Shown: positions 1-64,000 of the stretch, one piece after another | Position numbering within the stretch: the stretch's first letter is position 1 | How the letters are laid out: every line of letters begins with the position of its first letter | NCBI RefSeq assembly: GCF_055900595.2 | Contig: NZ_CM148325.1 | Length of the DNA stretch: 64,000 nt | Direction: 5' to 3' (one strand) | Program-made: the position numbers and the translations under genes | The notes under the pieces: generated by a model | What the model saw: the letters and a program-made list of their open reading frames with translations, nothing else | The model's database searches: none | What the model was told of the DNA's origin: nothing

Positions 1-25
1 AGAAAACTCAGCATATTACCTTCCG

Positions 26-883
26 TTAAAGCGTCCTGAATACCAGTAACAACAAGCAAGCAAAGACCGGTACCGCAGCCGTCAGACTATCAATACGATC
101 TAAAATACCACCGTGTCCTGGAATTAAATGACCGCTGTCCTTAATTCCTGCTTCACGCTTAAACATACTCTCGGTCAGATCGCCGAGCACTGAGACTAAC
201 GCTGCGACAATAGAGCAAATGAGTAAGGTGACGGGAGCGATGTCGAGATTCGCCCACATGCCATAACCCCATGAGATTACCGCTGCAGTCGCGAGTCCAC
301 CGATAAAGCCTTGCCAGGTTTTACCCGGAGAAACCTTCGGTGCCAGCTTATGTTTACCAAACAATTTGCCAAACATATATGCGCCAGAGTCAGCGCCCCA
401 TACCAGGATCATGACATAGAGCAGCCATATTGCGCCACTGTAATGATTCTCGTCGTAGTGCCAGGCCCGTAACGCCAGCATGCCCCAGAAGAAGGGAACA
501 ATGGTTAGCACGCCAAAAATAATGCGCAATGTTTTAGAGTTACGCCAGATTGCTGCGGAACCTGGGTAAAACAGCACCAGCAATAGCGCGACAATCCACC
601 AACCCAGCGAAGCCCAAAGTGAGATTTCAACCAGCGGTTGATGAATATTTCGGTGATATTCCGGCAACAGAAAAAGCATCAGCGCCAACAATAACCCACA
701 TAACACCGCCAACCATACTCGCTGCGAGCGAGTGGTAAAACCGCTAAGCTGTCCCCATTCCCACGCTGCCAGCATACAGACCACCAGCGTTACAATGGCG
801 AACCCCACCGGCGGCAACAGAAACAACGCCGCGATGACGACGGGTATTAACACAAAAGCAGATATCAGGCGATACTTCAGCAA
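26..883 (-). CDS. cdsA: CDP-diglyceride synthase (phosphatidate cytidylyltransferase)
   Basis: 285-aa membrane-protein ORF, N-term MLKYRLISAFVLIPVV; sits immediately downstream of uppS as in E. coli. Confidence 0.9.
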   Translation of the reverse strand: MLKYRLISAFVLIPVVIAALFLLPPVGFAIVTLVVCMLAAWEWGQLSGFTTRSQRVWLAVLCGLLLALMLFLLPEYHRNIHQPLVEISLWASLGWWIVALLLVLFYPGSAAIWRNSKTLRIIFGVLTIVPFFWGMLALRAWHYDENHYSGAIWLLYVMILVWGADSGAYMFGKLFGKHKLAPKVSPGKTWQGFIGGLATAAVISWGYGMWANLDIAPVTLLICSIVAALVSVLGDLTESMFKREAGIKDSGHLIPGHGGILDRIDSLTAAVPVFACLLLLVFRTL

Positions 884-895
884 AAGCGACCCCCA

Positions 896-1657
896 TCAGG
901 CTGTTTCATCACCGGGCTCGGTGCCGCCGAAACGACGCTCTCGATTAGCAAAGGCATTTAACGCCCCTTCAAAGTCTTGTTCATCGAAATCGGGCCAGAG
1001 AACATCTGTAAAGTAAAGTTCGGCATAGGCAATTTGCCAAAGCAAAAAGTTACTAATGCGATGCTCCCCCCCAGTCCTAATTACTAAATCTACAGGGGCC
1101 AGTTCATGCATACAGACATGCTGGTTTAGCATCTCTTCATCTATCTGATCTGGTTGCAGGTTTCCTTGCTGCACCTTTTCAGCCAGTTGCCTGACTCCCT
1201 GGACTATATCCCAACGTCCACCGTAGTTCGCCGCAATATTCAGCGTTAGACCGGTATTTCCGGCTGTTAGCGCTTCCGATTTACGAATACGTTCTTGCAA
1301 ACGCGAGTTAAAGCGACTGGTATCGCCAATAATACGCAGACGTACGTTATGTCGGTGCAGGCTTTTTACTTCGCTATCGAGCGCCCAAACAAACAGTTCC
1401 ATTAACGCACTGACTTCCTGCGCTGGTCGGTTCCAGTTTTCACTACTAAAGGCATACAGCGTTAACGCCTCAATACCGTTGTTGGCCGCAAAAGAGACAG
1501 CCCGGCGGACGGATTTTGCCCCGGCTTTATGCCCAAAGGCACGAATCTTCCCTTGCTTTTTTGCCCAGCGACCATTGCCGTCCATAATGATCGCAACATG
1601 ACGACAGCCATGTACTGGCAATTTTTCGCTAAGTGGTTGAGTAGCAGACAACATCAC
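896..1657 (-). CDS. uppS: undecaprenyl diphosphate synthase
   Basis: 253-aa ORF with cis-prenyltransferase motifs (HVAIIMDGNGRWA); between dxr and cdsA. Confidence 0.9.
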   Translation of the reverse strand: MMLSATQPLSEKLPVHGCRHVAIIMDGNGRWAKKQGKIRAFGHKAGAKSVRRAVSFAANNGIEALTLYAFSSENWNRPAQEVSALMELFVWALDSEVKSLHRHNVRLRIIGDTSRFNSRLQERIRKSEALTAGNTGLTLNIAANYGGRWDIVQGVRQLAEKVQQGNLQPDQIDEEMLNQHVCMHELAPVDLVIRTGGEHRISNFLLWQIAYAELYFTDVLWPDFDEQDFEGALNAFANRERRFGGTEPGDETA

Positions 1658-1712
1658 GCGTTTCTTATTCCCTGACAGGGTTTACGGTACTCAGGAATAC
1701 TGAAGCCTATAC

Positions 1713-1738
1713 AAAAAAAAGCCGTGTAAAACCACGGC
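1713..1738 (-). terminator. intrinsic terminator after dxr
   Basis: Minus strand GCCGTG-GTTTTA-CACGGC followed by TTTTTTTT. Confidence 0.75.
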
Positions 1739-1841
1739 ATACCTGACCTTATAAGCCAACTACTTATGGTCAGATGGCGCAGACTATATCACTGAAGCCC
1801 TACGCTAACAAATAGCACGACTCTCTGTAGCCGGATTATCC

Positions 1842-3038
1842 TCAGCTTGCGAGACGCGTCACCTCTTTTCTGGCGACTTCACGCGCGTTCGTATCAACAG
1901 ATAACACATCGTCCACGCATTGTGGTTCGCGCATATCCATTTTTTCCAGTACGGATAAATTCAACGCGGCGATATCCGTAAAGCGGATTTGTTGCGCAAG
2001 AAAGGCTGCAACGGTGATTTCGTTTGCGGCATTCAATGCAGTCGTCGCAGCCTGGCCTTGTTCGAACGCGTCCATTGCCAGTTTAAGGCATGGATAGCGA
2101 TCATAATCCGGTGCGGCAAATGTCAACGCACTGAGTTTGCAAAAATCCAGCGGCTTCACACCAGAGTTCACGCGATTCGGCCAGGCCATGGTGTGGGCAA
2201 TTGGCGTACGCATATCCGGTTCACCCAACTGCGCCAGAACACTGCCGTCCTGATAACGCACCATTGAGTGAATCACTGACTGCGGATGAATCAGCACTTC
2301 CATCTGGCTGGCACTGGCGCTAAACAACCAACGCGCTTCAATGTATTCCAGACCTTTGTTCATCATGGTAGCCGAATCGACAGAAATTTTACGCCCCATC
2401 GACCAGTTCGGATGACGGCAGGCTTGATCCGGCGTCATTGTTGCCAAATCGCGCAATGGCGTCTCACGGAAAGGGCCACCAGACCCGGTAAGCAAAATGG
2501 ACACCACGCCATTTTGCTCAAGGTCAGCGTATCCCAGATTATGCTGGATAGGTTGCGGTAAACTCTGAAAAATGGCGTTATGTTCGCTATCGACTGGTAA
2601 CAATTGCGCTTTGCTCTGCTTTACGGCGTCCATAAACAGACGTCCGCAAGTGACCAGTGATTCTTTATTGGCCAGCAAAATGGTTTTACCCGCGCGGATC
2701 GCAGCAAGCGTAGGTAACAGCCCAGCAGCGCCAACAATGGCTGCCATCACCTGATCAACATCCTCAAGCGCTGCCATATCGCAAGCGGCTTGTTGCCCAC
2801 TTAAGACTTCGGTGCGGCTACCCTGTTGCTGTAGCATCGTTTTAAGAAGTTTCGCACTCGCTTCATCGTCCATTACGGCATAGCGGGGAGAGAATTCCAG
2901 GCACTGCTCTACCATGCGAGTGACATTTTTGCCTGCCACCAGCGCAACTACGCGGAAGTGTTCGGGATTATGGCGCACCACGTCCAGCGTGCTGCAACCA
3001 ATCGAGCCGGTCGAGCCCAGAATGGTGAGTTGCTTCAT
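1842..3038 (-). CDS. dxr: 1-deoxy-D-xylulose 5-phosphate reductoisomerase
   Basis: 398-aa ORF, N-term [21 protein letters not shown] (NADPH-binding motif); synteny frr-dxr-uppS. Confidence 0.92.
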
Positions 3039-3065
3039 GAAACATCCAGAGTTGAGACAGAATAA

Positions 3066-3117
3066 AAAGCAAAACGCCGCCAGCCGATCCGCAAGGATCT
3101 ACTGAGCGGCGTTTTTT
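3066..3117 (-). terminator. stem-loop terminator after frr
   Basis: AAAACGCCGC ... GCGGCGTTTT long hairpin with U tracts on both strands. Confidence 0.6.
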
Positions 3118-3130
3118 GTCGTTCAAGAAA

Positions 3131-3688
3131 TCAGAACTGCATCAGTTCTGCTTCTTTGTCTGCCAGCGCCGCTTCAATTTTCTTGATTGCAGCATCAGTC
3201 AGTTTCTGTACATCGTCCTGAGAACGGCGATCGTCGTCTTCGCTGATCTCTTTATCTTTCAACAGTGCTTTCACTTTGTCGTTCGCGTCACGACGCACGT
3301 TACGTACTGCAACACGCGCTTGTTCTGCTTCACCACGAACGATTTTGGTCAGATCTTTACGACGTTCTTCCGTCAGCGGCGGCAGCGGAACACGAATGTC
3401 GCTACCCGCAGAGTTCGGGTTCAGGCCAAGATCGGACGCCATAATCGCTTTTTCAACGGCCGGAGACATTGAACGATCAAACACGTTGATTTTCAGAGTA
3501 CGGGAATCTTCTACCGTTACGCTTGCCAGCTGACGCAGCGGCGTCGGCGTGCCGTAATATTCCACGACAATGCCATCCAGCAGGCTGGGAGAAGCACGAC
3601 CCGTGCGTATTTTGCTGATTTGGGTTTTGAACGCTTCTACGCATTTGTCCATGCGTACTTCAGCATCTTTTCTGATATCGCTAATCAC
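3131..3688 (-). CDS. frr: ribosome recycling factor
   Basis: 185-aa [24 protein letters not shown]; synteny pyrH-frr. Confidence 0.92.
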
Positions 3689-3979
3689 GTTACGAATCCT
3701 TGAAAACTTGTCTCAGTCAGACCAGACAGTCACACACAGTGGAAGTGTGCTAAGTATAGCCCTGATTAAACATATTACGGGTAATCGTCTGGATTATTAG
3801 GCTATTTTATTTGCCATTTTGGCACCGGGCAGTGCTCGCCATCCTCACGTACTTGTGTACGCTCCGGTTGCTGCGCGCTGGCCGTGACCAAACTACCTGC
3901 AACAATAACGCCTTATAACCAGACTTACGCCCCCGCGATACTTACGCGGAATCTTACCCTTATTTATCCATCACGGGAA

Positions 3980-4705
3980 TTATTCCGTGATTAAAGTCCC
4001 TTCTTTTTCACCCATTACCACACGGCGCAGCGCACCCGGTTTGTTCATGTTGAAAACACGAATCGGTAATTTATGGTCACGAGCCAGCGTGAAGGCCGCC
4101 AGGTCCATGACTTTCAGCTCTTTTTCCAGCACTTCGCTGTAAGTCAGTTGCTCGTACATCGTTGCGGTTGGATCTTTCGCCGGATCAGCAGTAAACACGC
4201 CGTCAACTTTGGTTGCTTTCAACACCACATCAGCTTCAATTTCGATACCACGCAGGCAAGCTGCAGAGTCGGTGGTAAAGAACGGGTTACCTGTACCGGC
4301 GGAGAGGATCACCACACGATTGTTGCGCAACAGGCTAATCGCTTCTGCCCAGCTGTAGCTGTCGCACACGCCATTCAATGGAATAGCGGACATCAGACGA
4401 GCGTTCACATAGGCGCGGTGCAGTGCATCACGCATTGCCAGGCCGTTCATTACGGTCGCCAGCATCCCCATGTGGTCGCCCACAACGCGGTTCATACCCG
4501 CTTTCGCCAGACCAGCGCCACGGAACAGGTTACCCCCACCAATCACCACACCAACCTGAATACCCAGTTCAACCAGTTCTTTGATTTCCTGAGCCATGCG
4601 ATCCAGTATGCTTGCATCAATACCGAAGCCTTCCGTGCCCTGCAGAGCTTCGCCACTCAACTTAAGCAGAATGCGTTTATAGACGGGTTTTGCATTGGTA
4701 GCCAT
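3980..4705 (-). CDS. pyrH: UMP kinase
   Basis: 241-aa [24 protein letters not shown]; synteny tsf-pyrH-frr. Confidence 0.92.
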
Positions 4706-4814
4706 GTTTCTTTCCTGAGACTGTCAACGATTGAAATGAATTAATACCGGCGACATTGTACGTCGCTTTTCAGCGCAGCCCCATAAGGGTTAGCTGAATT
4801 TACAAGATGGGCGC

Positions 4815-4839
4815 AAAAAGAAGCCGCCCTCAGGCGGCT
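4815..4839 (-). terminator. intrinsic terminator after tsf
   Basis: Minus strand GCCGCC-TGAG-GGCGGC followed by TTCTTTTTG. Confidence 0.7.
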
Positions 4840-4851
4840 CCTTTTCGATAA

Positions 4852-5703
4852 TTAAGACTGCTTGGACATCGCAGCAACTTCTGCTGCAAAGTCAGTCTCA
4901 ACTTTCTCGATGCCTTCACCTACTTCGAAGCGGATGAAGCCAGTCACTTCAGCGTTATGCTCTTTCAGCAGCTGACCAACAGTTTTGCTTGGTTCCATAA
5001 CGAACGGCTGACCGGTCAGAGAAACTTCGCCGGTGAATTTCTTCATGCGGCCTTCAACCATTTTCTCTGCGATTTCTTTCGGCTTACCAGACTGCATCGC
5101 GATATCCAGCTGAACCTGGTATTCTTTCTCTACCACTTCAGCGGAAACGTCTTCCGGTTTGATGAATTCTGGTTTGCTTGCAGCAACGTGCATAGCGATG
5201 TGTTTAACCAGCTCTTCGTCAGCGCCTTTAGCAGCAACCAGAACGCCGATACGCGCACCGTGCTGATAAGAACCCAGAACGTCGCCTTCCAGCGCAGCAA
5301 CGCGGCGAATGTTGATGTTTTCACCGATTTTCGCTACCAGCGCAACACGTTCTTCTTCGAACTGTGCTTTCAGAACTTCAACGTCAGTGATTTTGCCAGC
5401 AACAGCTGCGTCCAGAACTTTGTCTGCGAACGCCTGGAAACCAGCGTCTTTTGCAACGAAGTCAGTCTGGCAGTTAACTTCCAGAATGATGCCGTAGTTG
5501 CCGTCGATTTTGGTTTTGATCACGCCGTCAGCAGCAACGTTGCCTGCTTTTTTCGCTGCTTTAATAGCACCGGACTTACGCATGTTTTCGATTGCCAGCT
5601 CGATGTCGCCGTTAGCTTCAGTCAGTGCTTTTTTGCAATCCATCATGCCTGCGCCAGTACGCTCACGCAGCTCTTTTACCAGGGATGCGGTAATTTCAGC
5701 CAT
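4852..5703 (-). CDS. tsf: elongation factor Ts
   Basis: 283-aa [30 protein letters not shown]; downstream of rpsB. Confidence 0.92.
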
Positions 5704-5761
5704 TCTAAAATCCTCGGAGATGTGATCTGCCCGGCATTAAACCGCACAGATATAAAAGTGA

Positions 5762-5788
5762 AAAAGGGGGCCATATGCAGGCCCCCTA
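5762..5788 (-). terminator. rpsB-tsf intercistronic hairpin (partial terminator/attenuator)
   Basis: Minus strand AGGGGGCC-TGCATAT-GGCCCCCT followed by TTTTT, between the rpsB stop and tsf start. Confidence 0.65.
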
Positions 5789-5960
5789 ACCAAACGTGTA
5801 CTACCTGGTCTATAAGGGCTCTCCCCCTTCATATTTCGCGCCGCAGATGCGTTGTCTTCGCTCGCTCATCCCGGTCACTTACTGATGTAAGCTCCCGGGA
5901 ATTCTCGAGCTTGCCGCCTTTCTGCAACTCGAACTATTTTGGGGGAGTTATCAAGCCTTA

Positions 5961-6908
<948 letters not shown>

Positions 6909-7053
6909 TCAGACGATGAATTTTCTATTATAGAAAACGTTCAGTGGCACGTTTGGCGAAATTCAGAATGATTCTCAATTTGCCCGGGTGTGATACCATT
7001 GACGACACTTACATATATATTGTCGGTATCACCGACGCTGATGGACAGAATTA

Positions 7054-7848
7054 ATGGCTATCTCAATCAAGACCCCAGAAGATATCGAAAAAATGCGCGT
7101 CGCTGGCCGACTGGCTGCCGAAGTGCTGGAAATGATCGAACCGTATGTTAAACCGGGCGTCAGCACCGGCGAGCTGGATCGCATCTGTAATGATTACATT
7201 GTTAATGAACAACACGCGGTTTCTGCCTGCCTCGGCTATCACGGCTATCCGAAATCCGTTTGCATCTCTATTAATGAAGTGGTGTGCCACGGTATCCCGG
7301 ACGACGCCAAGCTGCTGAAAGATGGCGATATCGTTAACATTGATGTCACCGTAATCAAAGATGGTTTCCACGGCGACACCTCAAAAATGTTTATCGTCGG
7401 TAAGCCAACCATCATGGGCGAACGTCTGTGCCGCGTAACGCAAGAGAGTCTTTACCTGGCGCTGCGCATGGTAAAACCGGGCATTAATCTGCGCGAAATC
7501 GGCGCGGCAATTCAGAAATTTGTCGAAGCAGAAGGCTTCTCCGTCGTTCGTGAATATTGCGGACACGGTATTGGTCGCGGCTTCCATGAAGAACCGCAGG
7601 TGCTGCATTATGACTCCCGTGAAACCAACGTCGTGCTGAAGCCGGGAATGACCTTCACCATCGAGCCAATGGTCAACGCGGGCAAAAAAGAGATCCGCAC
7701 CATGAAAGATGGCTGGACGGTAAAAACCAAAGATCGCAGCTTGTCTGCACAATATGAGCATACTATTGTGGTGACCGATAACGGCTGCGAAATTCTGACG
7801 CTACGCAAGGATGACACCATCCCGGCGATAATCTCGCACGAAGAATAA
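7054..7848 (+). CDS. map: methionine aminopeptidase
   Basis: 264-aa ORF, MAISIKTPEDIEKMRVAGRLAAEVLEMIEPYVKPG; divergent from rpsB. Confidence 0.92.
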   Translation: MAISIKTPEDIEKMRVAGRLAAEVLEMIEPYVKPGVSTGELDRICNDYIVNEQHAVSACLGYHGYPKSVCISINEVVCHGIPDDAKLLKDGDIVNIDVTVIKDGFHGDTSKMFIVGKPTIMGERLCRVTQESLYLALRMVKPGINLREIGAAIQKFVEAEGFSVVREYCGHGIGRGFHEEPQVLHYDSRETNVVLKPGMTFTIEPMVNAGKKEIRTMKDGWTVKTKDRSLSAQYEHTIVVTDNGCEILTLRKDDTIPAIISHEE

Positions 7849-7853
7849 GATGA

Positions 7854-7877
7854 AGCCGGCGAATGCCGGCTTTTTTA
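7854..7877 (+). terminator. intrinsic terminator after map
   Basis: Hairpin AGCCGGC-GAAT-GCCGGCT followed by TTTTTT. Confidence 0.7.
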
Positions 7878-7891
7878 ATACGATAATTTAA

Positions 7892-10582
<2,691 letters not shown>

Positions 10583-10612
10583 TGTGTTTACTGATATGAA
10601 AAGAGTTTAACA

Positions 10613-11437
10613 ATGCAGCAGTTACAGAACATTATTGAAACCGCTTTTGAACGCCGTGCCGAGATCACCCCAGCCAATGCAGACACCGTTACCCGCGAAG
10701 CGGTAAATCAGGTGATCGCCCTGCTGGATTCCGGCGCACTGCGTGTTGCGGAAAAAATTGACGGTCAGTGGGTGACGCATCAGTGGTTGAAAAAAGCGGT
10801 GCTGCTCTCTTTCCGTATTAATGATAATCAGGTGATCGAAGGGGCAGAAAGCCGCTACTTCGACAAAGTGCCGATGAAATTCGCTAACTACGATGAAGCA
10901 CGTTTCCAGAAAGAAGGCTTCCGCGTCGTGCCACCAGCGGCAGTGCGTCAGGGCGCGTTCATTGCCCGTAACACCGTGCTGATGCCGTCTTACGTCAACA
11001 TCGGCGCATATGTTGATGAAGGCACCATGGTTGATACCTGGGCGACCGTCGGTTCCTGTGCGCAGATTGGTAAAAACGTCCACCTTTCCGGTGGCGTGGG
11101 TATCGGCGGCGTGCTGGAGCCGCTGCAGGCTAACCCGACCATTATTGAAGATAACTGCTTCATCGGCGCACGCTCTGAAGTGGTTGAAGGGGTGATTGTC
11201 GAAGAAGGTTCCGTCATCTCTATGGGCGTATACATTGGTCAGAGCACCCGTATTTACGACCGTGAAACCGGCGAAATCCACTACGGTCGCGTTCCGGCTG
11301 GTTCGGTGGTTGTGTCAGGTAATCTGCCGTCGAAAGATGGCAAATACAGCCTCTACTGTGCGGTTATCGTTAAGAAAGTTGACGCGAAAACTCGCGGCAA
11401 AGTCGGCATTAACGAACTGCTACGCACCATCGACTAA
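10613..11437 (+). CDS. dapD: tetrahydrodipicolinate N-succinyltransferase
   Basis: 274-aa [51 protein letters not shown], hexapeptide repeats. Confidence 0.92.
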
Positions 11438-11448
11438 AAGTCAGTACA

Positions 11449-11477
11449 CGGGCAGCATGAAGCTGCCCGTTTTTTTA
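11449..11477 (+). terminator. intrinsic terminator after dapD
   Basis: Hairpin ACGGGCAGC-ATGAA-GCTGCCCGT followed by TTTTTTT. Confidence 0.75.
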
Positions 11478-11486
11478 CAGGGATGA

Positions 11487-12302
11487 ATGATGATCACACG
11501 CAGGCGTTTTTTACAGGCTGCCGCCGCGACGTTAACGGTGAGTTCAGGTTTCGGTTATATGCATTACCTGGAACCCGGCTGGCTTGAATTAAGCCATCAC
11601 CGCTTCGCCTTTTTTGAAGAAAAAGCCGCACCATTCAAAATTCTGTTTCTGGCCGATCTCCATTACTCTCGTTTTGTTCCTTTAAGCCTGATTTCTGACG
11701 CTATTGCCCTTGGCGTAGCGCAAAAACCTGATTTGATTTTGCTGGGTGGCGATTATGTTTTATTTGATATGCCGCTGAATTTTTCGGCGTTCAGTGACGT
11801 ACTCTCTCCCCTTGCCAAATGTGCACCGACATTTGCCTGTTTTGGCAATCACGATCACCCCGTGGGTACAGAGAAAAATCGCTTAATTGGCGAGGCGTTA
11901 AAATCGGCGGGGATCACTGTGTTGTTTAACCAGGCAACGGTAATCGCCACATCAAAACGGCAATTTGAACTGGTTGGCACTGGTGATTTATGGGCCGGAC
12001 AATGCAAACCACCTCCCGCCAGCGAAGCAAATCTGCCTCGTCTGGTGCTGGCACATAATCCCGACAGCAAAGAAGTCATACGTGATGAACCCTGGGATCT
12101 GATGCTGTGCGGCCATACTCACGGCGGGCAACTGCGCGTACCGTTGGTTGGTGAACCTTTTGCCCCTGTCGAAGATAAACGTTACGTCGCCGGATTAAAT
12201 GCCTTTGGCGAACGACACATCTACACAACCCGTGGCGTGGGCAGTTTGTATGGTTTGCGTCTGAACTGCCGCCCGGAAGTAACGATGCTGGAACTGGTGT
12301 AG
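11487..12302 (+). CDS. yaeI: metallophosphoesterase (calcineurin-like phosphodiesterase), Tat-type signal
   Basis: 271-aa ORF, RRRFLQAAAATL twin-arginine motif, GNHDHP and GHTHGGQ metallophosphatase motifs. Confidence 0.8.
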   Translation: MMITRRRFLQAAAATLTVSSGFGYMHYLEPGWLELSHHRFAFFEEKAAPFKILFLADLHYSRFVPLSLISDAIALGVAQKPDLILLGGDYVLFDMPLNFSAFSDVLSPLAKCAPTFACFGNHDHPVGTEKNRLIGEALKSAGITVLFNQATVIATSKRQFELVGTGDLWAGQCKPPPASEANLPRLVLAHNPDSKEVIRDEPWDLMLCGHTHGGQLRVPLVGEPFAPVEDKRYVAGLNAFGERHIYTTRGVGSLYGLRLNCRPEVTMLELV

Positions 12303-12463
12303 AACGTGAATTTTATCGCCAGAATAAAGCAGGTAATTTTTTGATTTTTACGCCATGATAGAAGTCTGGAAGAAAAAGGCTTTCTGCGATCACAGTCGAG
12401 CCGGGCAGGCCAGGCCAAATGCTAAAATAAGCACAATTTACTGACTCATTTTGAGGTAACGCT

Positions 12464-12850
12464 ATGTACGACAATCTGAAAAGTCTGGGTATTACCAATC
12501 CTGAAGAAATTGATCGTTACAGCCTCCGGCAGGAAGCCAACAACGATATTCTGAAAATCTATTTCCAGAAAGACAAAGGCGAGTTTTTCGCCAAGAGCGT
12601 GAAGTTTAAATATCCGCGTCAGCGTAAAACGGTCGTCGCTGATGGTGTGGGTCAGGGTTATAAAGAAGTCCAGGAAATCAGCCCGAATCTACGGTATATC
12701 ATTGATGAGCTAGATCAAATCTGCCAGCGTGACCGCAGCGAAGTTGATCTTAAGCGTAAGATCCTCGACGACTTACGTCACCTGGAGTCAGTAGTAACCA
12801 ATAAGATCAGCGAGATTGAAGCCGATCTGGAAAAACTGACGCGTAAATAA
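12464..12850 (+). CDS. yaeH: UPF0325 family protein
   Basis: 128-aa [37 protein letters not shown]; position between yaeI and cdaR. Confidence 0.8.
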
Positions 12851-12863
12851 TGTCATTCTGTGG

Positions 12864-12895
12864 GCCGGGTAAAGTCTCACCCGGCTGTAATTTTG
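12864..12895. terminator. bidirectional hairpin between convergent yaeH and cdaR
   Basis: GCCGGGT-AAAGTCTC-ACCCGGC stem-loop followed by TGTAATTTTGT. Confidence 0.55.
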
Positions 12896-12903
12896 TAATC
12901 GAC

Positions 12904-14061
12904 CTACCGCTCTTCATCCAGTTGTAACGCCACATACAGCAGCAACCTGTCATCAAAATTGCCCAAATCAAGCCCGGTCAGTTCCGATATACGATTAAGC
13001 CGATACTCAAGAGTATTACGATGAATAAACAACGCCTTTGACGTTGCCAGCGGTTGCACATTGTGGCGAAACCACGCCGCCAGCGTTCGCCGCAGCAAGC
13101 CGTTATTGTCCATCGCTTTCAGCCGCGCCAGCGGTCGCGCCAGTTCGTTGGCCTGCCAATCGCCACGCAAACTGTCGAGCAACACAGGCAACATCAAATC
13201 CTGATAAAAATAGCAGCGACTTTCGGGCATCCGCTGTTTACCCACCACCATCGTCGTTTTCGCCGTACGATAAGAGCGGGCAATACTGCCTGGTCCGGTA
13301 AAATAGTTACCCAGCGAAACGCGAAAACGTAGCTGACCATACTCTTTCATGCGGGCAATCAGTTGTTCAACTCGCTTACGATGATCTTCTGCATCCCAGC
13401 GCCCAAACGAATTCAACGCCGGTTTCAACACCACCATTTCGGTCAGTGAAACAATCGCCACCAGATTATTACGCTCGGGTGTAGTCAGCGCGTTTTGCAG
13501 TTGCTGTAACTCCGCCATTGCGCTATCCACGCCAAGTTGACCGCTATCGACCTCAACAATAGCCACCACTCGCGGTTGATTGAGATCGACCCCCAGCCGT
13601 TGCGCCCAATCAGTAAGTGCGGGAGTATTCTCCTCGGCCTGAAGGAGGTTCATCACCAGTTCTTCCCGCAAACGGCTATCCTGCGCCAACAGGTGCATCA
13701 ACCGCGACTGTTCCAGCATCATTTCAGCCGTCATGCAGACCAGTTCGCCATATTTACGCAGATTCTCTGGTTCACCTGTCAGGCCAATTACGCCGACAAT
13801 TTCACCTTCCAGCCGTAACGGTAGATTAATCCCCTGCCGCACACCGTGCAGATGACGTGCCACCGCGTCATCGATATCGACGACTCGTCCCTGTGAAAGT
13901 ACCAGCAATGCACCTTCGTGCAATTCACCAATACGCTCACGATCGCCGCTGCCGATAATACGCCCGCGGGCATCCATTACGTTAATATTGGTATCAATGA
14001 TGCGCATGGTGCGCGCCACGATATCCTGCGCCATTTTGGTATCAAGATGCCAGCCAGCCAT
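12904..14061 (-). CDS. cdaR: carbohydrate diacid regulator (CdaR/SdaR family transcriptional activator)
   Basis: ORF of 391 aa; start set at internal MAGWHLDTKMAQDIVARTMRII to give 385 aa; C-terminal HTH (PucR-like). Confidence 0.85.
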   Translation of the reverse strand: MAGWHLDTKMAQDIVARTMRIIDTNINVMDARGRIIGSGDRERIGELHEGALLVLSQGRVVDIDDAVARHLHGVRQGINLPLRLEGEIVGVIGLTGEPENLRKYGELVCMTAEMMLEQSRLMHLLAQDSRLREELVMNLLQAEENTPALTDWAQRLGVDLNQPRVVAIVEVDSGQLGVDSAMAELQQLQNALTTPERNNLVAIVSLTEMVVLKPALNSFGRWDAEDHRKRVEQLIARMKEYGQLRFRVSLGNYFTGPGSIARSYRTAKTTMVVGKQRMPESRCYFYQDLMLPVLLDSLRGDWQANELARPLARLKAMDNNGLLRRTLAAWFRHNVQPLATSKALFIHRNTLEYRLNRISELTGLDLGNFDDRLLLYVALQLDEER

Positions 14062-14215
14062 AAGTCCTCCGTTATGCACGGCTTAGCATAAGGAAGTACG
14101 TAACGTACGGCATTGTGCAAATGCCCAAAGGATGAGGAAGATGTATGGAGTTGTGGTGAAGTTCACAGATTGTAAGGAGAACCCCTTCCCGTTTTCAGGA
14201 AGGGGTTGAGGGAGA

Positions 14216-15640
14216 TTACTGCATTAACAAGTAGATGGTGCTGTCGCCGCGCTGAATGTTCAGTGCCAGCACAGACGGTTTGCTGTCGAGAACTTTACGC
14301 AGTTCAGCGATGTTTTTCACTGCCTGCTGGTTCGCACCAATAATCACATCACCTTTCTTCAGGCCGATCTGCGCAGCTGGAGTGCCCGTTTTCACGTTGT
14401 TCACCACCACGCCCTGATCTTTGCCTTTGTTGCTCATCTCAGCGCCTTCAATGCCGTTGAAGATGGTGCTGGAATCAACCTGATTCTGGCTGCTCTGCTG
14501 CAGTTCCAGGTTCACGTTAACCTGCTTCCCGTCGCGCAGTAAGCCCAGGGTCAGTTTGCTGCCTACCGGCATAGTGCCCACCTGAGCACGCAGTGCGGCA
14601 AAGCTGCTGATTGGCTTACCGTTCAGTGAGGTGATCACATCACCCGCTTTAATGCCCGCTTTCGCGGCGGAAGAATTCGGCAGAACCTGGCTTACGAAAG
14701 CACCGCGCTGGGCGTCAACTTTCATCGCTTTCGCCAGATCGGAGTTCAGCTCAGTCCCCATAATACCCAGCTCACCGCGTTTCACCTGGCCGTATTCCAC
14801 CATCTGCGAGGTCAGGTTTTTCACCATGTTACTCGGGATAGCAAAACCGATACCGATGTTGCCGCCGTCCGGTGCGAGGATCGCGGTGTTGATACCGATC
14901 AGTTCGCCGTTCAGGTTAACCAGCGCACCACCGGAGTTACCACGGTTGATCGCAGCATCGGTCTGGATGAAGTTTTCATAGTTTTCGGCATTCAGACCGC
15001 TACGCCCCAGCGCAGAGACAATCCCGGAAGTTACTGTCTCGCCCAGGCCGAACGGGTTACCAATTGCTACGGTGTAATCACCCACGCGCAGTGCATCAGA
15101 ATCCGCCATCTTAATTGCGGTCAGGTTTTTCGGATTCTGGATCTGGATCAGCGCGATATCAGAGCGCGGATCTTTGCCAACCATCTTCGCGTCGAACTTA
15201 CGACCATCGCTCAGCTGGACTTTAATCACCGTCGCGTTATCAACAACGTGGTTGTTGGTGACGACATAGCCTTTATCGGCATCAATGATGACGCCGGAAC
15301 CCAGCGCCATGAATTTTTGTTGCTGGCCGCCGCCATTACCGCCCTGGCCCCCCTGGCAGAACGGAGAGCTCTGGAACGGAGAACCTTCCTGGCAGAACGG
15401 AGAATCATCACCGAAGAACTGCTGGAAATTACGCGGCATACGCGGCGTATTAACGGTTGTGCTACCTTCTACGTTAATGCTGACCACTGAAGGCATCACC
15501 TTTTCGAGCATTGGTGCAAGGCTTGGTATCTGCTGGGCTGTCGTTGCTGAAGAAGTCTCAGCCGCCGTTGCAGAGAGCGGAGATAACGCCAAACCTAAAC
15601 TCAGAGCCAGTGCACTCAGTGCTAATGTGGTTTTTTTCAT
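14216..15640 (-). CDS. degP: periplasmic serine endoprotease/chaperone DegP (HtrA)
   Basis: 474-aa ORF, signal peptide MKKTTLALSALALSLGLALSPLSATA, trypsin-like domain and two PDZ domains. Confidence 0.92.
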   Translation of the reverse strand: MKKTTLALSALALSLGLALSPLSATAAETSSATTAQQIPSLAPMLEKVMPSVVSINVEGSTTVNTPRMPRNFQQFFGDDSPFCQEGSPFQSSPFCQGGQGGNGGGQQQKFMALGSGVIIDADKGYVVTNNHVVDNATVIKVQLSDGRKFDAKMVGKDPRSDIALIQIQNPKNLTAIKMADSDALRVGDYTVAIGNPFGLGETVTSGIVSALGRSGLNAENYENFIQTDAAINRGNSGGALVNLNGELIGINTAILAPDGGNIGIGFAIPSNMVKNLTSQMVEYGQVKRGELGIMGTELNSDLAKAMKVDAQRGAFVSQVLPNSSAAKAGIKAGDVITSLNGKPISSFAALRAQVGTMPVGSKLTLGLLRDGKQVNVNLELQQSSQNQVDSSTIFNGIEGAEMSNKGKDQGVVVNNVKTGTPAAQIGLKKGDVIIGANQQAVKNIAELRKVLDSKPSVLALNIQRGDSTIYLLMQ

Positions 15641-15685
15641 GTATTTCAGTCTCGATTAACAGATAACGCAAAATTGCTGTGTTCT

Positions 15686-15712
15686 TCAGATTCGTTTTAT
15701 AGCGCGAAGTTC
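15686..15712 (-). promoter_or_regulatory. sigma-E (RpoE) dependent promoter of degP
   Basis: On the minus strand GGAACTT(-35) ...16 nt... TCTGA(-10) located about 45 bp upstream of the degP start. Confidence 0.7.
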
Positions 15713-15769
15713 CGAACTAAAGTTTCTGCAAAAGGTAAAAATTTATTGTTCGTCTTTACAAAAGCCTGG

Positions 15770-17287
15770 TTATTGTTCTACGGCCATCAGACGTCGGTAT
15801 TCATCCCAGGCATAGAGGTCGGTCATACCGCTGATATAATCCTGCAGCAGGCGGCAACGGTAATAATATTCCCATAGCGGAAACTCAGGAGAATCTGACG
15901 GTAATTTACTGACAGCCTCGACATAGGCCAGCCGATGGCGCGTCGAGAGTTTGTGGAATAAGCGCGATTCAATAGGGAAACGTTTCACCCGTTCTTTTTC
16001 TACCAGTTCAGTAAAGTCTGATAACGACAGGCTTAATAAAGGGCGATAAATCTCTAATAATCCGCTAATGACCCGATAGCCCTGCAATTCAAGCTGCTCG
16101 ACATCTGGATGGCTAAACACATGTTTTACAGCGACATTTTTATATAGCTTTAGAAGATCGCTGCATTCGCTGGCATCTTCCAATAATGCATGATTAAACG
16201 TTCCGGCGAAAATCGCAGGCAGATTATCAATAAATCGTTGTGCCGCGTAGGGTACCAGTTTATTTAGGGTGTTTACCCGTAAATACATAAAAAACTGATC
16301 TTCCGTACTGCGGCTTAAACTATTTGAGCGTGATTTTTCCCAGGCATTTTCAACCACCAGCGAAAAGAGCGAACCTTTCTCATGCTGGCCCCACGCTTCG
16401 TGCAAATGATGATAAAGCTGCTCAACGCTGAATATTCTTTTCTCTACCGCATCTTCAAGATCTGCCACACAATAGGAGATGTCGTCGGCAGCTTCCATAA
16501 TCCACGTTAATGGAAAACGACTGTAAAGCGCCAAATTAAGTTCTTTACGCAACCGGGCAATATAAGCTTCTTCAGAAAGATAATAACCCGGCTTTTTCAT
16601 TAAATAGTGATGTGTCTCAGGCGTTTCGCCACGCCACCACGCCGGACGGGTATATTTTAAAATACCGCCAACCTGTGCCCAGGTGAGATTCATCCGCATC
16701 AATGTATGCACCAGACGAATACCTTGTGCATTCCCCTCAAAATGGCATAAGTCCTGACGAATTTTGCGCCGCAGTTCGTTAAGCGGTTCTTCCCCTTCCC
16801 GTAAACGTAATGCCACCACGCAGCAGCGATCGTCAGTCAGAGGCTGGCTTTCGGCATCAGCCGGAAACAAACGCTGGCGAAACCAGTCATTTATCGCCGC
16901 TTCACCAAAATGGCCAAACGGCGGATTGCCGATATCGTGCATCAGGCATGACATCTCAACAATACTTTCAAAGGGGCCGGTCAGTTCATCCAGACCATAA
17001 TCTTCCAGTAATTTAAGCTCTTTCAGACGGCTTAAAATTTCTTTGGCGATGTAGCGCCCCACCTGCTGGACTTCCATTGAATGGGTTAGACGCGTGCGCA
17101 CGGCGGCATTTCGCTCCAGCGGAAAAACCTGGGTCTTTTGTTGCAGACGACGAATTGCCGGAGAGTTGATAATACGTCCGCGATCGCTCTCAAAGATTCG
17201 CAGGATCTCATGTTCGGTTTTAACGCCCTGTGGTGAACGGTAACGACGATGCCAGTTTATTTTTTTTCGGAAATCAATCTGTGCCAT
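15770..17287 (-). CDS. dgt: deoxyguanosinetriphosphate triphosphohydrolase
   Basis: 505-aa ORF, HD-domain motifs ([14 protein letters not shown]); upstream of degP. Confidence 0.9.
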
Positions 17288-17370
17288 GTCCTCTCCCGCG
17301 TGAGAAATACGCTTCCCCGTAAGCGCATGGTAAACTATGCCTTCAAATCGGGCTTATCGCGAGTAAATCT

Positions 17371-18069
17371 ATGAAAATCGGCATCATTGGTGCAATGGAA
17401 GAAGAAGTTACGCTGCTGCGTGACAAAATCGAAAACCGCCAAACTATCAGTCTGGGCGGTTGCGAAATCTATACCGGCCAACTGAATGGAACCGAAGTTG
17501 TGCTTCTGAAATCGGGCATCGGTAAAGTCGCTGCGGCACTGGGTGCAACTCTGCTGTTGGAACACTGCAAGCCAGATGTGATTATTAACACCGGTTCTGC
17601 CGGTGGCCTGGCACCAACGCTGAAAGTGGGCGATATCGTTGTCTCGGACGAAGCACGTTATCACGACGCGGATGTCACGGCATTTGGTTATGAATACGGT
17701 CAGTTACCAGGCTGCCCGGCAGGCTTCAAAGCTGACGATAAACTGATCGCTGCCGCTGAGGCCTGCATTGCCGAACTGAATCTTAACGCTGTACGTGGCC
17801 TGATTGTCAGCGGCGACGCTTTCATCAACGGTTCTGTTGGCCTGGCGAAAATCCGCCACAACTTCCCGCAGGCCATTGCTGTAGAGATGGAAGCGACGGC
17901 AATCGCTCATGTCTGCCACAATTTTAACGTCCCGTTTGTTGTCGTACGCGCCATCTCCGACGTGGCCGATCAACAGTCTCATCTTAGCTTCGATGAGTTC
18001 CTGGCTGTTGCTGCTAAACAGTCCAGTCTGATGGTTGAGTCACTGGTGCAGAAACTGGCACATGGCTAA
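17371..18069 (+). CDS. mtn: 5'-methylthioadenosine/S-adenosylhomocysteine nucleosidase
   Basis: 232-aa [59 protein letters not shown]. Confidence 0.9.
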
Positions 18070-18862
18070 GTCACTGTTCAGGGCGCTGGTCGCCCTGTCT
18101 TTTCTCGCGCCGCTGTGGCTCAACGCCGCGCCGCGCGTCATCACGCTTTCACCCGCCAACACTGAACTTGCTTTTGCCGCCGGGATCACGCCGGTAGGGG
18201 TCAGCAGTTATTCCGACTACCCTCCACAAGCGCAAAAGATTGAGCAGGTTTCAACCTGGCAGGGGATGAATCTCGAACGCATTGTGGCCCTTAAACCCGA
18301 TCTGGTGATTGCCTGGCGTGGAGGTAATGCCGAGCGGCAGGTTGACCAGTTAGCTTCGCTGGGAATAAAAGTAATGTGGGTCGATGCGACAAGCATTGAA
18401 CAAATTGCCAATGCGTTACGTCAACTGGCCCCCTGGAGCCCACAACCGGACAAGGCTGAACAAGCCGCGCAATCCCTGCTGGACCAGTACGCACAATTGA
18501 AAGCGCAATATGCTGATAAACCTAAAAAACGTGTTTTTCTGCAATTCGGCATTAATCCGCCATTTACCAGTGGAAAAGAGTCGATTCAAAACCAGGTACT
18601 CGAAGTTTGTGGCGGAGAAAACATCTTTAAAGACAGCCGGGTTCCCTGGCCGCAAGTTAGCCGCGAACAGGTGTTAGCACGCGCGCCACAGGCGATTGTC
18701 ATTACAGGTGGACCGGACCAAATTCCTAAAATCAAACAATACTGGGGTGAACAGCTCAAAATTCCCGTTATTCCTCTCACGAGTGACTGGTTTGAACGTG
18801 CAAGCCCACGTATTATCCTCGCTGCACAACAGCTCTGTAATGCGCTTTCACAGGTAGATTAG
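18062..18862 (+). CDS. btuF: vitamin B12 periplasmic binding protein
   Basis: 266 aa from internal [22 protein letters not shown] signal peptide; start overlaps mtn 3' end by 8 nt. Confidence 0.88.
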
Positions 18863-18899
18863 CGCCTGATCTTTTCAGGTGCTCAGTGGGGATAGAACA

Positions 18900-19523
18900 A
18901 TGCTCGTCTATTGGCTGGATATAGTCGGCACAGCGGTATTTGCCATCTCCGGCGTTTTGTTAGCCGGAAAATTGCGTATGGACCCTTTTGGTGTTCTGGT
19001 ACTGGGCGTGGTTACCGCAGTAGGCGGCGGGACAATTCGCGACATGGCGCTGGATCACGGCCCGGTCTTTTGGGTGAAAGATCCCACCGATCTGGTTGTT
19101 GCAATGGTGACCAGTATGCTGACGATCGTGCTGGTGCGCCAGCCAAGACGCTTACCGAAATGGATGTTGCCGGTGCTGGATGCCGTTGGTCTGGCGGTGT
19201 TTGTCGGCATTGGCGTGAATAAAGCCTTTAATGCGGAAGCCGGTCCGTTGATCGCGGTTTGTATGGGCGTCATTACTGGCGTTGGCGGCGGGATCATTCG
19301 TGATGTACTGGCCCGCGAAATCCCCATGATTTTACGCACAGAAATCTACGCAACGGCCTGTATTATCGGCGGTATTGTCCACGCTACGGCTTATTACACA
19401 TTTTCCGTGCCCCTGGAAACAGCCAGTATGATGGGCATGGTCGTGACGCTATTGATTCGACTGGCGGCTATTCGTTGGCATCTTAAGCTACCGACGTTTG
19501 CGCTGGATGAGAATGGGCGTTGA
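18900..19523 (+). CDS. yadS: UPF0126 inner membrane protein
   Basis: 207 aa from MLVYWLDIVGTAVFAISGVLLAG; glycine-rich transmembrane repeats. Confidence 0.8.
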   Translation: MLVYWLDIVGTAVFAISGVLLAGKLRMDPFGVLVLGVVTAVGGGTIRDMALDHGPVFWVKDPTDLVVAMVTSMLTIVLVRQPRRLPKWMLPVLDAVGLAVFVGIGVNKAFNAEAGPLIAVCMGVITGVGGGIIRDVLAREIPMILRTEIYATACIIGGIVHATAYYTFSVPLETASMMGMVVTLLIRLAAIRWHLKLPTFALDENGR

Positions 19524-19534
19524 AGAGTGAAGAT

Positions 19535-19557
19535 GTGCCGGATAGTTTATCCGGCAC
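19535..19557. terminator. hairpin between convergent yadS and erpA
   Basis: GTGCCGGATA-GTT-TATCCGGCAC perfect stem-loop. Confidence 0.55.
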
Positions 19558-19569
19558 ATGAACAACAGA

Positions 19570-19914
19570 TTAGATGCTGAAGGAAGAACCGCAACCGCAG
19601 GTGCTTTTCGCGTTCGGGTTGGTCACGATGAAACGAGAACCTTCCAGACCTTCGGTATAGTCAACGGAACCGCCGACCAGATATTGCAGGCTCATCGGGT
19701 CAACCACCAGGCCAACGCCCTGTTTTTCGATGGTCATATCGCCTTCGTTCACCTGATCATCAAAGGTGAAACCATACTGGAAGCCGCTGCAACCGCCACC
19801 GGTGATATACACGCGTAATTTCAGATTCGGGTTATCTTCGTCAGCGATCAGGCTTTTAACTTTGTTGGCTGCTGCGTCGGTAAACTCCAGCGGCAGTGCT
19901 ACGTCATCACTCAT
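19570..19914 (-). CDS. erpA: iron-sulfur cluster insertion protein (A-type carrier)
   Basis: 114 aa from [21 protein letters not shown]-terminal CGCGSSF motif. Confidence 0.88.
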
Positions 19915-19995
19915 ATTTTGCTCCAAACGACATCGGCAATTGGGCAAATTCTAACCCAATAATAATCGCCATTATCTAATACCCTGGTATTTCGT

Positions 19996-21435
<1,440 letters not shown>

Positions 21436-21641
21436 TCATACAAATAAGATGACGGCATTTTACTCGCACGTTCCATGAAAATCCTTTGCAAAGCGTAATG
21501 TTTCAAATGCACAAAACTTTTATACTCTATGAAATCAGGATTGCACCAGCACAAGCAACCTGACGTTTGACGAGTATTTAACTTGTTATGAATAACATAG
21601 AATAGCAGCCATTCACTTTTTCTACGAATCAGGAACCCTCC

Positions 21642-22922
21642 ATGAGTAAGTCTGAAAATCTATACAGCGCAGCGCGCGAGCTGATCCCTGGCGGTGTGAA
21701 CTCCCCTGTTCGCGCCTTTACCGGCGTGGGCGGCACTCCACTGTTTATCGAAAAAGCGGACGGCGCTTATCTGTACGATGTTGATGGCAAAGCCTATATC
21801 GATTATGTCGGTTCCTGGGGGCCGATGGTGCTGGGCCATAACCATCCGGCGATCCGCAATGCCGTGATTGAAGCCGCCGAGCGTGGTTTAAGCTTTGGTG
21901 CACCGACCGAAATGGAAGTGAAAATGGCGCAACTGGTGACCGAACTGGTCCCGACCATGGATATGGTGCGCATGGTGAACTCCGGCACTGAAGCGACAAT
22001 GAGTGCCATCCGCCTGGCCCGCGGTTTTACCGGTCGCGACAAAATCATTAAATTTGAAGGTTGTTACCACGGTCACGCTGACTGCCTGCTGGTAAAAGCC
22101 GGTTCTGGCGCACTCACGTTAGGCCAGCCAAACTCGCCGGGCGTTCCGGCAGATTTCGCCAAACATACATTAACCTGTACTTATAACGATCTGGCCTCTG
22201 TACGCGCCGCGTTTGAGCAATACCCGCAAGAGATTGCCTGTATTATTGTCGAGCCAGTAGCAGGCAACATGAACTGTGTTCCGCCGCTGCCAGAGTTCCT
22301 ACCGGGTCTGCGCGCACTGTGCGACGAATTTGGCGCATTGCTGATCATCGATGAAGTGATGACCGGTTTCCGCGTGGCGCTGGCTGGCGCGCAGGATTAT
22401 TACGACGTGGTGCCAGACCTCACCTGCCTGGGCAAAATCATCGGCGGTGGAATGCCGGTAGGCGCATTCGGTGGTCGTCGTGATGTGATGGATGCGCTGG
22501 CCCCGACCGGTCCGGTCTATCAGGCGGGTACGCTTTCCGGTAACCCGATTGCGATGGCAGCCGGTTTCGCCTGTCTGAATGAAGTCGCGCAGCCGGGCGT
22601 TCACGAGACGCTGGATGAGCTGACAACACGTCTGGCAGAAGGTCTGCGGGAAGCGGCAGAAGAAGCGGGAATTCCATTGGTCGTTAACCATGTTGGCGGC
22701 ATGTTCGGTATTTTCTTTACCGACGCCGAGTCCGTGACGTGCTATCAGGATGTGATGGCCTGCGACGTCGAGCGCTTTAAGCGTTTCTTCCATATGATGC
22801 TGGACGAAGGTGTTTACCTGGCACCGTCAGCGTTTGAAGCGGGCTTTATGTCTGTGGCGCACAGCATGGAAGATATCAATAACACCATCGATGCTGCACG
22901 TCGGGTGTTTGCGAAGTTGTGA
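21642..22922 (+). CDS. hemL: glutamate-1-semialdehyde 2,1-aminomutase
   Basis: 426-aa [29 protein letters not shown], class-III aminotransferase. Confidence 0.92.
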
Positions 22923-22934
22923 TCCAGCATGGTT

Positions 22935-23022
22935 TGTCGGATGCGGCGTAAACGCCTTATCCGACCTACAGATCAGGACCGTTTGTAGGCCCGATAAGAC
23001 GCCACAGCGTCGCATCGGGCAT
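22935..23022. repeat. REP (palindromic unit) pair / BIME between hemL and fhuB
   Basis: TGTCGGATGCGGCGTAAACGCCTTATCCGACCTACA and inverted copy GTAGGCCCGATAAGACGCCACAGCGTCGCATCGGGCAT. Confidence 0.8.
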
Positions 23023-23079
23023 CCGTTGCCGCGTAAAAGCTTTATCCATCCAGGAGTTAAGGGCCGTTATATGGAAAAA

Positions 23080-25062
23080 TTAACGGCTCTGCTTTCTCAA
23101 CAAATAGATAAAATACGGCGCGCCGATAAAGGTCGACAGCAGCCCCGCTGGGATCTGGAATGGAAACAGCACCATCCGCCCACACCAGTCAGCGAACACC
23201 AGCAGTAATCCCCCCACCAGCGCCGAAATCACAATATGCGGCATCGTCCGTCGAAAGCCCATCATCCGTGCGATATGCGGTGCCATCAGGCCAACAAAAC
23301 TCAACGGCCCGATGGTCATTGTCGCGGTCGCCGTCAGGCAAGCCGCCAGCAGCAGTAGCGCAATTCGCGTCGGCGTCAGCGCCATTCCCACGGCTCGTGC
23401 GGTATCACCTCCCAGCGGTAAAATGGTCAGCCAGCGGCGGCACAGCGGGGTAATCGCCAGCAAAATCACCATCACAATTCCGGTGCGCCAGACCTGCGCC
23501 TCGGTCGCGTTGTAGGTCGAACCGGAAATCCAGGTCAGAACTTGCGCCATTCGCGGGTCACCACTTGCCTGCAACATCATCAAAAGCATGGTGAACGCGG
23601 TACTTAACGCCATCCCCGCCAGTAACATGCGGTGTGGAGAAAATCCACCGCGTCCGGCGGCGATCATAATGATCAACAGCGTCACCGCCGCCCCGAGACT
23701 TCCCGCGGGTAACAGCCAGCCAAAGGCATTACCCGGCACCAGAAACAGCATTAACACCACGCCAAACGCCGCGCCGGAGCTAATCCCCAGCACTTCCGGG
23801 CTTGCCATCGGGTTGCCGGTCAGCCGCTGAATAATACAGCCCGCCACCGCCAGCATGACGCCCGCAAACAGCGCCGCCATAATTCGCGGCCAGCGCCAGG
23901 GCATCAAATCCTCGAGCAGCGCCCCGCTCGCCCACGTCCAGCCGTGCGCATCACGACCAAACGACAGCGCCACCACCACAGCAATTATCAGCAGCACACC
24001 GCCAGCAAGGGCAAACGCCAGCACATGTTGGCGTTCAGTCGCGACACGATCGTTGGCCTTCATATCCGGCGCACTGATGCTGCGTAAACGCGGCAGCAGC
24101 CACAGTAACAGCGGCGCACCTATCAACGCCGTCATCGAACCGGTAGAAACTTCCATCCACACGCGAGTCAGCCAGAGGATGATTTGATCGGAAAGCCAGA
24201 GGATCAGCGCACCAATCAGTGACGCCAGCAGCAGTCTTGGCAGCAGACGCCGCGCCCCCAGCATTTTTGCCAGCAGCGGCGCGAACAACCCGATAAAGCC
24301 GATAATCCCCACCGCGTTCACCAGCAGAGCACTGATGACTATCGCCAGCGACAGCGCCGCCAGACGCGCGAGCGATAAAGCCAGTCCGAGATTACGCGCC
24401 ACGCCATCATCAAGCCCCATCAGGGTTAATGGACGAAGTAGCAGTAACGTCAACATCACGCCGCCCAGCAGCTGTGGCCATAAACGCTCAACGCCGCCCC
24501 AGTCGGTTTGCGTCAGCGTTCCGGTACTCCACAGGAACATGCTTTGTAGCTGGTCGTGATGGAAGATAACCAGTAACTGATTGATTGCCCCGCAATAAAG
24601 GCTCACCACAAGCCCCGCGAGGATCAGCGTTACCGGAGAAAGCCGTTTCCCCCACGCGACGCCAAAGACAATTAAGCCAACCACACAAGCCCCTGCCAAT
24701 GCAGCAAACTGGCTCGCCATAGCACCAGGGATCGCCCAGAGCGTGGTGACGGTAATCCCCAGTTGCGCGCCTGTAGCAACGCCCAACGTGGTCGGTTCCG
24801 CCAGCGGGTTACGTAACACTTGCTGAAACAGCACGCCCACCAGTCCCAGACCCGCGCCCACCAGCAGCGAAATCGCCAGACGTGGCAGCAAGCTGTAGTG
24901 AAAAATCATCTGCTCGATGACGTCAATATCCGGCGACCAGGCAGCCTGCGCCCACTGGCTACGCGGCAGCGCCTGAGAGAAGTTCATCCAGGTGAGCACC
25001 GCTGCGGCAACCACCAACAGCGCCAGCAATAATGCCGGGAAAAGCGCAATACGTTTACTCAC
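23080..25062 (-). CDS. fhuB: ferric hydroxamate ABC transporter permease
   Basis: 660-aa ORF, duplicated FecCD-type permease halves; operon fhuA-C-D-B. Confidence 0.9.
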   Translation of the reverse strand: MSKRIALFPALLLALLVVAAAVLTWMNFSQALPRSQWAQAAWSPDIDVIEQMIFHYSLLPRLAISLLVGAGLGLVGVLFQQVLRNPLAEPTTLGVATGAQLGITVTTLWAIPGAMASQFAALAGACVVGLIVFGVAWGKRLSPVTLILAGLVVSLYCGAINQLLVIFHHDQLQSMFLWSTGTLTQTDWGGVERLWPQLLGGVMLTLLLLRPLTLMGLDDGVARNLGLALSLARLAALSLAIVISALLVNAVGIIGFIGLFAPLLAKMLGARRLLPRLLLASLIGALILWLSDQIILWLTRVWMEVSTGSMTALIGAPLLLWLLPRLRSISAPDMKANDRVATERQHVLAFALAGGVLLIIAVVVALSFGRDAHGWTWASGALLEDLMPWRWPRIMAALFAGVMLAVAGCIIQRLTGNPMASPEVLGISSGAAFGVVLMLFLVPGNAFGWLLPAGSLGAAVTLLIIMIAAGRGGFSPHRMLLAGMALSTAFTMLLMMLQASGDPRMAQVLTWISGSTYNATEAQVWRTGIVMVILLAITPLCRRWLTILPLGGDTARAVGMALTPTRIALLLLAACLTATATMTIGPLSFVGLMAPHIARMMGFRRTMPHIVISALVGGLLLVFADWCGRMVLFPFQIPAGLLSTFIGAPYFIYLLRKQSR

Positions 25063-25949
25063 GCTTTACCTCCGATGGCGTTATCCAGAATACGCACAAA
25101 GTGCATTGCCGAGAGCGTCGCACCATAAAACCAGACTGCGGGGACGCGCTGAAAGCGTCCGGCACGGACAAACGGCATGGCCTGCCACAGCGGGGTTGCC
25201 ATTAGTGCGTCCATGTCTTTGCTGTTGTCGTGATCAAAACAGAGCACATCAACGTCCTTATACGCTGCCAGACGATCGATACTGACGGCAGTACTGCCCC
25301 AGAAGTTGGTTTCTCCTTGCCAGGCATTTGGGATGCCGTACTCATCGAGAATTTCCTGGAACAGGCTGTTCGGGCCGAAGACCAGCATATGGCGTGGATC
25401 GATAAGCGTCGTCAGCAATAACGGGCGCGCACCACGCTTCACAAAACGGGGTTTCATGCTGCGGATGAAGTCTTCATAGTGCGCTAAATGCGTTTCTGCT
25501 GCGCTTTGCAGGTTAAGCAAATCTGCCATTTCCGTCAGCGATTTACGCGCCATCGCCAGCGGCTGTTTGCCGTCGCTGAAGTTAAATCCGCGCCCCGGCG
25601 CAATACGTGCCAGCATTTCTGGCGAAGGGCCATACCCTGCCGACCAGACCATAAACGACGGCTTCATTTCGGTCAGCAGTTCAAGGTTAGGTTCTGTCCG
25701 CAAACCGACGTCAATCACCGATTCAGGTAATGGCGGTTCGCTGACCCACAGGCGATAGTTGATGGTATCCGCCACGCCGTAAGGCACGATGCCTAGCGCC
25801 AGCAGTAATTCCACCGGCAACCACTCCAGCGCCACAATACGCTTTGGATCAATAGCCGCCGCGCGGGCGGTATTCATCTGCCATAACAACGGAGATAGCG
25901 CCATCGCTGTTAACAGTCGACGGCGCGTAATTAGAGGTAAGCCACTCAT
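25059..25949 (-). CDS. fhuD: ferric hydroxamate periplasmic binding protein
   Basis: 296 aa from MSGLPLITRRRLLTAMALSPLLW (Tat-like signal); stop overlaps fhuB start, start overlaps fhuC stop. Confidence 0.88.
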   Translation of the reverse strand: MSGLPLITRRRLLTAMALSPLLWQMNTARAAAIDPKRIVALEWLPVELLLALGIVPYGVADTINYRLWVSEPPLPESVIDVGLRTEPNLELLTEMKPSFMVWSAGYGPSPEMLARIAPGRGFNFSDGKQPLAMARKSLTEMADLLNLQSAAETHLAHYEDFIRSMKPRFVKRGARPLLLTTLIDPRHMLVFGPNSLFQEILDEYGIPNAWQGETNFWGSTAVSIDRLAAYKDVDVLCFDHDNSKDMDALMATPLWQAMPFVRAGRFQRVPAVWFYGATLSAMHFVRILDNAIGGKA

Positions 25950-26746
25950 CAATAAACAAAACTCACAGGTGCAGCACCCGCCGGATGCGGCAAAATTCCC
26001 ATCGGGATGCCATAAATCATTTCGAGGGTTTCGCCGCGCATAATTTCCGCAGGCGTTCCCTGCGCAATCATTTCACCGCCGCGCAGGGCGACCAGATAAT
26101 CACAGTAACGCGCAGCCATATTGATATCGTGCAGCACGGCAATGACCGTCAGGCCACGCTCCTGACTTAAACGGTGCACCAGCGCCAGCACATCAACCTG
26201 GTGGGCGATATCCAGCGCCGAGGTCGGTTCGTCGAGCAACAGACAACGGCTATCCTGCGCCACCAGCATGGCGATCCACGCCCGTTGACGTTCGCCGCCA
26301 GAGAGGCTATCGACCAGCCGATGCGCCAGCGGTTTTAAGCCAACCAGCGAGATAGCCTCTTCGACCTTTTCGCGATCTGCCGCGCCAAAGCGCCCCAGCG
26401 CGCCATGCCACGGGTAACGACCAATCGCCACCAGTTCACGCACCGTCATCCCTTCTGCCGGAGGAAGCTGCTGCGGCAAATAAGCCACTTTGCGAGCAAA
26501 CGCTTTGCTGCTCCAGCTTTCCAGCGGCTGGGCATCAAGAAGAATCTCCCCTTCTGACGGTGGCTGATGGCGGCCCAACATTTTTAACAGCGTGGATTTA
26601 CCAGAGCCGTTGTGACCAATCAGACCGGTCACTTTCCCGGCAGGAAAGGTTAACGACAGCGGATGCAAAAGCGTGCGCCCGGGCACACGAAAGGAGATAT
26701 TACGCAGTGCAAAAGTGGTATCGGAATGATTCGTGTATTCCTGCAT
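25949..26746 (-). CDS. fhuC: ferric hydroxamate ABC transporter ATP-binding protein
   Basis: ORF of 300 aa; conserved protein starts at internal MQEYTNHSDTTFALRNISFRVPG giving 265 aa; Walker A GHNGSGKST. Confidence 0.9.
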   Translation of the reverse strand: MQEYTNHSDTTFALRNISFRVPGRTLLHPLSLTFPAGKVTGLIGHNGSGKSTLLKMLGRHQPPSEGEILLDAQPLESWSSKAFARKVAYLPQQLPPAEGMTVRELVAIGRYPWHGALGRFGAADREKVEEAISLVGLKPLAHRLVDSLSGGERQRAWIAMLVAQDSRCLLLDEPTSALDIAHQVDVLALVHRLSQERGLTVIAVLHDINMAARYCDYLVALRGGEMIAQGTPAEIMRGETLEMIYGIPMGILPHPAGAAPVSFVY

Positions 26747-26796
26747 AACAGCCAACTTGTGAAACGGGCACGGAAATCCGTGCCCCAAAAGAGAAA

Positions 26797-28992
26797 TTAG
26801 AAACGGAAGGTTGCGGTTGCAACGACCTGACGTTCTGCGCCCCAGTAACATGCATAATCACGATAGCAACTGGAGACATATTCGCGGTCGAACAGGTTAT
26901 TTACGTTAACACCAACAGAAGAACCAGGCATACCGAAACGAGCAAGATCATATTTTATCATTGCATCAACCAAGGTATACCCCCCAACATTGAATGTCTG
27001 ATTGGTCTTATCACCCGTAGTGTAGAAACTTGAGGTGTCGCCAAAATAACGTGCCCCTGCACCAAGACTCAGACCACTAAGAGCTGTTTCGTGGAAAGTG
27101 TAATCTGCCCACAGCGAAGCCATATTTCGGGGGACCTCTGCCGGGCGTTTACCCTTGTACAATGTATCTTTGGTGTATTCAGCATCGGTGTAGCTGTATG
27201 CCGCAGTCACATTGATATTAGCGTTGACAGCTGCTTTAGCCTCAATCTCAAAGCCACGAGAACGAATCTCCCCCCCTTGTACGCTAAACAAAGTATTACT
27301 TGGATCTGCAGTCAGATTTTTGTCTTTCGTTAATTGGAATACCGAGGCAGTGACAGTGACAGGCGTATCTTTTGGTACGTATTTGACACCTGCTTCGTAC
27401 TGCTTACCGCGAGAAGGATCAAACGGTTTACCTTCTTTAGTCGCTCCAGATACTGGCTCGAAGGATTCGCTATAACTGAAATAAGGTGAAATACCATTAT
27501 CGAACAGATAATTAATACCACCTCTCCAGGTGAACTGCTGATCGTTAATTTCATCCAAAGAACTCGTTGAACGAGTATAGGTAGAGGTTTTCGCAAAATC
27601 GTAACGACCACCCAGCGTCAATACCCACTTATTCCACTCAGACTGATCCTGAATATAAAGGCCTGTCTGTTCCTGACGGTTAATTACCGCATATGGGAAA
27701 TTGATATTGATATTGGCGTTACCGTACTGTGGATCCGTCATGCTAATCGGATTAGCAGTACCATAGTTTGCATCAATATCGTTACGCATTCGCAGGTAAT
27801 CCACGCCAGTAAGCAAAGTATGCGCTACAGCACCGGTAGCAAAGTTGGACTGTAGTTGCGTATCAACAGTAAACGAATTTAAATCTTCGTCTGAACGTAC
27901 ATAAGCACGGCTAATTTGCGCTGGCGCGATGTAACCATTGCCATATACTGCATCGTAGAGTGTATGAATGCGGGTATAGCGCAGATTCTGACGTACAGTA
28001 AAAGTATCATTAAATTCATGAGCAAAACTGTAGCCAATTAATTGTTGACGACGAGACATCTTATTATCTTTCTCGCCTTCATTGAAATCTGTTGGCAATT
28101 TGTGCCAGCTACCATTTGCATCCTGATAGGGAACAACAGTTCCCTGGCGCGGTAACCAACCATAATAGCCCGCATCGGGATCACTCTGGAAATTACTCAG
28201 GAAAGTGAAATCCGTTTTATCATCAGGACGCCAACTGAATGAGGGAGCAACTGCATACCTTGTAGTTTTTGCGTACTTTTGTTGCGCATCCTGACTACGT
28301 CCTAATCCCGTCAAACGATATGACCAAACGCCATCATCATCTATTGCATCACTAAAATCGAATCCGGTCTGCCAAAGATTATCCGTTCCCATTTTGAACT
28401 GGATCTCTTTAATCGGATCCGTTGAAGGCCGTTTGCTTACCATGCTCACTACTCCGCCCGGATGGCTTTTACCATACAGTACGGATACTGGGCCACGGAG
28501 TAATTCCACACGCTCAAGGAAATAAGGATCAATAGAGGCTTCAGAGTAGTTATCCCCCTGAAGTTTTAAGCCATCCAGATATTGGTTAGTATTTACTGTA
28601 CTGGCTGTAGTAAATCCACGTATAGAAACAACATCATACGTTGTTGAACTACCACGCGTTGAAAAGACACTTGGCGTATAATCCAGAGCTTCTTTTACCG
28701 TTGCGGGTTGTTTGATATCCATCTCTTCCCGGGTCACAACCGAAATAGACTGCGGCGTTTTTTCAATTGGTGTATCCGTTTTAGTCGCAGTAGCAGAGTG
28801 CTTCGCCGCAATAGTTGCAGCTGGCCCCCATGCGCTTTCTTGCGGCGCTGGTGCAGCGGTAACGGTGATAGTGTCTTCTTTCGGTTCAACCGCTGCCTGT
28901 GCATAAACAGACATGCCGCTAACCGCTGTGGCTACTACAACTGCGATTTTACGCAGTGAGTGTTTTGGCTGAGCAGTTTTGGAACGCGCCAT
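26797..28992 (-). CDS. fhuA: TonB-dependent ferrichrome outer membrane receptor, divergent allele
   Basis: 731-aa ORF; signal peptide and TonB box (DTITVTA) and C-terminal GAERQVVATATFRF match E. coli FhuA, but the barrel/loop region differs extensively from the K-12 protein as recalled and lacks the loop cysteine pair. Confidence 0.85.
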   Translation of the reverse strand: MARSKTAQPKHSLRKIAVVVATAVSGMSVYAQAAVEPKEDTITVTAAPAPQESAWGPAATIAAKHSATATKTDTPIEKTPQSISVVTREEMDIKQPATVKEALDYTPSVFSTRGSSTTYDVVSIRGFTTASTVNTNQYLDGLKLQGDNYSEASIDPYFLERVELLRGPVSVLYGKSHPGGVVSMVSKRPSTDPIKEIQFKMGTDNLWQTGFDFSDAIDDDGVWSYRLTGLGRSQDAQQKYAKTTRYAVAPSFSWRPDDKTDFTFLSNFQSDPDAGYYGWLPRQGTVVPYQDANGSWHKLPTDFNEGEKDNKMSRRQQLIGYSFAHEFNDTFTVRQNLRYTRIHTLYDAVYGNGYIAPAQISRAYVRSDEDLNSFTVDTQLQSNFATGAVAHTLLTGVDYLRMRNDIDANYGTANPISMTDPQYGNANININFPYAVINRQEQTGLYIQDQSEWNKWVLTLGGRYDFAKTSTYTRSTSSLDEINDQQFTWRGGINYLFDNGISPYFSYSESFEPVSGATKEGKPFDPSRGKQYEAGVKYVPKDTPVTVTASVFQLTKDKNLTADPSNTLFSVQGGEIRSRGFEIEAKAAVNANINVTAAYSYTDAEYTKDTLYKGKRPAEVPRNMASLWADYTFHETALSGLSLGAGARYFGDTSSFYTTGDKTNQTFNVGGYTLVDAMIKYDLARFGMPGSSVGVNVNNLFDREYVSSCYRDYACYWGAERQVVATATFRF

Positions 28993-29012
28993 TGGTATAT
29001 CTCTGATGTAAA

Positions 29013-29047
29013 GTGAATGATAACGTAAACGAGAATGATTATTATAA
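29013..29047 (-). promoter_or_regulatory. Fur box(es) in fhuA promoter
   Basis: Minus-strand TTATAATAATCATTCTC and CGTTATCATTCAC resemble the GATAATGATAATCATTATC Fur consensus, 20-55 bp upstream of the fhuA ATG. Confidence 0.65.
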
Positions 29048-29211
29048 AGATGAGATAATATTCGAAACGCTGGCGGGTTCGCAAGCGGTACGCAATCTGA
29101 GCATTCCTGAGGGGTTAATAAACAATCAGATGAAAAGAAAGGGTTAATACTTTGGGTAGGATGTTATTTTACCGGATGGCGACTCGCCATCCGGTATGTC
29201 ACGCTTAGACG

Positions 29212-31746
29212 TTAATTACTACCAAACATATCCTTGATCCAACCTGCTACGCCGTCACTGTCTTTCTGCTCTTGCTGAGCAGGTTGCTGTTGCGGTTGTT
29301 GCTGCGGCTGAGAAGACTGATCAAACGGATTGCCTGACGGTTGCTGCTGAATCTCACTCTGCTGGCACAGCGATTGCGGATCGCTGGTCCAGACCGGCAA
29401 GACACGCATGCCACCGCTGCAGACAAAGTTGCCGTCGTAGTCCACGCCCATATCTGCAATATCTTCTGGTGGAACAAGATTCAGCGGTGTTGGTGTCTGG
29501 TTAGCCAGATAACGCTGATAAATCGACATTGCCCCACTGGCACCATACAGTTTGGTCGGCTGGTTGTTATCACGGCCTACCCAGGTGATGGTCACCGTGC
29601 TGCCGTCAATGCCCGCAAACCAGGTATCCACGTTGTTGTTGGTAGTCCCGGTTTTGCCCGCCAGATGCAGGTTCGGGTATTTCGCCCCAAGCTGACGACC
29701 CGTACCGCGTTGTACCACCTGCTGCATGGTCCATAGTGTCAGATACGCCGCCTGCGCCGGAACCGCGCGTTCCGCCTGCGGGAAGCTCTGATACAACACC
29801 TTGCCATCTTCCGCGATTACCGAACGCAGCGCAGAAAGCGGTGCTCGGTTACCACCGCTGGCGATGGTCTGGAACGCCTGCGCCACTTCAATTGGCGTTA
29901 AGTTCAACGCCCCCAGCAGCATTGCCGGAACCGGATGCAGCTGATCTTTCGGTACGCCCAGTTTAATCCAGGTATCCGTAACCGCAGGCAGCCCCAGCGC
30001 CATCCCCAGATTTACCGTCGGCACGTTCATCGAACGAGTCAACGCATCCACCAGCATCACTCTGCCACTTTCGCTATAACGACGATCATCGTTCTGCGGT
30101 GACCAGACCTGGCCATTCGGCTGACGCAGCGCGATTGGCGCATCGGCAATCCACGTGTTCAGGCGATAGATTTTCGGCTGGCTTAAGGCCGTCAGATAAG
30201 TCGCTGGTTTTGCAAGGGAACCAATCGAACGACGCGCCTGCATCGCACGGTTGTAACCTGCAAACTGCGGCTCAGAACCACCAACCATCGCACGAACTTC
30301 ACCACTAAAGCGGTCGACGACCACAATTGCCGTTTCCAGATCGCTTAACTTACGCTGTTTCTTCAGTGCCGGAATGCCTTCCACGGCGGCTTTTTCCGCC
30401 GCGTCCTGAGCCACCGAGTCAAAGGTAGTGAAGATCTTCACGCCGGAGAGATCTTTTACCTTATCGCCTAATTTCGCCTGCAGCTCCTGACGCACCAGTT
30501 GCATAAAGGCTGGCTGTGGAGAGATTACCCCACCACGCGGCTGAACCCCCAGCGGACGTGCACTCAACATGTCATAGAGCTCTTGATCAATAATCTGCTG
30601 TTGTTGCAGCAGACGCAGCACCAGGTTACGTCGCTCCAGCGCCAGTTTCGGGTTACGCCACGGGTTGTAGATGGACGCTCCTTTCACCATACCAACCAAC
30701 AGCGCCTGCTGGTCGAGACTCAGCTCTTCTACCGGGCGACCAAAGTAGTACAGGCTCGCCAGCGGGAAACCGCGGATTTCGTTGTCGCCGCTCTGACCGA
30801 GATACACCTCGTTCATATACAGCTCAAGAATGCGGTCTTTGCTGTAACGCGCATCCATGATCAGCGCCATGTAGGCTTCGTTCGCTTTACGCCAGTAAGA
30901 ACGTTCGCTGGAGAGGAACAGGTTTTTCACCAACTGTTGCGTCAGCGTACTCGCCCCCTGTACCGTGCGTCCGGCGGTCAGGTTTGCCAGCACCGCACGT
31001 CCGATGGAGTAGAGACTGATCCCATCATGCTCGTAGAAATGACGGTCTTCTGTCGCCAGCAAAGTATCCACCAGCAAATCCGGGAAACCACTGCGCGGCA
31101 CAAACAAACGCTGCTCACCGTTTGGCGAAGAGATCATGGTGATCAGACGCGGATCAAGACGGAAGAAACCAAACTGACGGTTGTTCTCCATATTGACGAT
31201 CGTCGACAGGTGATCGCCATCAAAGGTCAGACGCGCACGCACCTGCCCTTCTTTACTGTCCGGGAAATCAAACGGACGGCGGATCATCTCAATGCTGTTG
31301 GCCTGCACGGTAAATTCGCCAGGACGGGTCATTTTTGACACCTGACGATACTGGGTCGCCTCCAGCAGCTTCACCATCTCGTTCTTGCTGATGGTCATGT
31401 CTGGCTCAAGGTTGACCATTCGGCCATAAACAGCCGCAGGCAATTGCCAGACTTTGCCATCAATACGGCTACGAATTTTTTGATCGAGATAAACACCGTA
31501 AATGGCGATCAGCACGGCAAAAACGATAGCCAGTTTTAGCAGCAGCCATAGCCAGCCGCGTTTGCCACGAGGCTTACGCCCTTTGCCTTTGCCCTTACCT
31601 TTGCGCGGCATCGGTTCTTCATCCTCATAGTCATCATAATCGTCGTAATCATCGTCATCTTCGTAACGACGACGGCTTACCTTTTGTTTGACCGGACGCG
31701 TCGGTTTCCCTTTGCGTCCAATTGGCTCGCGGTCATTCCCGGCCAT
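29212..31746 (-). CDS. mrcB: penicillin-binding protein 1B (bifunctional glycosyltransferase/transpeptidase)
   Basis: 844 aa from [15 protein letters not shown]; acidic [15 protein letters not shown] tract, TP and GT motifs, Q/P-rich C-terminus; the ORF extends 5 codons further upstream. Confidence 0.9.
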
Positions 31747-31839
31747 GCTTTTTCTCCGCAATATTCAGGCGCAAAAGCCCGATTTTCTGTTCTTCTGTAA
31801 CAAGACAGAAGAAGATATCTCTCAAATTTACTTTGGTCT

Positions 31840-34269
31840 TCATGAATACTTTTTCGTCCGTCGCGTCGGTGCGGTATTTGCCGGATCATCCGGCCAGACG
31901 TGTTTGGGATAACGCCCTTTCATCTCTTTTTGCACATCGCGATACGCTCCTTTCCAGAAGGCGCTCAAATCTCGTGTGATTTGCAGCGGCCTTTGGGCAG
32001 GAGAAAGCAACTCCAGCACCAGCGGCACACGCCCCTGGGCGATCGTCGGATTGGTGGCCTCGCCAAACATCTCCTGCATTCTCACCGCCAGCGCGGGCGG
32101 GTTATCTTCATGGTAACGAATGGCGATCCGGCTTCCCGTCGGCACAGTGTAATGCGCAGGCAATTCACTATCCAGACGTTGCTGCATTCCCCAATCAAGT
32201 AATCCGCGTAGCGCCTGAAAAATATCGAGTGATTTCAGGCCGCGTAGCGAATGTACCCCTGTCATATGCGGCAGCAGCCACGTTTCCAGCGTCGCCAACA
32301 AACTTTCATCATCAACCGCTGGCCAGTCATATTCCGGCAACCACTTTGCGGCGCATAACAAACGCAAGCGTAGCTGTTCCGCTTCCGCCGTCCAGTTAAG
32401 CACGCTTAAGCCTTTATCACGAACGCCGTTAAGCATCGCCTGATGCAGCTCGTCTTCTGAAGGCTTCGCCAGCGGCTGCACTTTTACCGTCAGTTGACCA
32501 ATTTGCAACCGACGCCAGGCTTTCAGCGTACCTTGCGCATCATCCCACTCCACGGTGTCCGATTGCTGCACCAGCTGCGGACAGCGTTGCACTAATTCAT
32601 CGATATCGACCGGTAGCGCCAGTAAAATCCGCGCATCCGGCGAGGCGCTACCCTGCAATAATAACGGTGCGATCAACCATTCGTGGCGGCTGAGCGCATC
32701 ATCGGCATCGAGCATTGCCCCCATGCCGTTTGCCAGTTGATAGCGCCCCTCTTGCCCACGGCGGCGAGCGATGCGATCGGCAAACGCTCCGGCAAGTAAC
32801 GGTGCGATAAGCGAACTGTCTGCCTCACCGCCGCGTACGTTTAAGCGCTTTAACAGTTGCTGGCTACGTTGCTGCCAGGCAGGTTGATTGCGCGAAAACG
32901 CCACGCCCAGATCGATATTGCCCATCCGTGGTGGCTCTTCGAGAATAGCGGCAATTTTTGCAGCGGTAGCAGCTTCGTCGTCGCTCTTTGCGCTCACCAG
33001 CATTGCCGCTAAACGCGGATCGTTACCCAGCGTCGCCATTTTCTGCCCTTTCGTGCTTAGCCGTTCACCGTCCATCGCCCCCAGCATCCGCAACAGGCGT
33101 TTCGCGGCCTGTAAATTCACGGCTGGCGGTTGATCCAGCCAGCTCATCTGCGTCGGATCGCTGCATCCCCATTGCAGTAATTCCATCAGCAAACCGGAGA
33201 GATCGCTTTGTAATATTTCTGGTTCACTTTGCGCGGAGGCGCGTTCTGCTTGTTCTTTGGCGATTAAATGTAAACAGATCCCCGGCTCCAGACGTCCGGC
33301 ACGCCCGGCGCGTTGCGTCATTGATGCCTGGCTAATGCGTTGGGTAATCAGCCGCGTTAGCCCCGTGCGCGGATCAAAGCGCGCCACACGTTCCTGAGCA
33401 CAATCCACCACCAGACGAATACCTTCGATGGTTAAACTGGTTTCAGCAATATTGGTCGCCAGCACCACTTTGCGCATCCCTTGTGGTGCCGGAAGGATCG
33501 CTTTTCGCTGATCGTTCAGCGACAACGCGCCATACAGCGGGCAGAGCAACACATCACTACCGATGCGCGAAGCCAGTTGTTCCTGCACACGCTGAATTTC
33601 TCCGACACCCGGTAAAAATAACAGTAATGAGCCGCTTTCCTGATGCAGCAATTCGGCGGTGGCAACCGCCACGGCTTCATCAAAACGCTGATGAGCGGGC
33701 AGCGGTAAATATCGGCGTTCAACCGGAAACGAGCGCCCTTCTGAGATGACGACGGGCGCTTCTGGCAGCATCTGCTGCAAGCGGTCATTGTCCAGCGTAG
33801 CCGACATAATCAGTAGTTTAAGGTCATCACGCAGCCCCTGTTGCACATCGAGTAACAGCGCCAACGCCAGATCCGCCTGCAAGCTGCGCTCATGAAACTC
33901 ATCGAGGATCACCAATCCAACGCCGCTCAGTTCAGGGTCACGCTGGATCATGCGCGTCAACACGCCTTCGGTAACTACTTCCAGGCGAGTATTTGGCCCG
34001 ACACAGTTTTGCGCGCGCATCCGGTAGCCTACCGTATCACCTGTTTTTTCGTTAAGCAGTTCCGCCAGTCGTTGCGCAACGTTACGCGCCGCCAGACGAC
34101 GCGGCTCCAGCAGGATAATTTTTCCGTTAATGCCGGGATGCGCCAGCAGTTGCAGCGGCAGCCAGGTTGATTTCCCGGCCCCGGTCGGCGCACTTAATAA
34201 CACCTGCGGTGCACCATCGAGGGCAGCAAGTAACTCAGGTAAGACGGCAGCAACGGGCAACGACGACAC
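31840..34269 (-). CDS. hrpB: ATP-dependent RNA helicase HrpB (DEAH-box)
   Basis: ORF of 824 aa; Walker A APTGAGKST and DEFHER motifs; probable GTG start at VSSLPVAAVL giving 809 aa. Confidence 0.85.
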   Translation of the reverse strand: MSSLPVAAVLPELLAALDGAPQVLLSAPTGAGKSTWLPLQLLAHPGINGKIILLEPRRLAARNVAQRLAELLNEKTGDTVGYRMRAQNCVGPNTRLEVVTEGVLTRMIQRDPELSGVGLVILDEFHERSLQADLALALLLDVQQGLRDDLKLLIMSATLDNDRLQQMLPEAPVVISEGRSFPVERRYLPLPAHQRFDEAVAVATAELLHQESGSLLLFLPGVGEIQRVQEQLASRIGSDVLLCPLYGALSLNDQRKAILPAPQGMRKVVLATNIAETSLTIEGIRLVVDCAQERVARFDPRTGLTRLITQRISQASMTQRAGRAGRLEPGICLHLIAKEQAERASAQSEPEILQSDLSGLLMELLQWGCSDPTQMSWLDQPPAVNLQAAKRLLRMLGAMDGERLSTKGQKMATLGNDPRLAAMLVSAKSDDEAATAAKIAAILEEPPRMGNIDLGVAFSRNQPAWQQRSQQLLKRLNVRGGEADSSLIAPLLAGAFADRIARRRGQEGRYQLANGMGAMLDADDALSRHEWLIAPLLLQGSASPDARILLALPVDIDELVQRCPQLVQQSDTVEWDDAQGTLKAWRRLQIGQLTVKVQPLAKPSEDELHQAMLNGVRDKGLSVLNWTAEAEQLRLRLLCAAKWLPEYDWPAVDDESLLATLETWLLPHMTGVHSLRGLKSLDIFQALRGLLDWGMQQRLDSELPAHYTVPTGSRIAIRYHEDNPPALAVRMQEMFGEATNPTIAQGRVPLVLELLSPAQRPLQITRDLSAFWKGAYRDVQKEMKGRYPKHVWPDDPANTAPTRRTKKYS

Positions 34270-34342
34270 AAAACGCTCCAGAGGGTTAACATTCTTCGCG
34301 CCACATTGTAGCATCGCGGTAATGCATAACCGAGTACCTCAC

Positions 34343-35592
<1,250 letters not shown>

Positions 35593-35769
35593 TAGAGTAA
35601 GTAACTGGTTAATTTACATTCTGGTCGCGTGCGCAAATACGCTTTTCCTCACACAGTTGTCAAGTGTTACGTTTAGATAATTGCTATCCGGAAAAGCTTC
35701 TGCTATTTATAGCGGCCTCATTTTTCCCCCGAACATGGGGATCGATAGTGCGTGTTAAGGAGAAGCAAC

Positions 35770-36225
35770 ATGCAAGAAGGGCAAAACCGTAAAACATCGT
35801 CCCTGAGTATTCTCGCCATCGCTGGGGTGGAGCCATATCAGGAGAAGCCGGGCGAAGAGTATATGAACGAAGCCCAGCTGGCGCACTTCCGTCGTATTCT
35901 GGAAGCATGGCGTAATCAACTCAGGGATGAAGTCGATCGCACCGTTACACATATGCAGGATGAAGCAGCCAACTTCCCGGACCCGGTAGACCGTGCAGCC
36001 CAGGAAGAAGAGTTCAGCCTCGAACTGCGTAACCGCGATCGCGAGCGTAAGCTGATCAAAAAGATCGAGAAAACGCTGAAAAAAGTGGAAGACGAAGATT
36101 TCGGCTACTGCGAATCTTGCGGTGTTGAAATTGGTATTCGTCGTCTGGAAGCGCGCCCGACAGCCGATCTGTGCATCGACTGCAAAACGCTGGCTGAAAT
36201 TCGCGAAAAACAGATGGCTGGCTAA
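35770..36225 (+). CDS. dksA: RNA polymerase-binding transcription factor DksA
   Basis: 151 aa from [20 protein letters not shown]4 zinc finger [25 protein letters not shown]. Confidence 0.92.
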
Positions 36226-36252
36226 TTACAGCCGTTCCATCACGTTTACCAC

Positions 36253-36281
36253 AGGCGGGAAATGCTCCCGCCTTATTTTTT
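36253..36281 (+). terminator. dksA intrinsic terminator abutting the gluQ start
   Basis: AGGCGGGA-AATGC-TCCCGCCT followed by TATTTTTT, ending 10 nt before the gluQ ATG. Confidence 0.75.
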
Positions 36282-36291
36282 GTTCAACGAG

Positions 36292-37188
36292 ATGACAGAC
36301 ACACACTATATTGGTCGCTTCGCCCCCTCTCCTTCTGGCGAGCTTCATTTTGGCTCTCTGATTGCCGCGCTTGGAAGCTTTCTACAGGCTCGCGCCCGGC
36401 AAGGTCGCTGGCTTGTTCGCATTGAAGATATCGATCCGCCTCGTGAAGTTCCCGGTGCCGCAGAGACCATCCTGCGCCAGCTGGAACATTACGGTCTACA
36501 CTGGGACGGCGATGTTCTCTGGCAATCGCAACGTCACGACGCCTATCGCGAAGCACTCGCATGGTTACATGAGCAAGGGTTAAGTTATTACTGCACCTGC
36601 ACGCGCGCACGTATTCAAAGCATTGGCGGTATTTACGACGGTCATTGCCGGGAGTTGCATCATGGGCCAGAAAACGCTGCTGTACGTATTCGCCAGCAGC
36701 ATCCGGTCACCCAGTTTACTGACCAGCTGCGCGGCATTATTCATGCCGACCAAAAACTGGCGCGGGAAGATTTTATTATTCATCGTCGTGATGGTTTATT
36801 TGCCTATAACCTGGCGGTGGTGGTGGATGATCACTTCCAGGGCGTGAGCGAAATTGTCCGCGGGGCAGATTTGATCGAACCGACAGTGCGGCAAATCTCG
36901 CTGTACCAGCTTTTTGGCTGGCAGGTGCCAGATTACATTCATTTGCCACTGGCACTTAATCCACAAGGCGCTAAACTTTCCAAGCAGAATCATGCGCCTG
37001 CGTTGCCAAAAGGCGATCCTCGGCCGGTGTTAATCGCGGCACTTCAATTTCTGGGCCAGCAGGCAGAAACACACTGGCAGGATTTCAGCGTTGAGCAAAT
37101 TCTCCAGTCAGCCGTCACAAACTGGACGCTGACTACCATTCCTGAGTCGGCAATTGTAAATTCAACATTCTCAAATGCGTCATGCTGA
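36292..37188 (+). CDS. gluQ: glutamyl-Q tRNA(Asp) synthetase
   Basis: 298 aa from [23 protein letters not shown] (class I aaRS HIGH-like motif). Confidence 0.88.
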
Positions 37189-37247
37189 GCTATGATTAGC
37201 CGCTATTTTTTTGTCCTGAATGATGTTTGACACTACCGAGGTGTACT

Positions 37248-38645
37248 ATTTTTACCCGAGTCGCTAATTTTTGCCGCAAGGTGCTAAGCCGCGAGGAAAG
37301 CGAGGCTGAACAGGCAGTCGCCCGTCCACAGGTGACGGTGATCCCGCGTGAGCAGCATGCTATTTCCCGCAAAGATATCAGTGAAAATGCCCTGAAGGTA
37401 ATGTACAGGCTCAATAAAGCGGGATACGAAGCCTGGTTGGTTGGCGGCGGCGTGCGCGACCTGTTACTTGGCAAAAAGCCGAAAGATTTTGACGTAACCA
37501 CTAACGCCACGCCTGAGCAGGTGCGCAAACTGTTCCGTAACTGCCGCCTGGTGGGTCGCCGTTTCCGTCTGGCTCATGTGATGTTTGGCCCGGAGATTAT
37601 CGAAGTTGCGACCTTCCGGGGACATCACGAAGGTAACGTCAGCGACCGCACGACCTCCCAACGCGGGCAAAACGGCATGTTGCTGCGCGACAACATTTTC
37701 GGTTCCATCGAAGAAGACGCCCAGCGCCGCGATTTCACCATCAATAGCCTGTATTACAGCGTGGCGGATTTTACGGTCCGCGATTACGTTGGTGGCATGA
37801 AGGATCTGAAAGACGGCGTTATCCGTCTGATTGGTAACCCGGAAACGCGCTACCGTGAAGATCCGGTACGTATGCTGCGCGCGGTTCGTTTTGCCGCCAA
37901 ATTGGGCATGCGCATCAGCCCGGAAACCGCAGAACCGATCCCACGCCTGGCAACCCTGCTAAACGATATTCCTCCGGCACGCCTGTTTGAAGAATCGCTT
38001 AAACTGCTACAAGCGGGCTACGGTTACGAAACCTATAAACTGTTGTGTGAATACCATCTGTTCCAGCCGCTGTTCCCGACCATTACCCGCTACTTTACGG
38101 AAAATGGTGACAGTCCAATGGAGCGGATCATTGAGCAGGTGCTGAAGAATACTGACACGCGTATTCATAACGATATGCGCGTCAACCCGGCGTTCCTGTT
38201 TGCCGCCATGTTCTGGTATCCCCTGCTGGAAACAGCACAGAAAATCGCGCAAGAGAGCGGCCTGACTTATCACGACGCTTTCGCGCTGGCAATGAACGAT
38301 GTGTTAGACGAAGCCTGCCGTTCACTGGCGATCCCGAAACGGCTAACCACTTTAACGCGTGATATCTGGCAGTTACAGTTGCGCATGTCCCGCCGTCAGG
38401 GTAAACGCGCATGGAAATTACTCGAACATCCGAAGTTCCGTGCCGCTTATGACCTGCTGGCACTGCGTGCTGAAGTAGAACGCAACGCCGAGCTACAACG
38501 TCTGGCGAAATGGTGGGGTGAGTTCCAGGTTTCCGCGCCGCCGGACCAAAAAGGGATGCTTAACGAACTGGATGAAGAACCGTCACCGCGTCGTCGTACT
38601 CGTCGCCCGCGCAGACGTGCGCCGCGCCGTGAGGGCACCGCATGA
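37248..38645 (+). CDS. pcnB: poly(A) polymerase I
   Basis: 465-aa protein [15 protein letters not shown]...; in-frame ORF begins at TTG 37227 but the conserved start position corresponds to ATT at 37248 (known non-canonical AUU initiation in E. coli). Confidence 0.8.
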
Positions 38646-39118
38646 CAGTGGCGTATATTGCTATCGGCAGCAATCTGGCCTCTCCGCTGGAGCAGGTCAA
38701 TGCTGCCCTGAAGGCAATAGATGACATTCCTGAAAGCCGCATTCTTGCCGTTTCTTCGTTTTACCGCACCCCACCACTGGGGCCGCAAGATCAACCCGAT
38801 TACTTAAACGCAGCCGTGGCGCTGGAAACCTCTCTTACAGCTGAAGAACTCCTCAACCACACACAGCGTATTGAGTTGCAGCAAGGTCGCGTCCGCAAAG
38901 CTGAACGCTGGGGACCGCGCACGCTCGATCTTGATATCATGTTGTTTGGTAATCAGGTCATAAACACTGAGCGCCTGACCGTTCCGCACTATGATATGAA
39001 GAATCGTGGATTTATGTTGTGGCCGCTGTTTGAGATCGCGCCGGAACTGGTGTTTCCTGATGGTGAAACGCTGCAAGCAAGACTCACTACTTTCCCTCCC
39101 TGCCCACAGCACTGGTAA
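38642..39118 (+). CDS. folK: 2-amino-4-hydroxy-6-hydroxymethyldihydropteridine pyrophosphokinase
   Basis: 158-aa [31 protein letters not shown] overlaps pcnB stop (ATGA); C-terminal approx. 18 residues differ from the K-12 protein as recalled. Confidence 0.85.
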
Positions 39119-59623: not shown

Positions 59624-59971
59624 ATGAAGACGTTTTTCAGAACAGTGTTATTCGGCAGCTTGATGGCCGTCTGCGCAAACAGTTACGCGCTCAGCGAGTC
59701 TGAAGCCGAAGATATGGCCGATTTAACGGCAGTTTTTGTCTTTCTGAAGAACGATTGTGGTTACCAGAACTTACCAAACGGGCAGATTCGTCGCGCACTG
59801 GTCTTTTTCGCCCAGCAAAACCAGTGGGATCTCAGCAACTACGATACCTTCGACATGAAAGCCCTCGGTGAAGACAGCTACCGCGATCTCAGCGGCATCG
59901 GCATTCCCGTCGCTAAAAAATGCAAAGCCCTGGCTCGCGATTCCTTAAGCCTGCTTGCCTACGTCAAATAA
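59624..59971 (+). CDS. yacC: PulS/OutS-like small secreted protein
   Basis: 115 aa from MKTFFRTVLFGSLMAVCANSYA (signal peptide); divergent from cueO. Confidence 0.8.
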   Translation: MKTFFRTVLFGSLMAVCANSYALSESEAEDMADLTAVFVFLKNDCGYQNLPNGQIRRALVFFAQQNQWDLSNYDTFDMKALGEDSYRDLSGIGIPVAKKCKALARDSLSLLAYVK

Positions 59972-60076
59972 TCCCTGATACCTTTTTGTAGAAATATTGA
60001 CCGTGCATCCGCGGTCAATGTTAGCTATTATGTTGCGCCCTTTTTTTACGGGTGTTAACAAAGGAGGTATCAACCC

Positions 60077-60943
60077 ATGGCCGAAAAAAAACAGTGGCAT
60101 GAAACGCTACACGACCAGTTTGGGCAGTACTTTGCTGTAGATAACGTTCTGTATCATGAAAAGACCGATCACCAGGATCTGATCATTTTTGAGAACACTG
60201 CATTTGGTCGCGTAATGGCGCTGGATGGCGTAGTACAAACCACCGAGCGCGACGAGTTTATCTATCATGAGATGATGACCCACGTTCCGCTATTAGCCCA
60301 CGGTCACGCGAAACATGTGCTGATTATCGGCGGCGGCGACGGTGCCATGCTGCGTGAAGTGACCCGACATAAAAACGTTGAGTCAATCACGATGGTGGAA
60401 ATCGATGCGGGTGTCGTGTCGTTCTGCCGTCAGTATCTGCCCAACCATAACGCAGGCAGCTACGACGATCCGCGCTTTAAACTGGTGATCGACGATGGCA
60501 TCAATTTCGTTAATCAAACCAGCCAGACCTTTGATGTCATTATCTCCGACTGCACCGATCCTATCGGTCCCGGCGAAAGTCTCTTCACATCAGCATTTTA
60601 CGCAGGTTGTAAACGCTGCCTGAATCCTGGCGGTGTCTTCGTCGCACAGAACGGCGTCTGCTTTTTACAGCAGGAAGAAGCCATCGACAGCCACCGCAAA
60701 CTCAGCAATTATTTTAGCGATGTCGGCTTTTATCAGGCGGCAATCCCGACCTATTACGGCGGCATCATGACCTTTGCATGGGCGACAGATAACGACGCCT
60801 TACGCCATCTCTCAAGCGAAATTATTCAGGCGCGTTTTCTCGCTTCTGGCCTGAAATGCCGTTATTACAATCCGGCAGTCCATACGGCAGCTTTTGCCTT
60901 ACCTCAGTATCTGCAAGACGCACTGGCCTCACAGCCGTCCTAA
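60077..60943 (+). CDS. speE: spermidine synthase
   Basis: 288-aa [29 protein letters not shown] motif. Confidence 0.92.
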
Positions 60944-60958
60944 GGAGAAGATAAGAAA

Positions 60959-61753
60959 TTGAAAAAACTGAAACTGCATGGCTTTAATAATCTGACCAAA
61001 AGTCTGAGTTTTTGTATTTACGATATCTGCTATGCCAAAACTGCCGAAGAGCGCGACGGTTATATCGCTTATATCGATGAACTCTATAATGCCAACCGCC
61101 TGACCGAAATTCTGTCAGAAACCTGTTCCATTATCGGAGCCAATATTCTTAACATCGCCCGCCAGGATTACGAACCACAGGGTGCCAGCGTCACTATTCT
61201 GGTGAGTGAAGAACCGGTCGACCCGAAACTTATCGACAAAACAGAACACCCCGGCCCATTGCCAGAAACGGTCGTTGCCCATCTCGATAAAAGTCATATT
61301 TGCGTACATACCTATCCGGAAAGCCATCCTGAAGGCGGTTTATGTACCTTCCGCGCTGATATTGAAGTCTCAACCTGCGGCGTGATTTCTCCGTTGAAGG
61401 CGCTGAATTACCTGATCCACCAGCTTGAATCCGATATCGTGACCATTGATTATCGCGTGCGCGGTTTTACCCGCGACATTAACGGTATGAAGCACTTTAT
61501 CGACCATGAGATTAATTCGATTCAGAACTTTATGTCCGAGGATATGAAGGCGCTGTATGACATGGTGGATGTGAACGTCTATCAGGAAAATATCTTCCAT
61601 ACAAAAATGTTGCTTAAAGAGTTCGACCTTAAGCACTACATGTTCCACACTAAACCGGAAGATTTAACCGACAGCGAGCGCCAGGAAATTACCGCTGCGC
61701 TGTGGAAAGAAATGCGCGAGATTTATTACGGGCGCAATATGCCAGCTGTTTAA
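60959..61753 (+). CDS. speD: S-adenosylmethionine decarboxylase proenzyme
   Basis: 264-aa ORF starting at TTG (59-61 of line: ttg aaa aaa ctg), [25 protein letters not shown]. Confidence 0.9.
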
Positions 61754-61758
61754 CGACT

Positions 61759-61783
61759 CAGGCGGAGCACAGAGGCTCCGCCT
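61759..61783. terminator. bidirectional hairpin between convergent speD and yacL
   Basis: AGGCGGAGC-ACAGAG-GCTCCGCCT. Confidence 0.6.
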
Positions 61784-61790
61784 GATTAAT

Positions 61791-62153
61791 CTACTTCTGC
61801 TGCACAAAATCGCGATAAGCCGCTACTACCTGCAAGAAGTCCTCAACGCCGCACAGCGACAGGCTTTCCTCGTCGTAGTAGTTCATCCCCTCTTCCATTT
61901 CATCGCCAGCGAATTCCAGTTGATTGGCGCGAACCATCACCTCTTCGCCGTCCATCCACAGGGTGTATTCATGCCCTGCCCGTTGCCAGGAACGTTCGCT
62001 GCCTTTGAGCGTGCGCGCTGCGTCTTCCACTTCGTCAAGCAAGGCCAGGTTTTCTTTCACCTCTTCATTAAACCAGTGCCCGATGACTTCATGCCCCATG
62101 GACATGCGCACCTTTACCACTCCGGTTACATCACGCAGAAATTCGTAATCCAT
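61791..62153 (-). CDS. yacL: UPF0231 family protein
   Basis: 120 aa from [28 protein letters not shown]; the ORF extends 25 codons upstream. Confidence 0.8.
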
Positions 62154-62254
62154 AGTATGTTCCTCTGCTCCTGGCAATGCGCCAATACTGCATTGCACCT
62201 TAGGTTTAATTATCGCAGTACTATGCAAGAATAAAAGGTGGAAAAGGATAAGGA

Positions 62255-62294
62255 ATAAAAATAAACCCCCTTTCCTTGAGCAAAAAGGGGGTTT
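62255..62294 (-). terminator. intrinsic terminator after acnB
   Basis: AAACCCCCTT-loop-AAGGGGGTTT followed on the minus strand by TTATTTTTATT. Confidence 0.7.
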
Positions 62295-62349
62295 AAAGAA
62301 GTGTTGCTTGTCAGGTATTCAGGATAACACCTGAGCTATTTTCAGGCTG

Positions 62350-64000
62350 TTACACCGCAGTCTGGAAAATCACCCCATCCGCTTTTTCGGTGTACTGAGA
62401 AAGCTGGTTGAAGTTCAGATAACGGTAAGTATCAACGGCTGTTTTATCTACCTGCGCCACGTAGGTCTGGTACTCTTCCGGTGTCGGCAGTTTGCCAATC
62501 AGCGCCGCAACAGCAGCCAGTTCAGCAGAAGCCAGGAAGACATTCGCGCCAGTACCCAGACGGTTCGGGAAGTTACGGGTAGAGGTGGAAACCACCGTCG
62601 CACCGTCTGCTACACGCGCCTGGTTACCCATACACAGGGAACAGCCAGGTATCTCGATACGCGCACCGCTCTTACCGAAGACGCTGTAGTAGCCTTCTTC
62701 GGTCAACTGCGCGGCGTCCATACGGGTTGGCGGTGCCACCCACAGGCGGGTCGGTAGCTGACCTTTATGCGCATCCAGCAGTTTACCGGCGGCACGGAAG
62801 TGACCGATGTTGGTCATGCAAGAACCGATAAACACTTCGTCGATTTTCTCGCCCTGTACCGCAGACAGCGGACGTGCGTCGTCCGGGTCGTTCGGTGCAC
62901 AGAGGATTGGCTCTTTGATATCCGCCAGATCGATGTCGATTACTGCTGCGTATTCTGCATCAGCATCGGCTTCCAGCAGCTCAGGATTCGCCAACCATTT
63001 TTCCATACCCTGAATACGACGTTCCAGGGTACGACGATCGCCATAACCTTCCGCGATCATCCACTTCAGCAGGACGATGTTAGAGTTCAGGTATTCGATG
63101 ATCGGTTCTTTGTTCAGCTTGATGGTACAACCGGCAGCAGAACGCTCGGCGGACGCATCGGTCAGCTCAAAGGCCTGCTCAACTTTCAGATCCGGCAGAC
63201 CTTCAATTTCCAGAATGCGACCAGAGAAGATGTTTTTCTTGCCTTTCTTCTCAACGGTCAGCAGACCTTGTTTGATCGCATACAGCGGAATGGCGTGTAC
63301 CAGATCGCGCAGGGTGATGCCCGGCTGCATTTTGCCTTTGAAGCGAACCAGAACGGATTCTGGCATATCCAGCGGCATTACGCCTGTTGCAGCTGCAAAT
63401 GCCACCAGACCAGAGCCCGCCGGGAAAGAGATACCGATCGGGAAACGGGTATGGGAGTCACCGCCAGTACCGACGGTATCCGGCAGCAGCATACGGTTCA
63501 GCCAGGAGTGAATTACGCCGTCACCCGGACGCAGCGACACACCGCCACGGTTCATGATGAAGTCCGGCAGCGTGTGGTGAGTGTTAACGTCAACTGGTTT
63601 CGGATAAGCCGCTGTGTGACAGAAAGACTGCATCACCAGGTCAGCCGAGAAGCCCAGGCACGCCAGGTCTTTCAGTTCATCACGGGTCATTGGACCGGTG
63701 GTGTCCTGAGAACCGACTGAGGTCATTTTCGGTTCGCAGTACGCGCCCGGACGAATGCCTTTCACGCCGCAGGCACGACCGACCATTTTCTGCGCCAGCG
63801 AGAAGCCGCGATCGCTCTCAGCGACATCTTTCGCCTGACGGAACACATCGCTGTGCGGCAGGCCGAGTGCTTCACGCGCTTTGGTGGTCAGGCCACGCCC
63901 GATAATCAGCGGAATACGGCCGCCAGCACGCACTTCATCAATCAGCACGTCGGTTTTCAGTTCGAAGGTCGCCAGCAGTTCGCCGGTTTCGTGGTTACGC
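62350..64000 (-). CDS. acnB: aconitate hydratase B, C-terminal part (gene continues beyond window end)
   Basis: Frame open to the window edge; C-terminus ...[26 protein letters not shown]...[12 protein letters not shown]; aconitase catalytic domain motifs. Confidence 0.9.

Follow-up and report, generated by a model that had tools for sequence, protein, structure and literature searches.

The window, meaning the whole 64,000-nt stretch of DNA that was analysed, is E. coli DNA and carries rpsB, tsf and pyrH one after the other on its minus strand. The rpsB–tsf spacer is 100% identical in many strains, and a window position equals 196560 minus the K-12 position (NC_000913.3). The locus contains the following features:

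3980-4705, minus strand: pyrH
4852-5703, minus strand: tsf
5704-5960: rpsB–tsf spacer, 257 nt
5760-5787, minus strand: intercistronic intrinsic terminator from a terminator scan, an 8-bp stem with 7 G-C pairs followed by UUUUU
5869-5900, minus strand: palindrome of the first-pass annotation, the ERIC central hairpin; stems 5900-5895/5869-5874 and 5892-5887/5877-5882, loop 5886-5883
5961-6686, minus strand: rpsB
6714-6800, minus strand: t44/tff leader RNA (Rfam RF00127, 84.6 bits), present as expected

The t44/tff RNA at 6714-6800 is the known S2-binding leader of rpsB.

The first-pass annotation had described a short palindrome at 5871-5900 that resembled the centre of an ERIC repeat, lay in the rpsB–tsf spacer about 85 nt from the intercistronic terminator, and might be a relic mini-repeat or a structured element with an effect on the S2 to EF-Ts expression ratio. 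The palindrome itself was confirmed: the 28-mer CCGGTCACTTACTGATGTAAGCTCCCGG occupies 5871-5898 on the plus strand, within that interval and within the spacer (5704-5960), and the terminator stem (5787-5765, then the T-run) is 84 nt away. It belongs to an imperfect inverted repeat whose arms, 5869-5882 and 5887-5900, are 79% complementary around a 4-nt loop. The likeness to ERIC held as well. The 21-nt core GAGCTTACATNAGTAAGTGAC is matched exactly and occurs twice in the window against 0.02 occurrences expected by chance (none of 100 shuffles reached two), and the ERIC sequence given for comparison, CCAGTCACTTACTTATGTAAGCTCCTGG, is the exact reverse complement of a second window copy at 48487-48514. 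The spacer 28-mer differs from that copy at 3 of 28 positions, two of which form a compensatory pair (A-U to G-C); the G-C form of the pair adjoining the core was found in 17 of the 47 family copies described below.

The ERICs of enterobacteria are MITEs, non-autonomous mobile repeats 127 bp long. The family, also called IRU, was reportedly described by Sharples and Lloyd in 1990 and by Hulton et al. in 1991. For a family model, 93 distinct core-bearing elements were collected from metagenome and viral contigs. Four chance hits, one rpsB–tsf orthologue and six hybrid copies were dropped, and the remainder was reduced to 47 sequences of less than 90% mutual identity, which were aligned and converted into a covariance model. 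With the rpsB–tsf orthologue left out, all 47 are independent copies at other loci, chosen so that the family test would not be circular. The element and its arms were located as follows:

5819-5948 (about 5821-5948), minus strand: ERIC (IRU) element from the covariance model, in the forward (ERIC2-primer) orientation in the rpsB 3′-UTR/intercistronic RNA
5921-5947, minus strand: left (5′) terminal inverted-repeat arm in the RNA, 27 nt, 74% complementary to 5821-5847 and paired in the MFE structure
5821-5847, minus strand: right (3′) terminal inverted-repeat arm in the RNA, from the inverted repeat and the MFE structure

The palindrome is the apex of a complete ERIC element on the minus (transcribed) strand. 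The model matched 5819-5948 with 128.5 bits (E 9e-39) over its positions 1-130 of 130, and only three non-standard pairs were present in the aligned copy. The span of the model match is 130 nt, that of the inverted arms (5821-5947) is 127 nt, and that of the indel block treated below is 133 nt. The copy aligned along its whole length with the one at 48.4 kb, and its identity to the family consensus was 81%, compared with a family median of 80%. Each of the two ERIC-PCR primers, ERIC1R and ERIC2, whose sequences were confirmed from the literature, had 3 mismatches in 22 positions. The predicted fold comprises 42 pairs with an MFE of -65 kcal/mol, and its architecture is that of three other copies. 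That the eye had caught only the central 28 nt, and that the copy is fairly diverged, with three mismatches to each primer, might suggest a chance palindrome or a relic fragment unrelated to any complete repeat. This reading is refuted by the full-length match to an independently built model, by the direct alignment to the 48-kb copy, by the existence of the outer inverted arms and by allele boundaries that coincide with the ends of the element, and we regard its probability as negligible. The terms short and relic mini-repeat were therefore abandoned, since what surrounds the palindrome is a complete ERIC, matched end to end by the family model; the family had been named correctly and the extent of the element underestimated. 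The feature is already known, in the sense that ERIC has been a recognized family since 1990-91 and this copy stands in the K-12 reference genome; the element is unmarked in the K-12 reference record and in the PGAP records checked.

Like other ERIC/IRU elements, the copy is about 127 bp long, has a central inverted repeat in the primer region and terminal inverted arms, is predicted to fold as RNA into a long imperfect hairpin, lies outside genes but is transcribed, has dispersed counterparts elsewhere in the genome, and is present or absent at orthologous sites of different strains. An E. coli genome has ERIC-like sequence at 3-21 places, with a median of 13. The rpsB–tsf copy differs from the family in its termini, which read CUCCCCC/GGGGGAG and not UAUAC(U/C)C/G(A/G)GUAUA, in 6-7 extra nucleotides at the 5′ junction, and in the lack of a recognizable TA target-site duplication. 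Termini like these were seen in one other copy (L206). As a repeated extragenic palindrome transcribed within an operon, the element also resembles REP/BIME sequences, and like them it could stabilize the upstream cistron as a 3′ hairpin; it belongs to another family, however, as its length and sequence fit ERIC. REP units are about 35-40 nt long and G+C-rich and have no sequence in common with the rpsB–tsf element.

The consensus fold of the 47 family copies contains 35 pairs, 23 of which are still paired after changes on both sides. The core is invariant in the alignment, partly because the copies were collected by core match. In all 47 members the forward-strand RNA was predicted to be more stable than its complement (mean -58.1 vs -46.2 kcal/mol), and the rpsB–tsf copy is transcribed in that forward orientation (-65.2 vs -51.2 kcal/mol). 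This predicted bias is compatible with an RNA-level constraint on the ERIC family; it does not show a function at rpsB–tsf.

The window contains a second, canonical copy:

48436-48565, plus strand: ERIC, 126.2 bits, E 5.2e-38, model positions 1-130 of 130

This copy, which served as internal reference, has no mismatch to ERIC1R or ERIC2. Upstream of it lies panC, whose ORF has a match to Pfam Pantoate_ligase; the ERIC begins 4-5 nt past the panC stop codon, and a YhgA-like Transposase_31 ORF (48653-49573, minus strand) is convergent with it. Relative to the upstream gene, both canonical window copies have the same orientation.

Several other arrangements of ERIC-like sequence were observed. 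The spacer between pyrH and frr contains about 142 extra nucleotides (3795-3916, minus strand) in the window, K-12 and 042 that are missing in IAI39, so that the spacer is 291 nt long with the insert and 149 nt in IAI39; it is also 149 nt in SMS-3-5 by annotated coordinates. The insert is a long imperfect palindrome (MFE -55 kcal/mol) whose centre, GGAGCGTACACAAGTACGTGA, matches 18 of 21 ERIC core positions in the direction of transcription, and the ERIC model aligned to it end to end and weakly (22 bits, E 3e-4). Its sequence suggests a diverged element of ERIC type within the transcription unit of rpsB and tsf, and in the strains checked its filled/empty pattern is that of the rpsB–tsf element. 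In metagenome loci L128, L149, L153, L170 and L177, another palindromic repeat (...CAAATCTGCCGGGAGCAGATTTGAACGCTG...GCAGCGGCCC...) takes the place of the ERIC sequence beyond the central hairpin, and these hybrids suggest a recurrent composite or an insertion hotspot inside ERIC. Head-to-tail tandem arrays of ERIC-like sequence with a spacing of about 120-140 nt were found on the metagenome contigs L116 (three copies), L109 and L222 (two each), unlike the solitary copies of E. coli.

The ancestral rpsB–tsf spacer contains three conserved hairpins, in the order H1, H2 and terminator. H1 begins at the rpsB stop codons (AUAAGG...CCUUAU, with an inner GCUC/GAGC stem). In the window these structures lie as follows, downstream of rpsB and around the element:

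5955-5962, minus strand: 5′ side of the H1 base (AUAAGGC), overlapping the second rpsB stop codon, kept in the spacers of 7 Enterobacterales and now closing the ERIC hairpin
5812-5821, minus strand: 3′ side of the H1 base (GAGCCCUUAU), pairing with 5955-5962 in the fold of the filled spacer
5788-5810, minus strand: hairpin H2 (GACCAGG...UUUGGUU), with the same pairing in filled and empty spacers and conserved across genera

No covariation was detected in H1, H2 or the terminator in the small alignment of 7 spacers, in which the sequence itself is conserved. In the predicted fold, the ERIC occupies the apex of H1, with its long hairpin stacked on the remaining H1 base, and the pairing of H2, the terminator and the tsf-leader hairpin is identical in filled and empty spacers. 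The suggestion of a structured element was supported by predicted folding, as the filled spacer has an MFE of -108 kcal/mol with z = -7.0. Published in-cell structure probing (PAIR-MaP) covers the rpsB 5′-UTR only.

The element is polymorphic in E. coli. Among 5,426 complete genomes, 4,094 (75.5%) have the filled 257-nt spacer and 1,327 (24.5%) the exact empty junction, TAAGGC-ACGCTCGTAC-GAGCCC, which gives a 134-nt spacer. Only two discrete spacer alleles were seen, and the contigs found by an exact-sequence lookup of S2 were all E. coli-like and carried one or other of these alleles. The window and K-12 were aligned with Nissle 1917 and an ST80 strain, which defined the difference:

5822-5954, minus strand: filled-allele block of 133 nt, where the empty allele has the 10 nt ACGCTCGTAC
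Filled strains: K-12, 042, O157:H7
Empty strains: Nissle 1917, ST131, IAI39, SMS-3-5

The block consists of the ERIC and 6-7 nt (TTGATAA) of unexplained origin at its 5′ side. We take K-12 to belong to phylogroup A, 042 to D and O157:H7 to E among the filled strains, and Nissle 1917 and ST131 to B2 and IAI39 and SMS-3-5 to F among the empty ones; the phylogroup pattern is that of these seven named strains. The S2 and EF-Ts proteins are identical between filled and empty strains. Conservation of the palindrome across Enterobacteriaceae did not hold, as the element is missing both from the empty E. coli genomes and from the 116-149-nt spacers of the six other Enterobacterales among the matches listed (two Enterobacter, a Klebsiella, Superficieibacter, Yersinia and Photorhabdus, a set with no Salmonella, Citrobacter or other Escherichia). 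The empty state is ancestral, because the empty-type motif is common to these six and to the empty E. coli allele. Judged from these alignments, the rpsB–tsf ERIC is a derived insertion, and its distribution fits a single insertion on the branch that separated from the B2 and F lineages. Among carriers the element is nearly invariant, with an identity of 99% or more in 5,321 genomes.

TA target-site duplication is a property of these MITEs (PMC2229807, Table 1), and TA...TA flanks were seen in other copies, for example L085 and the 48-kb copy. A clean duplication of this kind was not found at the rpsB–tsf junctions, whose flanks read ...GGCTTGATA|ACTCCCCC and GGGGGAG|AGCCC; TA is missing from the 3′ side. 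A TA is present in the H1 loop of the empty site, ACGCTCG-TA-CGAGC, yet a simple duplication cannot be rebuilt from the junctions. The insertion may not have been a simple transposition, or the flanks may have been altered since. The missing duplication does not expel the copy from ERIC, because duplication is a property of the insertion event and not of the sequence family. One locus (L122) with a similar right flank was considered as an independent ERIC at the same site in another genus and was rejected, since neither rpsB nor tsf is nearby. A divergent empty allele with 92.7% identity was observed in E. coli Es_ST80_L1 (L003), in which H2 is 2 nt shorter, the 5′ arm of the terminator has one G fewer and the T-run is longer (CCCCCCTTTTTTTTT).

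The element is transcribed with its operon. SMRT-Cappable-seq (Supplementary Data 1) contains transcripts from the TSS at 189712 to a TTS at 190800 with hundreds of reads, and K-12 position 190800 is window position 5760, an experimentally observed 3′ end just past the T-run of the terminator. In one growth condition, 232 of 1,340 reads from this TSS end at 190800, 42 end within 50 nt downstream and 906 read through; in the other, the corresponding numbers among 1,037 reads are 63, 852 and 16. Since these reads end at or after the terminator or read through it, the element is contained in both monocistronic rpsB and rpsB–tsf mRNAs. A promoter scan found no sigma-70-like site in 4700-7100.

The same region was found to coincide with a small RNA family:

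5766-5875, minus strand: match to the Rfam family CssrA (RF02798, 'Chromosome-encoded Shigella sRNA A'), 136.6 bits (gathering 93), E 4.7e-29, model positions 1-111 of 111

The likeness extends over the whole 111-nt model, and the stretch 5766-5875 runs from the ERIC, of which it takes in the 3′ half, through H2 to the terminator hairpin. What sets CssrA apart is this composition: the 3′ half of an ERIC makes up about the first 55 nt of the model, and conserved H2 plus terminator the remainder. In S. flexneri, CssrA was detected as a Northern band of about 110 nt; a predicted terminator supplied its 3′ end, and its 5′ end is only a calculation from the size of the band (PMC3071730). The neighbours were given there as map/rpsB with arrows <- -> -> (PMC3071730, Table 1). 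Contrary to that table, the Rfam CssrA model maps between rpsB and tsf, and either the table label or the flanking-gene assignment is off. Two further Rfam families were observed to align with canonical ERIC sequence in a test on 48436-48592: V_AS5 (RF02818, 'Vibrio RNA AS5', a 129-nt model) aligned end to end with 49.8 bits, under its gathering score of 96, and the 5′ part of Ysr49 (RF02766) aligned there too. Like CssrA, the V_AS5 and Ysr49 'sRNA/antisense' families seem, from these alignments, to derive from ERIC.

SMRT-Cappable-seq (Supplementary Data 2) lists tsf-containing transcripts (tsf-pyrH-frr) that start at 190705, which is window position 5855 inside the ERIC 3′ half, and a tsf-containing start at 190794 (window position 5766, the last C of the terminator stem). 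Both are given without read counts, and 190705 is not among the counted start-end pairs. Neither position is in the short-read Cappable-seq TSS list, which has no entry between 190441 and 190832, while the operon TSS scores about 690. No convincing promoter-like hexamers were seen by eye upstream of 190705.

These data bear on whether CssrA might be an independent sRNA gene, with its own promoter in the 5′ half or centre of the ERIC and a terminator that doubles as the intercistronic one. The Rfam match lies above the gathering score, and the 5′ end at 190705 is 20 nt downstream of the nominal CssrA start and, counted to 190800, would give an RNA of 96 nt, near the ~110 nt of the band. However, no promoter-like hexamers were seen, the 190705 start comes without a read count and outside the counted pairs, short-read Cappable-seq has no TSS in the interval, and the published 5′ end was calculated from band size and not mapped (PMC3071730). 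We consider such a gene quite improbable, and we hold the same low expectation for the joint proposal that the insertion created both a new sRNA and a secondary, S2-independent tsf promoter. From its sequence, CssrA instead resembles the end portion of the rpsB 3′-UTR more than a gene of its own, and it is probably a processing fragment. Processing is likelier than an internal promoter because no promoter-like sequence or reproducible primary 5′ end was found inside the element, the uncounted 190705 start being the one observation to the contrary, and it is from this that we infer the processing origin of CssrA.

On a reading that follows the idea of the first-pass annotation, the hairpin might act in cis, as an entry site for RNase E or RNase III or as a barrier to 3′ exonucleases, uncoupling the stability of rpsB from that of tsf and tuning the S2:EF-Ts ratio in the lineages with the element. 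According to De Gregorio et al. (2005), as relayed in PMC2229807, PMC3184786 and PMC10969869, Yersinia ERICs in mRNA that are co-transcribed with flanking genes shift upstream and downstream transcript levels in an orientation-dependent manner, with an RNase E site in the 3′ TIR. The rpsB–tsf copy resembles the Yersinia elements of those accounts in being co-transcribed with its flanking genes, in lying directly 3′ of a stop codon (it starts 7-13 nt past it) and in folding into an RNA hairpin. Also in favour of a cis-acting role are the very stable predicted spacer structure (z = -7) right after the stop codon, the accumulation in Shigella of a stable ~110-nt RNA over the ERIC 3′ half, and the strong family covariation together with the universal forward-strand stability bias. 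On the other side, a palindromic mobile element can also show covariation as a result of template switching or of constraints on its DNA, no change is predicted in the downstream structures, and the element is missing in about a quarter of E. coli genomes and in other genera that encode the same S2 and EF-Ts. Any role in the S2:EF-Ts ratio would thus be lineage-specific and dispensable, and not essential.

Orientation also speaks against such a role. In a census of 76 independent loci with crude ORF calling, stop-adjacent ERICs were more often in the opposite orientation (23 vs 11, p = 0.058), so that the rpsB–tsf copy belongs to the minority. We had expected both window copies to be in the preferred stop-adjacent orientation, and the census pointed the opposite way. 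In these accounts of the Yersinia work, RNase E destabilization is reported for one orientation only, whereas the rpsB–tsf copy is apparently in the other, rarer stop-adjacent one; with orientation labels as in the reviews, it is probably not in the orientation with reported destabilization. Given the census result, the model of RNase E unmasking is not simply transferable to this copy. Literature searches on RNase E and RNase III found, among the papers they covered, none with RNase cleavage mapping in the rpsB–tsf spacer, and a search joining ERIC, rpsB and tsf found nothing relevant. The near invariance of the element, its forward orientation and its G-U and compensated pairing are compatible with some RNA-level constraint. 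Taking both sides together, we regard the cis-regulatory reading as unlikely, and a modest regulatory effect of the element as possible but doubtful.

The explanation that we favour, and consider highly probable, is that a complete ERIC was inserted into the apex of H1 and has since been inherited vertically as a structurally insulated, nearly neutral passenger. A single insertion into the apical part of the conserved H1 would have taken place on a deep E. coli branch leading to phylogroups A, D and E, and presumably also to B1, C and Shigella, with vertical inheritance of the element thereafter. It is co-transcribed from the tff-rpsB promoter into abundant terminator-ended transcripts and read-through rpsB–tsf mRNA, and its RNA is predicted to fold on itself into a long imperfect hairpin on the remnant of the H1 stem, with no predicted change in the folding of H2, the terminator or the tsf leader. 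The data show what the element is, how far it extends and which way it is oriented, the polarity of the insertion and its frequency in the population, and that transcription passes through it and terminates downstream. The main molecular consequence would probably be extra stable RNA structure, and an endonucleolytic cut in the ERIC structure, together with the terminator hairpin, could yield the ~110-nt CssrA fragment of Shigella. Near-neutrality in the rpsB 3′-UTR is the most likely state of the element; we infer it because the element is missing in about one-fourth of E. coli and in other genera, S2 and EF-Ts are identical with and without it, and the downstream structures are predicted to be unchanged. 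The element is an ordinary one and is likely to have little effect.

The finding carries little weight as a discovery, the family being long known and the locus part of the K-12 reference genome, but it changes how the CssrA annotation should be read. The 5′ half of CssrA is an ERIC repeat fused to the rpsB–tsf terminator region, and the annotation is best read as a 3′-UTR fragment. Among the strains checked, those of B2 and F can also be told from those of A, D and E by a simple marker, the length of the rpsB–tsf spacer. It is improbable, in our judgement, that the insertion changed an essential translation operon in one half of E. coli by giving rise to a lineage-specific stable CssrA and shifting the stability or expression of rpsB relative to tsf. 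If this were true, phylogroups A, B1, C, D and E and Shigella would differ from B2 and F in S2:EF-Ts stoichiometry, or would have gained a trans-acting 3′-UTR-derived sRNA. The clean filled/empty polymorphism in an essential operon offers a natural allele pair for testing the effect of a transcribed ERIC hairpin on mRNA fate.

Follow-up and report, generated by a model that had tools for sequence, protein, structure and literature searches.

DegP, the main protease-chaperone of the periplasm, is routinely used to report envelope stress, and its control region serves as a reference case in which two stress pathways and temperature meet at one gene. The gap between dgt and degP in the DNA analyzed here (hereafter the window, a stretch of 64,000 nucleotides from contig NZ_CM148325.1 of assembly GCF_055900595.2) raises the question of which of these inputs it carries and in what state. 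A sequence-only reading of the window had assigned to this gap a sigma-E promoter and a possible CpxR box, had judged the degP control region to be intact, and had omitted the RNA thermometer that lies in the same interval as well as a second CpxR box and a weak putative promoter just beyond it. The control layers described below, comprising a sigma-E promoter, an upstream CpxR-associated element, an RNA thermometer in the leader and a distal input from within dgt, are very probably those of the known E. coli degP system. The additions made here, namely the thermometer, the non-tandem CpxR block, the distal box with its weak start and two single-base differences from Salmonella, refine that system.

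The identity of the locus was established from the flanking genes. Both the Dgt and the DegP product match their families far above the NCBI equivalog cut-offs (Table 1), degP is annotated as such in E. coli genomes, and the gene order dgt, degP is also that of the K-12 MG1655 record. A 529-nt stretch spanning the gap was found in 5,424 of 5,426 complete E. coli genomes, where the flanking genes are annotated dgt and degP. Compared with K-12 MG1655, the 169 nt from 15621 to 15789 are identical but for two adjacent spacer bases, 15705-15704, which are GC here versus AG in K-12. The 71-nt core promoter is present exactly in its window version in 4,020 of the 5,424 genomes (~74%) and in its K-12 version in 1,384. 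In other genera GCG predominates, reaching 83% at both polymorphic positions, and because of this predominance outside E. coli the spacer allele of the window looks ancestral from its sequence distribution. The near-universal presence of the 529-nt stretch, the identity to K-12 at all but two bases and the possession of the majority allele bear out the judgement that the control region is intact: this is the known, well-studied E. coli degP control region in its commonest allele, and nothing unusual is expected of the strain. Three of the 5,424 records with the region are labelled plasmids, not chromosomes.

Table 1. Features of the dgt-degP region, in window coordinates; positions relative to +1 refer to the main start.
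Feature	Position	Strand	Remarks
degP (htrA) CDS, 474 aa	14216..15640	-	NCBIfam NF008189, serine endoprotease DegP, 934 bits vs cut-off 720
degP leader, HtrA fourU RNA thermometer	15635..15680	-	Rfam RF02700, cmscan 77 bits
dgt-degP intergenic region, E. coli	15641-15769	-	129 bp, from the stop of the 505-aa ORF to the ATG of the 474-aa ORF
Main start, +1 A	15680	-	40-nt leader; K-12 180,844
sigma-E -10 TCTGA (-10 to -6)	15686..15690	-	T, C and final A match consensus TCAAA (3/5)
Spacer, 16 nt	15691..15706	-	Contains the GC/AG polymorphism (15705-15704) and TAAAAC (15694-15699)
sigma-E -35 GGAACTT (-33 to -27)	15707..15713	-	7/7 vs published consensus
Conserved upstream block TTGTAAAGAcgaaCAATAAATTTTTAC (-81 to -55)	15735..15761	-	GTAAA 15755-15759, CAATA 15744-15748, TTTAC 15735-15739
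A-tract then T-tract AAATTTTT (-64 to -57)	15737..15744	-	85-100% conserved; candidate UP-element-like alpha-CTD contact
CpxR site degP1 GTAAAGACGAACAAT	15745..15759	-	Tabulated as a known site
dgt CDS, 505 aa, dGTPase Dgt	15770..17287	-	NF003429, 892 bits
Weak upstream promoter in dgt (putative)	15855..15868	-	-10-like TATTAT 15863-15868, start 15855, 215-nt leader
Distal CpxR box degP2 GTAAATTACCGTCAG, in dgt CDS	15895..15909	-	Listed as a known site in the PMC9600279 table

The sigma-E promoter motif, GGAACTT and TCTGA separated by 16 nt (GGAACTTCGCGCTATAAAACGAATCTGA, 15686-15713 on the minus strand), occurs once in the 64 kb and in none of 100 dinucleotide-preserving shuffles. Rhodius et al. 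give the sigma-E consensus as GGAACTT and TCAAA, with the T, C and last A of the -10 element being the most conserved, and describe a strongly preferred 16-nt spacer, a discriminator of 5 or 6 nt and initiation at a purine, with 26 or 27 nt between -35 and +1. Applied to the degP elements, this geometry would put +1 on the A at 15680, which lies 5 nt past TCTGA and 26 nt past GGAACTT. Two independent start maps of K-12 agree on this base. In Kim et al. (2012), degP transcription begins at 180,844 and has a 40-nt leader, the printed -50 to +1 sequence ending at that same A; Cappable-seq gives 180,844 as well, with a relative score of 41.6. With the exact motif in place and neither map locating the start elsewhere, the promoter call of the sequence-only reading is supported. 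The K-12 promoter degPp has the same locus, -35 element, spacing, -10 element and mapped start, and differs in carrying AG where the window has GC at -25 and -24.

In order to score this site, a sigma-E matrix was built from 16 other regulon promoters, with the genes taken from a published table, their K-12 regions extracted by coordinate and degP left out. The degP site scored 12.8 bits. No other site within the 300 nt preceding degP did better, and across the window it ranked fourth; its score lies below the range of the training sites (13.2-20.6 bits). About two sites of equal or better score were found per shuffled 64 kb, whereas about 0.002 are expected in the 129-nt gap on the degP strand, and the score is therefore informative only when combined with position. 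The low value is mainly due to the A that precedes TC in the -10 element, a position occupied by G (GTC) in 12 of the 16 training sites. The window allele (12.8 bits) and the K-12 allele (14.4 bits) differ by an amount that falls inside the noise of the matrix, and no functional difference between the GC and AG spacers is predicted.

Conservation of the region was assessed on degP loci from 80 Enterobacteriaceae species, aligned from -175 to +12 and comprising 78 distinct sequences. Within the -35 element GAACT is 100% identical, compared with 92% for the G before it and 83% for the T after it; within the -10 element the T, C and T are each 99% identical and the final A 100%; and the A at +1 is 100% identical. 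Upstream, identity is again 100% at TGTAAAG (-80 to -74), CAATA (-68 to -64) and TTTAC (-59 to -55), and 62 of the 80 loci contained a match to a relaxed form of the whole -81 to -55 block. By comparison, third codon positions at the 3' end of dgt, which carries the upstream control elements of degP, are often only ~0.3-0.6 conserved. The sigma-E step is thus established by sequence, by the mapped starts of K-12 and by conservation; mechanistically, RNA polymerase with sigma-E (RpoE) would read GGAACTT and TCTGA 16 nt apart and start at the A at 15680. The gene stands at the top of the sigma-E regulon, rising 56-fold on rpoE overexpression. Rhodius et al. (2012) found degP to be an active basal promoter and an outlier of their in vivo model of sigma-E promoter strength, a status that would be expected if an extra factor acted at the promoter.

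The upstream stretch that had been pointed out for its GTAAA as a possible CpxR box is TTTGTAAAGACGAACAATAAATTTTTACC, at 15734-15762 on the minus strand. It contains GTAAAGACGAACAAT, which appears as degP1 among the known CpxR sites tabulated in a 2022 study (PMC9600279), with De Wulf 2002 given as the source. Using a CpxR matrix derived from the other 39 sites of that table, the degP sites being left out (training median 13.7 bits), degP1 scored 6.15 bits, ranking 191 of 127,972 window positions, and its median score across 81 orthologous sequences was 6.8 bits. Relative to the tandem consensus GTAAA-N5-GTAAA it has a perfect first pentamer and three mismatches, the second pentamer (ACAAT) agreeing at 2 of 5 positions, and it is not among the 73 matches with at most two mismatches found in the window (49 expected). 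A tandem reading on the reverse strand reached 0.45 bits and was rejected. The motif score alone is too low for degP1 to be called; its functional standing rests on perfect conservation and published genetics, not on that score. The proposal of a possible CpxR box is supported, the site being tabulated and sitting in a conserved block, and the weak score and the three mismatches justify the caution with which it was worded. In view of the elements it passed over, the sequence-only reading is incomplete but not mistaken.

The conserved unit exceeds the tabulated 15-mer. It takes the form GTAAAGA-n4-CAATAAATTTTTAC and includes a second perfect GTAAA that is inverted and 15 bp away; the arrangement GTAAA-N15-TTTAC has a single occurrence in the window, and 7 of 100 shuffles contained it. 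On sequence grounds, the block TTGTAAAGA...CAATA...TTTTAC reads better as two inverted GTAAA pentamers flanking an A/T tract. With the tandem CpxR box of De Wulf 2002 (PMC9600279) degP1 shares the perfect first GTAAA and a location upstream of a Cpx-dependent gene; unlike that box, the degP unit spans 25-27 bp, has its second GTAAA inverted and holds an invariant CAATA at its center. According to Rhodius et al. (2012), the best distal UP subsites of sigma-E promoters are recognizable by an A-tract that gives way to a T-tract, with alpha-CTD positions near -53 and -63, and AAATTTTT may accordingly provide a UP-like contact for alpha-CTD.

Published genetics tie degP expression to the Cpx pathway. 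The gene is up 26.6-fold in cpxA24 and 32-fold with NlpE overproduction, and its log2 change in cpxR knockouts is -2.2 and -2.5. A CpxR ChIP-exo study placed degP outside its direct targets, which numbered only 12 genes, and overexpression of cpxR alone did not induce degP, a result attributed by its authors to sigma-E dependence. From these genetics and the published site table we infer both CpxR as the block-binding protein and its mode of activation: phospho-CpxR would most likely bind the -81 to -55 block and raise the output of the sigma-E promoter as a class-I-like upstream activator, and the A/T tract may help to hold the alpha subunit of RNA polymerase.

A second tabulated CpxR box, degP2, lies within dgt and is the stronger of the two sites, scoring 12.14 bits (window rank 10). 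It spans -229 to -215 of the main start and -54 to -40 of a minor start that Cappable-seq records at K-12 180,669, equivalent to window position 15855, with a score of 1.8. This start is 215 nt before the degP ATG, and 7 nt upstream of it is TATTAT, which we read as its putative -10 element; in dgt these bases are two Tyr codons (TAT TAT), the third positions of which are 88% and 95% conserved. The location of degP2 relative to this start would be a plausible one for an activator, and the pair may give a minor, sigma-E-independent Cpx input. The box itself coincides with the part of the Dgt C-terminus that is conserved least, and it reaches at least 12 bits in only 7 of 81 sequences, five of them of Escherichia type (the window, K-12 and three other Escherichia) and two from Citrobacter. 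Within the 215-nt leader, the dgt codons GAT TAT ATC AGC (15831-15842, minus strand) form another patch of very strong synonymous-site conservation at the 3' end of dgt, with third positions that are up to 100% conserved.

Two other assignments of the Cpx response were weighed against CpxR acting through the proximal block. The block could be mainly a UP-like alpha element or the site of another protein, with the Cpx effect being indirect or passing via the distal box. This would fit the poor CpxR score of the proximal site on either strand (190 window positions score higher), the resemblance of AAATTTTT to the A-then-T tracts typical of strong distal UP subsites, the position of degP outside the ChIP-exo direct targets, and the lowering of degP expression in a baeR knockout as well (log2 -1.8). 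Minor-groove contact with an A/T tract, however, leaves unexplained the invariant G -79, G -74, C -68 and C -55 and the GTAAAGA at -79, while degP1 is tabulated among the known CpxR sites with a binding study as its source, and expression depends strongly on both cpxR and cpxA; we regard this assignment as unlikely. The other possibility is that in E. coli Cpx control is exerted mainly through degP2, driving a separate sigma-70 promoter at 15855 in place of aiding the sigma-E promoter. The good match of degP2, its placement upstream of the Cappable-seq start, the conservation of synonymous positions in TATTAT and a leader length equal to that of Salmonella htrAp1 are all compatible with it, and NlpE still induces degP 6.4-fold without cpxR, so that the inputs are separable. 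Against it, the upstream start is ~23 times weaker than the main one in the sampled condition and is absent from the list of Kim et al. (2012), degP2 is restricted to few sequences whereas the proximal block is invariant, and the published comment on CpxR overexpression ties the lack of induction to sigma-E dependence. Control mainly through the distal box appears quite unlikely, and activation of the sigma-E promoter from the proximal block remains the preferred reading.

The spacer of the sigma-E promoter invites a further comparison with related genera. At 15694-15699 (minus strand) E. coli has TAAAAC; the equivalent bases in Salmonella and Klebsiella form the sigma-70 -10 hexamer TAAAAT. 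Among the aligned sequences, 42% have C at 15694 and ~56% have T. In Klebsiella, Kim et al. (2012) mapped an extra start at the G of TCTG(A), 7 nt after TAAAAT. For htrA of Salmonella Typhimurium, the summary of Lewis 2009 given in PMC5602114 names three promoters, htrAp1, p2 and p3; the htrAp1 leader measures 215 nt, and a constitutive leader of 47 nt is 7 nt longer than the sigma-E leader (PMC5602114). E. coli shares with this arrangement the 40-nt sigma-E leader and also possesses the start with the 215-nt leader, there very weak, but has no detectable 47-nt leader. Both the 47-nt leader of Salmonella and the Klebsiella start fit a TAAAAT -10 element embedded in the sigma-E spacer. That such a sigma-70 promoter (with its -10 hexamer spanning -19 to -14 and initiation at the G of TCTGA) also contributes to degP in this strain would agree with these observations and with the 82-100% conservation of TATAAA in the spacer. 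It is nevertheless very improbable: the E. coli TAAAAC lacks the final T of the hexamer, no start 7 nt upstream of 180,844 appears in either E. coli dataset (Kim et al. 2012 and Cappable-seq), and a consensus scan returned no sigma-70-like site on the degP strand.

The transcript that begins at 15680 carries a further layer of control. Its leader belongs to the HtrA fourU thermometer family, matching the full RF02700 model (1-46) from exactly the mapped +1 and scoring 77 bits, where the gathering score is 52 (E = 2.6e-17). In the RF02700 consensus structure UUUU (U8-U11, 15670-15673) pairs with the Shine-Dalgarno GAGA (G28-A31, 15650-15653), C13 (15668) forms a bulge, and the upper stem has 4 bp and a loop of 5 nt. 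The gathering score was reached in 8 of 20 related loci and genera. The Salmonella enterica htrA thermometer (RF02700; Klinkert 2012; Choi 2017), which scores 78.4 bits versus 77 for E. coli, shares the gene, the 40-nt leader from the sigma-E start, the UUUU:GAGA pairing, the bulged C, the upper stem and the 5-nt loop. It differs at transcript position 32 (15649), which is U in Salmonella and in 65% of sequences, and C in E. coli, where the A7-U32 pair becomes A.C and leaves the lower stem (pairs 5-34, 6-33 and 7-32) incomplete.

Among 51 distinct sequences, pair 7-32 is non-standard in 17, and 75% of the cells of the consensus structure are paired versus 26-57% with slid partners; no measure of covariation in the hairpin exceeded shuffles in this set. 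Support for the structure consequently comes from experimental work on Salmonella and from the conservation of the sequence. In Salmonella the htrA fourU hairpin was confirmed by SHAPE and melts cooperatively at ~36 C, or 14 C higher once the bulged C is removed, and translation rises with temperature. The predicted hairpin energy at 37 C is -3.0 kcal/mol for E. coli versus -5.8 for Salmonella (~2.8 lost), with the E. coli fold undergoing a register shift (CAG:CUG), and the predicted pairing of the Shine-Dalgarno sequence in a nearest-neighbour model is ~0.35 and flat with temperature in E. coli versus 0.92 in Salmonella. By analogy with Salmonella, we infer a temperature response in which the 40-nt leader would fold into a short fourU hairpin over the Shine-Dalgarno sequence and translation would rise with temperature; in the literature surveyed, no experimental test of the E. 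coli degP thermometer was found. The weak, flat pairing predicted for E. coli and the lack of covariation beyond shuffles count against this response. An initial classification of the leader as unstructured, based on a folding energy no better than that of shuffles (z = +1.1), was overturned by the Rfam match; RNA thermometers are expected to be of low stability. The ViennaRNA energy of the Rfam structure on the E. coli leader counts the A.C as a pair and is not meaningful, and folds that included 12 untranscribed upstream bases gave misleading structures and were dropped.

Combining these elements, a more divided arrangement can be put forward tentatively, at a probability that we consider low. 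In it, Cpx control of E. coli degP would be split between a non-tandem proximal block (two GTAAA pentamers in inverted orientation, 15 bp from each other and with CAATA between them, to which two CpxR dimers might bind or which a further factor might share) and degP2, which would act on a conserved sigma-70 promoter of its own (TATTAT, start at 15855), and the leader hairpin, weakened by the C at 15649, would largely lack temperature control of the Salmonella type. The two single-base differences, at 15694 (no sigma-70 hexamer) and 15649 (weaker stem), could explain a stricter dependence of degP on sigma-E in E. coli versus Salmonella.

The alignment also revealed two recurrent variants of the promoter region. 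Most Enterobacter and Lelliottia loci have GGAACTA for GGAACTT at -35, with the remaining promoter conserved (L014, L018, L019, L021, L029, L032-L034, L039, L043, L048, L049 and L075). In many genera, including Klebsiella, Kluyvera, Pseudocitrobacter, Trabulsiella and Atlantibacter, a 7-nt insertion, mostly TAGTCAC, separates the -10 element from the conserved ACACAGCAA (L047, L054, L064-L066, L068, L069, L071, L072, L076, L077, L079 and others). Klebsiella has a second mapped start 8 nt after TCTGA.

Other CpxR-like sites occur in the neighborhood of the locus. The best match to the CpxR matrix in the window is GTAAATCTATGAAAA (17363-17377, plus strand, 16.35 bits), which overlaps the mtn start codon and, relative to the start mapped for dgt (K-12 179,198, window 17326), occupies -51 to -37. 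The 2022 study counts dgt and mtn among the CpxR-dependent genes. A terminator scan found no terminator-like site from dgt to degP, and read-through from dgt into degP is for that reason conceivable. Within the degP coding sequence, both K-12 maps record a start at ~14752 on the minus strand (181,771/181,772), ~690 nt before cdaR and assigned to cdaR by Kim et al., and a CpxR-like 15-mer, GTAACATGGTGAAAA (14818-14832, 13.5 bits), lies 66-80 nt upstream of it.

Follow-up and report, generated by a model that had tools for sequence, protein, structure and literature searches.

What fills the space between hemL and fhuB in Escherichia coli, and what might it do for the two transcripts that run into it from opposite sides? 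In the window analyzed here (the whole stretch of 64,000 nucleotides), hemL, which codes for glutamate-1-semialdehyde 2,1-aminomutase, lies on the plus strand at 21642-22922, as indicated by its open reading frame and its match to NCBIfam TIGR00713 (685.6 bits against a cutoff of 527); the hemL annotation is also present in matching E. coli records. The final gene of fhuACDB, fhuB, which codes for the permease of the ferric hydroxamate ABC transporter, occupies 23080-25062 on the minus strand, according to its open reading frame, its match to NCBIfam NF007865 (FhuB, 1414 bits), and the annotation. The two genes are convergent, and their stop codons (TGA at 22920-22922 for hemL; 23080-23082, minus strand, for fhuB) enclose a spacer of 157 nt (22923-23079), the whole of which is taken up by a REP doublet and a decayed half-unit. 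The hemL transcript continues into the REPs, and the fhuB transcript enters them from the other side. At the edges, a left flank of 13 nt (TCCAGCATGGTTT, 22923-22935) runs from the hemL stop codon to the base of the first predicted REP stem, and a right flank of 11 nt (ATATGGAAAAA, 23069-23079) precedes the fhuB stop codon; the former is invariant in 10 aligned alleles of this length and the latter is likewise invariant in the long alleles. REP and BIME elements have been familiar in E. coli for decades. The element described here is of that known kind and is also present in K-12, and its value as a discovery is small. The 601-nt stretch around the REP pair is identical to that of another E. 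coli record, NZ_CP098223.1. Compared with K-12 over 21642-25062, the window is unusually divergent, with identities of 96.4% in hemL, 91.1% in the spacer, and 94.3% in fhuB, and only 14 of 5,431 records have at least 99% identity to it over 22700-23300.

The first unit is a y-type REP at 22936-22969 on the minus strand, the strand on which it reads GTAG first. On the plus strand its sequence is GTCGGATGCGGCGTAAACGCCTTATCCGACCTAC, reading GTCGGATG...CCGACCTAC and ending in CTAC at 22966-22969. It matches the y consensus at 30 of 32 positions by BLAST and at 33 of 35 when aligned by hand to the published consensus TGCCGGATGCGGCGTAAACGCCTTATCCGGCCTAC (quoted in PMC11208160); in the hand alignment, both mismatches belong to a single compensated stem pair, in which C-G has become T-A (GCC/GGC to GTC/GAC). 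The second unit is a z2-type REP at 22985-23020 on the plus strand (GTAGGCCCGATAAGACGCCACAGCGTCGCATCGGGC, with GTAG at 22985-22988). It matches the z2 consensus at 29 of 32 positions by BLAST, and by hand it differs from the published consensus in one compensated stem pair, T-A to C-G (CCT/AGG to CCC/GGG), and in two loop changes. The two REPs are inverted relative to each other and stand tail to tail, separated by a short, S-like linker of 15 nt (AGATCAGGACCGTTT, 22970-22984), delimited by sequence and folds. Consensus matching was performed with blastn-short, using y, z1, and z2 consensus sequences confirmed from PMC11208160. As an internal control, the same sequences were compared with the REP pair at 57745-57842, the second in the window, where 33 of 34 (y) and 29 of 29 (z1) positions agree, which indicates that they are valid.

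Both units are imperfect palindromes, with 14-nt arms that are 86% complementary and an internal stem mismatch or loop. The y REP is predicted to fold into a hairpin of -21.1 kcal/mol (z, -5.9), and the z2 REP into one of -22.1 kcal/mol on the plus strand (z, -4.9) and -22.5 kcal/mol on the minus strand; for each unit, none of 200 shuffles folds as well. The whole y-linker-z2 doublet reaches -47.9 kcal/mol (z, -6.6), and its predicted fold consists of two separate hairpins with a small central one, an 8-bp stem that the 15-nt linker can form together with the adjoining CTAC and GTAG. According to published work, a REP, of which K-12 has 584, is defined by the tetranucleotide GTAG at the 5' foot of its palindrome, read as CTAC on the opposite strand (PMC3333891). 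The features of the E. coli family are all found here: an imperfect palindrome of 30 to 40 nt with a G+C-rich stem-loop and an internal mismatch, GTAG/CTAC feet, a consensus match, an extragenic position, and multiple copies. The 601-nt query that contains the REPs matches a median of 5 places per genome by way of its REP part. These observations confirm that the hemL-fhuB element is a REP pair of the E. coli family, far above chance. The original prediction of two inverted REP units in this convergent spacer is therefore borne out by the palindromes, their inversion, and the flanking genes; its limits (22935-23022) were right to within 1 to 2 nt, and the consensus alignment that it had named as a check returned no poor match.

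The doublet is followed by a third unit, overlooked in that prediction, which is oriented like the first y REP and has lost its palindrome. It consists of a y-like remnant at 23021-23056 and an S-like linker remnant at 23057-23068 on the minus strand. The evidence for it is the identity between 23022-23068 and 22937-22983 at 34 of 47 positions, a value reached by no other 47-mer of the window; 20,000 dinucleotide shuffles never exceeded 27 of 47. Its fold amounts to only -5.3 kcal/mol (z, -0.25), so the capacity to fold has been lost. The head of the z2 REP adjoins the head of the decayed y unit with about 1 nt between them. Consequently, with a decayed y-S half-unit beside a y-S-z2 unit, the spacer seems to preserve what is left of one and a half BIME-2 units.

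Two classes of BIME have been described: BIME-1 combines z1 and y REPs with a long L linker, often with an IHF site, and in BIME-2 a short S linker joins z2 and y REPs, the unit usually being repeated in tandem (PMC3333891). Since a y REP, a 15-nt linker, and a z2 REP follow each other in tail-to-tail order, the hemL-fhuB element is a single BIME-2-type unit, y-S-z2. It resembles BIME-2 in its inverse y and z2 REPs, in its extragenic position, and in its short, variable linker, which differs between strains while the REPs are conserved. It is unlike BIME-2 in having one intact unit and a decayed y-S remnant rather than a tandem array. With BIME-1 (RIB/RIP) elements it shares two inverted REPs placed tail to tail in a convergent spacer, with the y REP common to both, but it has z2 instead of z1, a linker of 15 nt instead of 35 nt, and no IHF consensus. 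A BIME-1-type pair is present elsewhere in the window, in the convergent gcd-cueO spacer, where a y REP (57745-57778), a 35-nt linker, and a z1 REP (57814-57842) make up the control pair mentioned above. A further point of comparison is the REPIN of Bertels and Rainey, a REP doublet forming a hairpin that has been proposed as the unit mobilized by a RAYT. The hemL-fhuB doublet is similar in its inverted REP pair, short spacer, conserved stems, and presence or absence at an orthologous site. It differs in pairing REPs of unlike subtype (y with z2), whose complementarity over 18 nt is only 83% and which are predicted to fold into separate hairpins rather than one long one. E. coli REP palindromes have been associated in published work with the REP-associated tyrosine transposase TnpA-REP (RAYT), which requires GTAG and a stem mismatch for recognition and cleavage (PMC3333891). 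Both sequence requirements are present in the hemL-fhuB REPs; no RAYT gene was noticed within the window, and the link to a RAYT is by family only. The K-12 RefSeq feature table lists no repeat_region features.

Comparison across E. coli revealed that the spacer exists in two forms. Of the complete E. coli genomes that gave a match, 5,425 in all, 1,701 (about 31%) carry the 157-nt REP allele, including K-12 MG1655 and BL21(DE3), and 3,714 (about 68%) have a 34-nt allele (TGATTTTGCCTCGCCCACCGGGCGAGGCATTTTA), which is also that of O157:H7 (524-557 of the extract). The long and the short spacer have no sequence in common. For hemL, the short allele provides a canonical intrinsic terminator: TTTTATT comes directly after a 10-bp stem that has 8 G-C pairs, and the predicted energy is -20.6 kcal/mol, so that the REP stem-loops without a U-tract (about -21 kcal/mol) and the short-allele stem-loop with one are energetically equivalent. 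In the short allele the T-run lies on the hemL side only, and fhuB has no obvious terminator there. It had been predicted that REP copy number at this site varies by strain, and that comparing spacer lengths across E. coli would reveal it. The locus is indeed polymorphic, with two lengths, 157 and 34 nt, but what varies is the presence or absence of the REP spacer, together with rare insertions of IS621, and no change in REP copy number was detected. All 25 long alleles sampled for length measure 157 nt, unlike the variable tandem copies of BIME-2, with rare variants still possible among the 1,701. The BL21(DE3) record (NZ_CP053602.1) additionally has fhuA split by IS2 into two pseudogene fragments (20290-23869 of the extract).

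The long allele itself comprises two haplotypes, the rare type of the window and the K-12 type, which differ at 14 of 157 positions. None of these differences falls within the 58 stem and tetranucleotide positions (hypergeometric P = 0.0011), and 5 fall within the 15-nt linker. The linker, with 5 of its 15 positions unlike K-12, is the most variable part of the element, and the stem of the y REP is unchanged across the 10 long alleles whose spacers were aligned. The REP stems are thus conserved, and the linker and loops are divergent. It is important to consider that this conservation, seen between two haplotypes only, might be due to gene conversion or to maintenance linked to a RAYT, and not to any benefit for the host. 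A count of covariation across REP units from many genera found compensatory changes in 6 of 7 outer-stem pairs, but most of these units had been selected for perfect 7-nt arms, which makes the count partly circular and not an independent proof of conserved pairing. In the long allele of E. coli ET729, one arm of the z2 stem has T for C (GCCTGAT, the consensus z2 base) at alignment column 80; the change is uncompensated in the other arm, leaving a G-T (G-U) or A-C opposition, and the exact IS621 11-mer is lost. Between strains, the hemL and fhuB ends that border the spacer diverge by 2% to 6%, whichever spacer allele is present, from which it follows that the region is mosaic and that the polymorphism is not recent. 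These mosaic flanks suggest frequent recombination around the fhu operon.

IS621 is a bridge-RNA recombinase of the IS110 family. The z2 REP contains, at 22985-22995 on the minus strand, the 11-mer ATCGGGCCTAC, which is exactly what the target-binding loop in wild-type IS621 bridge RNA specifies; the corresponding donor is ACAGTATCTTGTAT (PMC11208160 and its supplement). The features of a natural IS621 target are thereby present in this unit: the motif ATC(A/G)GGCCTAC, the CT core, and a position inside a REP. An insertion at precisely this site is present in E. coli N96, one of the few genomes with neither of the two spacer alleles; there IS621 lies within the hemL-fhuB spacer (3051-4487 of the extract), and the long-allele spacer around it matches that of the window. 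Its junctions on the minus strand (ATCGGGC-CT-TGTATTAT... and ...ACAGTAT-CT-AC) locate the insertion within the z2 REP, at the CT core of ATCGGGCCTAC, and match the donor. A junction query detected this insertion in one further genome, whose linker is of the window type, and matched five more at 93.8% identity, as would be expected if their linker is of the K-12 type. One of these five, CFSAN064035, carries IS621 between hemL and fhuB (1790-3225 of the extract), with a match to the junction from the y REP and linker through GTAG into IS621. In total, about seven genomes in the collection matched the junction, and the insertion was verified in at least two strains. N96 and CFSAN064035 differ both in long-allele haplotype and in transposase protein variant, and this one REP therefore seems to have received IS621 independently at least twice. 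The insertions also mean that a REP-specific mobile element recognizes the z2 unit as a REP. The locus resembles known natural IS621 sites in that z2 carries the exact target and receives natural insertions at the CT core. It is unlike them in that most natural and experimental insertions occur at ATCAGGCCTAC, the exact-match sequence having been hit at only two sites in BL21(DE3) (Durrant et al. 2024, PMC11208160). Gene names and BL21 coordinates looked up in the supplement of that study gave no entry for the hemL-fhuB locus. For genome engineering, an exact natural IS621 target in the z2 REP helps to predict wild-type insertion sites in K-12 and BL21.

We consider it highly probable that the element is best explained as a REP doublet (a BIME-2-type unit with a decayed half-unit) that would protect the 3' ends of the two transcripts, with possible additional effects in dampening translation and in binding gyrase. 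These RNA, translation, and gyrase roles are those of the class, from which we infer them for the hemL-fhuB REPs. REP hairpins are known from published work to resist PNPase and RNase II, and stabilization of mRNA 3' ends by the stable hemL-fhuB hairpins, acting as a barrier to 3' exonucleases, is plausible. Each of the convergent transcripts would continue into the spacer, where the first REP encountered would be in its ...CCUAC orientation. PNPase and RNase II would then be stopped by two or three stable stem-loops, and the 3' ends of the hemL and fhu mRNAs would be both defined and stabilized by the REP stem-loops. Termination itself would occur further downstream, in a diffuse and probably Rho-dependent manner. 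The C/G ratio of the hemL transcript climbs to 1.6 to 1.9 between 120 and 240 nt downstream of the REPs (window background, 1.11), which is weakly consistent with a rut site.

An effect on translation may also be considered. The passage of PMC12306157 that cites Liang et al. (2015) states that ribosomes stall at REPs lying no farther than 15 nt from a stop codon. For hemL, the distance from stop codon to y stem is 13 nt, inside that range; for fhuB, 59 nt separate the stop codon from the nearest intact REP, which is thus outside it. The y stem may thus hinder ribosomes terminating on hemL and slightly lower the output of HemL. However, the hairpin of the short allele is even nearer to the hemL stop codon, at about 7 nt, so that it is not obvious why the REP allele in particular should affect translation. 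At the DNA level, gyrase cleavage sites are over-represented in BIME-2, mostly at y REPs and independently of transcription (PMC6379681). The y-S-z2 unit would belong to the class that gyrase preferentially binds and cleaves, and binding of gyrase to the hemL-fhuB REPs is plausible. The supplementary files of that study make no mention of hemL or fhuB, and a literature search combining hemL, fhuB, and REP found no account of this locus. Whatever its role, the element is missing from two thirds of E. coli and therefore has no essential function. The natural pair of alleles can be used to test how REPs affect 3'-end formation, mRNA stability, and translation termination.

The alternative with the most in its favor is that the doublet is a passenger or relic, a selfish or RAYT-maintained repeat lodged in the spacer without a host-selected role, whose effects on mRNA and topology are incidental. 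We regard this as possible but rather unlikely. Its absence from the 3,714 genomes that have a plain terminator instead is what such an account expects, as is the decay of the third unit. Further evidence comes from the outgroups, which were gathered by a scan of contigs with HemL; the matches listed came from Citrobacter and from genera farther removed, with Escherichia, Shigella, and Salmonella absent from the list. Among the matches listed, 14 of 51 convergent spacers of other Enterobacteriaceae contained units with GTAG and a palindrome, 8 of them on both strands, as detected with a search that was relaxed after a stricter version had found almost nothing. Such REP-like units of their own are present in the hemL-fhuB spacers of other Citrobacter and of many other Enterobacteriaceae, and still more of the listed spacers hold other repeats, of the CCCTCTCCC/GGGAGAGGG type. 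Consequently, the spacer appears to be a permissive and recurrent landing place for short palindromic repeats. In Kosakonia and Siccibacter, the hemL-fhuB spacers contain tandem REP arrays, and genus-specific REP pairs occur elsewhere; those of Enterobacter, Pseudocitrobacter, Buttiauxella, and Leclercia contain repeats of the CCCTCTCCC...GGGAGAGGG or GGGTGAGGG type. The outgroup repeats sometimes adjoin a AAAACGGCAACC...GGTTGCCGTTTT terminator. On the other hand, the concentration of all 14 substitutions in the 99 positions outside the stems and tetranucleotides argues against this account, the allele persists on several divergent flanking haplotypes, and a convergent spacer without any other terminator needs some 3' structure. 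The passenger account is, moreover, compatible with the protection of 3' ends by the REP doublet and does not exclude it.

A less probable reading, which we consider doubtful, is that the two spacer forms constitute an old and possibly selected two-state polymorphism, in which one state is an intrinsic terminator and the other a REP doublet that moves both operons to Rho-dependent termination with REP-protected ends and provides a landing site fitting the IS621 bridge RNA exactly. Among the matches listed, the spacer of two Citrobacter species measures 36 nt and contains a GCCTCGC...GCGAGGC hairpin resembling the short allele of E. coli, which is suggestive, though no proof, of an ancestral terminator state. 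A similar swap is thus seen within Citrobacter, where two species have the short GCCTCGC hairpin and others have REP pairs. If this were true, the locus would be a natural experiment on terminator turnover.

That the REP hairpins are themselves an intrinsic, Rho-independent, bidirectional terminator, releasing RNA polymerase for both transcripts, seems to us very unlikely. Stable G+C-rich hairpins do stand directly after both genes, a true intrinsic terminator occupies the same position in the other allele, and a passage of PMC6061677 (its reference 32) attributes a direct role in termination to REPs in some cases. However, a scan of 22700-23300, spacer included, returned no terminator-like site on either strand, and no U-run was seen by eye after either REP hairpin. 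Lacking a U-tract, these hairpins are not intrinsic terminators, and the direct role that has been reported is Rho-dependent attenuation. The suggestion that the REPs serve as terminators hence fails in the intrinsic sense, the short allele passing the same test as a positive control, and protection of 3' ends by the REP doublet is the reading that we retain.

It is more improbable still that the element is a gene for a REP-derived small RNA, comparable with the nucleoid-associated naRNA4 from REP325. Partial matches to Rfam RF02564 (naRNA4) were obtained at 22931-22966, 22988-23051, and 22935-23021, and about 80% of E. coli REPs are described as transcribed in a passage of PMC4550694. These matches score 31 to 40 bits against a gathering threshold of 59.5 and represent common REP sequence; furthermore, 22700-23300 contains no promoter-like site, and the element lies within the 3' untranslated regions of two convergent genes. 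Apart from the subthreshold naRNA4 (REP325) matches, the permissive Rfam search gave only chance matches to mir-456 and DicF, and a small RNA gene was rejected as a candidate.

Finally, a BIME-1-like IHF site (a RIB/RIP element) bending the DNA between the operons, for which it can be said only that REP pairs of another type have such sites, is extremely improbable, and with it the IHF binding that had been predicted, because IHF sites are a feature of the long L linker found in BIME-1 (PMC3333891), whereas the partner here is z2 rather than z1, the 15-nt linker lacks an L motif, and 22923-23079 contains no match to the IHF consensus WATCAANNNNTTR with up to one mismatch. In annotation, the appropriate label for the locus is one y/z2 pair of BIME-2 type accompanied by a decayed third unit, and not an IHF site or an intrinsic terminator. 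The positive control for the IHF search was the gcd-cueO BIME-1, whose linker carries the consensus exactly (AATCAATGTATTG, 57791-57803). The z1 REP of that same element also contains the common IS621 target ATCAGGCCTAC.

Follow-up and report, generated by a model that had tools for sequence, protein, structure and literature searches.

The window, by which we mean the whole 64,000-nucleotide stretch of DNA analysed here, very probably carries a rare E4 allele of fhuA, one of four deeply diverged classes (E1-E4) that share a single site in E. coli. The allele is a member of a published class, cluster E4 as defined by Wang, Chen, Hu, Zhu, White and Koster (Wang et al. 2018, Infect Immun 86:e00573-18; bioRxiv 10.1101/320069), and the finding is thus real but already known; the class itself, the indels in its loops and its spread by recombination all appeared in print between 2018 and 2025, and nothing here is new in kind. 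What we add to Wang et al. 2018 are base-level junctions, a frequency of 1.7%, a division into the sub-lineages E4a and E4b, a recent transfer between lineages and a GC3 anomaly.

According to the original description the hallmarks of E4 are unique insertions in L3 (Indel 1) and L10 (Indel 2), a deletion in L4 and changes to L2, L5, L6 and L7, and the cluster lies apart from E1/S1/E2 and E3/S2, together with the group II FhuA proteins of other Enterobacteriaceae (bioRxiv 10.1101/320069). We observe these hallmarks in the window, where the protein has gained four residues in L3 (GSWH) and five in L10 (TSSFY, plus one more) and has lost 18 in L4 and nine in L5. Moreover, a neighbour-joining tree of the divergent core places the window protein inside group II and away from E1, E2 and E3, and amino acid identity of the core is 0.61 to E1, 0.64 to E3 and 0.79-0.86 to group II (86% to Enterobacter kobei). 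The FhuA of EPEC E2348/69 (WP_000124388.1, cluster E4) shares with the window the locus, the L3 and L10 insertions, the L4 deletion, the N-terminus and the TonB box, and with 99.7% DNA identity between the two cores nothing essential differs. The group II proteins of E. kobei, Trabulsiella odontotermitis and Pseudescherichia vulneris are likewise similar, having the same indel pattern, lengths of 728-733 aa and cores 84-86% identical in amino acids; however, their N-termini and signal peptides differ from those of the window, which are of E. coli type, and their genes have a GC3 of 0.63-0.77 and a DNA identity to the window gene of ~0.75.

A census by core match of 5,426 complete E. coli genomes assigned ~3,703 to E1, ~1,068 to E2, 562 to E3 and 90 (1.7%) to E4, with the prototype EPEC strain E2348/69 among the E4 carriers and the reading frame intact at the same locus. 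Within E4 we distinguish two sub-lineages, E4a and E4b, at 96.2% DNA identity (dS 0.13). The class is fixed in the lineage of the window strain, and the exact window protein is present on hundreds of public contigs.

Location and mosaic structure of the gene

The initial annotation placed the reading frame for the 731-aa protein correctly, and the gene lies on the minus strand, with its ATG beginning at 28992 and its stop codon at 26797-26799 (Table 1); in the near-identical genome Z0117EC0005 the protein is RefSeq entry WP_000124389.1. It opens the fhuACDB operon, in the order mrcB-fhuA-fhuCDB. The remaining genes of the operon, fhuC, fhuD and fhuB (23080..26746), which supply its inner-membrane and periplasmic partners, are all intact and unremarkable for E. 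coli, with dN to other E. coli of 0.003-0.012. Upstream of fhuA a consensus scan marks a sigma-70-like site at 29084-29055, and an AT-rich stretch at ~29045-29015 is by resemblance a putative Fur box. An Rfam scan of both strands from 26000 to 29600 (E up to 0.1) gave no match, opposite-strand reading frames reach at most 87 aa, and repeats are short pairs at chance level, with no sign of a hidden element.

Table 1. Coordinates of fhuA, its segments and its operon partners in the window
Feature	Position	Strand	Basis
fhuA CDS, allele class E4, 731 aa	26797..28992	-	ORF and annotation of a 100% match
Conserved 5' segment (gene nt 1-189)	28804..28992	-	variable-site table, protein alignment
Junction segment (gene nt 190-260)	28733..28803	-	base for base as class E3, unlike E1/E2 (variable-site table)
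E4-specific divergent core	26846..28732	-	sliding identity 0.35-0.74 to K-12; composition
Conserved 3' end (final 49 nt with the stop codon)	26797..26845	-	invariant in all classes (variable-site table)
fhuA upstream regulatory region	28993..29100	-	99-100% identical to K-12
Tract near-identical to EPEC E2348/69	26607..29006	-	SNP positions and density
fhuC	25949-26746	-	ORF, annotation of near-identical genome
fhuD	25059-25949	-	ORF, annotation of near-identical genome
fhuB	23080-25062	-	ORF, annotation of near-identical genome

Sliding-window identity against K-12 and a table of variable sites located sharp junctions at gene nt 189 and at the last 49 nt. The 5' segment, which encodes the signal peptide, the TonB box DTITV and mature residues 1-30, is essentially invariant across E1-E4, and the junction segment that follows has an identity of 0.98 to E3 and 0.84 to K-12. 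[quoted passage not shown] The gene had initially been read as a mosaic in which loop-encoding sequence was replaced, and its E. coli-typical ends, divergent AT-rich middle and sharp junctions bear out the mosaic; however, the exchange is not one of loop sequence, as the protein is of another type from mature residue ~31 to ~699, plug and barrel strands included.

When aligned with the 747-aa FhuA of HB101, our K-12-type reference for proteins, the window protein is identical at 477/719 aligned residues (66%) and at 61% in the core. The K-12-like ends that had been recognized earlier are exact, with 63/63 identities over the signal peptide and mature residues 1-30 and an identical run of 15 residues at the C-terminus. 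An earlier estimate had about one third of the positions differ in the barrel and loops, but the divergence is not limited to these: although it is strongest in the surface loops, the transmembrane strands differ too and the plug is only 70% identical. Similarly, the cysteine pair of loop 4 is absent as claimed, yet the 16-residue difference in length is the net of nine indels (-1, +1, +4 (GSWH) in L3, -14 and -4 in L4, +1, -9 in L5, +5 (TSSFY) and +1 in L10), of which the two in L4 take out 18 residues with Cys318, Cys329 and also Y325. The cysteine pair of L11 is retained. K-12 FhuA (cluster E1; PDB 1BY3, 2FCP, 8A8C with T5 pb5 and 8A60 with Llp) shares with that of the window the operon, the promoter region, the signal peptide, the TonB box and the C-terminal strand, and differs from it in the loops, where the window has 18 residues fewer in L4 (without C318-C329 and Y325), nine fewer in L5, four more in L3 and six more in L10, in L8 (DPSNTLF in the window vs DPEGSFF, F557L) and in the plug, where F115 is replaced by N. 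Between E1 and E4 fhuA, pS is 0.71, dS is ~2.2 and saturated, and dN/dS is 0.12. The flanking genes, which had been thought near-identical to K-12, are in fact 94-97% identical in DNA (dS 0.12-0.29), since the strain comes from a lineage that is rare and divergent; unlike these wider flanks, the ~200-300 nt on either side of the core are 99-100% identical to K-12.

Identity and likely function of the receptor

The sequence marks the product of the gene as a genuine FhuA, encoded in an fhuACDB operon that is intact, and predicts that it is a functional, TonB-dependent transporter of ferrichrome. Its plug, its barrel and above all its extracellular loops are those of the group II lineage, which is typical of Enterobacter, Klebsiella and Trabulsiella. 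The protein scores 1330.4 bits with the NCBIfam FhuA equivalog model NF007465 (cut-off 803), and with the models of its sister receptors FoxA (601, cut-off 1300) and FhuE (94, cut-off 666) it falls below threshold. Residues 34-731 align end to end with residues 1-714 of the solved FhuA chains (E 1.5e-288), a match that supports a full-length plug and 22-strand barrel; relatives in the cluster carry PF07715 and PF00593. An AlphaFold2 model built from a 25-sequence alignment was set aside (mean pLDDT 44, pTM 0.46), and the fold is called from these sequence matches. The TonB-box region EDTITVT is the same as in K-12, all 25 FhuAs compared, drawn from every group, have R81, Y116, Y244, W246 and Y313, and purifying selection is strong, E4a and E4b differing by dS 0.133 and dN 0.0071 (dN/dS 0.054). 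Some positions that contact ligand or phage are nonetheless changed around the plug apex (G99/Q100) and at F115N, Y315N, F391Y and F557L, with Y325 deleted, and unchanged ferrichrome specificity is therefore not guaranteed. Of the residues that we take, partly after the 1998 structures, to form the ferrichrome pocket, Y244/W246 and F115/Y116 are backed by the literature.

Many newly isolated phages dock on FhuA, as T1, T5 and phi80 do, and so do colicin M, microcin J25 and albomycin, together with conjugates of siderophores and drugs. The FhuA class of a strain should therefore bear on host range in phage therapy, on receptor-based prediction of host range and on the uptake of Trojan-horse antibiotics. 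Because the determinants in L4, L5 and L8 differ in E4 (for loop phenotypes we follow the loop deletions of Endriss & Braun 2004 as cited in PMC10373560 and PMC9586334), an altered sensitivity to T1, T5, phi80, colicin M, microcin J25 and albomycin is plausible from sequence; a literature search covering E4 phage and colicin phenotypes, E2348/69 and balancing selection on fhuA found no experimental report.

Cassette exchange and the origin of the class

The whole fhuA gene moved recently between E. coli lineages. In the tract shared with E2348/69 the window has 10 differences over ~2.4 kb (0.4%), whereas the flanks are 3-5% different (background identity 94.6-97.2%), and dS is 0.014 in fhuA as against 0.17-0.26 in the flanking genes; a near-identical tract within such flanks records that an fhuA cassette was recently exchanged between lineages. 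Mechanistically, the class-specific core is bracketed by short invariant gene ends in which crossover by homologous recombination is possible, so that the core travels between E. coli lineages as a cassette. We infer that phages, colicin M and microcins docking on the FhuA loops may impose a frequency-dependent selection that keeps the classes, under which E4 would be expected to escape agents fitted to the K-12-type surface while keeping its import of hydroxamate siderophores. Multiple FhuA types and recombinational allelic replacement in E. coli have been published (bioRxiv 10.1101/320069; PMC6715731). Mosaic E. coli outer membrane protein genes (ompC, ompF, ompA, lamB and others; Chen et al. 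2022 AEM, bioRxiv 2021.09.21.461324; PMC12175518) and the fhuA allelic replacement in ST410 (PMC6715731) show the same conserved ends or scaffold with exchangeable variable parts, the same incongruence with strain phylogeny and variable parts that coincide with phage-binding loops; unlike in the mosaic genes, however, the divergence of E4 extends beyond short hypervariable regions to nearly the whole mature protein.

We consider it unlikely that the gene is instead a recent import, in which the middle of a K-12-like fhuA was swapped for DNA of another genus (Salmonella, Citrobacter, Enterobacter or an AT-rich enterobacterium). It is true that the core clusters among FhuA proteins of other genera and apart from E1-E3, that a GC3 of 0.385 is unusual for E. 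coli and that the junctions are sharp. Yet a search of 5.8 billion protein sequences gave nothing outside E. coli closer than 86% identity, the best species-representative genome in a scan of 100,044 is Trabulsiella at 85%, and the nearest non-E. coli fhuA has a DNA identity of ~0.75 with pS above 0.75, its synonymous sites being saturated. Furthermore, 0/77 homologues have a GC3 below 0.48, and E4a and E4b are already dS 0.133 apart inside E. coli, which is comparable to the dS of 0.155-0.29 between the flanks in the lineages that carry them. The earlier idea of a private or recent acquisition from Salmonella, Citrobacter or Enterobacter gives way to a standing class in 90/5,426 genomes, and E4 is old within Escherichia, with no recent import from another genus; the dN between E4 and E. 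kobei fhuA, given below, also speaks for this age.

Rapid divergence in situ, by point mutation of a K-12-like allele under phage-driven positive selection, has in its favour that the surface loops differ most and that fhuA is, as reported through a citing paper, among the positively selected genes of E. coli (Chen 2006, Petersen 2007); it is nevertheless close to negligible in probability, for E1 and E4 stand at saturated synonymous divergence with a low dN/dS, plug and transmembrane strands differ as well, and other genera hold closer relatives of E4 than E. coli does. Divergence in situ, hypermutation included, is refuted by a saturated core dS beside flanks of the same strains at only dS 0.12-0.29. 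A shorter reading frame, a missing cysteine pair and an odd base composition could also suggest a decaying copy, an artefact of assembly or an fhuA locus occupied by another TonB-dependent receptor (FoxA- or FhuE-like), a set of explanations that we regard as highly improbable. The frame is intact in 90 complete genomes at one locus with a within-class dN/dS of 0.054, and the window is 99.986% identical over 50 kb to an independent complete genome, on which grounds pseudogene and artefact were rejected; a paralogue swap was rejected as well, the FhuA equivalog model being passed and FoxA and FhuE remaining below their cut-offs.

Base composition and the age of the FhuA classes

The AT-richness reported for fhuA relative to its flanks was confirmed and is not uniform with its neighbours: the gene has a GC of 0.454 and a GC3 of 0.385 (~0.44 and ~0.38 in the core), against a GC3 of 0.58-0.69 in mrcB, fhuC, fhuD, fhuB and hrpB and of 0.535 in K-12 fhuA. 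E3 fhuA is similarly low (0.40), whereas relatives of E3 and E4 elsewhere are at 0.56-0.77 and the 77 homologues span 0.48-0.83. The E. coli copies of E3 and E4 are thus much richer in AT than all their relatives, and the GC3 of E4, below that of every relative sampled and of the E. coli flanks, is not what simple long residence would lead one to expect.

The literature attributes the distribution of the classes to gene exchange after speciation. We offer, as a possibility that we ourselves hold doubtful, that the fhuA classes are instead an ancient balanced polymorphism spanning genera. If so, the AT-richness of E3 and E4 would be an in situ decay towards mutational equilibrium, since rare divergent classes would seldom meet a homologous partner and would undergo less GC-biased gene conversion, and fhuA would be a natural setting in which to test, at one and the same locus, how bacterial GC content is maintained. 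Neither this AT-richness nor the species-level dS between matching E. coli and Salmonella classes is addressed in the published FhuA accounts that we examined. A trans-genus polymorphism finds support in two comparisons: E. coli E1 and Salmonella S1 fhuA differ by dS 1.13, like the 1.03-1.39 of their flanking genes, and dN between E4 and Enterobacter group II is at species level, being 0.09 for fhuA against E. kobei and commensurate with fhuC (0.07) and fhuD (0.17).

Identity and mosaic structure of the window fhuA

The window fhuA belongs to an already described allele class. Wang et al. 2018 (bioRxiv 10.1101/320069; Infect Immun 86:e00573-18) divided E. coli FhuA into classes E1-E4 and Salmonella FhuA into clusters S1 and S2, and the window allele matches exactly the features they gave for E4, namely insertions in loops L3 and L10, an L4 deletion, and altered L2, L5, L6 and L7. 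With 1330 bits against a cut-off of 803 the protein clears the NCBIfam FhuA equivalog model, its alignment with solved FhuA structures runs from end to end (E about 1e-288), and R81, Y116, Y244, W246 and Y313 are invariant in 25 FhuAs drawn from all groups. FoxA and FhuE are rejected as identities, as the protein fails both NCBIfam models. The mrcB-fhuA-fhuC/fhuD/fhuB order is standard for E. coli and agrees with the RefSeq annotation of E. coli Z0117EC0005 (dog, Korea), which matches the window at 99.986% identity across 50 kb and whose corresponding product is WP_000124389.1, 'ferrichrome porin FhuA'. Upstream of fhuA the DNA is 99-100% K-12-like, with a promoter-like site. In the fhuA interval an Rfam search gave no match, the opposite strand held no sizeable ORF and a repeat search returned no meaningful repeats.

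Coordinates of the features in the window and in comparison DNA
Feature	Coordinates	Strand	Remarks
glnD	7910-10582		
fhuB	23080-25062		same side of fhuA as fhuC and fhuD
fhuD	25059-25949		same side as fhuC
fhuC	25949-26746		other side of fhuA from mrcB
fhuA	26797-28992	minus	ORF, 731 aa
5' invariant segment	28992-28804		gene nt 1-189; essentially invariant in all classes
Segment common base for base to E3 only	28803-28733		gene nt 190-260
Class-specific core	28732-26846		
3' invariant segment	26845-26797		last 49 nt
Low-diversity shoulders of the core	26632-26830; 28820-29069		
Tract compared with E2348/69	26607-29006		
mrcB-fhuA spacer	28993-29211		219 nt in window and K-12
mrcB	29212-31746		
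hrpB-mrcB spacer	31747-31839		93 nt; 195 nt in K-12
hrpB	31840-34269		
yad-type fimbrial operon region	39063-46775		
Stretch checked against Z0117EC0005	5143-55142		
GC3 interval, E4	26846-28732		window
GC3 interval, E3	L003:6001-8190		
GC3 interval, Salmonella S2	L089:3001-5190		
GC3 interval, E. kobei	L092:3001-5193		
Fimbrial-operon intervals	L085:657-5538; L088:22-1032; L092:1-2800		comparison DNA

The initial annotation correctly placed the ORF, at 731 aa versus 747 aa, and its reading of both protein ends as K-12-like is borne out: compared with the K-12-type reference (HB101 protein, 747 aa), the 33-residue signal peptide, mature residues 1-30 including the TonB box, and the C-terminal 15 residues are identical, while overall 477/719 aligned residues (66%) are shared. 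The reported loss in loop 4 is real, with deletions of 14 and 4 residues that remove Cys318 and Cys329, but the 16-residue shortfall is the net of nine indels, which also include +4 (GSWH) in L3, -9 in L5, +5 (TSSFY) and +1 in L10, and three single-residue changes; the L11 cysteine pair is kept. The divergence, put earlier at about one third of barrel and loop positions, extends beyond the loops: barrel plus loops are 62% identical, and the plug 70%.

Junctions were mapped to the base from a variable-site table of five alleles. Among six genomes the core has a nucleotide diversity of 0.2-0.7, the adjoining 200-250 nt at each end have 0-0.03, and sequence at greater distance has 0.02-0.05. The signal peptides of proteins from group II, the FhuA clade typical of Enterobacter, Klebsiella and Trabulsiella, are unlike the E. 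coli-type N-terminus of the window protein, which confirms intragenic mosaicism. The mosaic proposed earlier stands in part, in its E. coli-type ends and divergent core, but nearly the whole mature protein, and not the loop-encoding part alone, is of the other type, and the class is ancient. The AT-richness noted earlier also holds (GC 0.454 and GC3 0.385, versus GC3 0.58-0.69 in five neighbouring genes and 0.535 in K-12 fhuA), whereas the flanking genes, supposedly near-identical to K-12, are only 94-97% identical (dS 0.12-0.29). The low-diversity shoulders, seen among six diverse genomes, could reflect constraint (promoter, signal peptide; fhuA-fhuC junction) or homogenisation through repeated cassette exchange.

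E4 among E. coli alleles and enterobacterial relatives

In a census of 5,426 complete E. coli genomes by core-specific megablast searches, four classes cover 5,411: E1 (K-12-like, 747 aa; about 3,703), E2 (749/752 aa, 84-86% DNA identity to E1; about 1,068), E3 (729 aa; 562) and E4 (731 aa; 90, or 1.7%), with all 90 E4 copies chromosomal and single-copy. E4a (at least 99.7% identity) is found in the rare lineage to which the window belongs, in the EPEC prototype E2348/69 and in a single pig isolate; the 77 genomes with E4b (96.2% identity) are of pig, poultry, cattle, human and water origin. Between the two sub-lineages dS is 0.133 and dN 0.0071, and the ratio of 0.054 indicates strong purifying selection. 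Hundreds of public contigs carry the exact window protein. The window glnD is matched at 99% identity or above in only 8/5,424 complete genomes (nearly all others about 95-96%), which places the strain in a lineage of E. coli that is rare and branches deeply; all eight carry E4a fhuA.

Wang et al. 2018 (bioRxiv 10.1101/320069) grouped E1 with S1 and E2, and E3 with S2, leaving E4 alone in enterobacterial group II. Similarly, our core tree places the window allele within group II, whose internal order is roughly taxonomic (Serratia, then Rahnella and Ewingella, then Enterobacteriaceae), and E1/E2/E3 with their Salmonella counterparts in a separate clade. The nearest proteins outside E. coli are from Trabulsiella (86%) and Enterobacter kobei (85%), followed by Pseudescherichia, Scandinavium and K. 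aerogenes (83-84%); K-12 FhuA, by contrast, has relatives at 93% among some Salmonella and at 89-91% among Citrobacter, Enterobacter and Buttiauxella, and E3 shares 95% identity with the main Salmonella cluster. Follow-up papers generalised 'mosaic evolution' of outer-membrane protein genes (bioRxiv 2021.09.21.461324; PMC12175518), and an ST410 study (PMC6715731) described fhuA allelic replacement by recombination, naming the E3 protein WP_000124383.1, the accession that represents E3 here as well.

Age and movement of the E4 allele

Against E2348/69 the window has a background identity of 94.6-97.2% (flank dS 0.17-0.26), yet the tract spanning fhuA holds only 10 differences (fhuA dS 0.014). 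The whole gene has therefore been transferred recently from one E. coli lineage to another, with crossovers within the invariant ends or outside them. A recent foreign import of E4 itself is rejected. Group II genes share a DNA identity of about 0.75 with E4, and synonymous sites are saturated. The E4a-E4b dS is comparable in size to the divergence between the flanks of the host lineages (0.155-0.29), and the fhuA dN to E. kobei (0.09) agrees with that of fhuC (0.07) and fhuD (0.17), so E4 has long been established in the Escherichia gene pool.

Two further observations are secondary to this main finding. GC3 is low in both minority classes (E4 0.385, E3 0.403; E1/E2 0.53), and 0.56-0.77 in their closest relatives (Salmonella S2 0.562, E. 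kobei 0.654). Among 77 species-representative homologues (0.48-0.83, median 0.65) no donor with E3/E4-like GC3 was found, and the candidate explanations are an unsampled low-GC donor and, in classes that seldom recombine, AT drift in situ. Between E. coli E1 (K-12) and Salmonella S1, fhuA dS (1.13) equals that of the flanking genes (mrcB 1.10, fhuC 1.03, fhuD 1.39), such that the matching classes appear as old as the genera, and E3 and S2 are at least as divergent. This suggests that the classes are at least as old as the E. coli/Salmonella split, and a genus-spanning polymorphism would fit better than the 'exchange after speciation' of Wang et al. 2018.

Possible functional meaning and neighbouring variable loci

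In published structures T5 pb5 contacts every loop of K-12 FhuA but EL1-3, plus plug residues F115 and Y116, with EL8 critical. According to published structures and loop-deletion work, L4 is important for T1 and L8 for T5, phi80 and SO1-like phages, and Y325 and F557 stand out at the entrance to the lumen. Unlike K-12, the window FhuA is without Y325, its L4 being shorter by 18 residues, and has F557L (L8 DPSNTLF) and N in place of F115; together with the shortened L5 these differences make it plausible that E4 FhuA might escape agents adapted to the K-12-type surface. Literature searches turned up no experiment on an E4 allele.

Beside the fhuA cassette, the mrcB-fhuA intergenic site is a second variable point: a chaperone-usher fimbrial operon lies there, or directly upstream of fhuA, in E2348/69, one E2-class strain and Enterobacter kobei. 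Compared with K-12, about 100 nt are missing from the hrpB-mrcB spacer, and among the flanking genes hrpB has diverged most (dS 0.29, against 0.12-0.23 for the others). The yad-type fimbrial region is another hypervariable surface-structure locus within the window, aligning poorly with E2348/69 (66% identity over 41523-43331, gaps on both sides), and the genes around it are 90-97% identical.

Follow-up and report, generated by a model that had tools for sequence, protein, structure and literature searches.

The closest described counterpart of the locus analysed here is hrpB of E. coli K-12 (b0148). The two are alike in the gene itself, the GTG start, the 809-aa length of the product, the 73-bp spacer to the divergent thpR gene and the gene order mrcB - hrpB <> thpR - sfsA - dksA - gluQRS - pcnB. 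RNA-stimulated ATPase activity has been reported for HrpB orthologues, and the Walker A lysine of the P. aeruginosa protein is numbered Lys33 (PMC7237152). Both divergent transcription starts in the spacer have been mapped by 5'-end sequencing (Kim et al. 2012; PMC3415461). In K-12, the hrpB start was placed at 162077 (+) with 92 reads and a UTR of 28 nt, and the start of ligT, which is the same gene as thpR, at 162053 (-) with 19 reads and a UTR of 22 nt; in K. pneumoniae, the corresponding starts were 171989 (+) for hrpB (10 reads, UTR 29 nt) and 171967 (-) for ligT (25 reads, UTR 22 nt). The two divergent starts are thus 24 bp apart in K-12 and 22 bp apart in K. pneumoniae. Cappable-seq independently gave the K-12 start at 162077 (+) with a score of 21.3, and the rows around the locus are from the plus strand only, so the hrpB start was confirmed and the thpR start was not covered (PMC4782308). 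The same data contain another same-strand K-12 start at 161665 (+), with a score of 20.1, which is 412 nt further upstream of the hrpB start and inside thpR (PMC4782308).

Two more general systems are also close to this locus. Bacterial bidirectional promoters have divergent starts 7-25 bp apart and -10 elements that overlap through symmetric key bases; a single piece of DNA is enough for transcription both ways, and polymerase bound in one orientation excludes the other. Spacings of 18, 23 and 10 bp are preferred, and slight deviations are tolerated since a -10 element is not always equally far from its start (Warman et al., bioRxiv 10.1101/2020.01.31.928960; NAR 2026, PMC12825309). Neither hrpB nor thpR is named in the main text of these two papers. 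The other system is the mis-called long open reading frame (ORF) whose upstream ATG sits in a promoter, which is an ordinary case of start-codon reannotation. This is also the case for hrpB, which the longest-ORF rule makes too long and for which transcription start data, conservation and the Shine-Dalgarno sequence provide the correction; the only notable detail compared with other mis-called long ORFs is the conservation of the false ATG itself, which belongs to two -10 elements.

The stretch of DNA analysed here (64,000 nucleotides of contig NZ_CM148325.1, assembly GCF_055900595.2; "the window") contains hrpB on the minus strand, and its features are listed in Table 1. A 601-bp query around the site was matched in 5,424 of 5,426 complete E. 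coli genomes. RefSeq annotates hrpB as 2,430 nt from the GTG in three strains, namely the 100%-identical Z0117EC0005, whose hrpB CDS maps to 31840..34269 of the window, a K-12-like strain (hrpB at 162105..164534) and an isolate that is 87% identical over a 600-bp region; in all three (100%, 94% and 87% identical), the thpR start lies on the opposite strand, 73 bp from the hrpB GTG. The hrpB allele of the window is approximately 94% identical to that of K-12 in DNA. The spacers of the two differ at two positions, 34336 and 34324, and the difference at 34324 removes the in-frame TGA that K-12 has at -57 but does not create a start codon. The spacer of the 87%-identical isolate is exactly the same as that of the window over all 73 bp.

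Table 1 Features of the hrpB-thpR divergent region (positions in the window)
Feature	Position	Strand	Description
hrpB CDS	31840..34269	-	809 aa + stop, ATP-dependent DExH-box helicase HrpB, GTG start
hrpB start codon GTG	34267..34269	-	Plus strand reads CAC; codon 16 of the 824-aa ORF
hrpB Shine-Dalgarno GGAG	34276..34279	-	6-nt spacer cgtttt to the GTG
hrpB 5' UTR (predicted from K-12)	34270..34297	-	28 nt; transcription start G at 34297
hrpB putative extended -10 TGcTACAAT	34305..34313	-	Hexamer 34310-34305, TG 34313-34312; last hexamer base 8 nt upstream of the start
Upstream in-frame ATG	34312..34314	-	Opens the 824-aa ORF; taken as part of both -10 elements and not as a start codon
thpR -35 TTAACA	34286..34291	+	Promoter scan; 17-nt spacer to TAGCAT; 9 of 12 matches
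thpR -10 TAGCAT	34309..34314	+	Ends 7 nt before the thpR start; 2-bp overlap with the hrpB hexamer (34309-34310)
thpR 5' UTR (predicted from K-12)	34321..34342	+	22 nt; transcription start A at 34321
thpR CDS	34343..34873	+	176 aa + stop, RNA 2',3'-cyclic phosphodiesterase; ATG 34343-34345, MSEPQRLFF...; RefSeq

We very strongly infer that hrpB is translated from the GTG. The longest ORF containing the gene is 31840..34314 on the minus strand, which opens at an ATG and encodes 824 aa, and the preliminary description of this DNA had aligned the conserved N-terminus of HrpB to the GTG, proposing RBS spacing and an alignment with curated HrpB as checks. This alignment was borne out by profile searches. 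Position 1 of the NCBIfam equivalog profile NF008662 fell on residue 16 of the long ORF, which is the residue encoded by the GTG (score 1508 bits, cut-off 1053), and position 1 of the equivalog TIGR01970 fell on residue 19 (score 1268 bits, cut-off 546). The solved structures of E. coli HrpB also begin at the GTG-coded residue: PDB 6HEG is 809 aa long, and 6EUD is 812 aa long and matches from its residue 4. Translation from the GTG gives (M)SSLPVAAVLPELL..., a protein of 809 aa that contains, in RecA1, the Walker A motif APTGAGKS at residues 27-34 and the DExH motif (DEFH) within LDEFHER, with the N-terminus approximately 26 residues ahead of motif I. The Walker A lysine is then Lys33, the number used for the P. 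aeruginosa protein. This exact 809-aa sequence was found on 303 contigs of the protein collection, and the 824-aa form had been deposited once.

The ribosome-binding site pointed to the same codon. On the mRNA strand, GGAG is followed by 6 nt and then the GTG, so the spacing check turned out in favour of the GTG, and the Shine-Dalgarno sequence sits inside the 28-nt leader, as expected of a Shine-Dalgarno-led site, in which a purine-rich match lies 5-9 nt upstream of an ATG, GTG or TTG within the transcript. The best duplex with the 3' end of 16S rRNA was -6.2 kcal/mol at the GTG, against a background of -2.9 +/- 2.3 kcal/mol within the hrpB coding sequence; the best value in the 20 nt before the ATG, -2.4 kcal/mol, was no better than this background. 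Folding of 73 nt (-7.3 kcal/mol) predicted a hairpin in the leader that would partly cover the GGAG, and its paired bases are already constrained as the -35 element of thpR.

To the window we added 80 Enterobacteriaceae loci from one scan of species-representative genomes, giving 81 sequences that span Escherichia, Citrobacter, Salmonella, Enterobacter, Klebsiella, Kosakonia and Siccibacter. The aligned start codon of hrpB was GTG in all 81, while neighbouring third codon positions vary freely. A GTG at an early in-frame codon is not significant alone, and it is this complete invariance that takes it beyond chance. Every sequence also had GGAG upstream of the GTG, 73 of them at a distance of 6 nt, 7 at 5 nt and 1 at 8 nt. 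The thpR N-terminus (M[S/T/P]E..RLFF) was found 72-73 bp from the hrpB GTG in most of the 80 loci, and the spacer elements were largely kept among the 81 sequences: TAGCAT in 76, TACAAT in 76, TGCTACAAT in 74 and TTAACA in 62. The spacer is more conserved than the genes on either side, which the layout explains: almost all of its bases belong to a promoter element of one gene and at the same time to the leader of its neighbour.

The published transcription starts are those of K-12 and K. pneumoniae, and the window strain is approximately 94% identical to the former. The K-12 spacer aligns with that of the window without gaps, and positions 34270-34323 are identical, so the starts map to the G at 34297 on the minus strand for hrpB and to the A at 34321 on the plus strand for thpR. 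On this alignment, the window strain probably uses the same starts as K-12 and Klebsiella. The spacer itself occupies 34270-34342, exactly 73 bp, and reads ...gcgATGcTACAATgtggcgcGaagaatgttaaccctctGGAGcgttttGTG on the hrpB-sense strand; the end coordinate in the preliminary description, 34345, is the last base of the thpR ATG. Its claim of approximately 73 bp of shared divergent promoter therefore agrees with both the length of the spacer and the 24 bp between the hrpB and thpR starts in the published maps.

The rival starts have to be weighed against these results. ATG is the commonest start codon, and the ATG at 34314-34312 gives the longest ORF, an 824-aa protein with the 15-residue extension MLQCGAKNVNPLERF, whose N-terminal peptide would read MLQCGAKNVNPLER.... 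It lies exactly at -45, in frame, in 48 of the 81 sequences, and one deposited annotation uses it (BED47642.1 / WP_050486585.1). Its three bases are 15-17 nt upstream of the mapped hrpB transcription start, however, and it is therefore not in the main hrpB mRNA, and it has no Shine-Dalgarno sequence. The frame argues against it as well: in 27 of the 81 sequences, reading upstream from the GTG meets a stop before any in-frame ATG, GTG or TTG, as with the TAA at -18 of Klebsiella, Raoultella and Kosakonia and the TAA at -3 of Enterobacter cloacae. Even where the ATG is in frame, the extension contains a stop in 8 of the 48 cases. The motif that holds the ATG, A-TG-n-TAnAAT, is kept in 74 of the 81 sequences, but 23 of these 74 have it in a different frame from the GTG. 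Entropy by codon position was 0.38/0.33/0.55 bits in the 45 nt from the ATG to the GTG versus 0.41/0.20/1.24 bits in hrpB codons 2-101. The 45 nt thus lack the third-position excess and are not evolving as coding sequence, and they vary only near the transcription start and in the bases that separate GGAG from the GTG. With the extension also absent from the curated profiles and the solved structures, a start at the ATG is extremely improbable.

Use of both codons would be a milder version of the same idea, with the GTG as the main start and a minor 824-aa isoform made in the Escherichia, Citrobacter and Salmonella lineages by read-through from the K-12 start at 161665, which corresponds to approximately 34709 in the window. 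The Cappable-seq score of that start is close to that of the hrpB start (20.1 versus 21.3), a transcript reading through from it would carry the ATG, and in the window the frame is open from the ATG to the GTG. Such a transcript would still offer the ATG no ribosome-binding site, the extension has no selective signature and the frame is not kept across genera, which makes dual initiation very improbable. Initiation could also be placed further into the gene, as at the TTG of codon 4 (34260-34258), a permitted start codon just inside the ORF. GGAG is 15 nt away from this TTG, which is too far to work, NF008662 includes residues 1-3, and all 81 sequences have GTG at a codon whose third base would be expected to drift if it simply encoded valine, so we give this possibility practically no weight. 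As for the protein itself, initiation at the GTG predicts the N-terminus (M)SSLPVAAVLPELLAALDGAPQVLLSAPTGAGK, with the Met most likely removed before Ser. Proteomic support for a longer N-terminus, which the preliminary description had named as the finding that would speak against the GTG, was sought in the supplements of the tetracycline ribosome-profiling (TetRP) and TRAINSPOTTER N-terminomics papers and was not found; hrpB, b0148 and P37024 are absent from these supplements, and neither an N-terminal peptide nor a footprint of an initiating ribosome was found in them for HrpB. Taken as a whole, the best explanation is a GTG start for hrpB at 34269-34267, behind a 28-nt leader and a bidirectional promoter shared with thpR, and we regard this as nearly certain.

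The upstream ATG is conserved as promoter DNA and not as a codon. It is kept because it belongs to promoter DNA on both strands, where it supplies the TG of the hrpB -10 element and its complement completes the thpR -10 element. The preliminary description had stated that the longer, ATG-initiated ORF would overlap the thpR promoter, and this is right in the most literal sense, as the complement of the ATG, CAT, forms the last three bases of TAGCAT (34309-34314). A promoter consensus scan found the thpR promoter and missed that of hrpB, because hrpB has no good match to a -35 hexamer; the assignment of the hrpB promoter rests for this reason on the mapped start together with the -10 match. TGcTACAAT is conserved in 74 of the 81 sequences, and the scan found no -35 match for hrpB. 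This is consistent with its TG acting as an extended -10 that would make up for a poor -35, and the TG is also constrained by the thpR -10 element on the other strand, so that its own role is inseparable from that constraint. We also considered, and rejected as a conserved gene, a small out-of-frame ORF of 32 codons whose AUG (34292-34290) is located 5 nt into the hrpB leader. Between species this ORF varies in length from 7 to 100 codons, 20 of the 81 sequences lack the ATGTTAA motif, and its ATG is part of the thpR -35 element.

Compared with the known bidirectional promoters, the 24 bp between the hrpB and thpR starts is within the range of 7-25 bp, and the two -10 hexamers overlap in a palindromic TA (34309-34310), as they do in the preferred 23-bp configuration. 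The starts are separated by 24 bp and not 23 bp in that the hrpB start lies 8 nt past its hexamer instead of 7 nt, that is, with a longer discriminator. The 73-bp spacer is best read as a single compact sigma-70 promoter that is bidirectional. In one orientation, RNA polymerase would use TGcTACAAT and produce the hrpB mRNA from 34297 with its 28-nt leader, in which GGAG 6 nt upstream would guide initiation at the GTG and yield the 809-aa helicase; bound in the other orientation, it would use TTAACA-17-TAGCAT and produce the thpR mRNA from 34321 with its 22-nt leader. The two orientations may compete for polymerase.

The GTG start of hrpB and its reading are already known; they agree with the RefSeq and other curated annotation, the structures and the published start-site maps, and nothing here challenges current knowledge. 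The practical value is one of annotation hygiene only, as a longest-ORF reading would give HrpB 15 false residues, an error that one deposited record carries. The locus can also serve as a teaching case, in which a conserved start-like codon alone does not show that it is used. We consider it unlikely, though worth stating, that the spacer works as a single RNA polymerase site read in either direction in such a way that the expression of HrpB and ThpR is mechanically coupled, whether competing or co-tuned. Such coupling, if true, would point to a shared role of HrpB and ThpR in RNA end processing or repair across Enterobacteriaceae.

The 73-bp spacer between hrpB and thpR (34270-34342), which probably serves as a bidirectional promoter and carries both leaders, was more conserved than both flanking genes, and it was unchanged even in an isolate sharing 87% identity over the 600-bp region. 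This high conservation is explained by promoter and leader roles that overlap, on the one strand as on the other. Position 34324 was C on the hrpB-sense (minus) strand of the window and A in K-12, and this difference changes how far the hrpB frame stays open. In K-12, an in-frame TGA 57 nt upstream of the hrpB GTG closes the frame, but the window lacks this TGA, so the open frame extends 72 nt upstream of the GTG. The change at 34324 created no new start codon in the open frame upstream of the hrpB GTG.

The longest ORF also misleads for a further gene of the window, pcnB. Its start in K-12-like RefSeq annotation, transferred by CDS length, was ATT 37248 (IFTRVANF...); this is the AUU already known as a non-canonical start codon for pcnB. 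The mechanical pcnB ORF is listed below together with the RNA elements.

Features of the window with their coordinates (all three Rfam matches exceed the gathering score)
Feature	Position	Strand	Basis
CssrA sRNA	5766-5875	minus	Rfam match
t44 RNA	6714-6800	minus	Rfam match
HtrA 5' UTR thermometer	15635-15680	minus	Rfam match
pcnB	37227-38645	plus	mechanical ORF, start TTG 37227

The hrpB leader has an AUG 5 nt downstream of its 5' terminus, at 34292-34290 (minus strand). The ORF that begins there has 32 codons, is not in the hrpB frame and overlaps the hrpB start. Between species the length of this leader ORF varied widely, from 7 codons to 100, and 20 of the 81 sequences lacked the ATGTTAA motif, so we rejected it as a conserved coding sequence. 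When the 73 nt at 34297-34225 (minus strand) were folded, the predicted structure (-7.3 kcal/mol) had AGAAUGUU of the hrpB leader region paired with AGCGUUUU, which would partly cover the GGAG. In Escherichia sp. E1V33 (its locus L007, ~2470-2520), one Ser codon was lost after the hrpB start, and the region read GTGTGTCG; the distance from GGAG to GTG is now 8 nt there, and the GTG lies within a GUGUG context, a motif that has been discussed for initiation in overlapping frames (PMC9841429). On the same strand as hrpB and antisense to thpR, the published Cappable-seq map of K-12 (PMC4782308) holds a transcription start at 161665 (+), corresponding to ~34709 on the minus strand of the window, with a score near that of the hrpB promoter (20.1 vs 21.3).

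The yad fimbrial operon region (39074-46775) could not be aligned with K-12 except for one 1.9-kb stretch in the usher gene htrE, which had 66% identity. The yad fimbrial genes of the window are an allele set that differs from that of K-12. The stretch 14525-64000, about 50 kb, had only ~94% identity to a K-12-like chromosome, with ~90% in the mrcB region, and HrpB of the window was 95-96% identical to that of the species representatives of E. coli and of unnamed Escherichia species and 94% identical to that of E. albertii. Among complete E. coli genomes, only 18 of 5,424 reached 99% identity or more at the hrpB-thpR locus. Because of the ~94% identity to the K-12-like chromosome and the small number of near-identical genomes at hrpB-thpR, the source looks like a divergent Escherichia lineage that has been filed as E. 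coli.

Follow-up and report, generated by a model that had tools for sequence, protein, structure and literature searches.

The dksA and gluQ genes of the analysed stretch of DNA (64,000 nt, hereafter the window) are separated by a partial intrinsic terminator. The best explanation of the evidence, to which we assign a probability of about 0.9, is that this element ends most dksA mRNA, that the minority of transcripts reading through it is the sole source of gluQ mRNA, and that the missing Shine-Dalgarno (SD) sequence further limits gluQ translation. Expression of gluQ by read-through is already known, having been published in 2012 for a virtually identical sequence (PMC3542578), and the window restates it. 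The combination of a conserved hairpin, a missing SD and a variable U tract is a small addition to that work, which could guide studies of how terminator leakiness is tuned.

Genes, hairpin and start codon

On the + strand, dksA is followed by gluQ and then by pcnB (RefSeq start 37248, codon ATT), the RefSeq coordinates being taken from an E. coli genome that is identical across window positions 35600-37300. The gluQ product is a GluQRS equivalog, with scores above the cut-offs of both NF004312 (616 bits, cut-off 453) and TIGR03838 (380 bits, cut-off 277). The 66 nt that separate dksA from gluQ are made up of a 27-nt spacer, the hairpin, the U tract and a 10-nt spacer (Table 1).

Table 1. Features of the dksA-gluQ junction in window coordinates
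Feature	Position	Strand	Details
dksA CDS, 151 aa	35770-36225	+	RefSeq of identical genome; NCBIfam NF008045, 346 bits; stop TAA 36223-36225
Spacer from dksA stop to hairpin, 27 nt	36226-36252	+	sequence
Terminator hairpin	36253-36273	+	arms AGGCGGGA 36253-36260 and UCCCGCCU 36266-36273; loop AAUGC 36261-36265
In-frame ATG in hairpin loop	36262-36264	+	obsolete start of the former 308-aa gluQ product; not used
U tract UAUUUUUUGUU, interrupted by one A	36274-36284	+	T run ends at 36281 (sequence)
Spacer GUUCAACGAG from T run of U tract to gluQ ATG, 10 nt, without SD	36282-36291	+	
gluQ (gluQRS/yadB) CDS, 298 aa, tRNA glutamyl-Q(34) synthetase	36292-37188	+	RefSeq; NCBIfam NF004312, 616 bits; ATG 36292-36294

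With 8 bp, six of them G-C, a 5-nt loop and a folding energy of -14.5 kcal/mol, the hairpin has the stem of an intrinsic terminator, taken here as a G+C-rich stem-loop of about 5-14 bp with a short loop, and the tail 3' of it (UAUUUUUUGU) has the composition of a U tract, with 8 T in 10 positions and a T score of 4.0. When the element is folded with 185 nt of context, its pairs form with probabilities of 0.87-1.0. Moreover, the 75-nt intergenic stretch folds at -19.6 kcal/mol, compared with -11.6 +/- 2.3 kcal/mol for dinucleotide shuffles (z = -3.4), and none of 200 shuffles equalled it. A lenient terminator pattern scan of the 4-kb neighbourhood placed the dksA-gluQ hairpin at the top of its sites; since the scan returned 6 sites where 5.1 were expected from shuffles, a count no higher than chance, a bare pattern match is no proof. 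Both strands of the 64-kb window were also scanned with a d'Aubenton-Carafa-type discriminant d, calculated from the hairpin energy per length and a weighted T count. A d of at least 15 was reached by only nine sites, four of them on the + strand, and the dksA-gluQ terminator, with d = 21.8, stands near the bottom of these nine, a rank expected of a good but non-maximal terminator because an A interrupts its U tract. Elsewhere in the window, a long hairpin at 3075-3111 (-23 to -25 kcal/mol) with T tracts on either side, for which d is 29.0 on the + strand and 22.7 on the - strand, is likely a bidirectional terminator.

An earlier note on this DNA had described a strong intrinsic terminator with an 8-bp GC-rich stem and a U tract, which sequence, fold energy and d all confirm, and the 10 nt that it gave between the end of the U tract and the gluQ start are exact (T run ending at 36281, ATG at 36292). 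From the ribosome footprint we infer that a ribosome at the dksA stop codon should leave the 5' arm uncovered, given the 27-nt spacer.

Two further kinds of structure were considered and discarded. For a riboswitch or attenuator, alternative pairing of the 5' arm yields -2 to -5.6 kcal/mol, as against -14.5 kcal/mol for the terminator, and the sequence 5' of the arm consists of the dksA ORF and the 27-nt spacer; as the arm has no strong alternative partner and pairs at 0.87-1.0 within the hairpin, there is no sign of either device. An Rfam search of the locus returned no family, its only hit being a chance snoRNA match (E = 0.35). In addition, pairing of CAUCACGUU (36238-36246) to AACGAGAUG (36286-36294) is predicted in the read-through RNA of the window strain, giving an outer helix in which the gluQ AUG would be sequestered. 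Part of this helix is broken by the A found at 36288 in K-12 and E. albertii, and the unpaired probability of the AUG has a median of 0.47 over 73 loci, of which only 29% lie below 0.3; the helix was dropped because it is conserved neither within Escherichia nor across other genera.

The gluQ start codon has been established by experiment on near-identical sequence. The N-terminus of S. flexneri GluQ-RS was sequenced as TDTQYIGRFAP (PMC3542578), so that translation begins at the second AUG and the protein has 298 residues. The loop ATG at 36262 is missing from other genera, and 36292 is the current RefSeq start. The 308-aa annotation is wrong, and because of it genome-wide data show the dksA terminator as if it were a 3' end within an ORF; the label 'internal to gluQ' given to this 3' end in PMC7815308 arose because the old annotation was used.

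No obvious SD precedes gluQ-rs in S. flexneri (PMC3542578), and the anti-SD duplex energy at gluQ in the window is +1.5 kcal/mol, the value for dksA, with its strong AAGGAG, being -9.2 kcal/mol. The same holds more widely: gluQ lacks an SD in 73 of 75 loci (median anti-SD duplex +0.5 kcal/mol over the 20 nt 5' of the start), with a strong SD at dksA in 73 of 75 (median -7.4 kcal/mol). This suggests that low translation is a conserved part of the gluQ design.

Transcript ends and read-through

The position and Rho-independence of the dksA 3' end come from published experiments on near-identical K-12 sequence. In the Term-seq data of Adams et al. (2021), the dominant K-12 3' end lies at 160097(-) (PMC7815308). 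The 61-nt string reported for it matches window 36227-36287 at every base, and as the 3' end is base 51 of the string, it corresponds to window 36277, within the U tract and 4 nt beyond the stem. The tables carry this end in three entries, as would fit its presence in each of the three growth conditions, and give 3,097,035 reads for LB at OD 0.4 and 254,767 for a second condition; its intrinsic terminator score is 7.47, where a value >3 suggests intrinsic termination, and its Rho score of 1.16 in the bicyclomycin comparison is flagged 'No', or not significant (PMC7815308). DirectRNA-seq coverage in 800-nt windows drops from 250 before 160097(-) to 62 after it (PMC7815308), a ratio that mixes termination, differential mRNA stability and window placement, so that the efficiency of read-through can only be given roughly, at about 10-25% from two indirect published measures. 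Just 3' of the terminator, at 36288, the window strain has C instead of the A of K-12.

Two other K-12 3' ends of the same data set fall near dksA. The first, 160387 (read count 29,202, intrinsic terminator score about 1.0; PMC7815308), corresponds by coordinate arithmetic to about window 35987 inside dksA and is probably a processing product. The second, 160652, is an 'orphan' 3' end whose 61-nt sequence differs from the window at one base and places it at window 35722 (PMC7815308). The sfsA-dksA gap holds a weak hairpin, CTGCTATTTATAGCGG then CCTCATTTTT, at 35700-35725, about 50 nt 5' of the dksA ATG, and the dksA P1 start should fall near 35715 by the numbering of PMC3542578. This element may be the sfsA terminator, a stop for dksA promoters further 5', or something else.

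The locus has been presented by Conway et al. (2014) as an example of complex operon architecture, its primary unit being ligT-sfsA-dksA-yadB-pcnB-folK (PMC4161252). RNA-seq resolved a dksA-specific K-12 unit that arises from an internal promoter and an internal terminator, as well as a pcnB-folK unit with its own promoter, and the text describes no yadB-specific promoter (PMC4161252). In the window, a sigma-70-like site, TTCTCA-17-TATGAT, lies at 37168-37196 in the final gluQ codons and is the sole one in 34500-38500; its predicted start at about 37203 matches promoter S-159171, which Conway et al. assign to pcnB-folK (PMC4161252). No convincing terminator was found 3' of gluQ in window 37168-37250.

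Co-transcription, the lack of a separate gluQ promoter and the function of the terminator have likewise been demonstrated on near-identical sequence, in S. flexneri 2457T (Caballero et al. 2012, BMC Microbiol 12:226; PMC3542578). RT-PCR showed dksA and gluQ-rs to be co-transcribed, and a lacZ fusion running from dksA +58 to the gluQ-rs start, without the dksA promoters, gave baseline activity (PMC3542578), which bears out the earlier claim that gluQ is expressed by terminator read-through. Fusions with and without the hairpin, which had been suggested as a check, are part of the same study: a fusion ending at the dksA stop had 10-fold the activity of one that included the intergenic region, and stem-disrupting mutations raised lacZ activity more than 2-fold, all of these reporters being multicopy plasmids studied under few growth conditions (PMC3542578). 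The stem was given an mfold energy of -14.7 kcal/mol there, with the first AUG in the loop and the second 27 nt 3' of it (PMC3542578, Figure 4). Spanning transcripts and the lack of a separate gluQ promoter, as judged from PMC3542578, PMC4161252 and our motif scan, identify the element as a partial internal terminator of the operon.

That scan, a relaxed one over the + strand at 35950-36300, found no sigma-70-like motif (at least 7/12 matches with key -10 positions) and no sigma-E-like motif. The earlier note had argued that there is no room for a gluQ promoter after the hairpin. The reporter data do exclude a promoter under the conditions tested; the spacing alone is no proof, since a promoter could overlap the hairpin or sit within dksA. 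Its further conclusion, that gluQ is tied to dksA transcription, stands as far as the shared transcripts go and has to be widened, because every transcript crossing dksA counts, including those from the ligT/sfsA promoters and not only those from the dksA promoters.

In the best explanation, the hairpin and U tract (36253-36284) are a Rho-independent terminator and generate the main 3' end of dksA mRNA, an abundant message. Termination is incomplete, so that a minority of the RNA polymerases coming from dksA pass it, and the resulting read-through transcripts, which extend into pcnB-folK with its additional promoter, are the only gluQ mRNA. A second reduction would occur at the level of translation because AUG 36292 has no SD, and the U-rich tract may serve as a ribosome-loading aid. 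A leaky terminator combined with a weak start site would hold GluQRS at a low, fixed proportion relative to DksA, the two genes sharing their promoters. An enzyme that modifies the wobble base of tRNA-Asp would in this way be tied to the promoters of DksA, a cofactor of the stringent response, a link that has been published, and possible polar effects on gluQ and pcnB deserve attention when dksA carries insertions or deletions.

Variation among related genomes and rival readings

The junction was compared across 80 loci from Enterobacterales, Vibrionaceae and Shewanellaceae, gathered with DksA as probe. In 74 of them gluQ lies directly 3' of dksA, and a stable hairpin between the two genes is present at nearly every locus; the intergenic fold is more stable than that of shuffles by a median z of -3.4, with values below -2 in 86% of 73 loci. 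Within E. coli, 5423 of 5426 complete genomes match the 75-nt intergenic stretch at 95% identity or more. Among 26 Enterobacteriaceae sequences (25 loci and the window) the GGCGGG/CCCGCC core never changes, the loop and the flanks are variable, and there is covariation in the flanking pairs: in four of these both partners change, and pairing holds in 88.7% of cells, compared with 50-55% when the partner is slid. Because the six core pairs do not vary, they are uninformative on this point, and covariation within Enterobacteriaceae is supportive but modest. A stronger argument comes from unrelated stems that occupy the same position in other families, for example ACGGCGCC in Photorhabdus, CGGTGCCAG in Yersinia, GCAGTGAGGC in Erwinia, CGCGGGGCC in Shewanella and GGGAGC in Vibrio/Photobacterium.

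The U tract is less uniform than the stem. Terminator-like elements (d > 0) are present in Enterobacteriaceae (19/28), Vibrionaceae (6/6) and Shewanellaceae (4/4), and in only 2 of 39 loci of Erwiniaceae, Yersiniaceae, Morganellaceae, Pectobacteriaceae and Hafniaceae, where a strong hairpin is followed by a degenerate U tract. Of the two exceptions, one is Morganella psychrotolerans L060 (d = 54.5), where gluQ is no longer present at that position. Where gluQ depends on the element, selection could preserve its leakiness; alternatively, the hairpin could have a further role such as 3'-end protection. The comparison with gluQ-less loci, made to see whether dksA has a stronger terminator when gluQ is missing, is anecdotal, as it covers only five usable ones, of which L060 has a very strong element and the others are weak or from reduced symbiont genomes. 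The pattern of degenerate U tracts is not found in the cited literature.

A separate observation concerns the surrounding allele. Over window 35600-37300 (1.7 kb), identity of at least 99% is reached in only 14 of 5424 E. coli genomes, with 2613 at 90-95%, yet the window strain and K-12 share one DksA protein accession. Set against this shared accession and the near-universal spacer, the divergence of the 1.7 kb makes the gluQ/pcnB part of the window strain seem a divergent allele, by sequence identity.

Read-through might be modulated rather than constant, by growth phase, DksA/ppGpp, NusA, a protein or an sRNA, in which case the terminator would be a switch for gluQ and pcnB-folK. We consider this unlikely, and it refines the best explanation without excluding it. 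It draws on a 20-fold, unexplained rise of the intergenic RT-PCR product in stationary phase, against 1.3-fold for the dksA and gluQ-rs amplicons, and on the authors' decision to keep a riboswitch-like or protein-mediated mechanism open (PMC3542578), although end-point RT-PCR is semi-quantitative and the rise is at odds with the stable gluQ-rs amplicon. Elongation factors could affect termination efficiency, given the imperfect U tract; against a switch, no alternative antiterminator fold and no Rfam match were found at the locus, the authors' own riboswitch search was negative (PMC3542578), and the threefold listing of the Term-seq 3' end is consistent with termination in all three conditions (PMC7815308). 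DksA and ppGpp increase intrinsic termination at other terminators (PMC3333854), and by analogy they could raise termination at dksA's own terminator and lower read-through to GluQRS and pcnB-folK, as a tunable valve, a distinctly improbable variant. If it were true, selection on the leak could explain both the invariant GGCGGG/CCCGCC stem of Enterobacteriaceae and the loss of the U tract in other families of Enterobacterales.

Constant read-through as the sole source of gluQ mRNA also has to be weighed against a promoter of gluQ's own, placed inside 3' dksA or overlapping the terminator and active under other conditions, which would leave gluQ not strictly tied to dksA. Such a promoter is very unlikely. 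A sigma-24 site, a computational RegulonDB prediction, is mentioned in PMC3542578, the gluQ-rs mutant has an osmotic-stress phenotype (PMC3542578), and the Term-seq filtering rule may imply a transcription start at most 200 nt 5' of the 3' end (PMC7815308). These points are opposed by the baseline activity of the fusion from dksA +58 (PMC3542578), by the empty motif scan of 35950-36300, by the text of the K-12 operon map, which describes no yadB promoter (PMC4161252), and by the mere 10 nt between the T run and the ATG; moreover, transcripts starting inside dksA would still face the dksA-gluQ terminator. Still further from probable is a hairpin that mainly serves RNA stability or processing, as an exonuclease barrier for dksA mRNA whose 3' ends are made by processing of a longer transcript. 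The hairpin is kept with a degenerate U tract, d being below 0, in 37 of the 39 loci of the five families named above, so that something besides canonical termination may maintain it there, and a 3' end at 36277, 4 nt beyond the stem, fits exonucleolytic trimming. On the other side, the E. coli/Shigella U tract is good (8/10 T), the K-12 end combines its intrinsic terminator score of 7.47 with no Rho dependence, and a transcriptional lacZ fusion went up when the stem was mutated (PMC3542578). Stabilisation of the 3' end is in any case a normal by-product of an intrinsic terminator and no alternative to it.

Comparison with known systems

In the E. coli rpsU-dnaG-rpoD operon, dnaG has a poor ribosome-binding site and is expressed by read-through from the promoters of the abundant gene upstream; extra internal promoters and RNase E processing for rpoD are further features of that operon. 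Its terminator T1, an internal intrinsic terminator directly 5' of the low-abundance gene dnaG, has been cited as an analogue (PMC3542578), with genes and sequence unrelated to those of dksA-gluQ. Like gluQ, E. coli recX is expressed via read-through of the terminator of the preceding gene, at about 10% for recA (cited in PMC3542578); the sequences are again unrelated, and the logic differs, RecX being an inhibitor of RecA. The preQ1 riboswitches of queuosine genes resemble the present element in placing an intrinsic terminator just 5' of a queuosine-pathway coding region, and dksA-gluQ differs from riboswitch and attenuator platforms in having no aptamer, alternative antiterminator helix, leader peptide or Rfam match. 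The closest counterpart is dksA-gluQ-rs of S. flexneri 2457T, in which the genes, the hairpin and the read-through conclusion are all as in the window: the junction differs by one substitution, C for A at 36288 in the spacer between U tract and ATG, and GluQRS by amino-acid differences such as TDTHY in place of TDTQY, the mechanism being alike.

Follow-up and report, generated by a model that had tools for sequence, protein, structure and literature searches.

Poly(A) polymerase I (PAP I), the product of pcnB, is an enzyme with control over RNA decay and plasmid copy number; it is toxic if over-made, and the AUU start of its gene is the main brake on its synthesis. Initiation of pcnB at this codon is already known, having been published for K-12 in 2002, and several later papers attribute it to Binns & Masters (Mol Microbiol 44:1287; PMID 12068810). 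The actual pcnB start is given as the non-canonical AUU in PMC2939334, and according to PMC3561954 the codon limits PAP I synthesis to about 30–50 molecules per cell, an excess of the enzyme is lethal, and phylogenetic evidence points to initiation at AUU in many Proteobacteria. In reporter assays, initiation from AUU reaches ~1–2% of that from AUG, and in E. coli just two genes, infC and pcnB, have a confirmed AUU start (Hecht et al.; PMC5499595). Like pcnB, infC (IF3) has an AUU start that follows a Shine-Dalgarno and limits expression. The two genes differ in what the codon is for: the infC AUU serves as sensor in an autoregulatory loop exerted by the gene's own product, while no feedback loop is known for pcnB, where the described role of the AUU is simply to cap expression. 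The older UUG assignment nevertheless lingers in the literature, as PMC3561954 shows, the introduction of which names 'UUG' as the pcnB start while its discussion says AUU. A literature search for ribosome-profiling or N-terminomics mentions of pcnB returned nothing usable in main texts.

The pcnB locus of the window and its identity to K-12

The window analyzed here, a stretch of 64,000 nucleotides from contig NZ_CM148325.1, has sfsA, dksA and gluQ upstream of pcnB and folK downstream in its ORF list, as E. coli does; the neighborhood dksA-gluQ-pcnB-folK expected of pcnB is thus present, in the order annotated in K-12 and in the RefSeq strains. The protein is identified as a PcnB equivalog by a score of 997.6 bits against NF008634, the NCBIfam PcnB profile (cut-off 702), with a score of 525.4 against TIGR01942 (cut-off 305.65), and it is 99% identical to the cluster representative P0002. 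The K-12 MG1655 sequence is identical to that of the window from the gluQ stop, through the leader, to at least codon 29 of pcnB, and the curated K-12 gene, b0143 (157729..159126; 1398 nt, 465 aa), begins at the same ATT. K-12 therefore has the same gene, with the same ATT and GAGGTG Shine-Dalgarno in the same neighborhood; the start region shows no difference, and the protein of the window differs at a few residues elsewhere. Codon 29 (37332-37334) is GTG (Val) in the window, whereas 71 of 79 species have ATG (Met) there, and some deposited truncated versions of PcnB begin near this codon.

When the 301 bases 37100-37400 were compared with complete E. coli genomes, 5424 of 5426 matched at 96–100% identity, and one strain, Z0117EC0005, was 100% identical. 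Identity of at least 99% over these bases was reached in only 15 of the 5424, which places the source strain in a less common E. coli lineage. The 60 bases 37227-37286, on the other hand, match at 99% or more, i.e. are identical, in 5418 of 5424 complete genomes. Because the sequence is identical, we infer that AUU initiation, translational limitation and toxicity, as described for K-12, extend to the source strain. In the mechanism that would follow from this, the GAGGUG Shine-Dalgarno at 37238-37243 positions the 30S subunit, the pairing of the initiator tRNA with AUU would be imperfect and initiation consequently inefficient, and this inefficiency would hold PAP I, an excess of which is toxic, to very small amounts. 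Discrimination by IF3 against AUU may contribute, by analogy with infC.

In the pcnB frame, on the plus strand, the codons read TGA (37221), TGT, TTG (37227), ACA, CTA, CCG, AGG, TGT, ACT and ATT (37248), and then TTT, ACC, CGA, GTC, GCT, AAT, TTT and TGC. The in-frame TGA stop (37221..37223) is the upstream limit of the frame, and the first canonical in-frame start after it is the TTG at 37227..37229, the only such start upstream of the conserved PcnB protein in this window. As had been stated from the sequence alone, the ORF can start there (37227..38645, 472 aa), and a mechanical ORF listing places the start at this codon; lacking a Shine-Dalgarno and being poorly conserved, it is judged here to be a non-start. 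The Shine-Dalgarno GAGGTG (37238..37243) lies 4 nt before the ATT, with 6 nt separating its GAGG core from that codon. The ATT itself (37248..37250), followed immediately by FTRVANFC, opens the pcnB CDS for poly(A) polymerase I (37248..38645, 465 aa plus stop; ORF list, PGAP and NF008634), and position 1 of the NF008634 profile aligns to residue 8 of the TTG-initiated ORF, which is the ATT codon. Downstream of it lie the conserved N-terminal segment of codons 2–11 (37251..37280) and a GTG at codon 12 (Val; 37281..37283). An upstream ATG, which the original prediction had also mentioned as an alternative start, does not qualify: both ATGs, at 37220 and 37223, belong to another frame (+2 relative to that of pcnB), and the in-frame TGA falls within the stretch they cover.

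We conclude that this is pcnB of an E. coli strain, translated from the non-canonical AUU at 37248, and put the probability of this reading at about 95%. The central claim of the original prediction, that pcnB starts at the ATT before FTRVANFC and not at the upstream TTG, is thus upheld by the identity to K-12, the curated CDS and, as described below, the conservation and the Shine-Dalgarno. Its further suggestion, that this is the known rare AUU that limits poly(A) polymerase I in E. coli, agrees with the literature on K-12. For the window, the AUU start matters only as a point of annotation, namely that the correct PcnB is 465 aa long.

Conservation of the AUU codon and the rival starts

The spacing of a Shine-Dalgarno relative to 37248 had been proposed as a check on the start, and the outcome favored the ATT. 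Duplex energies with the anti-SD sequence ACCUCCUUA were −7.2 kcal/mol for ATT 37248, +0.4 kcal/mol for TTG 37227 and +0.5 kcal/mol for GTG 37281. The duplex upstream of the ATT includes GAGGU and stops 4 nt short of the start codon; of random 20-mers taken from the window, just 1.6% attain its energy. A correctly spaced Shine-Dalgarno is therefore present for the ATT and for neither the TTG nor the GTG. The statement that pcnB has a 'poor ribosome binding site' (PMC3561954) is not obviously borne out by a GAGGUG duplex whose computed strength falls in the top 1.6%.

For the comparative analysis we used 80 species-level Enterobacteriaceae loci whose proteins are 86–100% identical. All 80 have ATT at the aligned start position and GAGGTG at −10 to −5, and the comparison yielded no conserved canonical start that could replace the ATT. 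That the ATT is invariant in all of these loci, and that 37227-37286 is identical in nearly all complete E. coli genomes, makes it a feature beyond chance. The same N-terminus could be followed further, in representatives at 67–48% identity that were traced to DNA (L083-L089). Down to 55% identity, ATT (L083-L086) or ATC (L087) precedes the same N-terminal motif: three relatives have GAGGTG-N4-ATT (L083, L084 and L086; N-termini of two of the three, IFTRVSNFYRHVL and ILKRITQLYRSLV), one has GAGGA-N7-ATT (L085; IITKVINLYHRLF), and one has ATC without a canonical start (L087; IRRVIELCKKVI). The two most diverged have canonical starts, ATG at 51% identity (L088; MLIIKKLFKKIF) and GTG at 48% (L089; VNTIITFIKKLL). 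Since the nucleotides diverge while the amphipathic (hydrophobic/basic) motif persists, the N-terminal constraint acts on the protein. The distribution of start codons among these sequences points to a replacement of the canonical start by AUU (or AUC) in the enterobacterial lineage and its neighbors, and PMC3561954 credits Binns & Masters with having earlier concluded the same for AUU.

Three other in-frame starts have to be weighed against the AUU. The one that survives best would not displace it, but would add a shorter isoform, initiated at the in-frame ATG 37401 (Met52) of an mRNA transcribed from pS1, an internal sigma-S promoter, and would account for the presence of two PAP I bands in Western blots. 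A shorter PAP I isoform has been speculated on (PMC2939334), GAAGG precedes ATG 37401, and codons 41–44 just upstream of it (CGC, AAA, GAT and ATC; 37368-37379) are unusually invariant at synonymous sites. Even so, we consider the isoform unlikely, as the activity of pS1 was reported to be confined to stationary-phase cells lacking ppGpp (PMC2939334) and 56 of 79 species carry Leu (CTC/CTT/CTG) in place of this Met. The latter count means that a Met52 isoform cannot be a conserved feature, and as such it was rejected. The start that Liu & Parkinson first proposed was probably ATG 37401.

A start at the upstream in-frame TTG 37227 would give 472 aa, with MTLPRCT added in front of IFTRVANFC. In its favor, no other canonical start precedes this TTG in the ORF, the 472-aa form of the exact protein has been deposited on 424 contigs, and UUG is the initiation codon named in the introduction of PMC3561954. 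Moreover, TTG 37227 lies downstream of a promoter-like site (37168-37196), and if that site is a promoter, the codon would be on the mRNA and low-level initiation from it would be possible. Against this, no Shine-Dalgarno lies upstream of the TTG, the sole Shine-Dalgarno being situated between it and the ATT. In the alignment, the TTG falls in the least conserved segment of the leader, between a conserved promoter-like block (37159-37213) and an equally named initiation block (37231-37283) that is conserved as well. At −21, 26 of the 80 species have TTG and 2, both of them Salmonella subspecies, have ATG, but the remaining 52 have a non-start codon; in 43 of 80, the frame contains no canonical start at all from the closest stop upstream to the ATT, and in 5 of 80 a stop in frame, located −15 to −21, lies at or 3' of the TTG position. 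Finally, the ATT is where the gene starts in the curated K-12 annotation and in PGAP and where the NCBIfam profile begins, and the published experiments, as PMC2939334 and PMC3561954 present them, assign AUU and not TTG. Initiation at the TTG is thus very improbable.

The downstream in-frame GTG 37281, which most ab initio gene callers predict as the start of a 454-aa protein, has in its favor that it is invariant in 80 of 80 species, third base included, and that the 454-aa form is the commonest deposited version of the exact protein (612 contigs), but we give it next to no credence, because the AAGG before it abuts the codon without a spacer, because diverged relatives keep the hydrophobic/basic motif upstream of the GTG position despite nucleotide change, and because the homologs with canonical starts, L088 and L089, open with that same motif. 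In addition, the amino acids of codons 2–11, which precede the GTG, are invariant in 79–80 species, and where nucleotides do vary in this segment, at five sites, the change is always a synonymous one at a third position. This is constraint at the protein level, which indicates that the segment is translated and argues against a start at 37281. The AUU at 37248 is, then, the start with which the Shine-Dalgarno, the conservation and the published work agree.

Nucleotide-level constraint and the upstream leader

The region from −11 to +27 around the ATT (37237-37274) is nearly invariant in the 80 species, including its synonymous sites and a rare CGA codon, and codons 1–9 form the lowest-entropy window of pcnB (0.055 bits, against a median of 0.94). 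Of the control genes, gluQ and folK vary at the synonymous sites of their starts in the usual way. In dksA, codons 1–14 (35770-35811) have fully invariant nucleotides in all 51 of the 51 Enterobacteriaceae loci with an anchorable start, a pattern that suggests nucleotide-level constraint on the dksA initiation region as well. With an invariant start that is even longer (14 codons), dksA led us to reject the notion that the synonymous invariance of pcnB codons 1–9 is unique to a gene with an AUU start.

Neither a supported RNA structure nor an Rfam family was found that would explain the invariance from −11 to +27. The minimum free energy fold of 37186-37330 contains a small hairpin in which GGUG of the Shine-Dalgarno pairs with UACC at 37253-56 and the AUU lies in the loop. 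This region folds no better than its shuffles (z = +1.19), no covariation could be counted in the hairpin, whose paired bases never vary in the 80 species, and the pairing is disrupted in the relatives L083 and L086; the hairpin was accordingly rejected as a supported feature. A search of 36900-37600 against Rfam gave no known RNA family at E <= 1. It can be speculated, on the strength of the alignment, that 37237-37274 acts as a sequence-specific element in regulation, setting or modulating the weak AUU initiation beyond what the Shine-Dalgarno and the coding function require, the candidates being a protein or sRNA site or an IF3-sensitive context, but we regard such an element as doubtful.

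Further upstream, a consensus scan identified the promoter-like sequence TTCTCA-17 nt-TATGAT on the plus strand at 37168..37196, where it overlaps the 3' end of gluQ and falls inside the conserved block 37159-37213 in the alignment of 80 sequences. Promoters designated pB, p1 and p2 are described upstream of the pcnB ATT in PMC2939334, and the promoter-like site is probably the published pB; the same account locates the originally proposed pcnB promoter downstream of the actual AUU start. In E. coli YD786 (NZ_CP013112.1; L091 1189-2397), the gene for an IS4-like ISVsa5 transposase lies between gluQRS and pcnB, at a position corresponding to ~37180 of the window, and this insertion breaks the conserved promoter-like block.

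The leader also contains an out-of-frame ORF of 15 codons, from ATG 37220 to TAA 37267 (ATG, ATG, TTT, GAC and so on), which overlaps both the Shine-Dalgarno and the ATT of pcnB. The anti-SD duplex check gave no Shine-Dalgarno of its own for this ORF, and since its ATGs are absent outside Escherichia, it was rejected as a conserved regulator.

The start codon in public annotation

The original prediction held that automated callers would misplace the pcnB start. Ab initio callers and older pipelines bear this out, but not the current NCBI PGAP, which uses the ATT: in all four of the PGAP-annotated RefSeq E. coli genomes inspected, including the identical strain, pcnB is a 1398-nt gene starting at the equivalent of window position 37248. 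The comparison with curated E. coli annotation that had been recommended gave the same position, as b0143 shows. As a by-product, the deposited sequences provide a measure of inconsistency in public annotation, the exact protein of the window being found in three lengths: 454 aa, from GTG 37281, on 612 contigs; 472 aa, from the TTG, on 424; and 465 aa, from the ATT, on 378. The downstream GTG is thus a commoner mis-call than the upstream TTG. Among the best 120 cluster representatives, 51 begin with M-FTRVANFC, 14 carry upstream extensions (e.g. MTLPRCTI), and ~55 begin downstream, mostly with MLSRE.

In Salmonella enterica, the two subspecies sampled (L022 and L023) have ATG, and not TTG, at −21, without a preceding Shine-Dalgarno. 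A 472-aa cluster of 2921 members is deposited for Salmonella PcnB beside the 465-aa form, and as both forms are deposited, the Salmonella annotation is split between two starts. The start of the neighboring gluQ also varies with the source of the annotation, the curated K-12 gene beginning at an upstream ATG (window 36262; 927 nt, 308 aa) and the PGAP gene at an ATG 30 nt downstream (36292; 897 nt); the downstream Met is conserved in 70 of 78 species.

Follow-up and report, generated by a model that had tools for sequence, protein, structure and literature searches.

The inverted repeat between yacC and speE in the E. coli window (the whole stretch of DNA that was analysed, 64,000 nucleotides) probably encodes an RNA helix on the sense strand. 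This hairpin is most likely an unannotated element of an ordinary structure class, a 5'-proximal leader stem-loop that overlaps promoter DNA. The more specific reading, that the repeat forms the first structure of the speED leader and would probably stabilise the mRNA, is held with roughly even confidence. Spermidine is made by the products of speED, and records on the control of this operon are very sparse. The natural first guesses for such a repeat, operator or terminator, are corrected here, and the presence of two condition-specific mapped starts together with a conserved hairpin provides a testable handle on the post-transcriptional control of polyamine synthesis.

The yacC-speE spacer and its transcription starts

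In the window, cueO is located on the minus strand, whereas yacC (59624-59971, with the stop codon TAA at 59969-59971, according to the list of open reading frames and the RefSeq annotation), speE (60077-60943) and speD (60959-61753) are all located on the plus strand. The yacC-speE spacer comprises 105 bp and contains, by sequence and annotation, the speE Shine-Dalgarno AGGAGG (60062-60067) ahead of the ATG at 60077-60079; the RefSeq annotation of complete E. coli genomes places no feature under it. The divergent cueO-yacC region harbors a separate palindrome, CCTTCCCCTTACGGGAAGG (59512-59530), beside a TTGACC on the cueO strand, which we take to be the operator of CueR (MerR-type) in the cueO promoter. 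Starts of cueO have been mapped at K-12 positions 136957, 137002, and 137046 (Cho et al. 2014). K-12 MG1655 has the same yacC-speE spacer, letter for letter, so that a window position p converts to 196541 - p in NC_000913.3 (K-12 minus strand). The yacC start at 59601 (plus strand) is located 476 nt upstream of the speE ATG, in agreement with the main operon promoter that Xie, Tabor and Tabor reportedly placed, in 1989, ~475 bp upstream of speE. This yacC start, K-12 136940(-), is present in the datasets of Kim et al. 2012 and Cho et al. 2014.

Two mapped speE starts, both on the plus strand, flank the repeat. The upstream and stronger one, at 59991 (K-12 136550(-); Cho et al. 2014, Tables S4 and S6), was detected with 158 reads under stationary-phase, glutamine, and heat-shock conditions, and the downstream one, at 60037 (K-12 136504(-)), with 18 reads in exponential phase and a 40-nt leader (Kim et al. 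2012; also in Cho et al. 2014); both were assigned to the unit speE;speD and to sigma-70 (Cho et al. 2014). The latter study merged the exponential set of Kim et al. 2012 with stationary-phase, heat-shock, and glutamine sets, and its starts were obtained by RACE-seq after 5'-triphosphate enrichment with Terminator exonuclease; neither speE nor yacC is listed in the SMRT-Cappable-seq and Mendoza-Vargas tables. The repeat spans +7 to +28 relative to 59991 and -40 to -19 relative to 60037, so that the same letters encode the structure that heads one speED mRNA and, for the other, serve as -35/spacer DNA of its promoter.

The upstream promoter, named here P2 (59955-59984, plus strand), was read from the sequence and overlaps the end of yacC. 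It is composed of a -35 TTGCCT (59955-59960), an 18-bp spacer, a TG at 59976-59977, and a -10 TACCTT (59979-59984), a geometry that is canonical for a start at the G at 59991, 6 nt after the extended -10, with the hexamer at -12 to -7. The motif TGnTACCTT is retained in three of the four Escherichia lineages and is rare in the other Enterobacterales spacers. The 59991 start thus combines exonuclease-enriched reads with a canonical promoter; however, a structured monophosphate end could also survive Terminator exonuclease, and what maps to 59991 could be a processing product that the hairpin shielded from the enzyme. For the downstream promoter, named P1, alignment places a -10 TATTAT at 60026-60031 (plus strand), with the start at 60037 located 5 nt downstream. 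Across 72 aligned spacers this box reads TAT-N-AT, with A49, A52, and T53 invariant, T48 and T50 conserved in at least 90%, and the fourth position variable, which is, as far as the alignment speaks, the usual -10 signature. At the place expected for the -35 of P1, GTGCAT (60003-60008) matches TTGACA in only two of six positions, so that the -10 element of a sigma-70 promoter is present at the 60037 start and a recognisable -35 is absent.

Several other promoter assignments were considered and discarded. TTGACC as a -35 lies 23 bp before TATTAT, which is too far, and 19 bp before TAGCTA, whose A2 is G in many species; these spacings rule out both an ordinary and a MerR-type long-spacer promoter using TTGACC. 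An antisense promoter from the mirror TTGACC has no -10, and no K-12 plus-strand start is mapped near 136520. Sigma-54 was rejected because the GG at -24 is AG in E. coli and most others and the 60037 start lies 1 nt past the GC expected at -12, and the sigma-E and sigma-H consensus sequences fail on spacing, on unconserved key bases, or on the position of the start. A TGGC-N7-TTGC arrangement with sigma-54-type spacing, TTGGCTATGATGTTGC, is present in Klebsiella, Yersinia, and some Enterobacter (window 60043-60057; columns 44-59 of the alignment) and is regarded as a coincidence; at this position, E. coli and most others read TTAGC, and the mapped starts do not fit. A leader peptide starting at the conserved ATG at 60029-60031 was also discarded, as it has no Shine-Dalgarno and indels in the U-rich loop break the frame between species. 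A consensus scan for promoters and terminators made no calls at the repeat, and the promoters described above were recognised through the published tables of transcription starts. In a separate observation, b0120, b0121, and b0122 were ~1.7-2.8 log2 higher in delta-rpoS than in the wild type (Cho et al. 2014, Table S7), which suggests that sigma-S, directly or via competition, keeps yacC-speE-speD down in stationary phase.

Covariation and conservation of the stem-loop

The sequence TTGACCG-TGCATCCG-CGGTCAA is located at 59997-60018 of the yacC-speE spacer, as reported in the initial annotation, with perfect 7-bp arms at 59997-60003 and 60012-60018 (plus strand) that a repeat search lengthens to 11 nt with 91% of positions complementary. 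By itself, a perfect 7-bp repeat is unremarkable in this window, where 110 such inverted repeats with a 3-12 nt spacer were counted against 38 +/- 7 in shuffles; the chance expectation for the exact repeat pattern at two mismatches or fewer is 0.31, and a second copy of the palindrome was absent from the 64-kb window. The RNA stem-loop, delimited by folds and compensatory change, extends over 59993-60022 (plus strand), with the stem at 59993-60005/60010-60022 and the loop CAUC at 60006-60009. This stem comprises 13 bp, two of them G.U, with a folding energy of -17.2 kcal/mol (z -6.4) that none of 200 dinucleotide shuffles reached. The extended hairpin is among the most stable 0.4% of same-strand 36-nt windows and is one of 30 such loci in the 64 kb, the others being mostly terminator- or REP-like. 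A search of Rfam with 59300-60400, at E up to 10, gave nothing beyond three chance matches below threshold, to eukaryotic snoRNA models and to a Yersinia sRNA model.

Conservation in close relatives was the check that the initial annotation had proposed as able to refute the repeat, and the repeat is kept both among Escherichia and across most Enterobacterales. Of 5,424 complete E. coli genomes, 5,397 carry the spacer at an identity of 99% or higher, and the surrounding kilobase of this strain differs by ~2.4% from most genomes. With one genome per species scanned, 80 speE loci were collected across Enterobacterales, and their 72 distinct spacers were aligned (alignment A2); the hairpin, defined by at least seven of nine inner Watson-Crick pairs, is kept in 44 of these 72, with at least four different arm sequences. 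The repeat is judged to be real on the basis of its stability, its near-invariance in E. coli, and its retention across Enterobacterales, and the suggestion that the spacer holds a functional-looking non-coding element is upheld, in the form of a conserved RNA hairpin. The arms read TTGACCG/CGGTCAA in Escherichia and Superficieibacter, ATGACCG/CGGTCAT in Salmonella and Citrobacter, TATAGCCG/CGGTTATA in Enterobacter and Lelliottia, CTCTGGCCG/CGGCCAGAG in Kosakonia-like genomes, and ATAGCCG/CGGCTGT in Cedecea, such that positions 1, 3, and 4 of the 7-bp arm differ between genera while complementarity is maintained.

The departures from Watson-Crick pairing indicate which strand is read. In the 44 sequences, a set chosen on Watson-Crick pairs alone and thus treating G.U and A.C equally, the non-Watson-Crick cells were 32 G.U, 2 A.C, and 15 others, with the G.U cells distributed over seven pair positions. 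Such an excess of G.U over A.C on the sense strand points to a sense-strand RNA helix, unlike a DNA palindrome read by a protein or an antisense RNA. For the 13-pair structure, 76.9% of cells were paired, compared with 27-45% when the partner columns were slid, and double-change cells numbered 67 against 36.7 +/- 3.9 in column shuffles, with none of 500 shuffles reaching the observed value. The measures that are robust to phylogeny (pairs with a double change, and further pair types) were not above shuffles. Parsimony on a neighbour-joining tree of speE gave 15 instances in which both partners of a pair change along one branch with pairing preserved, compared with 0-8 in slid controls, and within Escherichia all hairpin substitutions fall in the loop or are switches between Watson-Crick and G.U pairs. 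RNAalifold over all 72 sequences returned no consensus structure, which is attributed to the approximately one third of lineages without the hairpin and to the misalignment of the second hairpin at a 9-nt insertion.

It could still be argued that the palindrome arose by chance and is merely carried inside a conserved promoter region with no function of its own, given how common 7-bp inverted repeats are in the window, the invariant promoter-region motif overlapped by the left arm, the several independent losses of the hairpin, and the lack of a family-wide RNAalifold consensus. The stability of the stem, the recurrent compensatory changes with their strong G.U bias, and the preservation of the structure by every substitution within Escherichia make this view highly improbable.

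The spacers share a common order of blocks: a pyrimidine-rich start, (C)TGAAAT, the left arm running into CCGTGCA, a short loop, the right arm, GTT(A/G)GCTAT-N-ATGTTGCGCC, a second hairpin with a U-rich loop, GTTAAC, and the Shine-Dalgarno. CCGTGCA (60001-60007, plus strand; invariant columns 23-28 of the alignment) is invariant in 72 of 72 spacers, and GTT(A/G)GCTAT-N-ATGTTGCGCC (60020-60039) is nearly so, at a fixed gap of 18 nt. Both persist in lineages without the inverted repeat, a degree of constraint beyond what an ordinary sigma-70 promoter would require. Klebsiella/Raoultella, Atlantibacter, some Kosakonia, and Dickeya have lost the hairpin and kept the rest of the conserved block; this repeated loss with the block intact indicates that the hairpin is dispensable. 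In Yersinia pestis, Y. similis, and Y. nurmii the hairpin is shifted. In Klebsiella pneumoniae, yacC is not adjacent and the repeat is absent, yet the block is kept, with the speE start 8 aligned positions upstream of the E. coli one and a TATAGT box; the block with a start but without an adjacent yacC confirms a promoter region independent of yacC. The mapped K. pneumoniae speE start itself falls within a TATGAT box. At the loci of Klebsiella and relatives (L031, L043, L044, L046, L051, L061) and at L042, L045, L047, and L078, yacC is non-adjacent or 167-671 bp off, the terminator-like hairpin of another gene precedes the block, and the repeat is degenerate. Insertions of ~50-120 bp between the yacC stop and the block were observed in Salmonella enterica subsp. 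arizonae (L008, ~1775-1895), Enterobacter sp. kpr-6 (L035), and L052/L053, some of them with strong hairpins or REP-like repeats such as CCCTCTCCCTTTGGGAGAGGG; the repeat is kept in L008 and lost in L035, L052, and L053.

Leader, operator, and terminator readings

In the transcript starting at 59991, the fold leaves 5'-GA ahead of a hairpin that occupies nt +3 to +32, that is, two unpaired nucleotides before the stem, and a stable helix is therefore found within ~0-4 nt of the mRNA 5' end; the yacC read-through RNA likewise carries the hairpin. RppH and RNase E require at least two unpaired 5' nucleotides and prefer at least three, and a 5'-terminal stem-loop blocks RppH (PMC8833179). A 5'-proximal helix would make the terminus harder to reach for RppH and for the 5'-end sensor of RNase E, and with 5'-end-dependent decay slowed, the speED message made in stationary phase, under nitrogen limitation, and upon heat shock would persist longer. 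Against this role, the two unpaired nucleotides are at the stated minimum for these enzymes and not below it, and the outer four pairs of the stem (A-U, A-U, U.G, and A-U) are weak. In addition, P2 is essentially confined to Escherichia and cannot explain the conservation of the hairpin in Enterobacter, Pantoea, and Erwinia; outside Escherichia, the hairpin has to exert its effect in RNA that is processed or that reads through from yacC, and in species without P2 it would protect the downstream part of a processed yacC-speED RNA in a similar way.

Hairpin 1 of the ompA 5' UTR and the papA 5' stem-loop stabilise their mRNAs (Emory, Bouvet & Belasco 1992; Bricker & Belasco 1999), according to the account of these works given in PMC3997798. 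The speED hairpin resembles them in having a stable helix that starts no more than 2 nt from a mapped 5' end, and the maintenance of the helix by compensatory change is counted as a further likeness; on established knowledge, the mechanism would be a hindrance of RppH and of 5'-end-dependent RNase E attack. Unlike these examples, the DNA of the speED hairpin doubles as the -35/spacer region of a second promoter, and its 5'-terminal start seems to be peculiar to Escherichia, the hairpin itself being far older. Intercistronic stem-loops also set differential stability and expression within operons, as in the malE-malF REP hairpins or papB-papA processing. With this type the speED hairpin shares its location between co-oriented genes of an operon, a few tens of nt past a stop codon and within read-through RNA; it differs in that no processed 3' end was detected and in being a single-copy, locus-specific element rather than a REP.

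The initial annotation had suggested a regulator binding site or a weak terminator for yacC, and neither fits the data well. An operator for a dimeric transcription factor would find a perfect 7-bp palindrome placed like usual repressor sites, at +7 to +28 and -40 to -19, where a bound repressor would shut both speE promoters; the half-sites resemble the TTGACC of RutR and the TetR type, and the invariance of CCGTGCA within the repeat is unexplained by a weak -35. A palindrome read by a protein should, however, show conserved bases and no strand asymmetry, and the arms change between genera with complementarity kept and with G.U far exceeding A.C. The earlier remark that no matching factor was evident stands, as RutR, the only E. 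coli factor known to have a comparable half-site, does not fit: its operator TTGACCAnnTGGTCAA (TetR family, PMC2475637) has the same inverted TTGACC half-site with a spacing of 2 instead of the 8 found here, none of its 20 ChIP-chip targets lies at this site (PMC2475637), and the arms of the repeat are unconserved across species that all have RutR. The conserved half-site identity expected of a palindromic operator, and the consensus spacing and occupancy expected of RutR, are thus absent, the 64-kb window holds no second copy of the palindrome, and the literature searched yielded no regulator of speE. The drifting arms and the lack of a fitting factor make an operator very unlikely; CCGTGCA and GUUAGCUAUNAUG are retained as candidate factor-binding motifs.

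The terminator proposal, broadened to a hairpin that halts some yacC transcripts or marks their ends shortly ahead of the speE promoter, be it as a weak or partial intrinsic terminator, as a 3'-end stabiliser, or as an insulator, can draw on a hairpin selected on the sense strand 22-50 nt past the yacC stop and on its distribution, since it is intact in 41 of 63 loci where yacC adjoins and in 2 of 17 where yacC is separated or a new upstream hairpin is present (Fisher p ~1e-4, without phylogeny correction and with a few clades dominating). It is also in line with the separate yacC transcription unit in Cho et al. 2014 and with the E. cloacae complex, in which a different hairpin followed by UUUUGUGUUG occupies the site and the -10 is gone. 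Rho-independent terminators likewise consist of a G+C-containing hairpin after a stop codon, but the stem here is followed by UGUUAGCU, with 4 U in 8 and no U-tract, and was not called by the terminator scan. No RNA 3' end was found at 136490-136549 in the Term-seq tables of Adams et al. 2021, in which the nearest operon 3' ends are at 134752, past speD, and at 136766, the sole yacC-associated end, which is intragenic. Moreover, the operon list used in PMC4448311 gives yacC-speE-speD as a single unit, and insertions after yacC in Salmonella arizonae and Kosakonia oryzendophytica have left the hairpin in place. With neither a 3' end nor a U-tract at the repeat, a terminator role is unlikely. 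The four loci of the E. cloacae complex (L015, L020, L024, and L074, ~1925-1965), where AACCGC-loop-GCGGUU and UUUUGUGUUG replace the repeat and TAT-N-AT, are a separate case, and the replacement looks like a terminator or attenuator directly before speE, with no obvious proximal promoter.

Second hairpin and the whole spacer RNA

A second hairpin is predicted by folding at 60031-60060 (plus strand), with the core CGCCC/GGGUG at 60036-60040/60050-60054 and a U-rich loop. It begins at the 5' end of the RNA from 60037, extends via UGUUG/UAACA in longer transcripts, is changed in a compensatory manner to CGCUC/GAGUG in Escherichia sp. E1V33, and is part of the predicted fold in most species. The whole spacer folds into a three-way junction at -41.5 kcal/mol (z -6.4), in which the pyrimidine tract UGAUACCUUUUU (59976-59987, plus strand) closes the junction, in the prediction, by pairing with the Shine-Dalgarno region of speE at 60061-60072; this helix can form only in yacC read-through RNA. 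The stem-loop at the repeat could accordingly be viewed as one arm of an intercistronic junction in which UGAUACCUUUUU occludes the speE ribosome-binding region and the closing helix is held together by the two hairpins, such that the long RNA would yield little speE translation, or yield it only in coupling to translation of yacC, whereas the two short RNAs would be translated freely. The 12-bp helix 59976-59987/60061-60072 over AGGAGG has a predicted probability of 0.96, and 47 of 63 species show a probability above 0.5 that the 5' segment, on average 70% pyrimidine, pairs with the Shine-Dalgarno or the AUG, some lineages pairing the start codon instead (GCCAUUGG/CCAAUGGC); a bicyclomycin-sensitive (Rho) site early in speE, at 136337, is also compatible with this proposal. 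However, shuffles of the 5' segment matched in composition gave 0.535 against 0.64 (Wilcoxon p 0.006, with species non-independent), so that the anti-Shine-Dalgarno pairing was set aside as evidence, being largely accounted for by the pyrimidine-rich composition, and the helix is no longer predicted for Escherichia sp. E1V33 (0.06) and several others. We regard the junction as an unlikely explanation of the repeat, although it is compatible with the leader stem-loop, the two not being mutually exclusive.

Beyond these readings, the entire ~100-nt spacer may be a conserved structured regulatory leader that makes speE translation depend on the promoter or binds a protein or a polyamine-type ligand, a proposal that we consider quite unlikely. 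CCGUGCA and GUUAGCUAUNAUGUUGCGCC are invariant from Escherichia to Yersinia, Dickeya, and Erwinia and are located beside two covarying hairpins. If this proposal were true, speE translation would be set by which of three promoters made the RNA, with the ribosome site occluded only in read-through; alternatively, the invariant single-stranded motifs would bind a protein or polyamine and provide feedback on spermidine synthesis.

Finally, several observations concern the passage of transcription from yacC to speE. The 20-30 nt after the yacC stop (window 59972-59992; L003-L082) are ~70% pyrimidine in nearly all species, with CCUUCCCGACGCCCC, CCUCCC, and similar sequences, and this tract, which complements the speE Shine-Dalgarno, might just as well load Rho as a rut-like element. 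The intragenic yacC 3' end, at window position 59775 (K-12 136766), is strong and lies 151 nt into yacC, and the bicyclomycin-sensitive, Rho-dependent site, at window position 60204 (K-12 136337), lies ~127 nt into speE (Adams et al. 2021); either of them could influence what share of yacC transcription reaches speE.
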